Assembly: GCA_024137785.1 (NCBI GenBank)
Contig: JAHRHZ010000062.1
Span: forward strand, 34,222,207-34,286,206
Length of the DNA stretch: 64,000 nt
Source: Ginglymostoma cirratum
Taxonomy: Eukaryota
Reading direction: 5' to 3'
Part shown: positions 1 to 64,000 of the stretch, piece by piece
Position numbering within the stretch: position 1 is the stretch's first letter
Layout: the number at the start of each line of letters is the position of its first letter
Position numbers and translations under genes: made by a program
Notes under the pieces: generated by a model
What the model was told of the DNA's origin: nothing
The model's input: the letters and a program-made list of their open reading frames with translations, nothing else
Databases searched by the model: none

Positions 1-1336
1 TGGTTTTACCAAGCGCGAATTCAGGGTATGAGTAAAATAAATGTTGTGTAAAACTCTTGTTGTATTTGCAGTAAGTAAGCATTTAACAGATGTATCAGCC
101 TATTTACAGGGACACAGACGCAGGAACGGACCATTCAACTCCTGGGACTTGTTCTGCTTCTCAACTAGATCATGGCCGATCTGCAAATCTGCATTTTGTT
201 ATATCCCTTGATACACTTACCAGAGCACAAGCTGTGCCTCAGTTTTGAACACTCCAAATTCCAGCATTCCCATCAACTTTGAAGAAGGAGGTTCTAAATT
301 TCTGCTTTTGTGTGAGAAGTTCCAGATTTTGTTTTGTATGGTCCTATTTTCTGGTATTAAGGTTGATTTGGCCACCCAAAGGAACAGTATTTTCTCTATC
401 CTTTGAAAAATCTTTTTAATATATGAACAGCTCAATCACATGCGTCTTCAATCAGCTAGACTTGAGGGAAAACGCCATGCTTATGAAATCTGTTCTCATA
501 ATATAACCAACTAAGCCCTACTAATTTTTTTGCTATCTGACTTTAAAATAATCACGATTCCGATATTTAGAAATGCTGACAATTCACTGGCATGACTGTG
601 GAGCATAAAAAATCAATGCTCTGCAGTATACATTGTAGCAAAATGCAAAAATGGTGTTTTAATACCACAGTGCTCAAAATGGGTGGCTCAGACCTCTTGG
701 TATTTTGCAAACATTGTATTTCGTTTTGTATGTTGCAGAGTGTCAAATGTGCCAATGCATACTTGATACTACCATGTTTGCAGAGCTCAAATAAAGCACC
801 AATGTCTTAATCATCCATTTGTTCTTTGTTTCGGTAGCAAGGAATTTCCAGTTCATTTGCTAAAGCTTGAAACACGAGTTCTATTGAGATGGCCTAGAAC
901 AATGTTGAAACATTGTTATAGTTGAGGATTTCTTCATGTACTTTGTCCTTGCAACCACAGTAGAGAGAGCTTCTGTAAGAATGCCAAGTCTCCTCTAAAT
1001 TGAAACCTGTGCTTTTTGTGTGCTATGTGGTGCAGAGCCACCCATTACATACGAATTCTGGCAAAATACTGTGTGGACACCAATTACATTCTGGATTAAA
1101 GGATGTCATTCTACAGTATAAATACAAATAATATCAGCCCGTTATATCCATATTTGTAACTAAGGTTATATGCAGAATAAGTAAAGAATTAAAGCAGTAC
1201 AGACTTAACTTAAACTGTTTGAGTCCAGAATCATCATAGTTCTCCTTTGAGTTTTGAGCATGTAATATGGGATGTAATGTCAGTGCTTTCCTCTTAACTT
1301 TTCCATGTGACATAAACAGTGGGAACAAACCGACCA

Positions 1337-2048
1337 GAGATAAAAGGTACTGCAGATGCTGGAGAATCCGAGATAACAAGCATGGGGCTGGATGAACACA
1401 GCAGGNNNNNNNNNNNNNNNNNNNNNNNNNNNNNNNNNNNNNNNNNNNNNNNNNNNNNNNNNNNNNNNNNNNNNNNNNNNNNNNNNNNNNNNNNNNNNNN
1501 NNNNNNNNNNNNNNNNNNNNNNNNNNNNNNNNNNNNNNNNNNNNNNNNNNNNNNNNNNNNNNNNNNNNNNNNNNNNNNNNNNNNNNNNNNNNNNNNNNNN
1601 NNNNNNNNNNNNNNNNNNNNNNNNNNNNNNNNNNNNNNNNNNNNNNNNNNNNNNNNNNNNNNNNNNNNNNNNNNNNNNNNNNNNNNNNNNNNNNNNNNNN
1701 NNNNNNNNNNNNNNNNNNNNNNNNNNNNNNNNNNNNNNNNNNNNNNNNNNNNNNNNNNNNNNNNNNNNNNNNNNNNNNNNNNNNNNNNNNNNNNNNNNNN
1801 NNNNNCACCCCTACCTACACTCACCTTTACTGGCTCCATCCCCGCCTCTTCGACTTGTCTGCCTCCTCTCCACCTATCCTCTCCTCTATCCATCCTCTAT
1901 CTGCCTCCCCCTCTCTCCCTATTTATTTCAGAACCCTCTTCCCCTCCCCCATCTCTGAAGAAGGGTTTAGGCCCGAAACGTCAAGTTTTCCTGCTCCTAT
2001 GATGCTGCTTGACCTGCTGTGTTCATCCAGCCCCGTGCTTGTTATCTT
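1337..2048. mobile_element. Penelope-like element (family A) with inverted terminal repeats, spanning the gap
   Basis: The left end is the reverse complement of the right end (ctggatgaacacagcagg / cctgctgtgttcatccag). 15-bp TSD GGAACAAACCGACCA at 1322-1336 and 2049-2063. Hammerhead-like motif at 1955-1982. Confidence 0.85.
1406..1805. other. Assembly gap (400 N)
   Basis: Run of N inside a Penelope-like element. Confidence 1.
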
Positions 2049-3345
2049 GGAACAAACCGACCACTTGGCTATTCCCTAATGGTATGATATGTCCGCGATT
2101 TTGATGTTGAAGGTGGTGCAGTATGCAATTGAATTCTTCTCAATAGTAAGTGCGATTGAGAGATTAGTTTCTAACACTGAAGTATATAAGGCGAGAAGAG
2201 TACTCTGCTGCTTCACGGGGTCCATTTGTTTAATACATGCTAGTAGCATCTAAGGTTGCGTCAGTTCCAGCTTTTGTGTATTGGCCATTTTTGTTGGAAT
2301 AAATTTCCTTGTGGTTCAACAATCGGAAATTTTGCCTGCATCTCCCGTTTTTGTAGTAGTACTGAACGTCCATCTCTAGTTCCAAAGGAATTGGTTGTCG
2401 GTTCTCATTCTTGTATGGTTATTTTCAAGCGTTCCTTCCATTCAGGCTAAATCACAATTGGTTCACATGTGACAATATCATCCTCTTGTTTGAAAAGGAA
2501 CAAGGAGTCAACTGGTTGTTATCCCTAGCCTACTACTGGAGAAGGATTTGGAAAATATCATAAGGAATAACATAAGGGAGTACCTTGAGCATGAGATAAC
2601 TAGAGGATCAGCATGGTTTTTGGAAAAAAGGTCATGTCTGTCTTATTGCGTCTGTTTGGGGAAGAGGTAGCTGATGTTATTTACCAAGATTTCAAAAAGG
2701 CATTTGACACATTCCAACGTAATAGGTTTGAGCCTGAGAGATAGATAGCCGTGTTCTAAAATAGATTCCAATGGTAGCTCCAATCTTCCCAGGCTGCAGT
2801 TTTTGACAGCAGCAGATAGCATTTTGGAATGCATTGCAAAGGGTATAAATCCTAAGAAATCATGTCATAAAGCCATTTAACCCTCAAGACTGCATTGGAA
2901 GTAATTAATGCAAATTTACTGCTTGGAGTATTGAGTTATTTGAGGGTCTATTTAGTTGATCTTTCAATGTAAGGGGATAATTTGAGGATAGTTTAATACC
3001 CTGTGTCTTTCTTCAGAAGACTGAGGAAAATATGGTAGACCTTTTTTAAAAAAATGGCTTGGATGACTTTGAAGGACAAGTCGTTTTTATACATATTTGC
3101 AAATGAAATTTTAAGAGAAAAATGAAATTCAAGATTAGGCATCTTTTAAGTGATAATTATGTGTAGCCAATAATTGGAATTATTGGTCAAACACATTTTA
3201 GTATCAGGAAGATTCTAAGATGGCTCTCATCATTAAAAGAGACTCCAGTTTACCTGTATATCAAAGAGAAAATGGCATCCTCCACAGAGGAACGAGGTCA
3301 GAAGATTTGAGGAAATAAAAGTCCTTAAAATGATCTGGAGCAATT

Positions 3346-4192
3346 AGAGTCATAGAGATGTATAGCATGAAAACAAACTCTTCAGTTCAACTCATCCGTG
3401 CCAACCGGATATCCTGAATAAGCCTAGGCCCATTTGGCCCATTATCCTCCAAACTCTTCCTAATCATATACCCATCCAGATGCCTTTAAATGTTGTAATT
3501 GTGCCAGCCTCCTTCACTTCCTCTGGCAGTTCATTCCATTCACACACCACCCTCTGCATGAAAATGTTGTCCAATAGGTCCCCTTTAAATATTTTCCTTA
3601 AACCCATAATCCTTATCACCTTAAACCCATGCCCTCTAGTTTTGGACTCCCTATCCTGGGGAAAAGACCTTGACTATTCATCCTATCCATGCCCCTCATG
3701 ATTTATAACCTTCTTTCAGGTCACCCCTCAGCCCCTGATGCTCTAGGGCAAATAGCCCCAGCCTATTCTGCCTCTCCTGTAGTTCAAATCTTTCAACCCT
3801 GGCAACGTGCTCATAAATTTTTCTGAACCCATTCAGATTTAGCAACATCCTTACTATAGCAAGGAGAGCAGAACTGAATGCAGTATTCCAGAAGTGGCCT
3901 AACCAATGCCCTGTACAGCTGCAACACGACCTCTCAACTCCTATATTCAATGTGCTGACCAATAAACGCAAGCATACCAAACACCCTCTTTACTACCCTG
4001 TCTACCTGCAACTCCACTTTCAAGGAACTAGGAACCTGCACTCCCAAGGTCCCTTTGTTTAGCAACACTCCCCAGGACCTTATTATTCAGTGTACATGTC
4101 CTGCCCCGATTTGCCTTTCCAAAATGCAGCTGCGCGCATTTGTCTAGATTAAACTCCATCTGCCACTCATCAGCCTATCTGATCAAGGTCCT
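3346..4192 (-). mobile_element. CR1-type LINE 3' fragment
   Basis: Minus-strand RLGLFALEHQGLRGDL and related remnants; typical CR1 3' UTR at the left end. Confidence 0.85.
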
Positions 4193-5272
4193 GTTAGTTT
4201 TTTCAAAATTTAAATACATCAGGGAATATTTTCTTTAAACTGCTAATGCAGCTCAAAATGGATTCATCACAAAAAAGCATTTTTAATTACTTTGCTATTT
4301 AACACCATTTGAAATTTTTGGAAGTAACTTAAACGTGCAGACCCATTGCTTATCTATTTTGGTGTACAGTAGGTGGTCTCTTAGTAACTTGCATTCAAAA
4401 ACCTTTTAAGGTATATACATTGTTATCTTTGTGCCAAAAAGAACCAGTTTAATTTTTAGAGCTTTGTCAAAGTCCAGTAAAGGAATGCACTTGGCAGAAG
4501 CACGTGCTGATAGTTCACCCTAAAGATATGTCCGCTTTTATGGTTGGGATGACTTCTAGAGGGAGTTTTTTTTTTGAACTGGTGCAAAAGATCGCAGAAA
4601 CTCAGTTTGTAGTCCTAGTTGTTTATTTGTGTAGGTAATACTGATTTTTGGTAGAATCGTATTGAGGGATAAAAAGCAAAAATCTGGTGGAAAAACTCTA
4701 CCCCAAGATGCTTAGACTACTTATAGGGACACCAGTGTTTTCCTGTAAGAGACTTGCTGCATTATGTGGTGCTGTGGGGAGACCTGTGCTCTGCCCCTGG
4801 TTGACCACTTAGTGCCCGGGTTGCACAGGCCTGTCCTACGAGCACTGCCGCCATCCACCTCAAACTGTTGGCAGCGTTAGCATGGTGGTGCTGGAGGCAA
4901 CAGGTGAACAGGCATTGATCAGACTTTGAGACAGAATGATGCCATCATCAAACAACCAGAGAATGTTGCCACTTGCTTGGCTTTGAAGCCCTAGCCCAAG
5001 GATCAAGTGCAGAAATGCCTGAAGAAACTGTTGAAATGAATGAGGATGAAAGAACCATCATGATCAAACTGCACAGAACCATGTTACTCTCTCTGCACTA
5101 TTACACATAACCAATTGAGCCTGATTGATTTTGGACTTGACCTGCAGTCGACCTTGCCTAAAACTAGGTGAAATGTGTTAAAAGCTGGATCACATAAGAA
5201 GGGTCTGAATTTGTGACTGCTAGAATATTTCCTTGTATTGCATATGATTTTGTTTTGGCACAAAATTCAACT

Positions 5273-5345
5273 CACCCCAGACAGGACTTTAACCCACCAT
5301 CCCTGGCTTAGGAGGCTAGTGCCTTATCCATTAGGTCACTGGGGC
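5273..5345 (-). pseudogene. tRNA-Arg(CCT) pseudogene
   Basis: The reverse complement, GCCCCAGTGACCTAATGGATAAGGCACTAGCCTCCTAAGCCAGGGATGGTGGGTTAAAGTCCTGTCTGGGGTG (73 nt), closely resembles vertebrate tRNA-Arg-CCT. The T-loop GTTCGA is mutated to GTTAAA and stems carry mismatches. Confidence 0.88.
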
Positions 5346-5391
5346 TGGTCAGTTTTGTCACAGATTTTGCTACAAATCATGCCACTTCTGA

Positions 5392-5580
<189 letters not shown>

Positions 5581-7637
5581 TGATGTAAGCATGTCTGAGA
5601 GTTAAAGATGTTTTCCATTAAGTGTTAGAAACTAGTGAGAAATTATAAATAATTGTTTAAATCAATTTCATTTTGAGCAACATTTTCATTAACAATGTTT
5701 ATTAACATGTCTACATGTGAATCAAAACCATTCTATATCAGTAATAAAGTTGTAATATATGGTAATGTTAGTATCTCTCAAATCCTGATTTCCTTTTGAG
5801 TAAATGACTTTTACCTAATAAATTGGTATATTTCCTTTTAAAAATTTCTCGTAGAATACTATGCTGAGCCACAGTTCGAGTTTATTCTACATTGAGCAAA
5901 AACAATCTCAAATAATTGAGATGTTAAACATTGAGTTTGTAGAGAAGTGAATCAAAGTAATGCAGATTAATCATTTTGTGGTACATGGAATATTTTAATA
6001 TCCAATAATTGGCGAATGTGTAGAAAAGTGTAAATTGCAAATTAGATTGATGTAATCTTAAAACATTTACTAGTTTACTGGACATGAGAAATACGGTAGC
6101 TAATAAGAAATCTGCTTCTTTTCAGAAAATATGCAAGTGAAAATGACCACTTCCCTGCAGATTACTGAAATGTTAATCATGAACCTGCACATAAAGGAAA
6201 TTTTAAAAAATATTCCATTTTGAATATCATAAACTGCTAGACATGTCACTGATTGGCTTTATAAACTTCAGGTCATTATGATAGAATTGTCTGGTTTAGT
6301 TCATTTACTTTTGAATCAAGATCATAAATGCTTAAGAGTTTAGAAACACCTGTTACAAATACTCGAAAGGTAGGATTCTACACTTATACAACATAGCTTT
6401 AAATTTATTGAGTGTTCAGAGCATTTGTAATAGCTGTACACTTATTTGGGTATGTGGCAAAGTGAAAACATCAACGAGGATTCAATATTTTAAGTTCCTG
6501 TCACCTGATCGCCTTTGTATGATGATGGTAATTAATCATTACAAGGATTGCAGATTGTCTGTAACTTGTTTCATACTATCAATAACTCATAGGAAATGAT
6601 GTAACTTGCAACAATTTTGAATACATCTCCTACTGAGTAAAACAATCAGCAAACCACCCTATATTCAATCCTTGAATTCTTTATAATGATGCACACAGAT
6701 CCTATTAATCCCTGTAACTGATGGAAGCAATATTGATGAAACCATTGTATTCCATTGTAGTATTTGTGTATACACTACACGTTGAATAGATTGTAACTGT
6801 TGTAATCAATTTGTCACAGAATAACTATGAAATGGTTCAAACTAAAACATTGATTGTGAGTGATTAAACTATTGTCAAGTACTAATTGGATGAAATTTGC
6901 ACTCATTATAGCAAGTCTTAAATATAAAATCTGTATTTTCTCAGTTTTTAACTTGTCACTCTTGCTGAACTTTGATAGAATATACAGTACAGAATATTCA
7001 GACCACCCAATCTATACTGGTGTTTATGCTGCACTTGAGCTGCCTCTATCTTTCCACATTTAGCTCCAATTGGAATAATACTCTATTCCATTTTCCTTCA
7101 CATGCTTACCTCACCTTGCTTAAAGATATCTGACTAAAAACACCCTATGGTAACGTATTTGGCAATCTTGCTTCTCTCCTGATAAAGACTTTTTCTTCTG
7201 AATGCCCTGTTTAATGTCGCAGTGACTTTGTCTCTGGTTTTCCTCTTCCCTAAAAAGAAACTTGTCCTCTCTGTATCTAATCTGTCAAAGCATTTCAGAA
7301 TTTTAAATACCTCTGTTAGATCACCTCACTGACTTTTAGGTTTAATGCATAGAGGCTGGGTCTATTTTCTCATGTCTGTGCACTTTTGGAATGAATCTTG
7401 TAAATTACCAGAGCTGCAAGCAGTACTCCAGTTGTAGGCTAACCCTAAGCCTGGCATAATTTTTAATTCAATCCATCTCGAAATAACCCTCCTGGGTTTG
7501 TTTTTGTTGTGAAATTATCGATCTTAATCAGATCTTGAACTAGTAGGTCCCCTACCCCGTTTAGATTCTTATTTTACGATTCATGTATAACTAATTTTAA
7601 TCAAAATGTTGATAATTATTTGATAGATACATGTTCA

Positions 7638-9267
7638 GGTTGGTTGGCTCACCGAGCTGGTTGTTCCGCAGGCGTTTCGTTAGCGTGCTTGGTAACATGC
7701 TCAGTGCAGCCTCTGATGAAGCGTCGGTGTGTTTTTCTGCCTGGCTTTTAATCTCTGGGGTCCGTTGTGATGGATTGCCTCACTTCCGGGTTTCCTCTGC
7801 AGTGGAATATATATGGGGTCGAGTTCAATGTGTTTATTAATAGCTTGCTTCGTGGAGTGCCATGCTTGCAGGAATTCTCGTGCTTGTCTCTGCCTAGCCT
7901 GTCCCAGGATCTTAGTGTTGTCCCAGTCGAAGTCGTGGTTCTCCTTGTCCATGTGGATTGAGATGAGTGAGTATTGGTCGTGTCTTTTTGTAACCAGTTA
8001 ATATTCATGTACTCTTGTTAGTTTCCTTCCTGTTCGTCCGATGTAGTGTTTAAGACCATAAGAGTGGAAGTAAGGCCATTCAGCCCATCGAGTCCACTCC
8101 GCCATTTAATCATGGCTGATGGGCATTTCAACTCCACTTACCCGCACTCTTCCCGTAGCCCTTGATTCCTTGCGAGATCAAGAATTTATCAATCTCTGCC
8201 TTGAAGACATTTAACGTCCCGGCCTCCACTGCGCTCCGTGGCAATGAATTCCACAGGCCCACCACTCTCTGGTTGAAGAAATGTCTCCTCATTTCCGTTC
8301 TAAATTGACCCCCTCTAATTTGAAGGCTGTGCCCACAGGTCCTAGTCTCCCTGCCTAATGGAAACAACTTGCCAGCGTCCACCGTTTCTATTAGATCTCC
8401 CCATAACCTTCTAAACTCTAATGAATACAATCCCAGGATCCTCAGCCGTTCATTGTATGTTAGACCTACCATTCCAGGGATCATCCGTGTGAATCTCCGC
8501 TGGACACGCTCCAGTGCCAGTATGTCCTTCCTGAGGTGTGGGACCCAAAATTGGACACAGTATTCTAAATGGGGCCTAACTATTGCTTTATAAAGTCTCA
8601 GAAGCACATCGCTGCTTTTATATTCCAACCTTCTTGAGATAAACGACAACATTACATTCGCTTTCTTAATCACAGACTCAACCTGCAAGGTAACCTTCAG
8701 AGAATCCTGGACTAGCACTCCCAGATCCCTTTGTACTTCGGCTTTATGAATTTTCTCACTGTTCAGAAAATAGTCCATGCCTGTATTCTTTTTTTCCAAA
8801 GTGCAAGACCTCGCATTTGCTCCCGTTGAATTTCATCAGCCATTTCCTGGACCACTCTCCTAAACTGTCTAAATCATTCTGCAGCCTCCCCACCTCCTCC
8901 GTACTACCTGCCTGTCCACCTAACTTCGTATCATTGGCAAACTTCACCAGAATGCCCCCAGTCCCTTCATCCAGGTCATTAATATATAAAGTGAACAGTT
9001 TCTCGCAGTCTCTGCAGGGGATATTGTAGATGACCATGGTCCTGTCCATGGCGGGGAGTGGGTCTTTAGTTCGGGTGAGCACTTGTCACAGGGTTGTCCC
9101 AGAGTTTAAAAGCCAGGCAGGAAGACACACCGATGCTTCATCAGAGGCTGCACGGAGGATGTTACCAAACCTGGTAACGAAACATCAGCGAAACAACAAA
9201 CCAGCTTGGCGAGCCAACCAACCTCAACACCCACAACCTGTGCTACAAATCTACTCCAAAACCTTAG
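7638..9267 (-). mobile_element. Penelope-like element (family B): GIY-YIG endonuclease remnant with inverted pLTRs, interrupted by a CR1
   Basis: Minus-strand VIYNIPCRDCEK / HYIGRTGRKL...FDWDNTKILGQ...AINKHIELDPIYIPL. Inverted repeats at ~7638-7750 and ~9106-9222. 13-bp TSD AGATACATGTTCA at 7625-7637 and 9268-9280. Confidence 0.88.
8052..8997 (-). mobile_element. 5'-truncated CR1-type LINE (RT C-terminus and 3' tail)
   Basis: LFTLYINDLDEG...KFANDTKLGG, RDLGVLVQDSLK, RPHLEYCVQFW, LERVQRRFTRMIPG; one frameshift near 8790. Confidence 0.93.
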
Positions 9268-12175
9268 AGATACATGTTCATTTTGTACATTTATTGAAGC
9301 CTCATTTGTAATTTATTCAGTCTCCTCAGTGGTAATCATCTCTTCCGTTTATTGTCAACATTTTTAGAAATTTGATTCCAAAAAGTCTGAGTTGTTAACA
9401 GAAATAATGGTCCCAGTATTGACCCTTGTATATCCCACTTCCAACTGTTACCATTGTAACTAGCTATCCTTACCCTTTTTGCTTTTGACCTTGTAGCCAG
9501 CTAGCTGTAATTTCAATGTGTTGACCACTTCAGAGATATAACTTAGGTAAATTTAATGACTTTCATGCCTGAGTCATAGCACTCCTGATTGTCTGATCAT
9601 TTGAAGTAATGCAAGGGTCTTCCCGCTGAATGTAGCAGAGACTTGTATCCCATGTGTTATTTTATTTTTCAATGACCTAGAGTGGACGTTCCCTGTTGGG
9701 AGAACATGTTGAGAGTCCAACATCCACATCCTTTCTAAGGTGAAAATATAAACTTACTTGTAAGACTGGCTGTGAAATTAGCAAACTGACTTTATCTTTT
9801 CTATTGCATCTAACTTTGGAGTGGAAAACACTTACACAGCTGTCCCCCTACGATTCAAAAAATCAAATTATATTTTACAAAGTCCTGCAATTAGTTTCAT
9901 AACCAGATTACCCCAGGTCACGTTACATGTTATTATCACCAATAGTTTTGACAGTGACTGTCTTAGTAATAGAAGCAGGAGTAGGTCATTCAGACTGCAG
10001 GGCCTCATCTTATATCCACTTAGGTCTTGGCTGATTTGTAAGTCACCTCCATCTTTGCTCCATATTCTTGTTTTTTGCCTGCAAATATCTGACAATCTCT
10101 CTTAAAACTTGCAATTAACCCTATATCTGCAGTCAGTTAGGGGGAGAGTTCCAAGTTTCCTTTAATGGGCCCCATTAAACTTTTAATTTCTGGTCTTGAT
10201 ATGTTTTAATATGAATATACAAAACCATCATTGGAAAGTTAGCAGCTTTGCTTTATATTTCCAAGTAAACCTTATCCATTAAAGCATGCATACCTATGTA
10301 AATTGAATAGCACGTACTTTTCTTGACATGGATGATTTACAGTCACGGATTTTATATGTTGGTGGTGACATGGTTCTCTGCTTTAATGCTTTACAAGTTA
10401 TAACTTACACAATAGGATGAAATTAATATTTTCAAAACACAGAAGTCATCAAGCCACAACAAAATTATACCCATGTCCATTTTGCTGCCAAAAAATTTGG
10501 TAGAAACAACTATTTCCCATATGATTAAACAAATAGGGTGTTTCAAATAAATGTGGGATCAATATTTTAAAGATTGAAAAGGTAATTTAAGTTACGGTAA
10601 CATATCCATCGCACACAATAGTGTAACTTAATTCAATTGTAGAGCACCAAGTATTAGATTGGAAAATAAAATGTAGCAACAACATTGTGCACTGGAAGGT
10701 GGAGGAAGAAAAGCTACTTAGTTTCAACCTTTGAATACCTCAGTGGACATGAGTACCTCTATTGGACACTCCATCTAAACAAATTAAATCTAAAACATGT
10801 ATGGCAGCACACAACACATGTTCAGGAGAAGCAAGGTAAGAATTATATGTTAAAAATATAGAGCAATAAAACAGTTACTTTATGGGATTGAAATTGAATG
10901 CTTTATAAAAAAAAAACTTCCTTCAGTAATTTAAAAATAACGTTATCTTTAAAATGATTCTGAACAGTATTTTATTACTCCCAAGCACAGTTTTCTTCTA
11001 TAATTTTAGCAGTCTGTTCATTGAGTGGAAAATGTTTATGTAAATTTTCATTTTAAAGTGATTTAGATTCAGAATGGAATATTTTAATTTGATGCTTCAA
11101 TATTAAATGTTCAAATCCACATTTTATCTACATGAGGTTTAAAGTTACCTTCTCCAATCCTGTTATCTTTAGGATGTTCAAAATAATTAACATGATGATT
11201 TTCCCCACAGTTCATGAAGAACTTTGATATTGATACTGCTCCCTCGATTATTAGTAAGCCAGTAAACGTGTGAGTGAGTGTAAATTTATTGTGACTTTTC
11301 TTTATTAATTAGCAAAAGAACAAAGTGCTAAATGTTTATATAACAGCGATAGTACAAATCTTGTCTGAATGGCCCGGCTCCAGTTTTGAACTTCTTCCTT
11401 TTTTGGGATGCCCCACCAGACGACACAGTTTCATATCCTACCTCCATATTAAATCTTTTCGTTACTCTAAGCACCACAATTAGATCCTGTGTTGTGTTAT
11501 AACCAAATGAAATAGAAGTTTTATCAATGAAACCTGTTTTCGTAGTTTAGCTCTTTAACTTCAGTACCATCATGGTGAATTTATGCTGCATGCATCTCTA
11601 TGGCAAACATTTTCCCTTGTGTAATACCCAGATCTGAGCACTTCACTGAGTTAAAATTTGTGTAAGTTCACTACTGCTTGGATTCAAATTGGAAGTTAGC
11701 TTCCTAATGTTTTGTTTTAGTTGCAACTAAAACTACAGACGAACTTTCAATTGTGTCTGTAAATGTAATTATATTTTCATTGCCATACACCCATATTAGT
11801 TTGATTTGTCGATGTTCGAAGCTAAATTGTAATGTTTAGGCGAGTTGTGTGCAGCAAAATGGCAAAAAGTAATAATTAAGATTGCTAACTGGTTAGCATT
11901 TTCATTAAATTTTTAAGCCGATTAGTATTTTTTGGGGCTGACTTCTGTATTTTTATCATGGTGCAGAACTGTTTTTATTATCCAATTGTGCTGTGTCAAA
12001 ATATGTTGCACACAATAAACTGAACAACTGGTTCTCTGCTTTATTCTGTATAAAAATGTTCATGTGGCTAGTCCTTGCTGGCAGTTGTTATTGTGTCTCG
12101 GTTTGAGAAAACTGAGTGCAGTTGCCCATTGCTAGCTTTTTGACACCTGTCTATGCTCATTTTTCAAATAGACAA

Positions 12176-12773
12176 GAGTCAGAGTCATACAGCACAGAAA
12201 CAGATCCTTCAGTCCAACTAGTCCATGCTGACGATAATTCCAAACTAAACTAATCCCACCTGCCTGCTCCTGGCCCATATCCCTCCAAATCTATCTTATC
12301 CATGTAGTTATCCAAATGTCTGTTAAACGTTGTAATTGAACCTGCATCCACCTTTTCCTCTAAGTTTATTTCACATGTGACCCATCCTCTGTTTAAAAAA
12401 AAACTGTCTCATATCTTTTCTAAATCTCTCTCCTCTGACCTTAAAAAATCCCCCCCCAACCCCTGTCTTTAAACACACCATCCTCGTGAAAAGACAACTG
12501 CCATTATCTCTATCTACACCTCTCATTATTTTACAAACTTCTATCAGGCTGCCTATCCACCTCCTACACTCCAGAGGAAAAAAGTCTCAGCCTATCCAGC
12601 CTCTCTTTATAACTCAAACCTTCCACACCCGTCAACATCCTGGTAAATCTCTTCCGAACCCTCTCCAGCTTGATGATATCTTTCCTATAACTGGGTGACC
12701 ACAATTGGAGACAGTATTCCAGAAGTCTCACCAGTGTCCTGTACAACTTCATTATGACTTCCTAACTCCTCTA
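12176..12773 (-). mobile_element. CR1-type LINE 3' fragment
   Basis: KLYRTLVRLLEYCLQLWSPSYRKDIIKLERVRKRFTRMLTG; same 3' end type as the copy at 3346. Confidence 0.88.
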
Positions 12774-15700
12774 CACAAGGAGTTTTCATTCTTTGATTTT
12801 AACCAGTGCCTCATTCAGTTCACAAAGTAGACCACGAAACCAAATGTAAAGTATCTTGCATATTCGTAGTATAAGCTACAGTTTAAAATTGAAACAGTTG
12901 CATTCTAAGGTTCTTAGTTCCATGTAAAATGTGGGGAAGAAATGTTTGTTGCACTCATTGTCACACTTCAATCTTTGTAAGTCAAGATTTGAATGAAATA
13001 AGATGTTTTTGTTGTATTGCAGTATTAGTTTAAATCATTACTGCTAATTATTTTTAAGTATAGTTTTTAAAATGGAGAGTTGAAGTACTGTCTTTCTAAT
13101 TTAAAGATTTACGTATTTTTAGTTTGAGTACCAGACCTGCTTGTCCACTGGTATTTAATCCATTTTTTATCGTTGTAGAAACTGTGCTGTTAATTTCCTT
13201 CAAAGACATTTCATGCAATATATATGAATTTTGTGTTTGAAGTAAGGGGTATGTTAGGTGGAAAGCTTAACTTGTTCAGGCTCTTCACAAGCACAACAAA
13301 TGACTGAATAAACATAATCTTTTCCATTGGGACCGAAAATTAATATCCACGACTTTTGCAGTTCAGCTGTTCCAAACACAGTTCCTGTTTGCCATTCAGA
13401 CTGGACCTTGCTAACAGAAACAGATACGTACTAGCAAAAACACTTCTATGGCAGAGGAAGCAGAGAGAGGGAATCATGACTAATTGAAGTTGCTGTAACC
13501 TGAAGCTTTATTAGAAGATTGTTATGCATCACCTTGCTAATGAAGTTCAAATTAACTTGCAAATCCCCAAAAAGAAACTGAATGGACATTTTAGTTGGTA
13601 GGAATATAATGAAACATTTTAAATCTGATCAAACATGGTGCAAAGCTTGTGACCTCCCGTTTGCAGCTGAAGCTAACATGTTGAGGATGTATTAGAAGAG
13701 TACTTTAGCCATGTACCATGGGGAGGAAAGCGCAAAATGCATTTTCATGATATTCTGTGCTTGAATGACACATCCAGTAAGTCTGTTTTTAACACTTGAA
13801 GTATTTGTGGTAAGGTCCTCTACCAGGAATTCTAACTTTAGTCAGAGTGAGGGAGTTGTGTTTGAAAAAGTTAGTCGACAATTCATGCGGTTGAACTAGT
13901 GGAAAAGAGTCATGTTTGTCATATTTGTGGAAGCTTTAAAAAGGCTTTTTTGGTTAACTGACAACAGGGTTAGAAATTTAGTGCAAAGTGGAAACCATGA
14001 TATTAAGTTGCTGAAGCGGTGTGTTGTTGGAGGGAATTTGGTATTTCTACAATTCAGTTATTGAGTCAATACAAAAGGCAGTCTTTTGAAATTAATAGTA
14101 CTCAAAATGTATATCATCTGTTAATTTTGTTAGCCCCTTTTCCTGTTTTGCCAGTGTTTTAATCAAATAAAATATTGACAGTAAAGTAATGACATGTCAG
14201 CACGCCCAGACTTTAAATTCTAATTTATGCCAATACTTCCAATAGCGTTCTCCACAGAGTGATTCAGCAAGTGTTGCACAATATATCTTTGTTTTTAAAT
14301 CTTACAGAAATTCTGGGTAGTATCAGAACTTTGTGCCAGTGCTGACATGAGATGTCACATGCATTCTTGCAGTTCTAACTGTACAAGAGCACATTTCTTT
14401 TGATTGGTATATAGCAACATTTGAAGTATGTTGAATACTGTAGGATACAGACTTTTTGAATATGTATACTTTTTCCATATTTCCTTTCAGTAAGTACTTG
14501 ATCTTAGTCCCTGTGTTTAGAGAGCTCGAAATGGGAAAATGGTTGACTTCTGAAAACACATTTGAAGTGTCTGTGACCAAGAGCATTGCCTCCTTCACGT
14601 GGTCTGACCATCCATTATTTTCCTGTCTGTGTCCTCCAAACTCTGGTCACAAAGTCCCTGCAGTCCTTGTACTCTTAATGATACTGCTTGGTAAGAAATG
14701 ATAGAGAAGAGTTGCGTTTTTTGTTTTAAATGTAGGACAGGGATGACTTTTTCCCAAATAGAAATGAGAAGTTATATTAAAAATGCTTACTGTTATATAA
14801 TCAATGCAAATTGGGCTTGGAAGATGCAAGTTAAATAAATACACTAGTCACATTGTTTGCAATAAATTTCCATTCAACCTATCTTTCCTGTACTAGCCAA
14901 AAAGGAGAGATCTGGCCTAAACCTACTTTCCAGTTGTTGGTCCATAGCCTTTTATGTTCTAGCCCATGAAATGCACGTCCAGTTCTTGTGAAATTGAGAG
15001 TTTCTTCCACAGGCTCTTTCAGGCAGTAAGTATGACCTGTAGTTCCCTCTAAATGAGAACTTTCTGCTCAGTTCCTCTCAAATTCTTCTGCCAGTTACTT
15101 TTAGTTCATGCCAGCTTGGTTATTGCCTCTGCTGTGAGAAATGGGTCCTTTCTACACACACTATTTTGTATACTTCAAATAAATTTCACTTAAGCGTTAT
15201 CTATGCCAGAAGAAACAAGTCTAGCCTATTCAGTCTTGTTTTGTACCCAAACTCCCAATTCCTGGCAACTTCCTCGTAAATCTCAGCTGTATCCTGTCCC
15301 TTGAACTCAGATCCTTCTGAAATATTGAGAATGGAATAATGCTCTGTAATCTAATCATGGTCTAACAAGTGCTTTATAAAATTCTAGCATAACCATTCTC
15401 AATATATTACCTAATAACAATGAAAACAAGCATAAAGATCCTGTTTGCATAATAAATATCAGCACCTTTAGCTGTTTTAAAAAATACTATTGATGTTGGA
15501 AATCTGAAACAAGCAGAAAATGCCAGAGAAACTCAGTATCATTTAAATTAATTCATGAGAGATGAGCATATTGCTCATCCCTTATTATTCCTAAATTGTT
15601 AATAATCAGCAACATTGATGTGGGTATGGAGTCATACATATGCCAGACGAGGTAAGGACAGTAGTTTCCTTCCCTGATAGAGAGATAAACAGTTAGTGTT

Positions 15701-18700
15701 GAATGCTGTATGCTGACTGTTCAGAACTGAAAGGTGTTGTAAAATGTTGCTTTTTTGTTTTAAAACCTTTGACAGAGGTATGGGTTGGGGGTGAGGGGGT
15801 GGACCAAGGGAATTTGCCTTTAGCACAGGCTGTCCACACTACTTGCAGAGAGATAGAGAGTCTAAGTGACCAGTGAAGGGGGTTGGGAGAGGAGCGAGAA
15901 GAGAAGGAGAGCGAGTGAAGTCTTGGAAGAAGAGTTGAACATCCTGCTGTGCCCAAAATTCATTGAGGTGCATGCAGAATGGAATAAAATTGAATCCTTT
16001 GAGTACACATCACTCAGCATCAGAGAGGATATAGTGAATACACAAGTTAGGATTATAACCTAAGAAATAGTAGCAGGTCAAGCTCAAGTTGATCTCTTGC
16101 TCCTGTACCATCATTGGCAGTTCCTTGTCTTTTGCTTTGGGCACCCTCCCCATCTGTTATGCTTGATTATTTGTCAACATCATGAAACCATCTCCCTTCA
16201 GTTCCAAAGAAGAGTAATTTCAGTCTTGAAATTTCAACTGTCTCCACAAATGCTGCCAGACCTCCTGAGTTTATCCAGCACCTTGTTTTTATTCCTTAAT
16301 TCCACTATCCATGTCCTCCTAAGTTTTATACAATATTGAGCTTTGAGTAACTACCACAAGCTTTTTTTTTGCCCTGTCCTGAGCGCTCTGTTCTTTAACA
16401 TCAACACAAGTATACATTTGGGATTTCCACTTATTTCTTTGTGGGATCCGTGTATCTCCTTGAATACCGCCCGTGATCTGGCACTGATAGCTTGAAGTGG
16501 TTAGTTCTAATCAATTCTTGCCAAATCACACCTCGGATCAGTAAAATTGGCCTTTCCTCTAGTGAAAACTTTTACTCCCGTCTGATCTTGCCCTTTTCCA
16601 TAACTATACTGTGTTTCAGGTACTGTGATCAAAAATGCTTTCCTGCTTGTGTCCCTTGCAGACTTAGTTCCCTAAATCTAAGTTCAGAACTGTCCCATCT
16701 CTTGTTAAGCCTGTATTGGCTAAAAAAATTCATGAATTTTGCACCCTCCATAGTTTGTGATTTTGTCTCTGTTAATATTAAGGTAATTGAATCATTCACT
16801 TTTAGTGCACTTTTTTAGGCAGTTTGTGTATATATTTGCTTTTCTGTCTGACTCTGACTGTGTAAAGTCAATTTACTCAGCTTTGTGATTGCACTTTTCT
16901 TTGTGTCTTAGTTCAACCCACGTTTTATGTTCTTGTATGATCTCATTTTGTTTCTTCTAGTGTATTCTTCCTCCCGAAAGCTACAATGGTTTGTTCAACC
17001 AGTACAGAAATCTGCTTTCCTTTCTTTAGCCCACTGAGAAATTCCTGTAAACAGGAATGTTAAGCTGTCATTCTTTAGATATGAGTGAAACATAGTATAC
17101 AGACTCCTCCTTGAGGTACCTGTTAGTGCCATCAGCTTAACTGCTTTATTCAGTTGATTCTGTGTAACCACCAATCACTGAACAAAGAATCCCTTTGTTA
17201 CCTATTTTCTAGCAATTGTTTCTTTGGCTTTCCATGCTTGTTCATTAAATTTTCACCTTCTATTTTCCAACTTTAGTTCTTTCTCTTTCTGAATTTACAT
17301 TAAGGTTCCTACTCCCCTACTGATCTAATCAAAATTATCAAGATACCTATTATTTTGTCAGGAATTTGGGTTCCCTCTGATTTGCATTATAAATGAGGAG
17401 GCACTGTTCACTGTCAAATTCTTGTCACATAATCACCTCTACAAATCTAATAATTCTACTTTTCCTCCCTGTCCCCTTCAAGTTTGTAAAAACATTTATT
17501 ATTGAAGTCTTAACATGAGCTGTAAACTGCATTTTCTACTTTTCATAGTCAGAGAACTTTTCTACTAGAAACAGTAATTTTTTTTTCCTTTCTGTAACTT
17601 ATGATGTGAAAGCCATCCCAACACTGAAATTGCTAATTGTTGGGTTTCAGAATTATGGAGTTTTGAATGTGCAGCATTTTTCACCCTGTCACCCCACATT
17701 CCAGAATATTGGTTGAGGTAGATCAATGAACCCTCAGACAGATACACTCCCAAACAGTTAGTATTCCATGCAGTTTGTTCACAGTTTGATTTGCACCTTC
17801 ATCATTGCCCAAGTGCATGTTTTCCAAGAGGATTTCTGTGTAGTGATTAAGAACAGGTTCCTTGGTTCTGACTCTTAATTATCACTACACCCACACTGTT
17901 ATTGCCACACAAGAATAGTTTAACTAACACAGCAAAAAGTGGAATTCAGCCAGGAGCCTTCCTTGATTGAATGACTCGAATGCTCTTGAGATTACAGATG
18001 CCATCAAACCTTCAATGCAACATTTCAATTTTATTATTTAAATTGTTTTTATTTTTATAAAATGTTAGTGTTTATACTTTTCATGGTAAAGTTAATATTC
18101 TAAACTGCATTTGAGCAAAAAACATTTCATTGTTGAAGGAGCATGTGTCCCTGACTTGGGTAGAATTTGAACTCTGGCTGCTTGTAAGAATCTGTTGTTT
18201 AAAAGACAATTTTGACATTAAATATTTTAAAATTTTCGTTGTGTGAGATTTCTGTAGATTTTGAATAATACTTAAGTTCCAATATCTCCAGTAACAATAG
18301 TATTGAAGGCTTAATCAAAATTGAAAAAGTTGTCATAAAAGGCATCCTAATATGATGCTTTATTATTCATTCAACTAATGACAAAATGTCAGTTAATTAG
18401 TGAAAATCTGATGTTTTATACTTTTTGTATATGCTACAGTACAAGTTGGTATTGAAATATATGACCTTACAGTATGAAAGATGATCATTAGTATTACTGT
18501 GTGCTGTGCCTGGTTCACACCGTTTTGGCTGAAATGAAATACATAGTAAAACTACTCTCAAGTTGCCCCAACATAAATGTTACATGTATTTGTGAAACTT
18601 GTTCTTTTGTTTATAGCCTCGGCTGCTAACTAGAAAGCATTTGGAAGCAGAAAATTTGTACACCCCTATCCCTCCTGTTGTACACTGGAAAGAAAGCAAT

Positions 18701-21700
18701 GTTTCTGATTCTAAAGTAGAATGTTCTAATTTTGCATGGGGAATAAATCTGTATCGTTTTTTGCCTTCTAGTTTGCCTTGGAAAGATAAGATGTGATAGG
18801 GACTTGGAGAGGCATAGTCAGATTCCTTTATAAGATTTAGATTTGTCAGGCAATATGATATTTTACTTAAGAATATATATCGTGGTACTGACATATAGCA
18901 TACACAGTTGTTATCAATTTATCGTATAAATTAATTGCTGCTATCTAAAACTGGCATAGTGGTAGGATTTTCTACAAGCGGTTGGTGTGTAGCCTTTGTT
19001 TAGAATGAGAAAGTTTTTTTGTTGAGCACTTGCAGAACATTTCTGATTGGGAAGAGGTGTATGCTGGGACTTAATCAACATTGCCAAAGGGTGAGTGAGT
19101 TATGGTGTCCTTGAGGTAGTTTAAATATGTTTCCAGTGTGTTAACTCTCTGTTGGTAACTTTATTTTTATCCCTTAGTTATTTTGTGCAGGTAAATAACA
19201 TTGCAGTTAATAAAGCAACCTTAATGGCTGAACTGTTTTTTCTTGTTTGTAGCAAATGATGATTCTGGTCCAATGCCAAATCTCTGCAGAGTTAGCTGAT
19301 TTCAAAAAAAAAAGGAACTACACCTCTAAGATGGATTGGGGAAACTTTGCATGGCTTCTGATCCTGACCACAGCTTATTCTTCTAAGTTGCAAGCATATT
19401 AATTTCGATATTAGATGATGACTAGGCTATCTGAACTGTAATATTCCTGCATCAAACATGCAACTAGCTCATCTGAATGGCCACTGAGGCAAAGATATTA
19501 GAGTTTGGTGTTTGTGGATAGATGCAGGAGAGAAGCCAAAGGTTAGAATTAAAAAGGCATGTGGTGGTTATATGATCTGAAAACTTTTTATTTGAAGTGT
19601 GGAATTAGTGCAAAGAACTTGTGACATTTGTGACAAAAATATTTCAAAACCTACGACTGAATTATTATCCAATTATTGCTTGTGCAAGACAAAACTTAAT
19701 ATATTCCAGAAAATTAAGTGCACTGGTAAATTTTAGATGTCTTCCAATGGCTAGAAGCAAAAACAGCTTGACAAATTAATTTCCTGCGTTGATTTTTTTT
19801 AAACTAATAGAAACTATGGAACATAACAAAAAGAATAAATTTGCCTCACTTCCATTTGGTGAATGTGAGAATTGCAGGAGAAGTTTTGCATCCAAATAGC
19901 ATAATATTGTAGTGTGCCATATCTCTCTTTTTGAACCATATGTTCTGTTATTAAAATCAACTGCAGTATGTAGCAGTGAATTGTTTCTTATTTTGAAAGT
20001 TGATTAGTAAAAGGGGCTGGGTTGGGGATGGGGGCAGTGAGGTGGGGGATTGAAATTAAACCTTAGAAAATGACAAAATGTAAACAAAAACAGTACCCCT
20101 GACCAGGCTGCAATTCTTCAGGCAACATGGTAAATATTTTACATTACAAATTGGATGTTTTTCAAACAAGTTCCACAATGTCCAGAATTGGTTCACACTT
20201 GGATCATCTGCTTATGTTAGTAATGGTTTTCAAAACAACTTGAATTTAGTCAATTTGCCAAAGAAGCCATCAGGACTTGTAGATCAGCTTCTTAATAAAC
20301 TAAGAAGTAACGTTACCTAACATGATGGAGCCATTCCTCAGAAGTAAAATATGACCAGTTAATTTATTTGATTTTTTAAAAACATATCGTCTTGTAAAAT
20401 AAAACCATATTGAACTATCGTTGTGGAAGAAAAATATCAATTTGTGATTACTACTTTGCCGTAATGTCTGTGTGGAGTTGCATATGTTGTGGGGTTCTAT
20501 ACCACCTTGGCTGTACTTGCATATGTTCTTTGCTGCAGGCTTGCCCATGCGATCGTGCCTTTGCGATCGTGCCTAGAGCACTCTGGTTTCCAGGTGACAA
20601 ACACGATTCACGGTACAGTATCTGATCTCTGCTCTGACGTTGCAGCACCTTCTACAGTTGTAAACATCCTACTATATTAATTTTTGTCTGTTAAAATTGA
20701 ACCTTTAAGTTCATTGTAAAATTTGCTCAATTGTAATGTTTTTTTATTTTGGAAGTAATTTCTACTTGGGCTTCTGGCTTCCATAATGGTTTTTGAATGT
20801 GCTTGTTAACAGACAATGCAGAATGCCATTCAAATGACACAAATGCCATTCTGCTTTGAAATCTCAAAAAAATCAAATGACTATGTGGCAGAATACGTTT
20901 TCTTATTAAAGGAGAAAGTAATAGTGTGGTGCGATACAGGTCCCTAGTCTTTGTGGGTTCCCAATCTCCGAAGAAAGGGGAACTGTCAAATGAAAGTAAA
21001 TTACTTCCTTCAAGACAGAATAAAATTGGAGAGCAAATCTGCCTGGTTGCTTTCATGTGGTTCCTTTAGCTGACCCAAGAGTGGCATTGCTAGGTCCCTG
21101 GGAGCAGGGTTCTTAATTGCCCTCAGTCAGAGAATAATGCAAAGTGACAGAAAATTGGAGAGAAGTGATCTGTTGTAAGGAAAGAGAAGAATGTATGAAT
21201 TAAAGACATCTTGTTAAAAAGTTATGTGCCATCTAGGGAAAATACAAACATTGAAAAACATCATCAATTACATCTATAATAGATGAGTACTTGGGTTAAA
21301 TGTAGCTTTATTGTTTGTATATACTGGAAAAACAAAATGGTCTAAATTTCAATAGTGCTGAATGTTTGGCAAAATATTAACCATAAATGTATCAGTTAAT
21401 GTTGCATTTTAATGCCTTTCCATTTATCCAAATCCAAATTGCTTGAGGTCAAAGCAATCCATAAGTAACTGCTGCTTACAATTAGAGTAATTATATGAAT
21501 TGACTCAATGCTAATGTCTCAATATTTTGCCTCCATCATAATAGTCTTAGTTTATGTTGCAGCCTAATCCCATAACTTTGTCATGAGTGTTGAATTAGGC
21601 TTTCTGGCATTCCACTCTTGTTTGAATAAATCTCAAGTGCCTTACTTCATTAAAATACATTTACAAAAAACCTTGTTCCCATCGGTGAGTTTTCCAATTT

Positions 21701-22465
21701 CTGTTAATGGGATTTGAAAAATTCTTTCTTTTTGGAATACAAATTGTTTCCCCCATTGTTTCCAAATTGATTTTACTAGTCTGATTTTCTAAAAAGTTGT
21801 TTCTAATCCACGTATAAGAACTATATATTAGCAGTATGGTTCCCACCCCCTCTGCATGTATATTTCCTTTGTGCACTTGCCCTAAACATTGTCTATCTTT
21901 AGGTAGTTTCCCTGTCTATCTTTGGAGCATTCAGGATTTTATCTGGCTGCCTAATTTATTTTAACCTTCCAAATGCAGAAATCTAAAAATCTGTAACTTG
22001 TGGAAATGTCCTTATGTCTTTATTTTGAAAGCCATGTGTTTCTCTCTCCCTTCTCTTTCTTTCCCCACTGTCCCGTATCTGTGCATGTACCAGTGCTATT
22101 TTTTTGCCAAAGTTTCAATTTTTGATAGCGAATGCTAACCTAGAACTCTAAAAGAGTACAACATAAATAGTACAGCACTAAATTAGTAAATGTATGTTTT
22201 TCCACTAAAGGATATAGATTAAACCTAGGTGGCACTACTTTTTACAAAATTTATAGTAAATGACCTCTTAGTCATGTTTAATATGGCACCGCATTGTATT
22301 TGTGCCCCAGCATTAGAATATATTTTGGATCTCAGATCAGTTTTAGTAACAATTAGTGGTTTTTGGGGGAGGAAAAGGAAAAGAACCATTAATATAAACA
22401 GAAAGTAGGCTCATTTTACACCTTTAGTTTTTTAAAAATGAGTTGCTTTTCTGTCTTGTTGATAG

Positions 22466-22522
22466 ATGACGTGTAATAAAGGAGAGTCCAAACAGACTAA
22501 CCAGGACAGATTTGATATTCGG
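22466..22522 (+). CDS. CHKA: CHKA exon 3, alpha2-type cassette exon (MTCNKGESKQTNQDRFDIR)
   Basis: ttttctgtcttgttgatag| acceptor and CGG|GTAAGT donor; 57 nt, phase 0-0, open frame. It resembles the RSCNKEGSEQAQKENEFQ insert of mammalian CHKA isoform alpha2. Confidence 0.88.
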
Positions 22523-24903
22523 GTAAGTTTGTCTTAATTTGAAACTGTCTTCAGAAATTAATAAGTCTTTGTGCATGTTTGCAAAGGAAGCTCCTCTTTT
22601 CCCACCTGACCCCCACCCCCCAAAAAAGGTCTTGTGGTCAAACTTGTTCAGCTGCCTCTGACATTTCCCTTTCTTCCTTTGTTTTACTGGATCACATTTC
22701 CTCTTAGGCACCTCTTATCTTGGCTCTAAACTTGTATCTTCCCTATGTTCCCTCATACCCTCTGAGCTCACCTTGTTCATGAGAACCAATGCCTGCTGTC
22801 TTGAGCCTATTCTTGCTTAATAGCTGACCACCCAACTTGCCACCTTAGCATTAAATTTAGCTGATGCTAACAGTTCTCGCACTTGTCTTATCTCTTTCAA
22901 GTCTGCCATGATTACATTGTGCATCCAGTAATCAATGTTTAAGCCCTCAGACCTTGCACGTTACTAACTTATCTCCAACCTCCCTTCCCACATCCAAGTT
23001 GCCTTTCCCTGTCCGTGGTTACATCTTACCAGTCAGGTTCCAAGCCTGCCATAATGCCATATTAGCTAATATGAAAGCCATGTGATGGCTTATGTGATTA
23101 TGGCCATGGTAACCATTTCCTTAATTGCCTGGGTCAATTCTTATCTATCTAGTTGCAAGCAGTGTATTGCTTACAAGGGTTATATTTCCTTGTGTGTAGT
23201 TACCTCTGGTTTCCCCAGGAATCTATCTTTGGTCCCTGTACTTATCTGTATGCTGCTGTCATTGATATTAGACAAAATGGAGCATCTCCTGCCACTGCGT
23301 TGGTGCAGGAAGTCAGTCATGCTGATGTCATTGACGTGCACTTGGAGCAGAAAGTGAACCCCCATTCTACTGATGGGTAGGTGTGTGGTGCTGCTGATGT
23401 TGTCGTCTTCATCCTTGATCATCATCTCTTCCCCCCCCCCCCCCCCCAAACAAAAAAAGTTTGCTGTGCTTACCTGCCAGCTCCCTGCTACTGGTGCCTG
23501 AATATGTGCCCCATTTGGCCATGTAAAATTTACAGAGATGTTTGAAACTAGATTTTAAAAAATTGTAAAGGAACCCATTTGATTTGTCATTGTTAAAATC
23601 ATTTTCGTTTACTCCATGCCCTTAATCTTGGATACAGGAAGCTACTTAGAATCGTGGAATTCCGCCGGTTGGGAACAAGCCATTCAGCCCAACAGATGAC
23701 GGCTGGCATAATGTCAGTGCTGCCGCTGCCCAGACATTGTGTGCCCCCTGTGGCTGTGGTGGCGGCAGTGACTCAAACTCAACAGATTCTGTACATGATG
23801 GTGAGCTGTACCTCACCATCACATCTACATGTCGGACTGCTTATCTGATATCCAGTACTGGATGAGTAGAAATGTTTTCCTGACTAAATGTTAAGACAAC
23901 ATTTTTGTGCCTTCAGTCACCACCATGATTTTGCGACCTAGCCTCTGACTCTGTCTCTCTTCTTGGTAACAATTTTGAGGCTGAACCAGGCTCCCCTCAA
24001 CCTTGCTGTTAAGGCATGGGAACTGGGAACTATGAACTATCCAACTACCCATGCTATCACCTACTGTCATCTTTGTAGCATCACCGAAGTTAGACTCTGC
24101 CTTAGCTCAGCTTTTGCAGGAAACCTCATTCATGCCTTTATTATCTTTGTTATGTGCCCTCCTTGTAGATTCTCTTCACCCATCTATCTTCAACCTATCC
24201 CAAACTCTGCTGCTTATATGCTGACTTACTATTCACCTATCACACTTTTCCATCCTTTCAAATCCCTCCATGACCACCTCATCTATTTCTAAGCTGTGAC
24301 AGCCTTACATAAGTGTGCTCCTCATTCTGAACTCTCTTAATTGTTAACTGTTCTGCCATTGTTGGAGTGTCTTGGTCCTGAGATCTTGAACTTTGAATTC
24401 CTTCCCTTAAAACTTTCTGTTTCTCTTCTTCTCTCTCCCTTTTAAGACTTGTGTTCACACCTACCTCTTTTAAACAGTTTTATGATTAAAATATATCCTT
24501 GTGACCTGGTGTCACACTTTGTTTGATAATGCTCCAGTGAAGTGCCTTCTATGTTTTACTACAGTGAAAGTATTGACATTGGGCTTGTACCTTTGGTCAC
24601 ACAAAGGGAATATGTGAAATGAGTTGAACAGTCTTAGTTCCTAGTGACCATTGGCATATCAGCATAAATTACACTGAATTTGCACTAAATTTACAATCTC
24701 ACCTGGAGAAACCACAGGTTGCTTACTGTTGCAATTGCAAGACTGAGAGTAGGAAGTGACATTGAGATTCAAGTTAAGGCATTTTTTTTGGGATTGAGGA
24801 GAAGTAGCTTAACAAATGCTGCCTTATCTGGGATTGTGGTATAAATTTCCCCAGGAAATATCCCTCATTGAGCACAAATTTCACAGGAGAAAATACAAGT
24901 TAT

Positions 24904-25255
24904 TTTATTCATTCATAGGATGTGGGTAGCCCTAGCTATGTCAACATTTATTAGCCATCTGTAATTGCCCAGAGGGCAGACTATTATTCCACAGACCCAG
25001 GTAATGTTCTCGAATTCCAGGTTCAAATCTCACAATGGCATTGGGAATTGAAGGTTGTGAAACCATTATTGATTGTAGGGGAAAAAAGCTTCCTAATGTC
25101 CTTTGGGGAAGGAAATCTGCCATACTTACCTGGTCTGGCGACACATGACTCCAGACCAACACTGGTGAATTCTTAACAGCGGTCTTGGAAATGGGAGATG
25201 GACAATAAATGCTGCCCTAGCCAGTGATGTCGACATTCCATCAATAAATAAAAAG
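24904..25255. mobile_element. Two SINE-like fragments with LINE-derived tails in opposite orientation
   Basis: Begins TTTTATTCATTCATAGGATGTGGG and ends GACATTCCATCAATAAATAAAAA. Related copies at ~15540, 31650, 38150, 60370 and 60900. Confidence 0.55.
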
Positions 25256-27179
25256 GAATACATTAGAACAAGCCATGCTGTTTCCACCGTAACCCTATCT
25301 TCTAAGTTTCTAAAGTCAGGAACTGACTTTAGTTCTCATTATTTCTTCAGGCAGTAGTGGCACAGTCTAGATGCTTGTGCACTGTGCAGCTGTAAATGTT
25401 AACTGGACTATCTCAATGAGTGTAGCACAGAATCATGTTGATGCAAATAAGGTTTGGTTTTATGACTTGATGCTCATTCATGATGAATGGTGGTAGGTGG
25501 CTGTTCTACTTCATGGTCTTTACATTTTTATGACAATTTCTTCAGAAATTTAAACATCTGTTGCTGAATTATGCTTCCATTCTCCTATATTTTCTTAAAA
25601 ATTTTGAAGGTTGAGAACCAGAATATTTGTTTAATTGTTTCTCTATCTGATTTAAAGGAAATCTAAAGCTGTCATTCATAAGGTTGATCCTGGCAGTGTT
25701 GTTTGTTTAATTCACCGTTCCAGTCAGAGCAGTTGTTTTTGATGCTAATCTTTTCTTTAAAAATGTCAAAGGCTGGCAGTTTCAAAATAGCTGATCTGGC
25801 AAACTGCAAAGCTGACAATCCACAAAGCAATGTGCAACTGGAAAGTATTCCTGAATAAAGGTTTGTGGCAAAGTTTATTGTTTCAAGTTCATTTGAATAA
25901 ATTAAAATACTTTGTTGTACATTGAATTCTGGATTTTATTGGTACTTAGAAAAGCAAACTTAATTGTTTCAACGGAAGCTGAAACCCTATGGCTTTGTGC
26001 ATGTTGTGTAAAAGGAAGTGGTTACAGTGGAAGTGCAGTGAGACATGAAATTGTGACCTTTTAACTTCAACTAAACAGTGTTGTCTACTTTAAAGTAGCA
26101 AAAGCATTTTGCTGTGATCACTTTAACATTTTAAAAATATATCATCATTTAGATGTTCTAAAAATGTTTCCCTGAGGTCTGGATTCCAACTTCCTGTACA
26201 AGTTTTGATTTTTAACACTTGATGCATTTTCAATTGTATTGTAATTTAGCATCTGAAACCGTTAATTTATTCTGTAATAGTTGCTGAATGTTAAATTAAA
26301 ATTAGAATCAATGGCAAATTGTAACTAGATATTTGCATCAGAAAATAAGGCTCATGGTCTACTGAAACTGACAGATTTCTGTCTTGTACTGAAAGTTTGA
26401 AGCTATCGTCTTTGACCCTTGCTTGTAACTCGGTTTCCTAGATCCCTGTTCTAACCAGAATCACAACCTCAGTATCCTGTTTGACTCTGATCTGAACATC
26501 TGGCCCCAATATTCTCTCAATCTCAAACAGTACAGCCTTTTACCTATTTAATATCCTCTAGTACTGCCCAGCCAGTGCTGACCTGCTGAAACCCTTGTGC
26601 ACTGCAGAATATTATCTGGCAGTCAGAAGGTGCAGTGAATTCATGTCAATTTCTTCAGATACAAGCAGTGTGCAAAAATTTGTTCACCCTTCCTGTGACA
26701 TTCAACTCAATGTTCTTGATTACTAAAGGAACCAAAGGTTATGTGGAGAAGGCAGGAGAATGGGGTAGAGAAACATATCAGTCATGATCGATGGAGAAGA
26801 CTTGATGGGAGGAGTGTCTGAATTCTCCTCCTATATCTTGTGGTCAATCCTCAATGTGCTGTTGTGTCGTTGCATACTTGACTTTCAGATTAAAGTCATT
26901 GGGGCCATCTCTGCTTTGTACAAGATGCCTCACAACTAGAGGCAGCAAGTGCTAACTGACATCCTTTTTGGAACAGTAGCCAGCTGGGCTGGGATACCGC
27001 TGTCCCCACCAGGGAATGATTTGACATGCTCTGCCGGAATTGTGCGCACAGCATAAAATAGCCACAAAAGCCATCCTGTGAAATGATGGCTATCCTGATT
27101 AGACGGTTTCTTGCTATATAGTGTGCAAACATGTGGAAGGCCCTAACAGCTCAGAAAAAAATGTCCTGTCTACCTCTGA

Positions 27180-27900
27180 TTACCATGGAATCATGAGGTT
27201 CTCCAAAGTTTGAGCAACAATAGTGACATGTCTGATGTTCGCCACTAACAGAATGCGACCATCGAGCAAAAATGTACTACCTATCACACATGTGAATACT
27301 GTGATATATGGACTTCATTACCATTGAGAGTCCAGATATGTAGGACATTCATCCCAAAGATTGGTAGATTGTATCAAACAGCATGTTCTTTCAGCTGTTC
27401 AGAACAATTAAGATATTGACCATAATCCAACCTGTGCTTGCAAAACTTGCAACAGCATCCAGCATTGGATGTGATTCTGTAATTGGACAACATTTGCTGG
27501 ATAATCCTGAATGTACAAGGAATTATGTTGACAATCAATTCGGGATTCAGTTGGGCTCTGTGTGGCACACTTGTGTGTACTGGAAGCTACATCTGTGGCC
27601 CTGTTCCTTGTAGACAGACAGAACACATGCACATTGTGCCTGTTTCAAGCCAACAAGACAGTTAATGATAATTCACTGATTCATTTCTCAGAGCAGTGCC
27701 CTGATTATTGTCAACTGCCTGGTTTAAAATTTAACAAATCCTGACTGCTAAATCAGTCACCATTAATGGATGCATACACCATGGCAACATCTCTACCAAC
27801 TAGCAATCTCCTGTCATGCAGTGTAAATGTTGGTTTTCCTGTAGAATTTGTATTCCTGCAAAATGTGTGAGAAAACAGCCTTTGACAAAATATCTTTTTA
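27180..27900 (+). mobile_element. Degenerate Penelope-like element (family C), GIY-YIG region
   Basis: YVGHSSQRLVDCIKQHV...IGQHLLDNPEC remnants. Shares CTGCCTGGTTTAAAATTTAA-like sequence with the copy near 57300. Confidence 0.65.
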
Positions 27901-28769
27901 CTAACAATCCGAGGATTATTTCACAAAAACCAGTCAGTAGTTAAGTGTCAATTGTGCTGAATGTCTTTCTGTGCATTTTAAAACATGGATCACTGCACAT
28001 TTTCAGTACTGCTATTTAAATGAGTGTTGCGGCATTATTGACTTTTATTGCAACAGTGGCAATGAAGAGGCTAGGAAAACTGAATTGCTTAAAAGGTCAA
28101 ATTCCGAGGTTGGCATTTTTGCCATATTTTGAACAAAGTGCCTGAGCACAAATGATGAGATGGCTAGTATGATGACCAAAAATATTTCTAGGTTGCAGAG
28201 ATTTGAGATGGATGGTCCACAACCTGAAACAACCTTGGACAGTGCAAAATGGTTTTGACTAAATGTAAATGCTCCGAGATTTAAGTCAAAGGAATAGTAA
28301 TAGAATAAATACTGTCGCACTATGCTGTCGTTCCAGTATTCCTTCATTATAACAATGGAAGAGCTGTTTTTGATTGTTCGGAATAATGTTAGGCCTAAAT
28401 GTTGTTGTTTCAGCAGATTTTGAAGTCATGGATGGAAAATTACTGACATGATTCATATCCTTGCCACCTGTTTGCTAGTTACTATGGCTACAAGTTTAAA
28501 TTGATTGGTAAAACATTGCTAAAATTAAAACAATTCACAACATAGGAATTTTTGTCATCGAGTCAAGTAATGGGATACTGAATTTTCTGATCTGGCCTCA
28601 ATTTCCTGCATGTCCTTTTTGTCGTGCCATGAAGGTAGGTTTATGATGAATCCGTAGACTCTGAAGGTAATGCAGAGTGAGAAATTGGCCCAGATTGCAG
28701 AGTCATGCAAAAAAACTGTTGTGGGCTCAACATAAGGCCTGACTCTGCCTGAAAATTGTACAGTCATCA

Positions 28770-29510
28770 ATGAACATTTGCACTTCTGACCTTTTTTATA
28801 ATTGAGGGAAGTCTATTGAAGCAGCTGAACATGGTTGGGCCCAGGACAGTACCCTGAGGAAATCCTGCAGAGATGTCCTAGACCAGAGATGACTGAGCTC
28901 CAATAACCATAGCCATCTTCCTGCCAGAGAGTTTTCCCTTTGAGTCCCATGACTCTAGTTTTGCAAAAGCTCCTCAATGCCATACTGTCAAATGCCACCT
29001 TGCTGTCGAGGCAGTTGCTCTCATCTCTGGAATTCAGCTCCTTTGTCCATGTTTGGACCAAGGCTTACATGAAGCCAGGAGCTCAATGGCCCTGGCAGAA
29101 CCCAAACTAAGAGTCAGTGAACAGTTTATTGCTTAGTAACTGCTGCTTGGTTGCACTGTTGATGACACATTCCGTCACTTCCGTCCATCATCGACCGATG
29201 GAGCAGTAATTGGCTGCATTGAATCTTTCCAGCTTTTTGTGTACAGGACATGCCTGGGCAATTTTCTACATTGCCAGGTAAATGTCACTGTTGAAGCTGT
29301 TCAGTTGAAGCACAGTTCAGTTAGGGGCAAAGCAAGTTGTGGAGCATAACTCTTCACTACTAATATCAGAATGTTGTCAGAGCCCATAGTCTTTGAAGTG
29401 ACTGATTCCAGTTTTCCTTGATATCAAGTACAGTGAATCAGACTGACTGAAGACTGGCAACAGTGATGCTGGGGAGTTTTGGAGGATGTCAAGATGGATC
29501 ATTCACTCAG
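28770..29510 (-). mobile_element. Old LINE RT fragment
   Basis: Minus-strand LDSKVAFD and PQGTVLGP-like remnants; similar to 40740-40940 and 41935-42110. Confidence 0.6.
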
Positions 29511-32500
29511 CAGTTCTGTACAGCGTGAAACTAAAAATAGATGAGTGTTTTGAGTGCACAAGTGTTTGGAACTCCCTCCCTGAAAAGGTGGTCGAAGTGC
29601 AGTCGTTGAATATTTTCAAGGCAGATTGTTGCTAAGCAAGGGGCTGAAAGGTCATCAGAGATAGACCTCAATGTGGATTTGAGGTTACAATGGGTGATCC
29701 CATGACCTTGATGAATGGTGGAGCAGGTTCCAAGGGTTGAATGACCTCGTGCTCCTGATTGATATGTTTTTGCCTAGGAGGACCACATCTAAATGGACAG
29801 GTTAGTTCCTTTGTGTGTGGTCCTCACAACACACTTTGAATCTTTGTAGTTATGTTCAGGTATTTTAATACTTTCAGAGGCAGGAACCAGAAAATCTGCT
29901 GTTTCATTTTCAAGAGGTTCAACACCCAATGTCTGCACCCTTGTTTGGAATGGGTATGTGATGATTTCTATGCTGTTTGTGAGATCACCTAGTTTCAAAG
30001 GTAAAATCTCACAGATGTTGCTGCATTGTTAGTTTCAGAGCAGTTGTATCAACTGTATGTATGCTGAATTTTTGCAAGACAGAACTTCCTTCGTTCAAAA
30101 CTCTTGATTCTGCATGGCTGCCATCAACCCAATCTAGTGCTGTTTTTGGGATTCCATTTCTCCTGCCAATGGCCATCATGCATCTGGAAATGGAAAAGTT
30201 AAGACAAATGTTACATGTAAGTATCTGATGCCCAGGAGGCATCGATTCACATGCCAGCGCATGAGCTGGCCACCTCTGCAAGAAACAAGGTGACAGCAGT
30301 GCTGTTTTCAGGGACCTGTTTGGAAAGATGAGATCTAACACATGGATAGTTTTGTACATGGCTGTGAAAGTTACTTACTGGTTTGCAGTTCCACTACGCT
30401 GGATCCTGAGTGAATAGATAGACTTCAGGCCACCACTATCGAGTAAGCAGCAGAAACACGTTGGAAATTGTTTTCCCTCATAGGAAGGAGGTCACAGAAT
30501 TGCAGGATGTGACTTTTTACCAAGAGTCTGGCTTCCCTACAGTAGGGGATTTCATTAGTGCACACTTGTAGCCATCAAAGCCTTTAGCCTCTAAGGCCTC
30601 TGTCCGGTAATTTGTTGGTGAAGCATTGAAAGTTGGCCTCTTTATTACTGGTGTGATAATTCTGGGTAGTTTTAGGCTTGTTTTAAACGTTACTAATAAG
30701 AGTTGTACTTCATTTGCCAGCCTAACTAAAGTGTAAAAGCATAATTACAGATTGTGAAAGTATTTAAGAAGCCACAGGCACTTCCTTGCAACATGCAACA
30801 GTTGGCTGATCAAAGGATGGCTTTCTACCAGGAACCCAGACTTGACTGTTGTGTTAAGTCTAACATAAAGATGACATGAGAGGCAAGGCCAGTGTTTTAT
30901 ACACAATGGCATTGATATTGCACAATGCTGGATGTTCAATCTAAAGATAGTGCACTAATTACTTGCCTTTTTCAAGGGGCATACATCAGAAAACCATAAG
31001 TTGGTATAATTTGTAAGACAGCAGAATTGATATATCCCTCCCCGTCCCCACCATCAGCGGTTAACATGGAATCAAATACTACTTAACATCGTTCATCATC
31101 TCTTGTCCTGCTGACTAACTTTGAATTTGGCCCCTTTGTGAAGTGGGTGTTCTTTGACTTACTCTGGTTTTATGCATAGTTAGGCTCCATGCAAAAAGAA
31201 AAATCAGCAACCTTACACAGTCACACCAGGGGTTTTGAAAAGGTGGCCTATGCACTACAAATTAAGTTCATCTAGTCCCCTTCTAATTTTTTTTTTGTTC
31301 CAATTTAAAATAGTCAACTTAGTCGTAAACAAAATCAGAAGTAAATTTAATTGCACAACTATTGCTAGAAGGCACTAAGTTTAAAAACAAAAGATGGTTA
31401 TAAGCTAAAATAGAGATTAAAAATAATTACTGGTAAAAGGTGCTTGGAAAGATTAATATTTGTCTAGTGTAGGCCTGGCTTGGTTGAAGGCTTCTCTTGC
31501 TGAATATAAACAGTTAAAAATCTTAATCAAAATTTCACAACTGCAGTGACTTCTATAGTCACGTAGTTGGAAATTTATCCCACAGGTTGAACAAGTGGAA
31601 TGGTTTGGGAGGGGTGGGGGTGGGTTCCTTTATTTCACTTCGATGTCACTGCAAGTTGTTCTTTTATTCCCTTAAGTCAGAGAATAGTTAACAGTTAAGC
31701 AAATTGCTGTGGCTTTGGAGTCATTTAGGCCAGACCAGTTAAGGATTCTCTTCCCTAGAAATACATTAGTGAATCAGATGGGTTTTTACAACAATTGACA
31801 GATTGGCTAGCCTTTTACCGTAGGTTTGTATTGAATTCTGGATTTCGCCTTCTGCAGTGGTATTTGAGTCCAAGTTCCCATTAGCCTATTGATTTGGATT
31901 ACTAATTAGTACGGTGACTTTGCTGTACCGTCACCTCCAAGCCTAATTCAGTATAGTAGTCCTTGAATTGGTCTGTTTTTCCATCTCCCTGTTGAGAACC
32001 CTCTGTCTGATTTCTTGGGTTCTGACCAAATAGTGTCTGAACCTGTCTCTCGTACAGACCACAAGTTAAGATGGCTGCTATCCCACGTTGCTTCATGCCT
32101 CCATATTAGGTAACAGATCTATCCATTGTCTTTTTAGTCAAGGAAACTAACTGCCTCAGCCATCAGTTTGAATAGATGCTGTTATCAAATTATGGTGTGG
32201 TGGAAGTGATTCTTATCTCCAAGGACACTATGATCAAGGAGTTTCAGTTTACCTATGGAATTTTTTTTTTCAAAAAGTCACTTGTAATTTATTCCTGTGA
32301 TAAATAGTTTAGTCCCCATAGTTCAGGCCCCAAGATCAGTCACATGACTTCTGGGAGCAATTTTATAGGGTTCTATGTCCATTCTAAAGATGAAATAGCC
32401 TTCTTCACAAAATGTACATAACATTACAGAGTTGTGACAAACCCTATAAGAGGTGCTGCAAGTTGATTTTCCTCCTGCATGTTTGGGAAATGCATGTCAG

Positions 32501-32542
32501 ACACAACTTCAGGTGTTTTAAAGTAAATTACCTTACCAAGTG

Positions 32543-32908
32543 TTAGCTGTGATTCAGTTCGTAGCGCATGCCTCTAAATCTCCTAAATTCAAATCTTCTT
32601 CCGGGTTGGGCACAAAAATCAAGGCTGACACTTGAGTACAATACTGACGGAGTGCCAGTCACGTCAGAAACACCCATGTCTCAAACAAGTAGTTTAAAGA
32701 GTAGAACAGGGGAGGTAACCCCCTTGTCTTGGCCAATATTTATAGCTCACTAAATACCACATAAACAGACTTCTGGTTATTACCACAGTACTGTTTGTGT
32801 TCACATTGGCACCCTTGTTTCTCACCTTACCACTGGTTTTTAATTGACTTGTGTTTTGAAATGCCCGGTGGTCATGAAAAGTGCTATGTAAATGTAAGTC
32901 ATTCTTCA
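32543..32908 (+). mobile_element. DeuSINE (SacSINE1/AmnSINE-like), degenerate
   Basis: Deu-domain-like TTGGCCAATATTTAT...AAACAGACTTCTGGTTATT and 3' tail GAAAAGTGCTATGTAAATGTAAGTC. Confidence 0.7.
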
Positions 32909-33409
32909 AAACCGTGAGGTATGCACATCAAGACGATGGGATTCAGCCAGAAGCTACATTCATGGATGCTGTCTCTCAAATGAAGGAATGGGCCCTGAGG
33001 CCTGCATACAATCAATACCTTTCAACATGGTTCTCTCTTTAATAACTGAGGACACAAAGTTGAATCAATTCTGTAATGCCCTTGTTTTTGAGATGCTGTC
33101 TGCTCTGAATCAATGCCAAATGTCATTTTGACCCATTTGAAAGTTATTCATTGGATCAGCTTGCAGTTGTATGTCAGTGTATGGATTTTGTAACATTTTG
33201 GCAGTAGGGATTGAACCTTGCTAGTTTCTTTAAATATTTGTAAGTTGAATCATTTGTATTTGTTGTTTCAAACACTGGAACTACATTGTGTATTGATGTT
33301 ACAGATCCAGAAATATTGTATAAAGCTCAAGTTCAATAGTTTAGGACAAGTTGTTAGAATTTAAACATAGATCTGCTTAATAATACTGCTGAGCGTTGTG
33401 GGAATTTTT

Positions 33410-34285
33410 TTCTTTATCCACTCGTGGGATGTGGGCATCGCTGGCTAGCTGGCATTAATTGCCCATCCCTAGTTGCCCTTGAGAACATGATGTTTTGCTG
33501 CCTTGAACTGCTGCAGTCTGTGCTCTATGTTGATTCACAATGCTGCTAGGGAAAGAATTCCAGAATTTTGACCCAGTGACAGTGAAGGAACAGCGATATA
33601 TTTCCAAGTCAGGATGGTGAGTGCTTTGCAGGTGTGGTGTTTCCATGTATCTGCTGCCCATGTCCTTCAAGATGGAAATGGTGATGGGTTTGGAAGGTGC
33701 TGTCTGAGGATCTTGGATGAATTTCTACAGTGCTGCTAATGAGTGCTGGTGGAGAGAGTGCTTGCTTATTGGTACGGTGCCAGTCAAGTGGTTTGTTTTG
33801 TCCTGGATGGCATCAAGCTACTTGTGTTGTCTGGATGGGCGTAGCTCTGACAAGTGGGGAGTATTCCATTACATTCCTGACTTGTGCCCCGTAGTTGGTG
33901 GACAGGCTTTGGGGATCCAGGAGATGGGTTACTTGCTGCAGTATTCCTAGCCTCTGACCTCTTGTAGCCACTGTTTATGGTGTGAGTTTAATTCAGTTTC
34001 TGGTCAATTGTATCCTAGAATGTTGGTAGCGATGGTAACACCATTCAGTGTCAAGGAGCCTGTTCTCTTATTGGAGATGGCGATAGCCTGGCGTTTATGT
34101 AGTGTGAATATTACTTACCACTTGTCAGCCCAAGGTTGGATATTGTCTAGAATTTGTTGCATTTGAACATGGACTCCTTCAGTATCTGAGGAGTTGTGAA
34201 TGGTGCTGAATATTGTACAGTCATCAGTGAATAGCTCCACCTCTGACCTTATAATGGAGGGAAGCTCATTGAAGAAGCTTTTGCA
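33410..34285 (-). mobile_element. Old L2/CR1-clade LINE 3' fragment
   Basis: Tail TTTATCCACTCGTGGGATGTGGGCATCGCTGGC is shared with several SINE-like copies. The right end overlaps the sequence type seen at 28770. Confidence 0.65.
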
Positions 34286-35127
34286 TCAATGTCACACTGA
34301 TATTACAAAGATAGGTGGCTCCAAGTAAAAAAAAATGCCTTTTATACCAGCCGACCTTATGCTGTATTAACTGTGCTAAATAAGGTGGTAACCATGTTGA
34401 AGAAAACTGTCTAGGATCTACCAAAAGAATAATGTTCTTTGTAAATGTGTAGTTAAAAGATTGACTGAAAATTTTTTTTACTGGATTTGCACCCATTTTA
34501 CAGCAGTGCAATTCTAAGTAGTTTCATTAATAAATTACCTGTTCTCTATTTGTAATTGTACCTGATACCTACCTAGGTATCAACAACTTGAACAGAAATT
34601 GCTGTTCAATTAGCCAGTGGTAAGGTAGCAAGTGGTGGCCCTGCCGTCTTACTGCAGTGCCACTTTGAGGCCCTTAACTGACAAATCAGTACGCATTCAA
34701 GAATTACCTCATGGGAGACATTCCATGCTTGATTGAGAAACCTCAGATTAGAAGGGGTTTCGTGGGGGCTGTGGCAAGGGGGTCACTGGGAAGCGATCCC
34801 CCACTCCTAAATCCCCTTCCAAACAATCCATACTATGCCTGGAACTCTCCCTTGAGCCGCAACCTTAGCTGTCAGCAGCCACTGTTTCTTTGACATTGCT
34901 CTGTGCAGAGACCGGCAGCTGTCAGCAGGGAACAAAGAATGAATTGAATGCTGCTCTTGTGTGCCTTCCCCAAAAAGACAGGCCACATGGGGCTTTCAAC
35001 ATCTCTGCAGCTGCTGTGAGAGGTACATGTTGCATTTAGTAAGTCTACCCTTTGTGACTCTGGGGTAGTTCTTCAGTAACCTATTGTAAGACACAAGCCA
35101 AGTTCTAAATTTTGAGTCATCACAATA

Positions 35128-35348
35128 GGGGCAGCATGGTGGCTCAGTAGTTAGCATGGCTGCCTCGTGGAACCAGGGACCCAGGTTCCACCTGGGTTTC
35201 CTCTGAGTGCTCCGGTTTCCTCCCACAGTCCAAAAATATGCAGGTTAGGTGATTTTGGCCATGGGGATGAGGATGGTCATATGTTTATCCAAGGATCAGT
35301 GCAGACTTGATGGGCCGAATGGCCTCTGTCTGCACTGTAGGAATTCTA
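35128..35348 (+). mobile_element. HE1-like V-SINE (internally deleted)
   Basis: tRNA-like A box (TGGCTCAGTAGTTAGC), V-domain core GGGTTTCCTC..GTGCTCCGGTTTCCTCCCACAGTCCAAA, and a CR1-derived 3' end. Confidence 0.85.
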
Positions 35349-35809
35349 ACTCTTTGGATACTAATCAATGAGTTAAGCTAAATTTTTAGTCATCAGCAGC
35401 AACTCTTGAGTCTGAGGACCTGCCTGCCTCGGTTACCATCTTGGGTCTGATGTACCGTTAACATGGCTCCAATTAACCCATCGCCAAGTCAAAATTCAAC
35501 TTCACAGAAGTCTGGGTTTCTCCTGGAAGGATGTACCTCATTCCTACTGATTAATCTCAGCTGAATGATGCGAGGCAAACTATTCTTGAGTTTGTGGTCA
35601 AAAAATGTTTGAGTTATTCATAACCTGAAATTTCACACGTTTTAATCAGCTTCTCGAGCATAAAGATTCCAGTTTTTTATTATGAATAGAAGATATAGTT
35701 TGATTCATAACTCTTATTTCAAGATACCTGATATCTTGTGTACATTATTAAATGTAATTTTTGAAGTAGTAAATTAAATCATGCAGCATCCGTTTGTCTC
35801 TTCACATAG

Positions 35810-35956
<147 letters not shown>

Positions 35957-36972
35957 TGATTGTGCTCCATTGCCTTGAGCTTCCACTAGACTACTGCTTG
36001 TGGAAGGACGTGGGAAAAAATAACTTTTGGCACTGTGCCATTCTGTTTTTGTGCTCTTAGTGCTGCAATTATTAGCTCTGTCTCGGTAATGATTCTGCAT
36101 CTGTATCAAAAGAACAATCTTAATTGAGCACATTTTTGTCAACTCAGATAGTTGCTACTGTTGAATTTTTTACTCAAATAATAACATCAATCTGCACAAA
36201 AGACAAAATCCCATACCATTCTCCAAAGTGGAAAATGTTTTCCAATCTGAATATAAAAGACTTTTCTATCCCAAGCTGAGCAGTAAGTCCAGAAATATAA
36301 AATTTGTTAATATAAATGCGCACAGTGAGAAACACCATTTAATGCCTTAAACTAGAAAATTTGTAATCAGGCAGATGTTTAGGATATCCACTGAGTGAAT
36401 GTTCAATTTCAGTTAGGTTTTCCTAATGCACATAACTAGAATTTCAGATTTCTCAATGTACTGTACGTACTCCCGAATAGCATTTTTTGGGGAAAATTAT
36501 ATTTAGCTATATAACCTTATTGATTTAGAGTTTGATGTCTTCTATATTTGTATATCCCTTGGTACTAGTTTGGTAAACACCAACAAAATGATTTCCGACA
36601 ACATATGGTGAGATTCATCAGACGCCATATAGAGATGAGTATGTGTGTCAGAGGTGTGAGATGTTTAAGTGATCAGGAAAAAAACAGTGAAGGTATTTGC
36701 TGTCTTCTCAAGTTTTGAGATTATGCTTTCCAGTCTATTGTCTACAAGGTACATGGTAGGTATGCAAGTACAGTTAACAAAAGAAGCAGTGGCTAATGTT
36801 ATGAAAAGCATTTTGCATTTAATTGCACGGAAAAGTGTGAATTTGAAAATATGGCATGTACACACTGGCTTAATACACATGTATAGAAATGTTGCATGTT
36901 GGTGTAAAATAAGTTAGCATTCAACATATTGCATACATGTGATTTATTACTTATTGTATCCTGTTACTTTAG

Positions 36973-37107
<135 letters not shown>

Positions 37108-38944
37108 TGAGTACTTATTTGGAACATTTAACTGGGACATGTGTGTAATATTTGTGTTACATGGACTTTGTTCTGTAACTTAGCTTAAAACAAAAAAAAC
37201 ACATTTTAAAAGAAATTTTAGATTGGCTTGGTGAAGTGTATGTTTATAAATTTTATCTTGTGAAGGTAGGAAGTTTCTGAACATCATTAGTGCCCACCAC
37301 TTGCATTTATCACATTCATCAACAATTAACAATAGCAACATTCATGCCACATTACAAAAGCTCTTGTTTTCAACGATTCATTAAGTTCTTTGCACCATTA
37401 CAATGTTAGTACTTTTTAATGGTTTTAATTATTGTAGATTGAAAGGACAATATTAACATTGAAGATTCTGACAGCTTTCCATGTTAATTAAAATACTCCT
37501 TAAAATATCCTGACATTTCAGTGGTAATGGCACCAAGTGAGTGGAGGAAGAATTAAACAATTCAAAAGGAAATCTACACGTTTCCCAAAAACTCCCGACA
37601 AATGTCTCTCTCTCTTTTTATTTATTATTAAGTGAAAATACCAGTGAGATATCAGTTAAAGTTTCAGGAGGAGATATCACTCGCTCAAGACAAATATTTT
37701 ACATCAAGGACAAATTTGTTTTTATTCTTTGTTTTGTGATATTATGTATTTTGGACACTTAACCACTTGTGTAGGTATCCTCTATGCATGAGCTTAAAAA
37801 TTTAATTTTACTGTCCAGCATTTAAAAAAGCATGTTAACAGCATGATATCTATAATAACTTGTTGGGACTCTTGTTGCCATTAAACTTTATGGAAATGTT
37901 GTGCAGAAGTAGAATCCCAAGTTTTATAAGAGCATCTTCAGGATATGGCTTAGAACTTCTTATGGTCCTTGCCTCCAGGATTTTTCTTCCCTCCCTTGGT
38001 TTCCCCTCTTAAACAGTGGTTCCATGTAGGATACTAGCTTTGTGCTCCCTTCTGGTAGTAGTTAGTACATATGTTACAACCACGAAAATCATGGTTACTA
38101 CAAATTTGCCGGGTGAAATCATCAAAAGCTAAAACTACTGTAATCCTATATGACTCACTCTCAAATTCTGCTTTAATCCTTGAACTCAAGTCTAGAGAAA
38201 CAGCCATTGCAACCATGTAATCACATTGTTGTAAAATTCCCAACTGATTTCCTAAAGCCCTTAAGGAAGAAAATCTGCCATCTTCAACTGGTCTGGCTGA
38301 GACATGACTTCAGGTCCACAGCAGTGTGGTTGACTGTTGTCCATCAACTCTCTGTCTGGGCTGGGAAATAAATAGCAATGCCTACATCCCATGAATGAAT
38401 AAAAACAAACTCTTATTATTATTTCTAAACCCCCTCCATTCTCCCACCACCAACCCCAACTAGAAATTCTCATATCAATTGACAAGCCTCTTTCCGCTGC
38501 CTTCCTGAAATTAAATAACCTCTGAGTACAGAGACCTAGTCCTTTTAATAAACAGTGGCAAATTTGGGATGCATTTATTGTAGAAGACAGTAAAGTTGGA
38601 GATGAGTGCGAGGTGTCAAGGTAATGAAGATTCCTGCAGTGTTTAACTTGCTAATAATTCTTCACGTAATGAACAGAGATTTTCAGAAAGTCTTCACAAC
38701 TATGCTGTTGGTAGCAGCCAAAGGAAATCTTATGAGAAGCGCAATCCACTTCAAGAATAACATTGTCAATTCATGCAGTCCTTGTTGAACAAATTAAATG
38801 TTCAAAATTCTTCATTTTTACCATATTGATGTGTACTTTAAGAATTATGAATTTGTATTTTAGAATTATGCACAATAAAGCTCAAACTTAAATATACTTC
38901 TTGAAAGAAAGCATTTATATGCCTAATGTACAGTTAACTTCTAG

Positions 38945-39079
<135 letters not shown>

Positions 39080-39859
39080 TAGGACTCAGTTAAGTTTATG
39101 ACATTTATAGTTAAAAAAATGTTAACAATGAAACATGGATAAATTCATGAAGGGAAACTTGCCTGTTACAAACAGGCCTGATGAATTTCACGGTTCATAC
39201 AAATTTAGCAGTTCTGACAAAATATTCTGTGTCTGCATTCTCTTATTCATGGCTCATGTCTGCTGTAATCTGGAATATGCCTTTACTGACCATTATTTAG
39301 TTTAAAAGTGGACACTGCGCCAGACATCATAGAATCCTTATTGTGTCCATTGGCTATTGTAATTTTGCATTTGTTGCTACATGTATTCCCCTAAATTTAT
39401 GGAAGACAAAATGAAAAGTTCTTTAATAAAGCGAAGCCTGACTGTATACTGATACAAGTATACTGACTGATTACTTGTGTATTTATATTCCTGGGTTTGT
39501 TTTCACACGTGCAGTCAGTGTCTTGGTGGGGGGGAAATGTACTAGAAATCCTATGTAATGCTATTTACTGTGATTGCTGGTGTAACAGATAGCAAACAAC
39601 ATTTTATTATCTTCAAAGGAAGACCTCTTCAATGTTTAAGTTGCACAAATGCTTTGTTTCAGTGCAACTTAAGTAGCATGATTGCACTAATTTCACTGCC
39701 CTGCTTTCAAATGAAGTGAGATGTTAATATCTGCTTCACTGTACAAGATAAAATTTAGTTCTTATTAAACAGAATATTAAAAAGAATAGTAATTACTCAG
39801 TGTGATGTCTGTCTTTGAGAATACAGTATTGGAAGCATGAACTTTACCGTTTCATTTAA

Positions 39860-39967
<108 letters not shown>

Positions 39968-40159
39968 TAATTTCTTGGTTTGCTTTAATATTATGTTCAA
40001 ATTTTTTTAGCAAGTTGTTTTAACGTTGGAAGCATTTTCTTAGCCACATTGGGTCTACAGTTAAATTCCATGCTTTGATTTCATATCTCTATTGAGATAA
40101 CTAGTCTGTGAAATGGCAGGTTGAGTCAAGGCAAATTGGATCAATGCAATACATACTGA

Positions 40160-40264
<105 letters not shown>

Positions 40265-40943
40265 TGATTGTAATACTGCTTGAAATGAAATTGGAATTAA
40301 TGGATGGTAGTTGTACTGTGACTCGACATGTATTGGAGTCTTCCCGTGTAGCCGTAGGAGTTTGCAGTGGTGGGGGTCTTGTGATAAGACCCAATGAAGT
40401 AGTCTGGGAGGGCAACTGCATTTTGTGAAACCTGAATTTTGTGCAACACCAACCCAGAGTTGTGCCTGAATGCAACCTGGACAGAATCGTACTCATTTTA
40501 TCCTGTAGACACTGATTCTAAGTGCTGTTTTGGAAAGGCCATACCTGGGATGTGGGACACAATACCAAATTTAGGGTGGTCCTGGATTGCGTTGTACACT
40601 GGTCTCCTGACCTAAGGCTATATCTGCCTTAGATAAAACCCAGAGCTATATAGATTGAGACCTATATTGACGTCTTGGGATTGAGATGATTTGCCTTCCA
40701 ACAACCACAAAAACAATTGTGCTGTATATGTTTCCAAACAGTTGAGAGATTTGTTCTGATTGCCACTGACCTAAGTTTTGCCAAGGCTGTTCGATGCCGC
40801 ACTGTGCCAAATGTTGCCTTGATGTCAAAGACAGCCACTGCCTTCATCTCTGGAAATCAGCTTTTTCTTTTATTCATGTTAGGACTAAGGCTTTGAGGTT
40901 AGGAGCTGAATGGTACTTGTGCAGCGCAAACTGAGCATCAGTG

Positions 40944-41930
40944 GTGTACCGCAAGGATCTGTTTTGGGGCCACTGCTGTTTGTCATTTTTATAAATGACC
41001 TGGATGAGGGTGTAGAAGGATGGGTTAGTAAATTTGCGGATGACACTAAAGTCGGAGTTGTGGATAGTGCGGAAGGATGTTGCAGGTTACAGAGGGACAA
41101 AGATAAGCTGCAGAGCTGGGCTGAGAGGTGGCAAATGGAGTTTAATGCGGAAAAGTGTGAGGTGATTCACCTTGGAAGGAGTAACAGGAATACAGAGTGC
41201 AGGGCTAATGGTAAGATTCTTGGTAGTGTGGACGAGCAGAGGGATCTCGGTGTCCATGTGCATAGATCCCTGAAAGTTGTCACCCAGGTTGATAGGGTTG
41301 TTAAGAAGGCGTACGGTGTGTTGGGTTTTATTGGTAGAGGGATTGAGTTTCGGAGCCGTGAGGTCATGTTGCAGCTGTACAAAACTCTCTGGTGCAGCTG
41401 CACTTGGAGTATTGCGTACAGTTCTGGTCACCGCATTATAGGAAGGATGTGGAAGTATTGGAAAGGGTGCAGAGGAGATTTACCAGGATGTTGCCTGGTA
41501 TGGACGGAAGGCCTTATGAGGAAAGGCTGAGGGACTTGAGGCTGTTTTCGTTAGAGACAAGAAGGTTAAGAGGTGACTTAATAAAGACATACAAGACGAT
41601 CAGCGGATTGGGTAGGGTGGACTGAGAGCCTTTTTCCTCGGATGGTGACGGCTAGCATGAGGGGACATAGCTTTAAATTGAGGGGTAACAGATGTAGGAC
41701 AGATGTCAGAGGTAGATTCTTTACTCGGAGAGTAGTAAGGGCATGGAATGCCTTGCCTGCAACAGTTGTAGACTCTCCAACTTTAAGGGCATTTTAAGTA
41801 GACGTTGGATAAACATATGGATGATAATGGAATAGTGTAGGTGAGATGGGCTTCAGATTGGTTTCACAGGTCGGCGCAACATCGAGGGCCGAAGGGCCTG
41901 TACTGTGCTGTAATATTCTATGTTCTGTGT
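40944..41930 (+). mobile_element. Relatively young 5'-truncated CR1 LINE nested in an older LINE fragment
   Basis: GVPQGSVLGPLLFVIFINDLDEG...KFADDTK RT motifs, a TTCTATG-type tail, and TCAGTG at both flanks (40938-40943 and 41931-41936). Confidence 0.93.
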
Positions 41931-42608
41931 TCAGTGAGCAGGTTATATCTATGTACATGCTGCTTGATAGCTAGAGGACACCTTCTGCCATCGTGCATAT
42001 GATTGATAAGGGGTTAATGGCACACGTGTTGGTTGGATTGGATTTGTACTGATTTTTGTGCATAGGACATGCCTGGACAATTTTGCACATTGTCAGATAA
42101 TACTCGCATTGTAGACTTACCTTTCCCAATGGTTCTCCAGAACTGAGTATCGTCAGGGCAGGAACCTTTTGTATATCTGATGCCAGGGTCGATGCTGAGA
42201 ATCTGCTTTCTCTGGGACTGAATTGCGGTTTCAGAATAAGGGGTAATTTATTTAGAACTGGGATGAGAAATTTCTTCAGAATTAGAATTCTCACCCCAGA
42301 AGCTTGTAGATGCTTAGTTAAATATTGTCAAGGTGAGGATCAAAAGATTGTTGGACAGAGGAAATCTAGGGATACGGGAATAGGCAAGAAAGTAGAGTTA
42401 AGGTAGATGATAAGCCGTGATATTAAATGGCAGAGCAAGTGGAAGGAACTACGTAGCCTACTCCTATTTCTTAAGTCAATCATTCTTAAGAAGCTGCTGT
42501 GGACTGAACACACTAAATGGCCTTATTTTATCCTGTAGACATTCTTTGATTCTGTTCTGTAAATAAAAACAAATGCTGTGTGAAAAATCTCTTGCCAGTT
42601 GCCAATAA

Positions 42609-42758
<150 letters not shown>

Positions 42759-43699
42759 TAAGCGAATTATTTTTAACCCGGTTAGAAGTACACAAATCAT
42801 TGAATTTCAGAGTAAATCAGTAGTGATTCTGCATCTAAGCCTAAAGTTTTCAATCAGTTGATGGTAACTCATTTTGGTGAAATACTCTTAGTTCGATCAC
42901 CACCCTTCAGACCTTGTCTCTAGATTAATAAATAGAAATAAGATGCCTCCAAATGTAGTTTTAAAGTAAGTAGTGAATTAGGTTGCATTTTCTGAGGCTC
43001 ATCAGAAGTCGTTCTCTTAATACATCATTACTGTAAAATGCAAGTCTGATCAAAGGGTCTGTGCTAACTCTAATGCAACCAGCATGCTGAAGATACCAAC
43101 TTTTCAATCAATGAAAATAAGCACTGAAATGCTAGTAGGGTGGTCAGGTGGCTGTATATAACTGCCCCTGGTCTCCTAATATTTTTAATCTGCACTAAGT
43201 CTTGAATCACTATCCAGTGACGAGAGAAATATCCATCAGTACTACATGTAGCCACTTATCTCACCCAGGCAAGTTGGGAAATGACCTGTGAAAGGCAGAA
43301 TGCTAAGTGAAAACAGCAGGTAAGTACCTAGTATCAATTTTTAAATGCTTTGCCCAGCAACTGAATGGAGTTCTCCATTCAAATTCACACATCCCCAGTG
43401 AAATCTGGAACTGAGAAATAACAGCTGGATGGGATCCTGAACCAAGAGGTCATTTTTAGGGAATTTAGTTTACAAACGCACCTGATCCTGCCTGGAAAAA
43501 TTCTATCCATAATGTCTGAAATGCTTTGAAAATATCAGTTGCCATGTCTCTTGGTTATAACTTGCAGGTCAAACCCAAAAATAAAAAAAAAAACGAACTT
43601 TAACTTTGAGAGAAAATTTGATATCAGTTGTTGCAGAATAAATAATCTGTCACAGGCTAGTTTCTCACCCAAAAAACCTGATTTGTTGTTTTGGGACAG

Positions 43700-43806
43700 C
43701 TCCATTTCATCAGAGTTTACAATGCTGAAATCCAGGATGAATTTGATGACTTAAACGACGATCAGATAGCAAAAATGGAAGACCAAATGCTAGAAGAAAT
43801 AAACAG
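43700..43806 (+). CDS. CHKA: CHKA exon 10 (LHFIRVYNAEIQDEFDDLNDDQIAKMEDQMLEEINR)
   Basis: gacag| acceptor, AG|gtaaat donor, 107 nt, frame continuous. Confidence 0.94.
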
Positions 43807-45758
43807 GTAAATATTCTGATTAAAGATAAAATCATTTCTAAATCTCCCTTTATTCTTTGTTCAATACTTGCACAAATGGTGAAGTGCAGCCTGCTTATCA
43901 TGAACTTGTAAATTAAAACCAAATTTCAAAGTGAAAAAACACCCCAGTGAATCACTTAACAAATCATTGGATATCATAATAGACTTGCTATCCATTTATT
44001 TAACACCTCTGTGCTGTGGAACCATTGGTAATGGGCAACATTTGCCGAGCCAACAGCCTGATTGAGGTTTCCACATCACGGCCTAGCAGCCGGTTCCACC
44101 ATGTGCCTAATCTCATGTTCATGCTCCAGAGGTCCATACTGTTTGCTGTCTCACTTGCCTTTCCTCTCCAACTGCACACATTTCCCTGAATTAACATTCA
44201 CCCCTGTTTGTCTAGAATGACTGTACAATGGTCTTTTGAATGTACTGCCTATTTTTAATATTTTGGAAAAAGAATTAGGCAAGTCAAGCAGCATTAAAGA
44301 ATGTCTTTGGCCATTTGCTGACCCAGTTGTCTATTTTTCACATACAGATGTAATGACATGTTTTGACATTGAGACAGCTGCATTCTTTCAGCTCTTTACT
44401 CCATGTCTTTTCATGCATGTTTCAATACTATATCCTCAGGCAAGCAGGAGAAGGCCACGAGGCCTGTTGAAGCTTATCTGCCATTCAACTAGATCGTAGC
44501 TAATTTTGTACTTTAAAGCCATTTTCCTGCACTAATCCCATAAACCTTGATTTGTTTAATGAACAGAAGTCTACTTATCTGCCTTGAATATTCTCAATGA
44601 TTGACCCTCCAAATTCCTGTGGGATAGAGAATTAAATGAATCACTTCCTTCTGAGCGAAGAAATTCTTTATTACCTCAGTCCTAAATGGCCTGTCTCTTT
44701 GAGATTGTTTCCTTGTTCCAGACACAATCCCCAGTCAGGGATTAAACAACCTGTCTGCATCTACCTTGTTGAGCCCTGTAAGAATTTTGTATGTTTCGAT
44801 TAGATCACCTCTCTCTCTCCCCTACTGTAGGGTTGGGACATGAGAGAATATAGACCTGGCTTTCCTCAAATGGTAGTGCTACCTGATCAGGGTCCCTACC
44901 CTTCCTCACTGAGAATTTGCATCAGCTGTATTTTTCAAGTCAATGAATGGGGAATTTGGGTGTTATCCCATCATTGATGTTCTAGCATTTAATGTTCCAA
45001 GCGATTGTTTTTTTTATTTTAGTTGCCCGAAATACAGTTGCAAATCTTAAAATATAGATTAAATATATTTCTGAGCTTGTGGCCTTCTGAAATGACTGCT
45101 GCCACATATGGGTAGTTTATTTTTAGGGGGCTGCACTACTTGTAAGTAACTACAGTATAAAATTTCATATTACCGGCCATCTGAGTGAGAGCTACAAGTG
45201 CAACTGATAATGGAATCTTGAATAAGATCAGTGTACTGATGACTTTGTGTGCTAATAATGCGCTGCTAGAAATATGATCTAAAAACTTGCCTAATTAGCT
45301 CTGGACTTCAAGGACTTCTTGTTCAAGTACCTTTTGGCTAGATACACAATGAAGCTCCTTCGTCAATAACACATTAAGTCAGCTACCAAAAAGAAGTCTG
45401 AAATTCTGCACTGAATATTTATATTCTCTACCTACTTGTCCCTCAGTGTTCCAGTTTTTAAATTCAGTGGCAGTTGTGTTCAGTTATGGTCAACTTTGAT
45501 GTGCCAGTCAATTAGGAGGTGCTCTGCAGTTGTATAAGAGCATTGCAATTAATAACTTGTATTTATATGGCACCTTTCATATAACTAGATAAGCCTCAAT
45601 GCTTCACAAGAGCATTCTAAAAGTGTGAAACTGAACTACCCCAAGGAGATTAGGTAGCGTAAGCAAAAGATTCAAAAAAGTGGTGTGCTTTAAGAAGTGT
45701 GTTCAGATGAGTTAGGTAGAGAGGCAAAGGGGTGTAATGAAGGGAATTCAAGAGTTTA

Positions 45759-45962
45759 GAGATAATAGGTGCTGCAGATGCTGGAGAATCCGAGATAACA
45801 AGGTGTGGAGCTGGATGAACACAGCAGGCCGAGCAGGAAATCTTGACGTTTCGGGCCTAGACCCTTCATCAGAAATCTGATGATTTCTGATCCCTGATGA
45901 AGGGTCTAGGCCCGAAACGTCAAGCTTTCCTGCTCCTATGATGCTGCTCGGCCTGATGTGTT
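45759..45962. mobile_element. Penelope family A pLTR-only palindromic element
   Basis: Two pLTR pieces in inverted orientation with a perfect 31-bp inverted repeat (45842-45872 / 45894-45924). Confidence 0.85.
45894..45921 (+). ncRNA. Minimal type I hammerhead-ribozyme-like motif
   Basis: CTGATGA-A-GGGTCTAGGCCC-GAAA-CGTC: conserved core, stem II GGGT/GCCC, and a palindromic ACGT in place of stem III. Confidence 0.6.
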
Positions 45963-47732
45963 TGTACAGGACTTCTGGATCCTGGTCCTAACCATCATTT
46001 TGAAAAGTTTGCAGATTTGGAAGGTACTGTCAAAAGAGCCTCAGCAGTTCCTACAGTGTATCTTGTAAGTGGTACATACTGCTACCACTGAGAGTCAGTG
46101 ATCTTGAAGTGAATATTTAAAGGATAGATGAGTTTTAAACCAGGGACCTGCTTCCTCCTGGACAGTATTGATCTTTTTGTGTGTTCTTAGTTACCCATGG
46201 TGAAGCAATAATAATTGGGAATGCATAAGAGTCCAGAACTAGAGAGCGCAGACAACTCTAGGATTGTGAGATAGATTATAAATAAGGATGAGGCAAGGAA
46301 GTGGAGGGATTTGTAACCAAATGTGAAACTTGAAAATCAAGTTACTGCATGTCTGGGAACCAGTGTCTGTCAGTAATCCCAACCGATAAGGGAATGGGAA
46401 TTGTGGTGAATTAAAACACTGGCAAGTAGAGTTTTGGATAACCTCCAGTTTATAGAATAGAACATGGGAGACTGTGGTTACATTCTTGGATACATTTGAG
46501 TCCAGTGTAACAGGCATAGATAAGGGTTTCAATGGCAGATAAGGTGAGACAGAGTAACCTTGGAAATTGTGATGGTGTGAATAGGAGGTTGGAAGTTTAT
46601 CTCCAGATTTAAATGTGACACCAGGGTTGTGAATGGACTAACTTAATCTGAATATTGTTACCAGGGAGTGAGATGGAGTCAGTGTAAAGGAATGGAGTTA
46701 CAGTGGAAGAGACAAAGACCAGGATTTTTAGGTCAGAATCGGGGTTCAGTGGTCTATAGTTGGATGAACTGGCCTCCATGCCTGTTTGCTGCCTCAGTCC
46801 TAACCCTAAACTATTTTCAGTGAAGTGTGGCTTGGGGACAGGTCAGCAAGCGGCCAGCTCAAGCCCAATTCTGGTAAGTTGTAGGCAGCCCACATTGGCC
46901 TGGATGACATCTGATTCTGAAGGATCACATGAAGGATCCTTCCCTAACGGAGGCATTACAGCCACCAGGCCTTACCTGCGGCTGGCCATCTCGTGGATGC
47001 ATTGCCCCTCCAGGATCCTGGCCAAGCAACTATGGCTTTTTCAAAAGTAAAGATCGACCTCGCTTCACTTGTTCCTGCACAGCAGCTTGTACTTCAGCAA
47101 TTGGGACTGCTGATCACTTAATGTGCACAGAGCCTCCTGTTGACTTGGGTACGTTCCTGCTGCTCCAAACAGTATGAAAGGTTTAGTTATATTCTCCTGA
47201 GTAAAAAGTTCTTCAAATTTTTTTGATTACAAGTGGTTTCAAAATACAAAATATCTCCAATGCTGTAATGGAAGCACAAGGAGAATAGGGTATAAGGAGT
47301 TATATCTCAGGCAGCAATAACATAAAGCCACTGCTGCAGGTTAGAAGCTTCCGTCATATCAGCCAGAATATTGAAAGTGATTTTAGTAACTTGTAAGTGA
47401 TTTTTTAACTACATAAAGCATTACTAATAAGAACTGGGATTTTAGTTATACTACATTTGACCATTTTAGTCATGTCATTTGTTTAGCAAATAAGCTGTTT
47501 CTAGGAAACCAAGTGCTTTCTTCTCAAGATAAGTGTACATCTGCTTTTGAAGTAAATTTGTGGACATGGCTTTGACTAATTTCCTTAAATTGTAAAGTGA
47601 GGGTAATGAGTCTATATAGCACAATATTTTATCAACTTGGTGGCAAGTGAAATGGCATATCATGATCTTTTGCAGTCCCGTATATGACTACATTGTGGTT
47701 CTCACAAAAGCTAATCTGTCATGATATAGTAA

Positions 47733-47873
<141 letters not shown>

Positions 47874-48040
47874 TAATGGCTAAATCTTTAAAAAGAAAAC
47901 ATGGCATTCATTTACTTTTGTGCAGTCACATCAAAATGGTAGTGGTTTTCTTCTTGGAATGAAGCATTTTTCTCAGCAGAGAATACAAATAAAACATTTT
48001 TGTTATGGAATTCTTTTAAATTGTAAATTTTCTTCTGCAG

Positions 48041-48100
48041 GATTATGCATTGGCAAGATTTGAAGCATACTTTGAACAGAAGAAGCAGCTAGATGTTTGA
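48041..48100 (+). CDS. CHKA: CHKA last coding exon 12 (DYALARFEAYFEQKKQLDV*)
   Basis: ttctgcag| acceptor; TGA stop at 48098-48100 followed by a second in-frame TGA. Confidence 0.97.
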   Translation, partial: DYALARFEAYFEQKKQLDV

Positions 48101-50570
48101 TGATTAGTCAACATATGGGAAGAGCTAGTGAAGTAAATGTGAAGTAAAAGACGAAGACACAAGAAAAGTTTAAGTGGCAGAGCCAGCTATGGAAAACCAC
48201 AGCAGTATTCAGCAGAGATATGAACTGTGTGTGGATTTGTTTCATGTGGTAGAAGTTTAGAAATTGATGGTCTGTTTTTTTAAAAAAAATTACAGCCTGT
48301 TTACTGTTTCAGGACTTGCGTTATGGATAAAACTTTGAAAAATGTAGTAATGTAACATTAATCTGGTACAAAGCTGCTAATTAATTCCCTGAAATAGATT
48401 AGTATTAGGTAGATATTTAGTGAACAATTAAGTTGTGTATATCAAAATACTTCTCCAGCTGGAAAATGTGACCTACTTGTCAGTTTAAAATGCTTTTTTT
48501 TTGTTGGCAAAACAGCCTTTAGATAAGTAACATAAGAGAAGAGTTGACTTAAACTCTGAAGTACTTGCCTAGAAATCTATATTAAGGGGCAGATTATACA
48601 TTGTTTTACATATAATGTGAAAATCAGTAATGCTACTGAAGCCAAGTTTAAATGTACAATTCAGTATGATTCTGCTATATTAATAATCACACTAGTGAAA
48701 GAATATTGGGATGAAGCGGTTTTGATACAAAAAAACCAATACCTGAGCCAGACAGGGTAACAGACCCAAGGCCCTTTTGATGATGGACCAGTTAGCATGG
48801 CTGGCTGATGGGACCTAAAGGGATAGAACTATCACTGGGGAGACTGGAATCTTCCCAGTTATTTTCAGATAACCTTGGAATAAGTTATTCTGAGGATATG
48901 CAACTAGGATTGTTTCTCAACAACCAGTGCTGGTATCTGCACATTGTTAGCAAACTGAACTCCAGGAATATTGTTACACACACTGATAATCTCTTTCTTA
49001 GCGGATGCCAACCTGTGCCTATATTTGTTTTGATCTTCTATGGAGTTGCCATTATAAGGAGAAAGTGTGCACTCCACATCTGGCATAGATAGGTATAATG
49101 TGCATTTCTCAATAGATTGATATGGAGAAATAAGTATGATGGTTCCTGACCTGTCAGATATCCAGCTGATGTCCTAAACTACGATTATTTTATAACATTG
49201 CATTGGATTTATGATATATTTTGTTTAATGTATGTCATTATGTAGTTAAGCCTCTGCTTTTGACAAAATACAAGTGCGTTAGTGTTGTTCTCATGCTGAA
49301 TAACAAATATAGAATAAGCAAGGTAATGCTTTAGTTGGTAACAAGAGTTGCAAGTTTTGAACTTGTATTATTTGTATGCAGCTCTCTGAAATGAATTAGC
49401 ATAAGTACTGTTCTAAAACAAAAGCTGTCAAAGGTGAAATTCAGTTTCTGCAACAAAATGTGCAATGGAAGATTAATTCTTCTTCATATATCCTGCTTAG
49501 TTTTCCTTTTCCATTCAAGTCGAAGTAAGTTGAGCAGGATATATAATGGATGGCCAATTTTCTACCACATATTCTGCTCTCTTGCTGAAGCTGAATTTTG
49601 GGTTCAGTAGTTCATTTCCTAAACTTTTTTTCTGAACAGACCTGTTCCGAGTTTCATTTGTAATTTTTAGTTTCCAGGAAAACTGCATTGTGAATTTAAA
49701 GTTGCTGTACATGAGGTAGAAAACAGTGACAAATATTTATTCATGATTTTTGTATTGCATATTCTGTAACTCAATTGATGTGCACGCATGTAGGCAAATA
49801 AGCCAGCACCTGAGCCATTTGCTTTGTCTTGTTGAACATGTATATTGTGTAAATAATGATTGAGTTCTAATATTAAGACCAAAGCCAGAACTGTTTGGAA
49901 CGAGGTACTTTGCAAATTTAGTTTCTGTTGATATTGACACTACTTTTTCAAGTATCTTCACAATATTAAGGCTGCCACTAACATACAAGTTAATTTGTGC
50001 AAATGTTTGTATTTTTTCTGTAGGTGATGCACAGTAAATTACTTGGCTTTGATTCATCATAGCAGTTACCATGTCTGATCCCAGTAAGGCAGTTAAAAGC
50101 CAGTGTCCACTAAAGTTCAAATTCCTATTGTAACAACTATGTTTAAAGTCCTGTATAAAGCTGGTTCCAAGTCCAGAAAAAGCTAATAACATGCATGGAA
50201 ATGTACTAAAATATTACATTTTGAGTAGCAGTGATTTGATTCTTGGTGCAAAGGTTGCACCATTTCTGACAATAACCAATATTTAATACAGTACTGGGAA
50301 GGTGCATGGCTACGTTTAACGGTGATCTTTCTGTAAGACAGAGTAATTGCACTTGTGGAATTGCAGTATAAACAATCAGAATCATCCTTGTGTTGGGAAT
50401 TAATTTCTTTACTGTAACAAATGTGATGGATGCTTTTAAATATTAATGCAGTGATGTGGTGCATTGTTATGTTGATGCCAAATCAGTTGTATTTTTGTAA
50501 AATGTCACTGTGTATGCACAGTTTATGTACTGACATAAAATTTTTATTAAAACTTTTTCCCTAGTGGCGT
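48101..50570 (+). other. CHKA: Probable CHKA 3' UTR (~2.4 kb; end inferred)
   Basis: AT-rich, largely repeat-poor sequence after the stop codon, ending in a TGTA-rich block with ATTAAA at 50546-50551. Confidence 0.55.
50546..50551 (+). terminator. Candidate polyadenylation signal ATTAAA
   Basis: Variant hexamer preceded by several TGTA elements and U-rich sequence. Confidence 0.5.
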
Positions 50571-51496
50571 GAAGCAATACGAGTTGAACAATAGTTCTAA
50601 GGGGCTAAAGATGGCCATCAGTTCCCATCAGATTAATGGAAAATTTTATTTGCTAATATTTATGTCTTGTGCTGTGATTAGTGAGTTTACTTTCATTGCT
50701 GTGCACTGAATACAAACTCACTGCCCTTTCCTGCTGTTTAGAATTTATCATTCCAATAACTCAATGGAAGGTATCATATTTCCAACATCTTTCAGCAGTT
50801 TTGCTGGGGCTGTTCTGAAATGGGAAATGTGAACAAAGCTAACAAAATAAAATAACTGAAATATAGTTCCTTTCTGAGACCATGGCAATTTTTAAATGCA
50901 AAATAACTAATTTTTTTACCAGGTTTAAAAGCTATAACTTTCAGACCATTTTGTTCCTTGTGCTTTTTTATTTTTGTTGTCAAGTGGGTTATCATCTTGG
51001 GGAAGGAACTCTAAACAATTTTTTGTCTTAAAGCAATTTGTCTTCTGGGTTGGTTCAAATATTTTCTCAAGACTGAGACAACTAGTTAATAAACAAGTGT
51101 CCAAAATCAAAGTGAACACACAGTTAAATGAACAGCAATTTCCTTTTGTTGGCTACTAGAGGTGGATACACCCAACAGGGTCCTTGGTCAAAGCACACGG
51201 ACAAAATATTTTCATGGTTTTGATCTCAGAAAAATGAGCTTAAAAGCTCACTGAAGCTGATTTGTGGCAGACAGGAAATTCAGTCTCAAGTTCTTTTAAT
51301 CTGGATTTTCTTTTAAATAAAAGAAAAATCCATTCACATTAAAAACGTGGTCAGAAAGGTTTATTGGGAATTATTCATTTAGTCTTTATTACCGTAATGA
51401 CAGCCAAAAACAAAATTAAAATGTTCTGATTTAAATCCTTTTGTGTCTGTCAAACAATGAGGGAATGTATGTGGAGAAGGTCACTGTCTTTTGTAA

Positions 51497-51945
51497 CAGA
51501 AGGAAGAAAATTGCAGCACAGGAACAGGCCCTTTGGCCCTCCAAGCCTGCACCGACATGCTGCCTGTCACAACTAAAACCCCCTACCTTTCCGGGGAACA
51601 TATCCCCCTCTTCCCATCCTATTCATGTATTTGTCAAAACGCCCTTTAAAAGTCTCTGTAGTATCTGCTTCTGCTTCCGCTTCCACTACCTACCCCGGCA
51701 GCAAGTTCCAGGCACCCACCACCCTCTGTGTTTTTAAACAAAAAATAAACTGCTTCCTACATCACCTTTAAACCTTGCCCCTTGCATCTTAAACCCATGG
51801 CCCCAGGTAACTGACTCTTCCACCCTGGAAAAAAAGCTTCTGACTGTCCAGTATGTCCATGTCCATGTCTGCCGACCTCTCGGGTTCCCCCTCAACTTCT
51901 GTCATTCCAGTGTGAATAACCCAAGTTTCTGCAACCCCTCCTCTA
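51497..51945 (-). mobile_element. CR1 3' fragment
   Basis: CAGCACAGGAACAGGCCCTTTGGCCC 3' UTR and TTCCAGGCACCCACCACCCTCTG (reverse complement encodes an RVVGAW motif). Confidence 0.75.
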
Positions 51946-53174
51946 ATGATTTTTGTAGTACTGAGGGGTAATATGGGGGTGAGTTTTAAGGGGCCAGTAG
52001 AGCTGTAGATATTGGGTAAAATTCCTGGCACATTGGATTGGGAATACATGAGACCTGGATGATTTTGGAAGGGAGCAAGAAAAACTCCATGCAGCTATTG
52101 GGAAGCTATCCAAATGGATAATTGACACCAGGAATGTAGAATTCCAAAAATTACTGAATGGAGGAATTCCTGTAAGACTGAAAAATCTTCAGCATTGTTC
52201 TGCGATTTTTCCCATGCACCAACCAAAGTTAATATCTGCTGCATTTACCCTATTAAAATTTCTATTAAAGTACATCCCACTTTACCCATGCATTTTGGCA
52301 TTATAAACGTGGTGGATGAGTTCCCTAAGCTCTGCATCTTGGTGGGGTGCAACAGGTGACTGCAATGTATGCAGTGTTTGTGATTTTTGAAGGCTGAAGT
52401 TGGTAAGCTAATGGTTAACCAGTGAATGGCCTATGCTGGACAGGATCACTTTTGTCATGAAATAATTTGAGGCCATTGCAGTTTTTGTGGACTTGTTTTC
52501 AAATGTCACTGAAAAGTGCAATGCCTTGGTACAAAGGGACTGGGTAGACAGCTGTGGCTTCAAGGATGGACTTAGCCCAGCAGAAGGTTAAGAGTGAGCT
52601 TCCTGAAGTTGTCAGAGCAATAGTGCATTGAAGTACTATTCTGGAAGCAGACTTCCTCAAATCCTGCTAGTTATGCATGGTCCATATCAACTTTATTCAC
52701 CCATATCTCCAGTGAATCTCCTGTAGATACTATATCCAGGATATCACAAGACTGTTATCCAGGTCACCAGTGCCTGGTTTGCTATTGTCAAGACCCTCCA
52801 TGGATGAGTACTGTGTTCAATGTCTAGATTTCCATAGCTTCAGCAGATGATTTCCCCCTCTATATAACCATATCTACCAATAAATACATTCGTGAGTCAG
52901 AAACACTTCCACCACCTTAATGTGCAGTTATTCTGTGATCGTCCTGCATGCTGGTGTCAGGAAACCAGGAATTTCCATGCTGATGCTACTCTTTTACAAT
53001 TAGACCTTCCACTGATGTTTTCTCCAGTGAAGACTGTGACTCCTGGGAGACAACATGAATGACCCCAGGAATTGACACCAACACTGAGCTACAGGAACCT
53101 TCTTCCCAGGCTAATGACACAGCTGTTAGCATGCTTAACATAAAGTTCTAATGACTGACTTGCTAATTTTCAAG

Positions 53175-53460
53175 AAGGAAAGATTTGCATTTATGTAGTG
53201 CTTTCCAAAGTCACGAGACAGGTCAAGTGTTTTACAGCCAATGGACTACTTTGCATGTTATCACCGTTGTAATGCAGCAGCCAATTTACACAGCAAGACC
53301 CCTGCAACAGCAATCTTGTAACAAACAGAACCTTCTTTCTGATGTTAGTTTGGGGATAAACTTTAGCCTGGACACCAGGAATATGTCTTATGCATTGTTA
53401 AATAGTGCTATTTATATTTGTTTGAACAAGCTTTGTTTTGATATCTCATCCAAAAGACAA
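53175..53460 (-). mobile_element. DeuSINE, degenerate
   Basis: Reverse complement of the same tail (GATTTGCATTTATGTAGTGCTTT...TTTACAGCCAAT). Confidence 0.65.
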
Positions 53461-54873
53461 GGGGGTGAATAGTTGGGTCCCAATGGTCAGATTTTTCTAC
53501 CAGTTGTATTTTGCTGCTGCTTAGGTCTTCACCACCATTAAAGACTAAAGTTGTCCTCAAAAGCACAATCAGAGGGCAGGTGGCTTTGAAGTCGGGAAAG
53601 GGGCAGTATCAGGGCCAATCAGGCAGACTATGATTAGTGGGGGGCAGCTGATGCCATTGGTACAGGGGAAGCTGTGGTCACTGCTGGCCCTTTGGGCACC
53701 TTCTGGTCCATAAAGAGACTCCACTCCTCCAGCCTGAAGCCTGCTGGAAGGAAGCTGATGGTGGTCTCCTCACATGGCACTGAGACCTTCTGATACAAGC
53801 ATAATACCCCTATATAAGCAAAAGACCTGTGGGTAATCACCTGGGAGGTTTAGTTGAATTGTGGGCAGGTGGACTGTAAGCCACCTTCCCTGCCACTGGC
53901 AAAGTGGATTGGTGATGAGATTAAAGGCCTGGTTATCCATTGTGTGCTACGTACAGCCTCCAAGCCTGTCCCTAAAAGGCTTGTAAAATGCAGTATTCCT
54001 CTGTACAGCTTTGGGGTTTCAGCCTTGAGTTTTTGTGTTCAAGCCCTAAAGAGGAACAACTGAAATGAGATTCAAAATTGAGCACGACCAAATGAGTCAC
54101 AGCTCACAATCTGAGTTCCAGAGAAAGGTCTATAATGAACAACAAATCCTCTTTCTGATTGCCTTCCTCTTACTCTTGTATGGCATTACCCCTTTAGCTT
54201 CAGTTGGAAGGAGGCACTCTGATGGGTTGAGACAACCATGATGGACAACTTAGAATTTAGGATCTCTTTAAGGGCCCTCCCAATTTCTGCTCCAATTGTT
54301 TTATAAAGGTTCACTATGCCTCTATTCATAAAGACCGGCAAAAGCCCAGGTTTCAATGTGATACACTTCAAAACCGCAGCTTCGACAAACAATTGCTCAC
54401 AACTAGCTTGATCATATTATGTAAACAGCTCCATTTCTTTGAATTTGGAAAAATGTCAAAATTATTTTAAGGCCCCTAAGATTTTTCTCGGGGGGTAACA
54501 TTTCGAATTTCAGTGGCTCTTTCTTCAATTTCATCAACTTCTTTATTACATCATACAGATACATAGTACCAATAATTTGTATTTTGTGATGTATTTGAAT
54601 TCAGAAACAGAATTAGAAGAATTCATGAATAGTAGGAAGTGCAGTATTTAAATTGGTATAAGACAACAGGCATAAGTCAGCAACAAAATATTTTCTCAAA
54701 ATAACTGACACACACTTCTGCATCAAAAATTATACCATTGTCAACATATCTGCAGGCAAACAAGGTCACAGCTGTAGCAATATGCATAAGCTGGAACTTG
54801 TTAATCAGACAGCCACAACTATTTTTGCTGCAACTCTGATCTCAAACTGAGATTCAAATTTGCCAAATGATAT

Positions 54874-55542
54874 ACAACGTTGTGGAGCTGGATGAACACA
54901 ACAGGCCAAGCAGCATCAGAGGAGCAGGAAAGTTGACGTTTCGGGTTGAGACCCTTCTTCAGAAATGGGGGAGGGGAAGGGGATTCTGAAATAAATTGGG
55001 AGAGAGGGGGAGGCGGATAGAAGATGGAGAAAGGAGAAGATAGGTTGAGAGGAGACAGACAGGTCAAGAGGCGGGGTTAGAGCCAGTGAAGGTGAATGTA
55101 GGTGGGGATTGAGGTGGGGGATAGGTCAGTCCAGGGAGGACGGACAGGTCAAGGGGGCGGGATTAGTGTGTAGGAGATGGGGGTGGGGCTTGAGGTGGGA
55201 GGAATGGTTAGGGAGGCGGGGATGAGCTGGGCGGGTTTTGGGATGTCGTCGGGGGAGGGGAGATTTTGAAGCTTGTGAAGTCCACATTGATACCCTTGGG
55301 TTGCAGGGTTCCCAAGCGAAATATGAGATGCTGTTCCTGCAATCTTCGGGTGGCATCATTGCGGCAATGCAGGAGGCCCAGGATGGACATGTCATCCCCT
55401 TCCCCTCCCCCATTTCTGAAGAAGGGTCTCGATCCGAAACGTCAACTTTCCTGCTCCTCTGATGCTGCTTGGCCTGCTGTGTCCATCCAGCTCCACAACA
55501 TTTTATCTCAGATTCTCCAGCATCGGCAGTTCCTACTATCTC
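54874..55542 (-). mobile_element. Penelope-like element (family A): truncated GIY-YIG C-terminus with inverted pLTRs
   Basis: Minus-strand MSILGLLHCRNDATRRLQEQHLIFRLGTLQPKGINVDF. 14-bp TSD TTGCCAAATGATAT at 54860-54873 and 55543-55556. Hammerhead-like motifs in both repeats. Confidence 0.9.
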
Positions 55543-56849
55543 TTGCCAAATGATATGTTGTTTTGTTATAACAGCACCCACCTTTTCTGCACCGCTCCCC
55601 CCCCCAAAAATATTTGGTAGATACTGAACATAGGCAGCCTCAAGCTCGGGAATCAACATTCATTTGCAAGGAATTCAATACCTCAGGAATTTTAAGTGTT
55701 CTTGGTTTCCAGTTAGTCGAGCATTCATTTGTTAACAGGTTTAGAATTCTTCTCCCTCCCGTGCAACCTCCTTGCCTCAGCTTGCAACTTCCTTCTTTTC
55801 ATCTCTATCCTGTAGACTCATTACCACTGTATACATCCTCCCCTCCCAGGTCTTGCATCTGCTTGGATATCAGGGCAGGAAGTGGTAAGGGCAGGGCAAT
55901 GGCTGAAAAGTGGGAAAACATTTGATAAGAGACAGTTCTGTCATGTGCCTTTTCTCCAACCTCCCTACCAGGACTGAGCTGCCTGCGAGTGGAAAATGGT
56001 CATTTAGCAAGGACTTAAGCAGCTGACTGTGGCTAATTGATGAATTAATTATCTGGGTCAATTATAAAGGAAAAACAGAAGCATCTCTGGGTACTACCCC
56101 TAACCAACCAGTAGACAATATGGGTTTAAGTCGCACCTGCCGGAGAGGTGTGTCATAAAATGTCCAAACCGATTGATTAAAAATATCTTAAAAGGTGAGA
56201 CTGATGTGTGGAAGGAGACTGAGTGGTTACTAAACTATATCCACAAAGCAATGTGCCTTAATCGGGTCTTGCAGCACAGTGATATGTCCAAATCTCTGGC
56301 CCAGAAGTCTGGGTTCAAGACCCATCTCAGGCTGTGAAGGCCACAGACATGCGCCATAACACATCCAACCAGGTTTATTCAAACAAAAGTCAGTGTCTTG
56401 GTCTTCTGTCTCACCACCTGGCAAGGATCAGATTGAAAGAGAGCACTTGGCTGCATGTCAGCGAGATCTGGAGCCAGCAAGACAAGGCTTTACTCTATCC
56501 AATATGTTGTAGCAGTGAGTGAGAGCAGGCTATTGGGTCCAGCATACACTCAGTGACTCAACACATCTGATTCTTCACAAGGGTGGCCACTCTTTGCATG
56601 GAGATGGTCATAAGCACTAATGCTAGATTTAGACTCTTTTAACTGCGCTCTCCAAAGTTACACACTGCTACTAAGAATACTTACAGCTGTGCACACATTT
56701 CCCATCACTGCTCCCTAGCTTCCTTTCCGTGCATGATCCTGAGGCTCGGTGTCTGCATCCAGCTCAGCAGAGCCAGGAAGGTACTACACTCATGGCCTGG
56801 AGATTCTGTGCTGCTATCCTTGTTTCCAGCACCGGTCCTATTCACATCT

Positions 56850-57510
56850 GATGTGTGCCTTACTATGTATAAATTTTCCATATACACGTGAAGGATTCCT
56901 TCATATTTGTGAAGACCATACGGGACTTGCAGACAAATCATTTGATATTGCTAGCCTATACACTAATGTACTGCTCCAGGAAGCAATTGATATTTGTATT
57001 TCAGTATCATATTCGTTGTAATCTGTACACAGCCCCCTCTCACAACATCACCATTGTGTGGATTAATTGAACTAGCACACTGCACTTCCCTTTTAACAAA
57101 ACCATATGTGCTCAATTGGAAGGTGTCACCATGGGATAGCCAGTAGCCCCAGCTCCTACAAACACCTTTACTGCGTTCCATAAGAAATATGTCTTCAATC
57201 TCATTATACCTAACCTCCTACCCCTTGCCAAGCAAAATAAGTGACAGTGATTCCCTGATTTATCCTCAGCACGGTGCATCAACCTATCAAAATCAACTTG
57301 CCTGGTTTAAAATTTAAACAAAGCTTGGCAGTTAACTGCCAGTCATCTGTAATTGGTGTAGCCTCCATGGCAACTGCTCCACCAGAGTTCACTTGCCAGA
57401 CAACCAGAACTCTCCTCTCTTGTGTCATTCTCTTCACTTTGGTACTGTTTATAAGTTGCCCTGATGAGTGCTAGATGAAATGCTTCAGCAAAACTTATTG
57501 CTTTTCAGGA
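56850..57510 (+). mobile_element. Degenerate Penelope-like element (family C), RT fragment plus terminal repeat
   Basis: SFDIASLYTNV RT motif and a GVTMG remnant; CTGATGA...GAAA motif at 57461-57486. Confidence 0.7.
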
Positions 57511-57914
57511 AAAATAATTTAATTCAGAATTGTGCTTAAGATATATAAAATGATTTGCAGATAACTGATGGAAAAATAAATAGAATGTTAATGGAATAGT
57601 ACATAGTTAATGGTGCCAGTATTTATCATTAAGTGAATCTTGCTAATTAGAGCAAAATAATGTTTTAAACCACATAGGCTTTCTTTATTATATTACAAGA
57701 TATTTATTTTGTAAATTCTTAAAGCAATCATATGAAATTCTTACATAAATAAAAGGAAGGTTTTCAGTTCCTCTAGTTTCTCATGCAGAAAGATCTTAGG
57801 AAGAAATGTAGAATGTATCACCTAGACTCAATTTAAAGAAATATTTGTGTATTTTGGTTCTGATCCATTGACATCGACAGTGTATTCACAGGCTGCAGAT
57901 CATAGACAGGGATA

Positions 57915-59110
57915 GACTGGACTACACCTCACCCAGCGTCCTGCAAGAATGCGATCGCCTACTCCCATTTCCTCCGCCTCCGCCACATCTGCTCCCAAGA
58001 TGGAGCCTTCCATTCCCGAACATCCCAGATGTCCTCTTATTTCAAGGACCGTAACTTGCCCCCCTTCAGTGGTCAAAAATGCCCTCAACCGCATCTCTTG
58101 CATTACCCGCACTTCTGCCATCACACACCTCCCCGCAAAAAAAAACAAAGTCAGAATACCCCTTGTCCTCACATTTCACCCCACCAACCTCCATATTCAA
58201 CATATCATTCTCTGCCACTTCCGCCACCTACAATCCGACCCCACAACCAAAGGTATATTTCCCTCCCTATCCCCATCTGCCTTTCGTAGGGACCGCTCTC
58301 TCTGTGGCTCCCTTGTTCACTCCACACTCCCCATTGACTCCACTGCCCTGGGCACCTTTCCCTGCAACCGCAGGAAGTGATACACCTGCCCCTACACCTC
58401 CCCCCTCACCTCCATCCAAGGCCCAAAACAAACCTTCCACATTAGGCAGGGTTCACCTGCATATCTGTCAGCTTGGTCTATTGTATCTGCTGTTCTCAAT
58501 GTGGCCTCCTCTACATCGGTGAGACCAAGTGTAAACTTGGAGACCGTTTTGTAGAGCATCTGCACTTTGTACGTGACAAACAACACCTTCCAGTTGCCAG
58601 CCATTTCAAATCCCCCTCCCACTCCCTTGATGACATGTCCATCCTTGGCCTCCTCAGAGTCACAACGACAACACCCACACACTGAAGGAGCAGCACCTCA
58701 TATTCTGCCTCGGGAGCCTAAGCCCAATGGCCTAAACATGGAATTCACCAGTTTTAAAATCTCCCCACCCCTGGCCTCATCCCATGTCCAACCCTCCCTC
58801 TCATCCTCACCTCCTTGACCTGACATAACCTGTCTATCTTCTCTCCCACCTATCTGCTCCTCCCACCTCACTGACCAATCCCCACCACTCCCTACCTGCA
58901 CTCACCTATCACCATCCCGTCTACCTTCCCCAGGCCCACCCCTCCGCTCTATTTATTTCCCAACTCCCTTTCACCTCCCTATTTTGGAACATGGGTCCTG
59001 ACCTGAAATGTTAACGTTATTGCTCCTCTGATGCTGCCTGGCCTGCTGTGTTTTTCCAGCTCAATACTGTGTTGTCTCTGACTCCAGCATCTGCAGTTCT
59101 TGCTCTCTCC
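57915..59110 (+). mobile_element. Penelope-like element (family A-related): RT thumb, Cys-rich linker, GIY-YIG remnant and pLTR
   Basis: Frameshifted FLRLRHICS...RIPLVLTFHP...AFRRDRSL...FPCNRRK...VYCICCSQCGLLYIGETKCKLGDRFVEH...VASHF. The 3' pLTR resembles 55396-55542. Confidence 0.88.
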
Positions 59111-59929
59111 AAGGATATAAAAAGATGTTTTATTTTAAATTCAGTTCAAACGGCAGTCTCTCAGTATTATCAGAGCTATGGATGTCTGTAAGGCCTACAG
59201 GATGGAGGAATGGTTGATTTGTGCCACAAGAAGTTTTCCTTTCTCTTACCTAGATGCTGAATCTTGCTGGGTACAGAGCATCTAATATTGGACCAATAGA
59301 TGCTTCCACTTTTACAAAAGTCACTTGGCTCAGGTACGTTTTTGACGTTTATATTTGCCATTTTAAGAGATCAGTGTTTGGAGCTTGTATTGTGTGTTAT
59401 GACTACTTTTACTGGCATTAATGCATGTGACATCCTTGTTTAAAGCCAAGGGTTGCTGGAGGGCTGACTTGTGCTGCATAGGAGGTCTGATTGAAATTGG
59501 AAATTAAGTCCATTGTATATGGGCATTGGCCTGGCAGCTTTGGTTGCATATATTCTTGGAGGTTCCATTATATCACTTGCCACGTCCTCTTGCCCACTTC
59601 CATGCACCTTCTCTGTCATCCAGCGTGTCCATCCTCATGGAATACTGTCTTCCCATACTAGTTTGAAAGCAACTTCCTGAGTCATTTGGATGACTCAATA
59701 CTATTAGACTTTTTGCCAACTCTTTATATATTTCCAACTAATTAACAAGTGTATTCAAAGAGAATTTTATCAATACTCCTTTTAGTTTACATTTGTGAAG
59801 CTTCCACCAGCTGGGGATCAATCTTAAATTCATGAAGACTTTAGGATAATCGTGGAGGATTCACAAAACAAGCCTTGTGTACCTTTTATAAAATGAGTTG
59901 TGAATAACCACTGAATGATGCTTTCTGCA

Positions 59930-60270
59930 TATAATTCAGGCTAGCACTTTAAGGTACTGAGGAGAGTTTAACAGTTGGAGATGTCTTCCAGATTAAGTTG
60001 TGATCCAGTCCACCTTTTCAGGTGAACATAAAAGACTTCACAGCACTTCAGGAAGAGGAGCAATGGAGTGCTTCTGGCGTCCCAGCCAAGAGACTCAACT
60101 AGCAGCTAACAAAGGTGATGGGGCTATTTATGCCACTGCTTTTGTGATTGTGTACAAATTGGCTGCCAAGGCTTTGCTCCTCTACAGCAGTAACTACTTT
60201 CAATAATTGGCTGTAAGGTACTTTGGATGTCCTGAGATTGTGAGGTACTAAATAAATGTAATGATTTTAT
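59930..60270 (+). mobile_element. DeuSINE, degenerate
   Basis: CAAATTGGCTGCC...ATTGGCTGTAAGGTACTTTGGATGTCCTGAG Deu domain and tail. Confidence 0.65.
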
Positions 60271-62394
60271 GAACTATACTTCTTTTTTCAAGTGTGAAGT
60301 AGTCAAACTAATGTTCCTAAATAGTTTGTTAGATGTGAAACCTACCCAGAGATAGGTTTTATTTTTTCTTTTAATTTGTTCAAGGGATTTGGGCATTTCT
60401 GGCTAGGCCAGCATTTATGGAGGAAGTTAAGAGCCAGCCACATGCTGAGCCTGATTCATGTGTGAATCAGGCCAGGTACAGATGTAAGGATTCCCTAAAG
60501 AACATCAGTGAACCAAATCGGTTTCATGACAACTGACAATGGTTTGCCATTAGCCTGATTTTTTTTCTTAATTCCAGATGTTTATCAGATTCAAATTTAA
60601 CCATCTGCTTTGATAGGATTCAAACCCATGTCTCCAGAATATTAACCTGTCATTCTGGATTACAAGTCTAGACGTAGTGTCTCTGTAGTACCTCCCCCAG
60701 GAGAAACAACCTGCTGATTCACATTGAAGAGAAGGCTGCTGTTAGCCACTGCTCACCCACAACTACAGATATCAGGGTTATTCATTGTAAGAGACTGGCC
60801 TACTTTATGGCTTCACATTACTGATTAACCAGTTTGTTGTACATATTGTCTGCGCTTCGTTTCTACATTCTCGAAGTATTTGGACCTGGGGAAACTGTAG
60901 TTTAACGTCACAGGATCAATAGTCTAAAGGCCCAAACTAATCAGGGCAAAAGTCCAAATCTCACCACAGCAGCTGATGGGATTTTGTTTATAAGTCTGGA
61001 ATATAAAGTCATCCGTGACTGTAGCCATGAAATGGTCAGAAATTGTCAAAGCCCATCTGGTTTCGTTAATGTATTTTCCAATAGGAAACCTATTGTCCTC
61101 ACCTGATCTGGCCTATATGTGACTCACATCAATGTGGTTAACTCTTAAGAGAACTCTGGAATAACGTGGCAAGCATTCTGTTCAAAGGCAACTGGGGATG
61201 GGCTGATCTTGCCATTGATACCCACATCCCATGGAAGAATGCCATATTCCTGATTATGAAACAATGGTGGTTAATGTTTAAAATCTCACTGAGAGGCCAG
61301 TGACGAAATAAAGGCATGGAGAACTTACAGGTTTCTACTGTTTCTCCTTCTGGGAAACTTGTGAAACTGAGGAAAAATGAAACTCTTGCCCTAGCAATAG
61401 GGCCAGAGTGAAAAATTCATGGTGAAAACATCTGCCAGTTTGCAACAGTTAAGGCAAAAGCTGAATGTCAACCTTAAAAAGACTTCTAAAAAATGGAAAT
61501 TCTAAATGACTGGATTTAACACTAGGTCATTGGGAGTTTGAAGACAAGAGGCACTTTAAGTCCAGCGGGTACTGAAACTGTCACCATGCCACCTATTCCT
61601 ACTCCTCAGTAGTTTTACCAGTTTGAGGTGAGCATCTGGCCAGTCCACTGACAGAACGAATTGAGGCCTTCATACCCCCATAAGGGCCTGATTCCCACGA
61701 AACCCCTAGGATTTCAGGAGAGGCCTATCACAAGAAGTGAGCCTGCCAGCTGGTGGTGGGAAGGAGTGATTCCTCCTGAATGAGGCACCCCAGGCCATTA
61801 GCAGCTCTCCCATTGCCCTGAAAAATGCACACAATATCCCTAGATTCACCTCCCCCCTTGACACTTCCAATTACCCCCCACAATGCAATACCTGTATCAG
61901 AGGGAAGGAATTCCCATCTCCACTCAATTAAAGGCTAATCAGCTATTTTATGCTTCAAGAGGGATATCTGGGGATGGAATGGGGGAAGGTAATCTCCATC
62001 ATCCATGTTTCAGAGTGGGGAATAGCCAAAGTAGACCTAGCCTATAGAGTAAATTTGTCATAGTCCTTCAACATTTTTTCTTCTAGACAGTGTGGAAGAA
62101 ACTTTCATCACTGCACTCATAAAACTTACACATGAATGAAAACTTTGGGTCACTAAACAACTCCTGACAGTTAGCTCAACTCAGAAGGCTGCCAGGATTT
62201 CAGCCAATGCGACCTTTGCAAACTTTTCCTTTCCACAGCCTTCTCTCTTCCTGTTCCATGCAGACCCCTCCTTCCCATAAAGTCTTCTTTTCCCCCGCCC
62301 CCCCATCTTACAGTCTCCTTCCCCCACCCCCCCACCCCACCCCCACGCCAACCCCGACCCTGTAGCCTCTTCTTTCCCACCATCCTTGCAGGCT

Positions 62395-64000
62395 GCTGTT
62401 TGTTCCACCATTCAATCAGCAATCTGATTACTTCACCTTCCTGCCTAACCCTGATAACCTTTCATCTCATTGCTTATCAAGAATCGATCTACCTCTGCCT
62501 TAAAAATATTCAAGGATTCTGCTTTCACCACCGATTCAAGAAAAGAATTCCAAAGATTCATGAGCCTCTGAGGAAAAGATTCTCCTCACTTAAATCTGTC
62601 TTAAATGTGTGACCCCTTATTTTGAAACGGTGACTCCTGGTTCTAGAATCTCCTAGAAGTTCAATGTTTTCCATATTCACTTTGTCAAAACCTCCCAGGA
62701 TCTTATGGTTCAATCAAGTAATCTCTCATTCTTCTAAATTACAATGGATACAAACCCAGCCCCTCAAATTTTCATCATGAGGCAACATGCCCATTGGTGC
62801 AGTAAAACTGCCTAGAACTGTTTTCAATGCATTTCCAGCTTTCCGTGGATGAGATAATACTGTGCTTGGTTATGGTCTCTCCAACACCCTGTTTAACTGA
62901 AGTATAACCTCCCTATGTAGTATTCATTCCCCTCACAGTAAGTCTATTAGCTTTTCTTACAACTTAATGTACCTGTAAACTAGCCTTTTGAATTCATGCA
63001 CTAGAACACCCAGATCTCTACATCTCTAAGCTCCGCAATCTCTCACCATTTAGATAATGCTGCTTTTATTCTTCCTGTCAAAATGTGCCATTTAAATTTT
63101 CCCACATCATATTCCACTTGCCAGATTTTTGCTCACTCACTTAACCTATGTGCCTTTGTAGCCTCGTTATGTTCTTTTCACAACTTCCTTTCAAACTACC
63201 TTTGCATCATCAGCAAATTTGGTAATCACACTGTCCATCCATTCATAAAGTTATTTATACACATTGTAAGAAGTTGAGATCCCTGTACCATACCTCCCAT
63301 TATATCTTGTCAACCAGAAAAATTACCCAATTATGCCTACTTTCTGTTTCCCGTTGGCTGACCAATCTTCTATCCGTGCCAATATATTACTTCCTACACA
63401 AAGATCTCTCGTATCAAAAGTTCTTGTGAAAAATAAACTTTATCAAATTCTCTTCTGGAAACCTAAGAACAGTGTGCCTTTATCCACAACACATGCTACT
63501 TCAAAGAATTCTAACAAATTGGTTAAACAGATTTCCCTCTCTCTCAACCATGCTGACTTTGACTGATTAACTTAAATCTAAGTACCCTGCTTTAATACCT
63601 TTAATAACAGCTTCTAACATTGTCTCTGATAGATGTAAAGCACAATGGGTCATAGTCTCCTGCTTTCTCTCTCTCTCCTTTTGAATAAAGGAGTCATACC
63701 ATTGTTTTGCAACCTAATTGAACCTTCCGTGAATATGGGGAATTTTGGAAAATTAAAATCATCAAATATTTCACTGGGATTTCTTTTGTCATTCTAACAT
63801 GACAAGTCAGCCCACAGCTTCAACAATTTGCTCAGAAGCACGTCCCTGGTTATTGGAATTTTCTTGATTTCCTTCCTCCTTTCCATTTCCTGATTTACAG
63901 CCATTTCTGAGATATCACTTATATTCTCTATAGTGAAGACTGATACAAATTATCTGCTTGCTTCAGCTACTTTCTCATTATTTTCCACAATTAATTCACC
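62395..64000 (-). mobile_element. Long degenerate CR1-type LINE
   Basis: Reverse-complement remnants of the WNSL, KFADD and DLGV motifs; runs off the end of the window. Confidence 0.7.

Follow-up and report, generated by a model that had tools for sequence, protein, structure and literature searches.

The window, that is, the whole 64,000-nt stretch of DNA from the shark Ginglymostoma cirratum analyzed here, carries a CpG-rich, repeat-bearing element deep within an intron of a choline kinase gene, which raises the question of whether the element is a regulated exon, an internal promoter, or a relic. The first-pass annotation had favored a constrained poison exon as one of its readings. This proposal was borne out by homology to the mouse Chka alpha3 exon, although the annotation had missed that the mouse exon was already known; the shark copy is its counterpart. 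Taken together, the evidence makes it highly probable that 20539–20612 is a poison exon that has been kept since the first jawed vertebrates and would lower the level of active choline kinase alpha.

The peptides encoded by the exons in the window are 97–100% identical to shark choline kinase alpha, indicating that the host gene is shark CHKA, read from the + strand. The window covers 34222207–34286206 of its contig in a 4.36-Gb genome and begins ~750 nt downstream of exon 1. Exon 2 ends in phase 0 and is the upstream partner of the poison exon, and the shark isoforms of 415 and 396 aa differ by the presence or absence of exon 3. The element is located within intron 2 (16.9 kb), 15 kb past exon 2 and 1.9 kb ahead of exon 3 (Table 1).

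Table 1. Positions of the CHKA exons and of the features of the intron 2 element in the window.
Feature	Position	Strand	Basis
CHKA exon 2 (109 nt)	5436..5544	+	tblastn with shark CHKA P0006; borders
11-nt repeat (two copies, palindromic core), predicted hairpin 5' of the acceptor	20478..20527	+	Folding
Poison-exon acceptor	20520..20538	+	AG position; tail register
Poison exon (likely length 74 nt), corresponding to the 60-nt NMD exon of mouse Chka	20539..20612	+	Tail matches; deduced donor
14-nt tandem duplication inside the exon	20548..20574	+	TRF; frame comparison
Internal donor-like site (GT 20594–95), exonic in mouse and fish isoforms	20583..20599	+	Tail read-through
Intron from the poison exon to exon 3 (1853 nt)	20613..22465	+	
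CHKA exon 3 (57 nt, optional)	22466..22522	+	tblastn, isoforms
CHKA exon 4	35810..35923	+	

Several other observations concern the surrounding gene. The Met at the exon 2/3 boundary opens exon 3 in the shark (skipping of the exon removes 19 residues, 415 to 396 aa) and closes exon 2 in amniotes, since amniote isoforms retain it when exon 3 is skipped; the boundary at this Met is shifted by 3 nt between sharks and amniotes. Four mammalian CHKA records (P0028, P0073, P0100, and P0170) carry an extra short insert following exon 2 (..KLWNGK), which comes from another optional piece of intron 2. Decayed reverse-transcriptase-like retroposon fragments, which we take to be CR1-like, are present at 8128–9085 (-), 40910–41530 (+), and 57906–58380 (+), and the first is bordered by an inverted repeat (7632–7759/9098–9229, 84%).

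Short CHK proteins were gathered with exon 1–2 queries (n = 114), and the residues following exon 2 were compared. A cluster of 15 included the "choline kinase alpha 3" records of Mus musculus (P0174, AAR89357.1, 164 aa), rat (P0175), and Mus spicilegus (P0176), in which the tail after exon 2 is ACPCDRAWSTLVSR. The first seven residues of the mouse tail matched at 20539 (7/7), a match that was unique among the six frames of the 16.9-kb intron, and the last 11 residues matched in the frame that follows a 14-nt duplication in the shark (10/11 and the stop). When this duplication was set aside, the first 45 letters of the exon fit the mouse tail except for one codon. The kakapo record stops after the first seven residues, where the corresponding shark frame also stops. 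Dallia pectoralis and one further record end in AFQKERALSTLVSR, and related tails in another frame were also found (two teleost-type records, Pungitius, Acnodon).

The back-translation score of each tail at the acceptor 20538/9 was compared with those at 150 of the 933 AG sites in intron 2, and the resulting z values were 17 for mouse, 15 for kakapo, and 9.1, 8.6, 6.6, and 6.2 for the teleost records, compared to 0.7 and -1.1 for two control tails. Scores of at least 21.5 were reached by 13 of the 114 short CHK proteins (seven rodent-type, which are not independent, one bird, and five teleost-type). The two teleost records at 15.4 and 14.5, which were counted as related, are weak, because an ordinary exon-4 tail (P0155) reaches 18.4; several of the bird and fish records are gene models. 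No cartilaginous-fish protein with an alpha3-type tail was present among the 114, and the ray-like tails P0012, P0188, and P0190 did not match at the element (scores of 0–1.5). In these ray-like transcripts, exon 2 is spliced to different stop-bearing pieces, which are possibly lineage-specific cryptic exons.

The reading frame varies between the tails, and their stops come after 7, 14, or 23 residues, indicating that no peptide is conserved. Frames and stops differ among the shark, rodent, bird, and teleost records, so that conservation is seen at the nucleotide rather than the peptide level, which suggests that selection acts on the RNA. In addition, the shark and mouse exons occupy the same position between CHKA exons 2 and 3, as judged from the tblastn exon map and the mouse coordinates, and the homology, compared through the protein tail, begins at the acceptor. 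These results suggest that 20539–20612 likely corresponds in the shark to the alpha3 poison exon of mouse Chka, and that the exon has likely been conserved since the first jawed vertebrates. The last common ancestor of shark, teleosts, bird, and rodents lived ~420–450 million years ago.

For the mouse exon, the accessible text of PMC8492312 describes alpha3 as an inactive form produced when an exon containing a premature stop is included, and reports that alpha3 is increased, and full-length CHKA protein decreased, in the fasted Lpin1-null mouse liver. The consulted tables of PMC13078869 contain an NMD_in cassette of Chka at mm10 chr19:3871002–3871062 (60 nt, between exons 2 and 3), which is also present in GENCODE M25, in long reads at E14.5, and in two earlier NMD lists, and whose inclusion in the adult brain differs from that in other tissues (column sig.AdultBrain). 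From its position and length, rather than from its DNA, we infer that this cassette is the alpha3 exon. The same tables list a second mouse Chka NMD exon of 123 nt between exons 3 and 4 (mm10 chr19:3881997–3882120) and a version of exon 3 lengthened upstream as far as 3875378; in the human tables that were looked at, CHKA has a single NMD event, close to the 3' end. The accessible part of a preprint (10.64898/2026.07.09.736446) includes Chka among isoform switches, with the exon not named.

The 14-nt duplication, which changes the reading frame, is missing in the mouse, rat, kakapo, and teleost tails. Since 74 - 14 = 60, the mouse length, while 55 - 14 = 41, the shark exon likely spans 20539–20612. 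Its acceptor was found where the annotation had placed it: the AG ends at 20538, the tails of mouse, rat, and kakapo begin in register with 20539, the next AG upstream is absent for 61 nt, and branch-point-like sites are present only at -74, -88, and -91. A GT follows both 20593 and 20612, and by a crude, uncalibrated score the U1 match is 18 for the former and 10 for the latter; by the same crude score, no GT site from 20545 to 22460 exceeds the 20593 site, which shares the top value.

Splicing of the 74-nt exon to exon 3 creates a TGA at 22467–69, which precedes the exon 3/4 joint by 53 nt and is followed by more exons, and which therefore falls under the rule applied here for nonsense-mediated decay (a stop >50 nt upstream of a later exon junction). 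The form that keeps the downstream intron meets a stop at 20623, and an early stop was found in every splice path tested. The proposed mechanism is as follows. Splicing of exon 2 to 20539 would lead to an early stop and no active choline kinase alpha. The weak donor at 20612, together with the stronger site at 20593, which is predicted to be hidden in a hairpin, would make the second splicing step slow, with two possible outcomes. In the first, the exon would be fully included, and the message, stopping at 22467, would undergo nonsense-mediated decay; in the second, splicing would stall with the 1.9-kb intron still in place (stop at 20623), and this form would be held or degraded in the manner of decoy exons. 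Both outcomes would reduce the enzyme, and how much phosphatidylcholine synthesis can pass through its first step would depend on the share of transcripts entering them. As the trigger, a splicing-factor or metabolic state is likely, and a choline-derived signal is possible.

The downstream part of this mechanism was compared with shark RNA. Four sequencing runs (X3, X4, X8, and X14), three of them RNA-type, were placed on 20620–23000. The three RNA-type runs carry spliced RNA, as shown by exon–exon joints: exon 3 was joined to exon 4 in all three and exon 2 to exon 3 in two. Of the 14 loose ends shown at exon 3 in this stretch, 12 lead to exon 2 and exon 4; three loose ends without an occurrence in the window were dropped. 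No junction from exon 2 to the element, or from the element to exon 3, was listed over 20620–23000, a stretch that starts past the exon. The parts without cover (X3 and X14 over most of 20620–22460, and all four runs at 20620–20699) were excluded as evidence.

RNA contigs covered the intron ahead of exon 3 in two of the three RNA-type runs, from 20749 in X8 and from ~20860 in X4, and one contig (X8 record 15, 22045–22523) continued into exon 4. The contig depths in this intron and in intron 3 were 85–129 versus 2–9 in X8, and 2,078–5,097 versus 37 in X4. Because contigs are graph paths rather than molecules, and their depths cannot rank the parts of a gene, these values are only a hint of retention, consistent with the 1853-nt intron likely being often retained. 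One X8 contig ends in a run of A at 22967, within intron 3, which reflects either an intronic poly(A) site or an artefact.

The same cover raises the possibility that the element acts mainly as a splicing decoy that holds the 1.9-kb intron in nuclear transcripts, with inclusion and decay being a minor leak. This overlaps with the poison-exon reading and differs from it in which outcome dominates. The contigs that span the intron hint at such a role, the weak donor and the lack of a near branch point are consistent with it, and conserved cryptic cassettes are described in the accessible part of PMC6097662 as promoting the retention of introns >1 kb. However, the mouse exon is a spliced 60-nt cassette that responds to a block of NMD (PMC13078869, consulted tables) and was measured by RT-PCR (PMC8492312, accessible text), the cover in the shark is confined to the downstream part (20620–23000), and CHKA is absent from the four supplementary files of PMC6097662 that were covered. 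We therefore regard a predominant decoy role as a tenable but not the expected explanation. CHKA was also absent from the three supplements of PMC7726792 that were covered.

For the end of the poison exon, the annotation had preferred a 55-nt form with the donor CAG|GTGACA at 20593 and had named 20612 as its second choice. Use of the shorter form in this shark would be in line with the better U1 match (18) and would also give premature stops, as the annotation had stated: the stop falls at 22474 after joining to exon 3, and where exons 4 and 5 meet after joining to exon 4. The tails of the related isoforms nevertheless pass 20593. The mouse tail terminates with Arg-stop at the place of this donor, and neither exon 3 (RSC...) nor exon 4 (GAE...) can give a stop after Arg, indicating by codon inference that the GT at 20594 is read through; the stops of the Dallia and rat tails likewise require read-through. 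Two teleost tails end in KHDVL-stop at the same offset as the TGA at 22467 of the 74-nt shark form, and the mouse exon has 60 nt rather than 41. These results move the likely donor to 20612, the annotation's second choice, and make it unlikely that the 55-nt form is used. A mutually exclusive swap with exon 2, which was considered on the grounds that a 55-nt exon would have the same phases, was rejected: the required frame exists only by virtue of the duplication, and exon 2 is present in every related record.

A control of exon use by RNA structure had been suggested on the basis of three pairings, TGCTGCA with TGCAGCA (hiding the acceptor), AGAGCA with TGCTCT, and ATCGTG with CACGAT. All three helices are complementary, and the last two do cross each other. 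The element as a whole folded no better than its shuffles on either strand (z of -0.15 and +0.08; -0.6 to -1.25 in 7/7 windows), and the best window, selected post hoc, reached a z of -1.69, with 26 of 500 shuffles as good. The mean pairing probability (P) of the acceptor-hiding helix was 0.70, 0.63, 0.28, and 0.15 in windows of 150, 200, 300, and 400 nt, respectively. For the 11-nt repeat, which is present at 20478 and 20517 as had been noticed earlier, the mean P of pairing between the copies was 0.56, 0.83, and 0.88 in windows of 200, 300, and 400 nt. A small hairpin at the internal donor (20583–86 with 20590–93) was predicted in 57/57 windows (P = 0.94–0.97).

The two units of the duplication are predicted to pair with each other (mean P = 0.91–0.96). 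The helix 20566–71/20602–07 had a P of 0.01–0.03 in the native sequence, 0.94–0.95 with the second unit removed, and 0.17–0.91 with the first unit removed; in native chains ending at 20620–20630 it reached 0.68–0.87 from two of the three start points, and in these short chains it also pairs the 20612 donor. The crossing helices therefore suggest two folds 2–3 kcal/mol apart, one pairing the 20612 donor and the other freeing it. These predictions raise the possibility that the shark element was weakened by its duplication. The teleost tails hint at a change in the 5' arm without a change in its partner (D to E codon, P0197/P0191), which is weak and protein-based evidence. Control of exon use by structure is thus modeled here as an unproven possibility.

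The duplication also bears on whether the element is a decayed relic, broken in this shark, or a repeat fragment. The direct repeat, described as 13-nt copies at 20548 and 20562, was confirmed, and TRF identified it as the only tandem repeat between 5000 and 36000 (period 14). Loss of function would be consistent with the shifted frame, with the predicted rewiring of the fold, and with the shark product not having been seen. The 74-nt form, however, retains a stop, and, the duplication and one codon aside, the letters are still compatible with the mouse tail as described above. A match to a transposon family had been named as a refuting outcome; a search of the 4.36-Gb genome, with very common words skipped, returned one match, the element itself. 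In Rfam, the six matches over 19500–21700 at E up to 10 were all far under gathering and none was on the element, and introns 1–2 of the CHKB paralogue (G000:C46) did not match it, the best hit (E = 0.022, 25 nt) being outside the element.

A comparison with a second organism points in the same direction. The segment 20400–20720 was present in 20 of 24 listed runs, runs of this shark among them. For organism A (12 runs, 4 studies), the word share was 1.00 in 11 runs and 0.77 in one; for organism B (8 runs, 3 studies), 0.83 of the 30 sampled words were shared. In intron 3, organism B differed by 12 letters and one gap in 202 nt (one 225-nt contig; single copy). None of 20,000 simulations at this intron-3 divergence reached a share of 0.83, which fits ~0.5%, and the element is thus ~tenfold less diverged than intron 3 with respect to organism B. 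Since the share of 0.83 over 20400–20720 fits ~0.5% divergence, the conserved block seems, judging against the one contig, wider than the exon. Decay of the element is accordingly very unlikely.

The annotation's other proposal, an internal promoter or alternative first exon giving an N-truncated kinase from the exon 3 ATG, drew on the seven CpGs in ~90 bp, all of which were found (20550 to 20639). Such windows of 90 nt with seven CpGs make up ~0.03% of all and occur at just one other place, 7633–7756, within the inverted repeat mentioned above; two of the seven CpGs are due to the duplicated 14-nt unit. A CpG island is defined by at least 200 nt with GC >0.5 and an observed/expected ratio >0.6. 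No island was found at the element, with a GC of 0.38 and a ratio of 0.56 over 500 nt, and with all three windows of 200 nt below the island GC (0.45–0.50; ratio 0.64–0.70). Although the local CpG cluster favors a promoter, and the RNA contigs, which reach exon 3 from 20749 or earlier and link it to exon 4, would equally fit a long first exon, the best 500 nt at the true exon 1, upstream of the window, contain 20 CpGs, every related record is spliced from exon 2, the sole ATG of the exon stops after nine codons, and the ATG of exon 3 encodes a normal Met inside the protein, so that this proposal is unsupported and most improbable.

With regard to coding potential, the hydrophobic frame pointed out earlier does extend over 43 codons without a stop and contains no ATG in frame. 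The frame of the exon ATG (20547–20593) starts like amniote exon 3 and, without the duplication, meets 20593 in phase with a similar final residue pair. This likeness is probably due to chance, as Arg is absent from shark and axolotl exon 3 and the exon ATG is absent from the teleost tails; an old exon duplication would be a less probable origin.

The poison-exon reading gives a different meaning to mouse alpha3, which has so far been treated as an inactive side product. The persistence of the exon at the RNA level in shark, teleosts, bird, and rodents speaks for a control dedicated to the enzyme that starts phosphatidylcholine synthesis, and the exon provides a 60–74-nt target for probing splicing feedback in this pathway. 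The shark duplication offers a natural experiment on the importance of the individual helices. CHKA is relevant in cancer (PMC9100777, accessible part) and is reportedly tied to a recessive neurodevelopmental disorder; because CHKA matters in both, it is of interest that blocking of the exon could raise the enzyme. A literature search, with subscription journals mostly outside it, found no paper on the conservation, retention, or feedback of the exon. As far as this search reaches, it is new that the exon is conserved across jawed vertebrates, that it contains a donor-like site, that it carries a duplication in the shark, and that there is a hint of retention.

By analogy with other genes, the element could be a splicing switch that has read choline or phosphatidylcholine status since the first jawed vertebrates, with the two folds setting inclusion and retention. 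We consider this rather doubtful; if true, the Kennedy pathway would have a product feedback, as OGT and MAT2A have for their own products. That the element RNA itself binds a small molecule, the extreme version of this idea, is hardly credible.

Compared with known systems, the closest is mouse Chka alpha3 itself (AAR89357.1, UniProt Q5J2U5). The two exons share the gene, the intron, the register of the acceptor, and the early stop, are near-identical in sequence as seen through the protein tail, and are of equal length once one 14-nt unit is subtracted. The shark exon differs in being 14 nt longer, in having its stop in exon 3 (22467), whereas the mouse stop lies inside the exon, in its distance to exon 3 (1.85 kb versus 4.7 kb in mouse), and in the signs of retention of the downstream intron.

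The poison exon of SAT1 is polyamine-responsive. Like the exon of SAT1 and those of the SR-protein genes, the CHKA exon is a stop-bearing cassette that is conserved at the RNA level and would tune its host gene by decay. In contrast to the SR poison exons, its host is a lipid-pathway kinase and not an RNA-binding protein, and, unlike the ultraconserved SR exons, its teleost copies carry indels and substitutions and are not strictly ultraconserved.

As seen in the accessible parts of the respective papers, the conserved silencer in OGT intron 4 (PMC5588854) resembles the element in being intronic, in a metabolic enzyme gene, and linked to non-productive splicing or retention, and the detained intron of MAT2A (PMC5959247) is likewise a case of intron retention in a metabolic enzyme gene. 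OGT retention follows O-GlcNAc levels, and a corresponding feedback on CHKA is an analogy that implies no likeness of sequence. Finally, the exon 4e decoy of SF3B1 (PMC6097662, accessible part) resembles the CHKA exon in that both are conserved non-coding cassettes of a large intron, are spliced inefficiently, and have retained sequence next to them. In CHKA, cover is seen only on the downstream side, and the decoy role is a candidate one.

Follow-up and report, generated by a model that had tools for sequence, protein, structure and literature searches.

Head-to-head Penelope-like stubs in Ginglymostoma cirratum, including a hammerhead-bearing palindrome in a choline kinase intron, as probable products of joined twin cDNAs

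For endonuclease-bearing (EN+) Penelope-like elements (PLEs), an inverted truncated copy combined with a 30-40 bp tail at one end and a target site duplication (TSD) is a published layout (PMC8557442, PMC3846280), and the way in which these inverted and tailed structures form has been described as undefined (PMC8557442). As described in PMC3846280, the EN+ PLEs Pen2a_Av and Pen2_Av of Adineta vaga resemble the stubs reported here in having head-to-head inverted pseudo-LTRs (pLTRs) with a palindromic junction, a tail of 30-40 bp on one end only, TSDs and the occasional capture of host DNA; copies lacking a TSD are also reported there. In contrast to those elements, the present family consists of two ORF-less stubs of about 70-130 bp in more than 1,000 copies, its 5' ends pile up sharply at the start of hammerhead stem I, and its TSDs measure 13-17 bp as compared to the 8-10 bp given for published PLEs (PMC3846280, PMC8557442). 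The Poseidon element PAc of Anolis carolinensis (PMC11167929) likewise has two 3' ends that bound a tail and a hammerhead in its pLTR, and neither the published account of PAc nor the stubs give a sign that cleaved RNA serves as template. The anole PLE, which is predicted to be dimeric and uses uncleaved RNA as template, was found in vitro to nick and extend both strands, with starts at two tail sites, while joining of the two products is not among the results described (PMC11167929).

The minimal type I hammerheads described for PLEs (PMC4209133) share with the motifs considered here the core, a bulge before position 10.1, the pair G10.1-C11.1, a palindromic 15.2-16.2 and the lack of a helix III. 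In that account, monomers were inactive and dimers weak, and PLE hammerhead activity needed protein in a later study (PMC11167929). Here, in contrast, the motifs face away from each other on opposite strands, leaving one motif per transcript, and the sense copy of the palindrome under study lacks helix I. Finally, non-LTR retrozymes (bioRxiv 10.64898/2026.07.22.740005) are similar in their origin from a PLE pLTR, their type I hammerhead and their lack of an ORF, but by definition two or more of their units follow one another head-to-tail, each with its own hammerhead, whereas the arms found here are an inverted, head-to-head pair whose junction is made anew.

We analyzed a stretch of 64,000 nucleotides from G. 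cirratum, hereafter the window, in which a first-pass annotation had pointed out a palindrome of two hammerhead motifs. Sequence comparison confirmed the exact 31-bp inverted repeat that had been claimed: 45842-45872 is the reverse complement of 45894-45924, extension by even one base fails in either direction, and the two arms are separated by a spacer of 21 nt. The inverted repeat continues imperfectly at 45831-45880/45886-45935 (92%) and at 45811-45836/45944-45969 (85%), and the separate inverted repeat attributed to the spacer is also present, as 10 nt at 45868-45877/45882-45891 that overlap the end of the left arm. This palindrome is the center of a 205-bp pair of head-to-head PLE ends (pLTRs), and the inserted block as a whole measures about 433 bp (45758-46190), rather than the roughly 200 bp of the unit initially proposed. 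The whole block is an insertion, since in a related species, whose contig is about 93% identical, 45743 is joined to 46186 without it. No further locus joining the two flanks was found among those compared. Its parts and the neighboring exons are given below, with arm positions counted from hammerhead C3 as +1; L177 denotes a sister palindrome on the same contig.

43700..43810 (end approximate), plus strand: choline kinase alpha exon upstream of the host intron
45758..45876, minus strand: long (tailed) pLTR arm, from -3 to about +129
45758..45791, minus strand: PLE tail of about 35 bp, bounded by the two preferred 3' ends (+90-95 and +127-134)
45845..45875, minus strand: minimal type I hammerhead motif with a 3-bp stem I, assigned from sequence, features as described in PMC4209133
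45873..45893, no strand: junction spacer, with pieces templated from arm ends, resembling the spacer of L177
45894..45962, plus strand: short pLTR arm, +1 to +69, its terminal base the same as in the right arm of L177
45894-45921, plus strand: sense hammerhead core with a broken stem I, within the short pLTR arm
45965..46190, plus strand: 226-bp flank probably derived from L177, matching G000:C62:34024806-34025031 and starting with the right copy of the L177 TSD
47781..47860 (end approximate), plus strand: choline kinase alpha exon downstream of the host intron

Of the coding exons of the host gene, the third-last (at about 43700) and the second-last (at about 47781) flank the palindrome. The host intron had been named CHKA intron 10. 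Its assignment to the alpha gene held for the one exon compared, which matched choline kinase alpha chains best (60.7 bits, vs. 52.1 for choline/ethanolamine kinase), while the number 10 follows the human numbering. An upstream intron contains a translated fragment (40900-41100) that resembles a reverse transcriptase (RT), presumably of LINE type judging from its RT motif. Contigs of a public run match the left junction (45200-45787) and positions 45996-46600 without any difference, thus covering both edges rather than the spacer, and loose ends of these contigs accumulate at 45758 and 45792-45794. By these matches, the palindrome is not an assembly artefact at its edges, a possibility that the first-pass annotation had allowed for. 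Such palindromes do break short-read assemblies, as is apparent from N gaps at the center of several sampled copies.

The arm itself is abundant: exact copies of a 28-bp arm sequence number 22,605 in the genome, compared to none for the reversed control. Across the genome, 1,296 back-to-back junctions were found with exact 13-bp anchors; they constitute a lower bound, with some of them duplicated across assembly gaps. At 1,097 exact pLTR-ORF junctions the arm runs on into an ORF, so that the end sequence also precedes it, as in the partial tandem that forms a pLTR, and at one locus (L101) the element is continuous on both sides of the pLTR. Four ORF fragments beside arms, each from a different copy, were matched to protein domains; one exceeded the cut-off for RVT_1 and one that for GIY-YIG, with weaker matches for the other two, and in one locus (L059) the RT and endonuclease regions share a frame in which a YID motif precedes GIY-YIG. 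Given the 1,097 junctions and the RVT_1 and GIY-YIG matches of the adjoining ORF fragments, the arm is the pLTR end of an EN+ PLE with an RT followed by a GIY-YIG endonuclease at the C terminus, in agreement with the Penelope-like origin that had been proposed, and the head-to-head inverted, 5'-truncated copies of the family have the EN+ PLE layout. The window holds four more related insertions besides the main palindrome. An inverted insertion of a related subfamily (54869-55543) has a 14-bp TSD and a tail-less arm that extends about 380 bp further 5' than the tailed one, so that the arms are non-nested. Another inverted family insertion (1336-2051) has a 400-N assembly gap (1406-1805) at its center and the region of the 12-mer GAACAAACCGACC at both ends, likely as its TSD, and 58993-59110 is a solo arm from the same superfamily that is older and more diverged and whose hammerhead is degraded.

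The 3' ends of the arms fall mainly at +90-95 and at +127-134, which are the two boundaries of the tail. A tailed arm was paired with a tail-less one in 44 of 47 classifiable pairs (p=1e-10 compared to an independent draw), a count that leaves aside L001-L030 (30 loci obtained with an asymmetric query), four complex loci and gap-ended pairs, as well as four pairs with an intermediate 3' end. The palindrome samples are non-random, having been picked by patterns at the hammerhead. A search for further copies with the same spacer and TSDs of their own had been suggested as a check; TSDs of at least 8 bp were indeed found in 62 of 91 pairs (mostly 13-17 bp, mode 14-16), but the spacers did not recur, with 48 distinct junctions among the 54 pairs sampled. 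Single-arm insertions occur too, as seen for a solo tail-less arm (L052) that starts from the 5' hotspot described below and has its own 15-bp TSD.

At their other end, the arms pile up at -4 to -2, i.e. 2-4 nt ahead of the hammerhead core. Nine more templated upstream bases are kept by 10,502 of the 22,605 exact arms (46%), while the nine bases after that are kept by 8,401 of those 10,502 (80%), and about 40% of arms therefore end within the first 9-nt upstream window. Unselected bystander arms behave similarly, with 29 of 79 ending at -6 to +1 (18 of 56 among those at least 84% identical). Truncated arms also tend to carry an extra T: four or more T were found in 56 of 175 truncated arms vs. 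2 of 61 continuing arms (p=1.4e-6). Both C and G occur as an extra base before ATTT, for which templating from the partner arm is possible and a cap-derived G was considered. ORF-internal starters and head-to-tail chimeras stop at the same hotspot. In five of these chimeras (L097, L100, L111, L112 and L115), a copy that starts at the hotspot and extends 250-400 nt into the ORF precedes an arm that begins again at the hotspot, in L097 within a single TSD, which suggests template jumps between RNAs. The pile-up is likely to mark the 5' end of the element's transcript, and the CCATTTC found there resembles an initiator. For Penelope of D. virilis, the promoter and start have been placed within the pLTR (PMC2377424). 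Alternatively, a structure- or sequence-caused RT stop ahead of the C-rich tract could create the pile-up instead of an RNA start. Splicing was rejected as its origin, since neither a constant upstream exon nor an AG at the site was seen. A second 5' hotspot at the cleavage site was rejected as well: a peak at +33 was due to a divergent base in the reference, the starts of partner arms are spread over the whole motif (by eye, among 100 listed of 1,601 junctions), and 3 of 79 bystander arms end near this site.

We then consider how the two arms came to be joined. Junction inserts of at least 6 nt match an arm end by at least 6 nt in 22 of 30 cases (shuffled mean 2.5, maximum 8). Of 60 TSD-flanked pairs, 43 are level and 17 uneven, and in 12 of the latter it is the tail-less arm that extends further 5'; in other words, neither arm is a plain copy of the other. 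Diagnostic sites differ within pairs at 29 of 334 positions (8.7%), compared to a background of 3.7% and to 30% for shuffled partners (54 of the 91 pairs), and 33 of the 54 pairs have no diagnostic difference between their arms, while 7 of 54 differ at two or more diagnostic characters vs. 1.1 expected. For most pairs, a single RNA or a single source is thus indicated, and roughly a fifth contain foreign sequence that may stem from a second RNA or from later conversion; the excess discordance within pairs may reflect later gene conversion. Fully independent RNAs for both arms were rejected as the rule, given the strict discordance of 8.7% (13.3% in a loose count) vs. 30% between pairs. The stubs contain several source haplotypes, which match those of the long copies.

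We infer that the stubs are probably twin cDNAs that were primed on opposite target strands, both ended at the likely RNA 5' end and were then joined, and that the window copy is a chimera. The PLE enzyme, as a dimer, would start at both tail sites, mostly of one RNA or one source locus, and would prime two cDNAs on opposite target strands. Both would extend to the likely RNA 5' end just ahead of the hammerhead, after which their 3' ends would be end-joined, presumably in a polymerase-theta-like manner by their resemblance to such joints. One cDNA per tail start, joined at the 3' ends, would give exactly a palindrome with one tailed and one tail-less arm. In LINE-1 twin priming, two primings on opposite strands lead to an inversion, and the cDNA may finish on a genomic copy; there, however, the two cDNAs copy different parts of the RNA, whereas here they copy the same part, resulting in a palindrome. 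The full scenario is about evenly balanced in our judgment: the stubs would be fossil products of PLE insertion, in which a dimer starts on opposite strands, 13-17 bp apart, from the two tail sites of a single RNA, transcripts start at the first stem I base, a slip of one T occurs and the products are end-joined, while a free cDNA end may jump to another RNA or to a neighboring genomic copy and thereby duplicate host DNA.

Arkhipova and colleagues have instead suggested that the mirror arm results from self-priming or fold-back on one template, with the tail produced when the endonuclease trims one end (PMC3846280). The 33 pairs with identical diagnostic sites fit this proposal, as do spacers templated from arm ends, which a snap-back would yield, and non-nested arms are possible under it if the endonuclease trims either end. 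A distinct prediction is that plain fold-back of one cDNA always leaves the tailed arm further 5'; this is the opposite of what was found in 12 of 17 uneven pairs, and the window insertion at 54869-55543 is also non-nested, by about 380 bp. The two RT start sites at the tail ends shown in vitro (PMC11167929) and the seven pairs with two or more discordant characters likewise speak against this model, which we consider unlikely. MITEs are copies with one common internal sequence and symmetric terminal repeats. The first-pass annotation had considered a non-autonomous, MITE- or retrozyme-like unit, and amplification of the palindrome as a unit from a master copy would account for the existence of 1,296 or more similar units, about 230 bp long and in most sampled cases with TSDs, and for the part of a sister palindrome that the window copy inherited. 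We nevertheless regard it as very improbable, as 48 of 54 junctions are distinct, arm lengths form a continuum, the ends are made asymmetric by the tail on one of them, the arms are head-to-head rather than in tandem, and the several source haplotypes match those of the long copies.

Within the family, the window copy stands out by its right-hand part. Among 40 listed loci, the 226 bp at 45965-46190 have a match at one other locus only, the flank of L177 (94%, 14 differences). L177, itself a member of this palindrome family, lies 243 kb from the window copy on the same contig and strand and has a 13-bp TSD on both sides. The right arms of the two copies end at the same base, the copied flank begins with the L177 TSD, and among 54 other pairs only one spacer is as similar to that of the window copy as the spacer of L177 is. 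On the basis of these resemblances in sequence, L177 is the likely donor of the right arm and the 226-bp flank, about 300 bases in all. Two findings weigh against this: an assembly gap lies inside the L177 palindrome, and at polarised sites of the flank L177 has seven derived changes vs. two in the window copy. Several T-to-C changes occur in L177:1120-1726 (at least four polarised ones in the flank and a further one each in left arm and spacer), and a further family arm is found about 1 kb from this palindrome (L177:2652-2787). The left arm of the window copy starts at the element's own tail end and carries the variant 32A, which is absent from both left-arm pieces of L177, making duplication of the whole L177 palindrome unlikely; 32A and 116C form no haplotype. 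It also has a 14-bp deletion between two GAGCAG repeats near 45831, and the same deletion is seen at another locus (L013:1500-1720), probably by recurrent slippage. Around the block, no exact repeat over 5 bp was found that could be a TSD.

For this copy we lean slightly towards a new cDNA that finished on its neighbor. The fresh cDNA (the left arm) would have annealed to L177, the spacer, right arm and flank of L177 would then have been copied as DNA, and the copied end would have rejoined the target by microhomology. Copying at the DNA level is favored because of the short distance between donor and target. Repair of an earlier, normal insertion is a possible but less likely origin. It is also conceivable, though improbable, that a read-through RNA initiated at the L177 stub supplied the right arm and flank (3' transduction), which were joined to a normal tailed cDNA. 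Such an RNA would explain why copying set in at the presumed RNA start and stopped at a GTGTTCTC site that loosely resembles the 3' ends of the element itself, and host DNA capture by PLEs has been reported (PMC3846280). It is at odds with a source and target only 243 kb apart in a 4.36-Gb genome, with the lack of a TSD and with the spacer common to L177 and the window copy; moreover, among 21 gap-free pairs without an adjacent TSD, no displaced TSD enclosing host flank was confirmed (six displaced matches, partly examined).

As for the hammerheads, an intact core was seen in both arms, as had been claimed: each has CUGAUGA, a bulged A, a 4-bp stem II (three G-C, one U-G), GAAA, CG and UC. All core features of the PLE-type minimal type I design that had been recognized are present in both (CUGANGA/GAAA/UH, the bulge before 10.1, G10.1-C11.1 and the palindromic 15.2-16.2). 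The proposed stem I of 2-3 bp applies to one strand only: the minus-strand arm has 3 bp (two U-A, one U-G), but in the plus-strand (pre-mRNA) arm the two core-adjacent positions place C opposite A, which breaks the stem. A search with the Rfam hammerhead covariance models, also suggested beforehand, gave no match at E ≤ 10 at the window locus or three other loci; Rfam matches to miRNA precursors were dismissed, being below the gathering score and produced by the hairpin. Among 275 arms, stem II changes are one-sided (U-G in 239, U-A in 34) except for one two-sided case, core G12 is changed to A in 25 of 275 inserted arms, a CpG-like rate, and non-CpG subfamily variation within the motif falls at N7, loop 2 and 11.4. 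Of 275 arms, in part chosen for this very feature, 104 have the exact core, and intact cores are common among young copies.

The palindrome had further been envisaged as a self-masking ribozyme, which, if retained, would regulate the choline kinase pre-mRNA. Its two intact cores and intronic position would suit such a role, as would a very stable hairpin: the predicted fold of 45758-45962 has -111.2 kcal/mol (z -11.9), with none of 200 shuffles as stable, in line with the sequestration of the motif that had been anticipated. However, stem I is lacking in the sense arm, the contig of a related species does not contain the block, G12 is lost in part of the family, intact cores are in any case frequent in young copies, and minimal PLE hammerheads are described as inactive or weak (PMC4209133) or as requiring protein (PMC11167929). 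Because of the missing sense stem I, the predicted full sequestration by the hairpin, the lineage-limited presence and the weak or protein-dependent activity of related motifs, ribozyme function at this locus is unlikely, and we hold a retained regulatory ribozyme to be extremely unlikely. By their sequence, the hammerheads appear to be passengers, likely inactive in the pre-mRNA, and the locus is most likely a dead intronic remnant.

The layout of an inverted pLTR with tail and TSD is already known; what we add are counts over the whole genome, the test for non-nested arms, the extra T, the test of concordance between arms and the donor locus. In the literature searched, mostly openly accessible papers, we found no report of shark PLE mini-palindromes, of the 5' pile-up or of PLE twin priming. 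With its tens of thousands of short copies, the stub family constitutes a test set that bears on how the inverted and tailed structures of PLEs form. It makes sharp predictions about the RNA start site, paired RT starts, nick spacing and non-nested arms, which can be tested in the system of PMC11167929. The window copy, in turn, indicates that stubs of this kind are able to duplicate the host DNA beside them across a few hundred kb.
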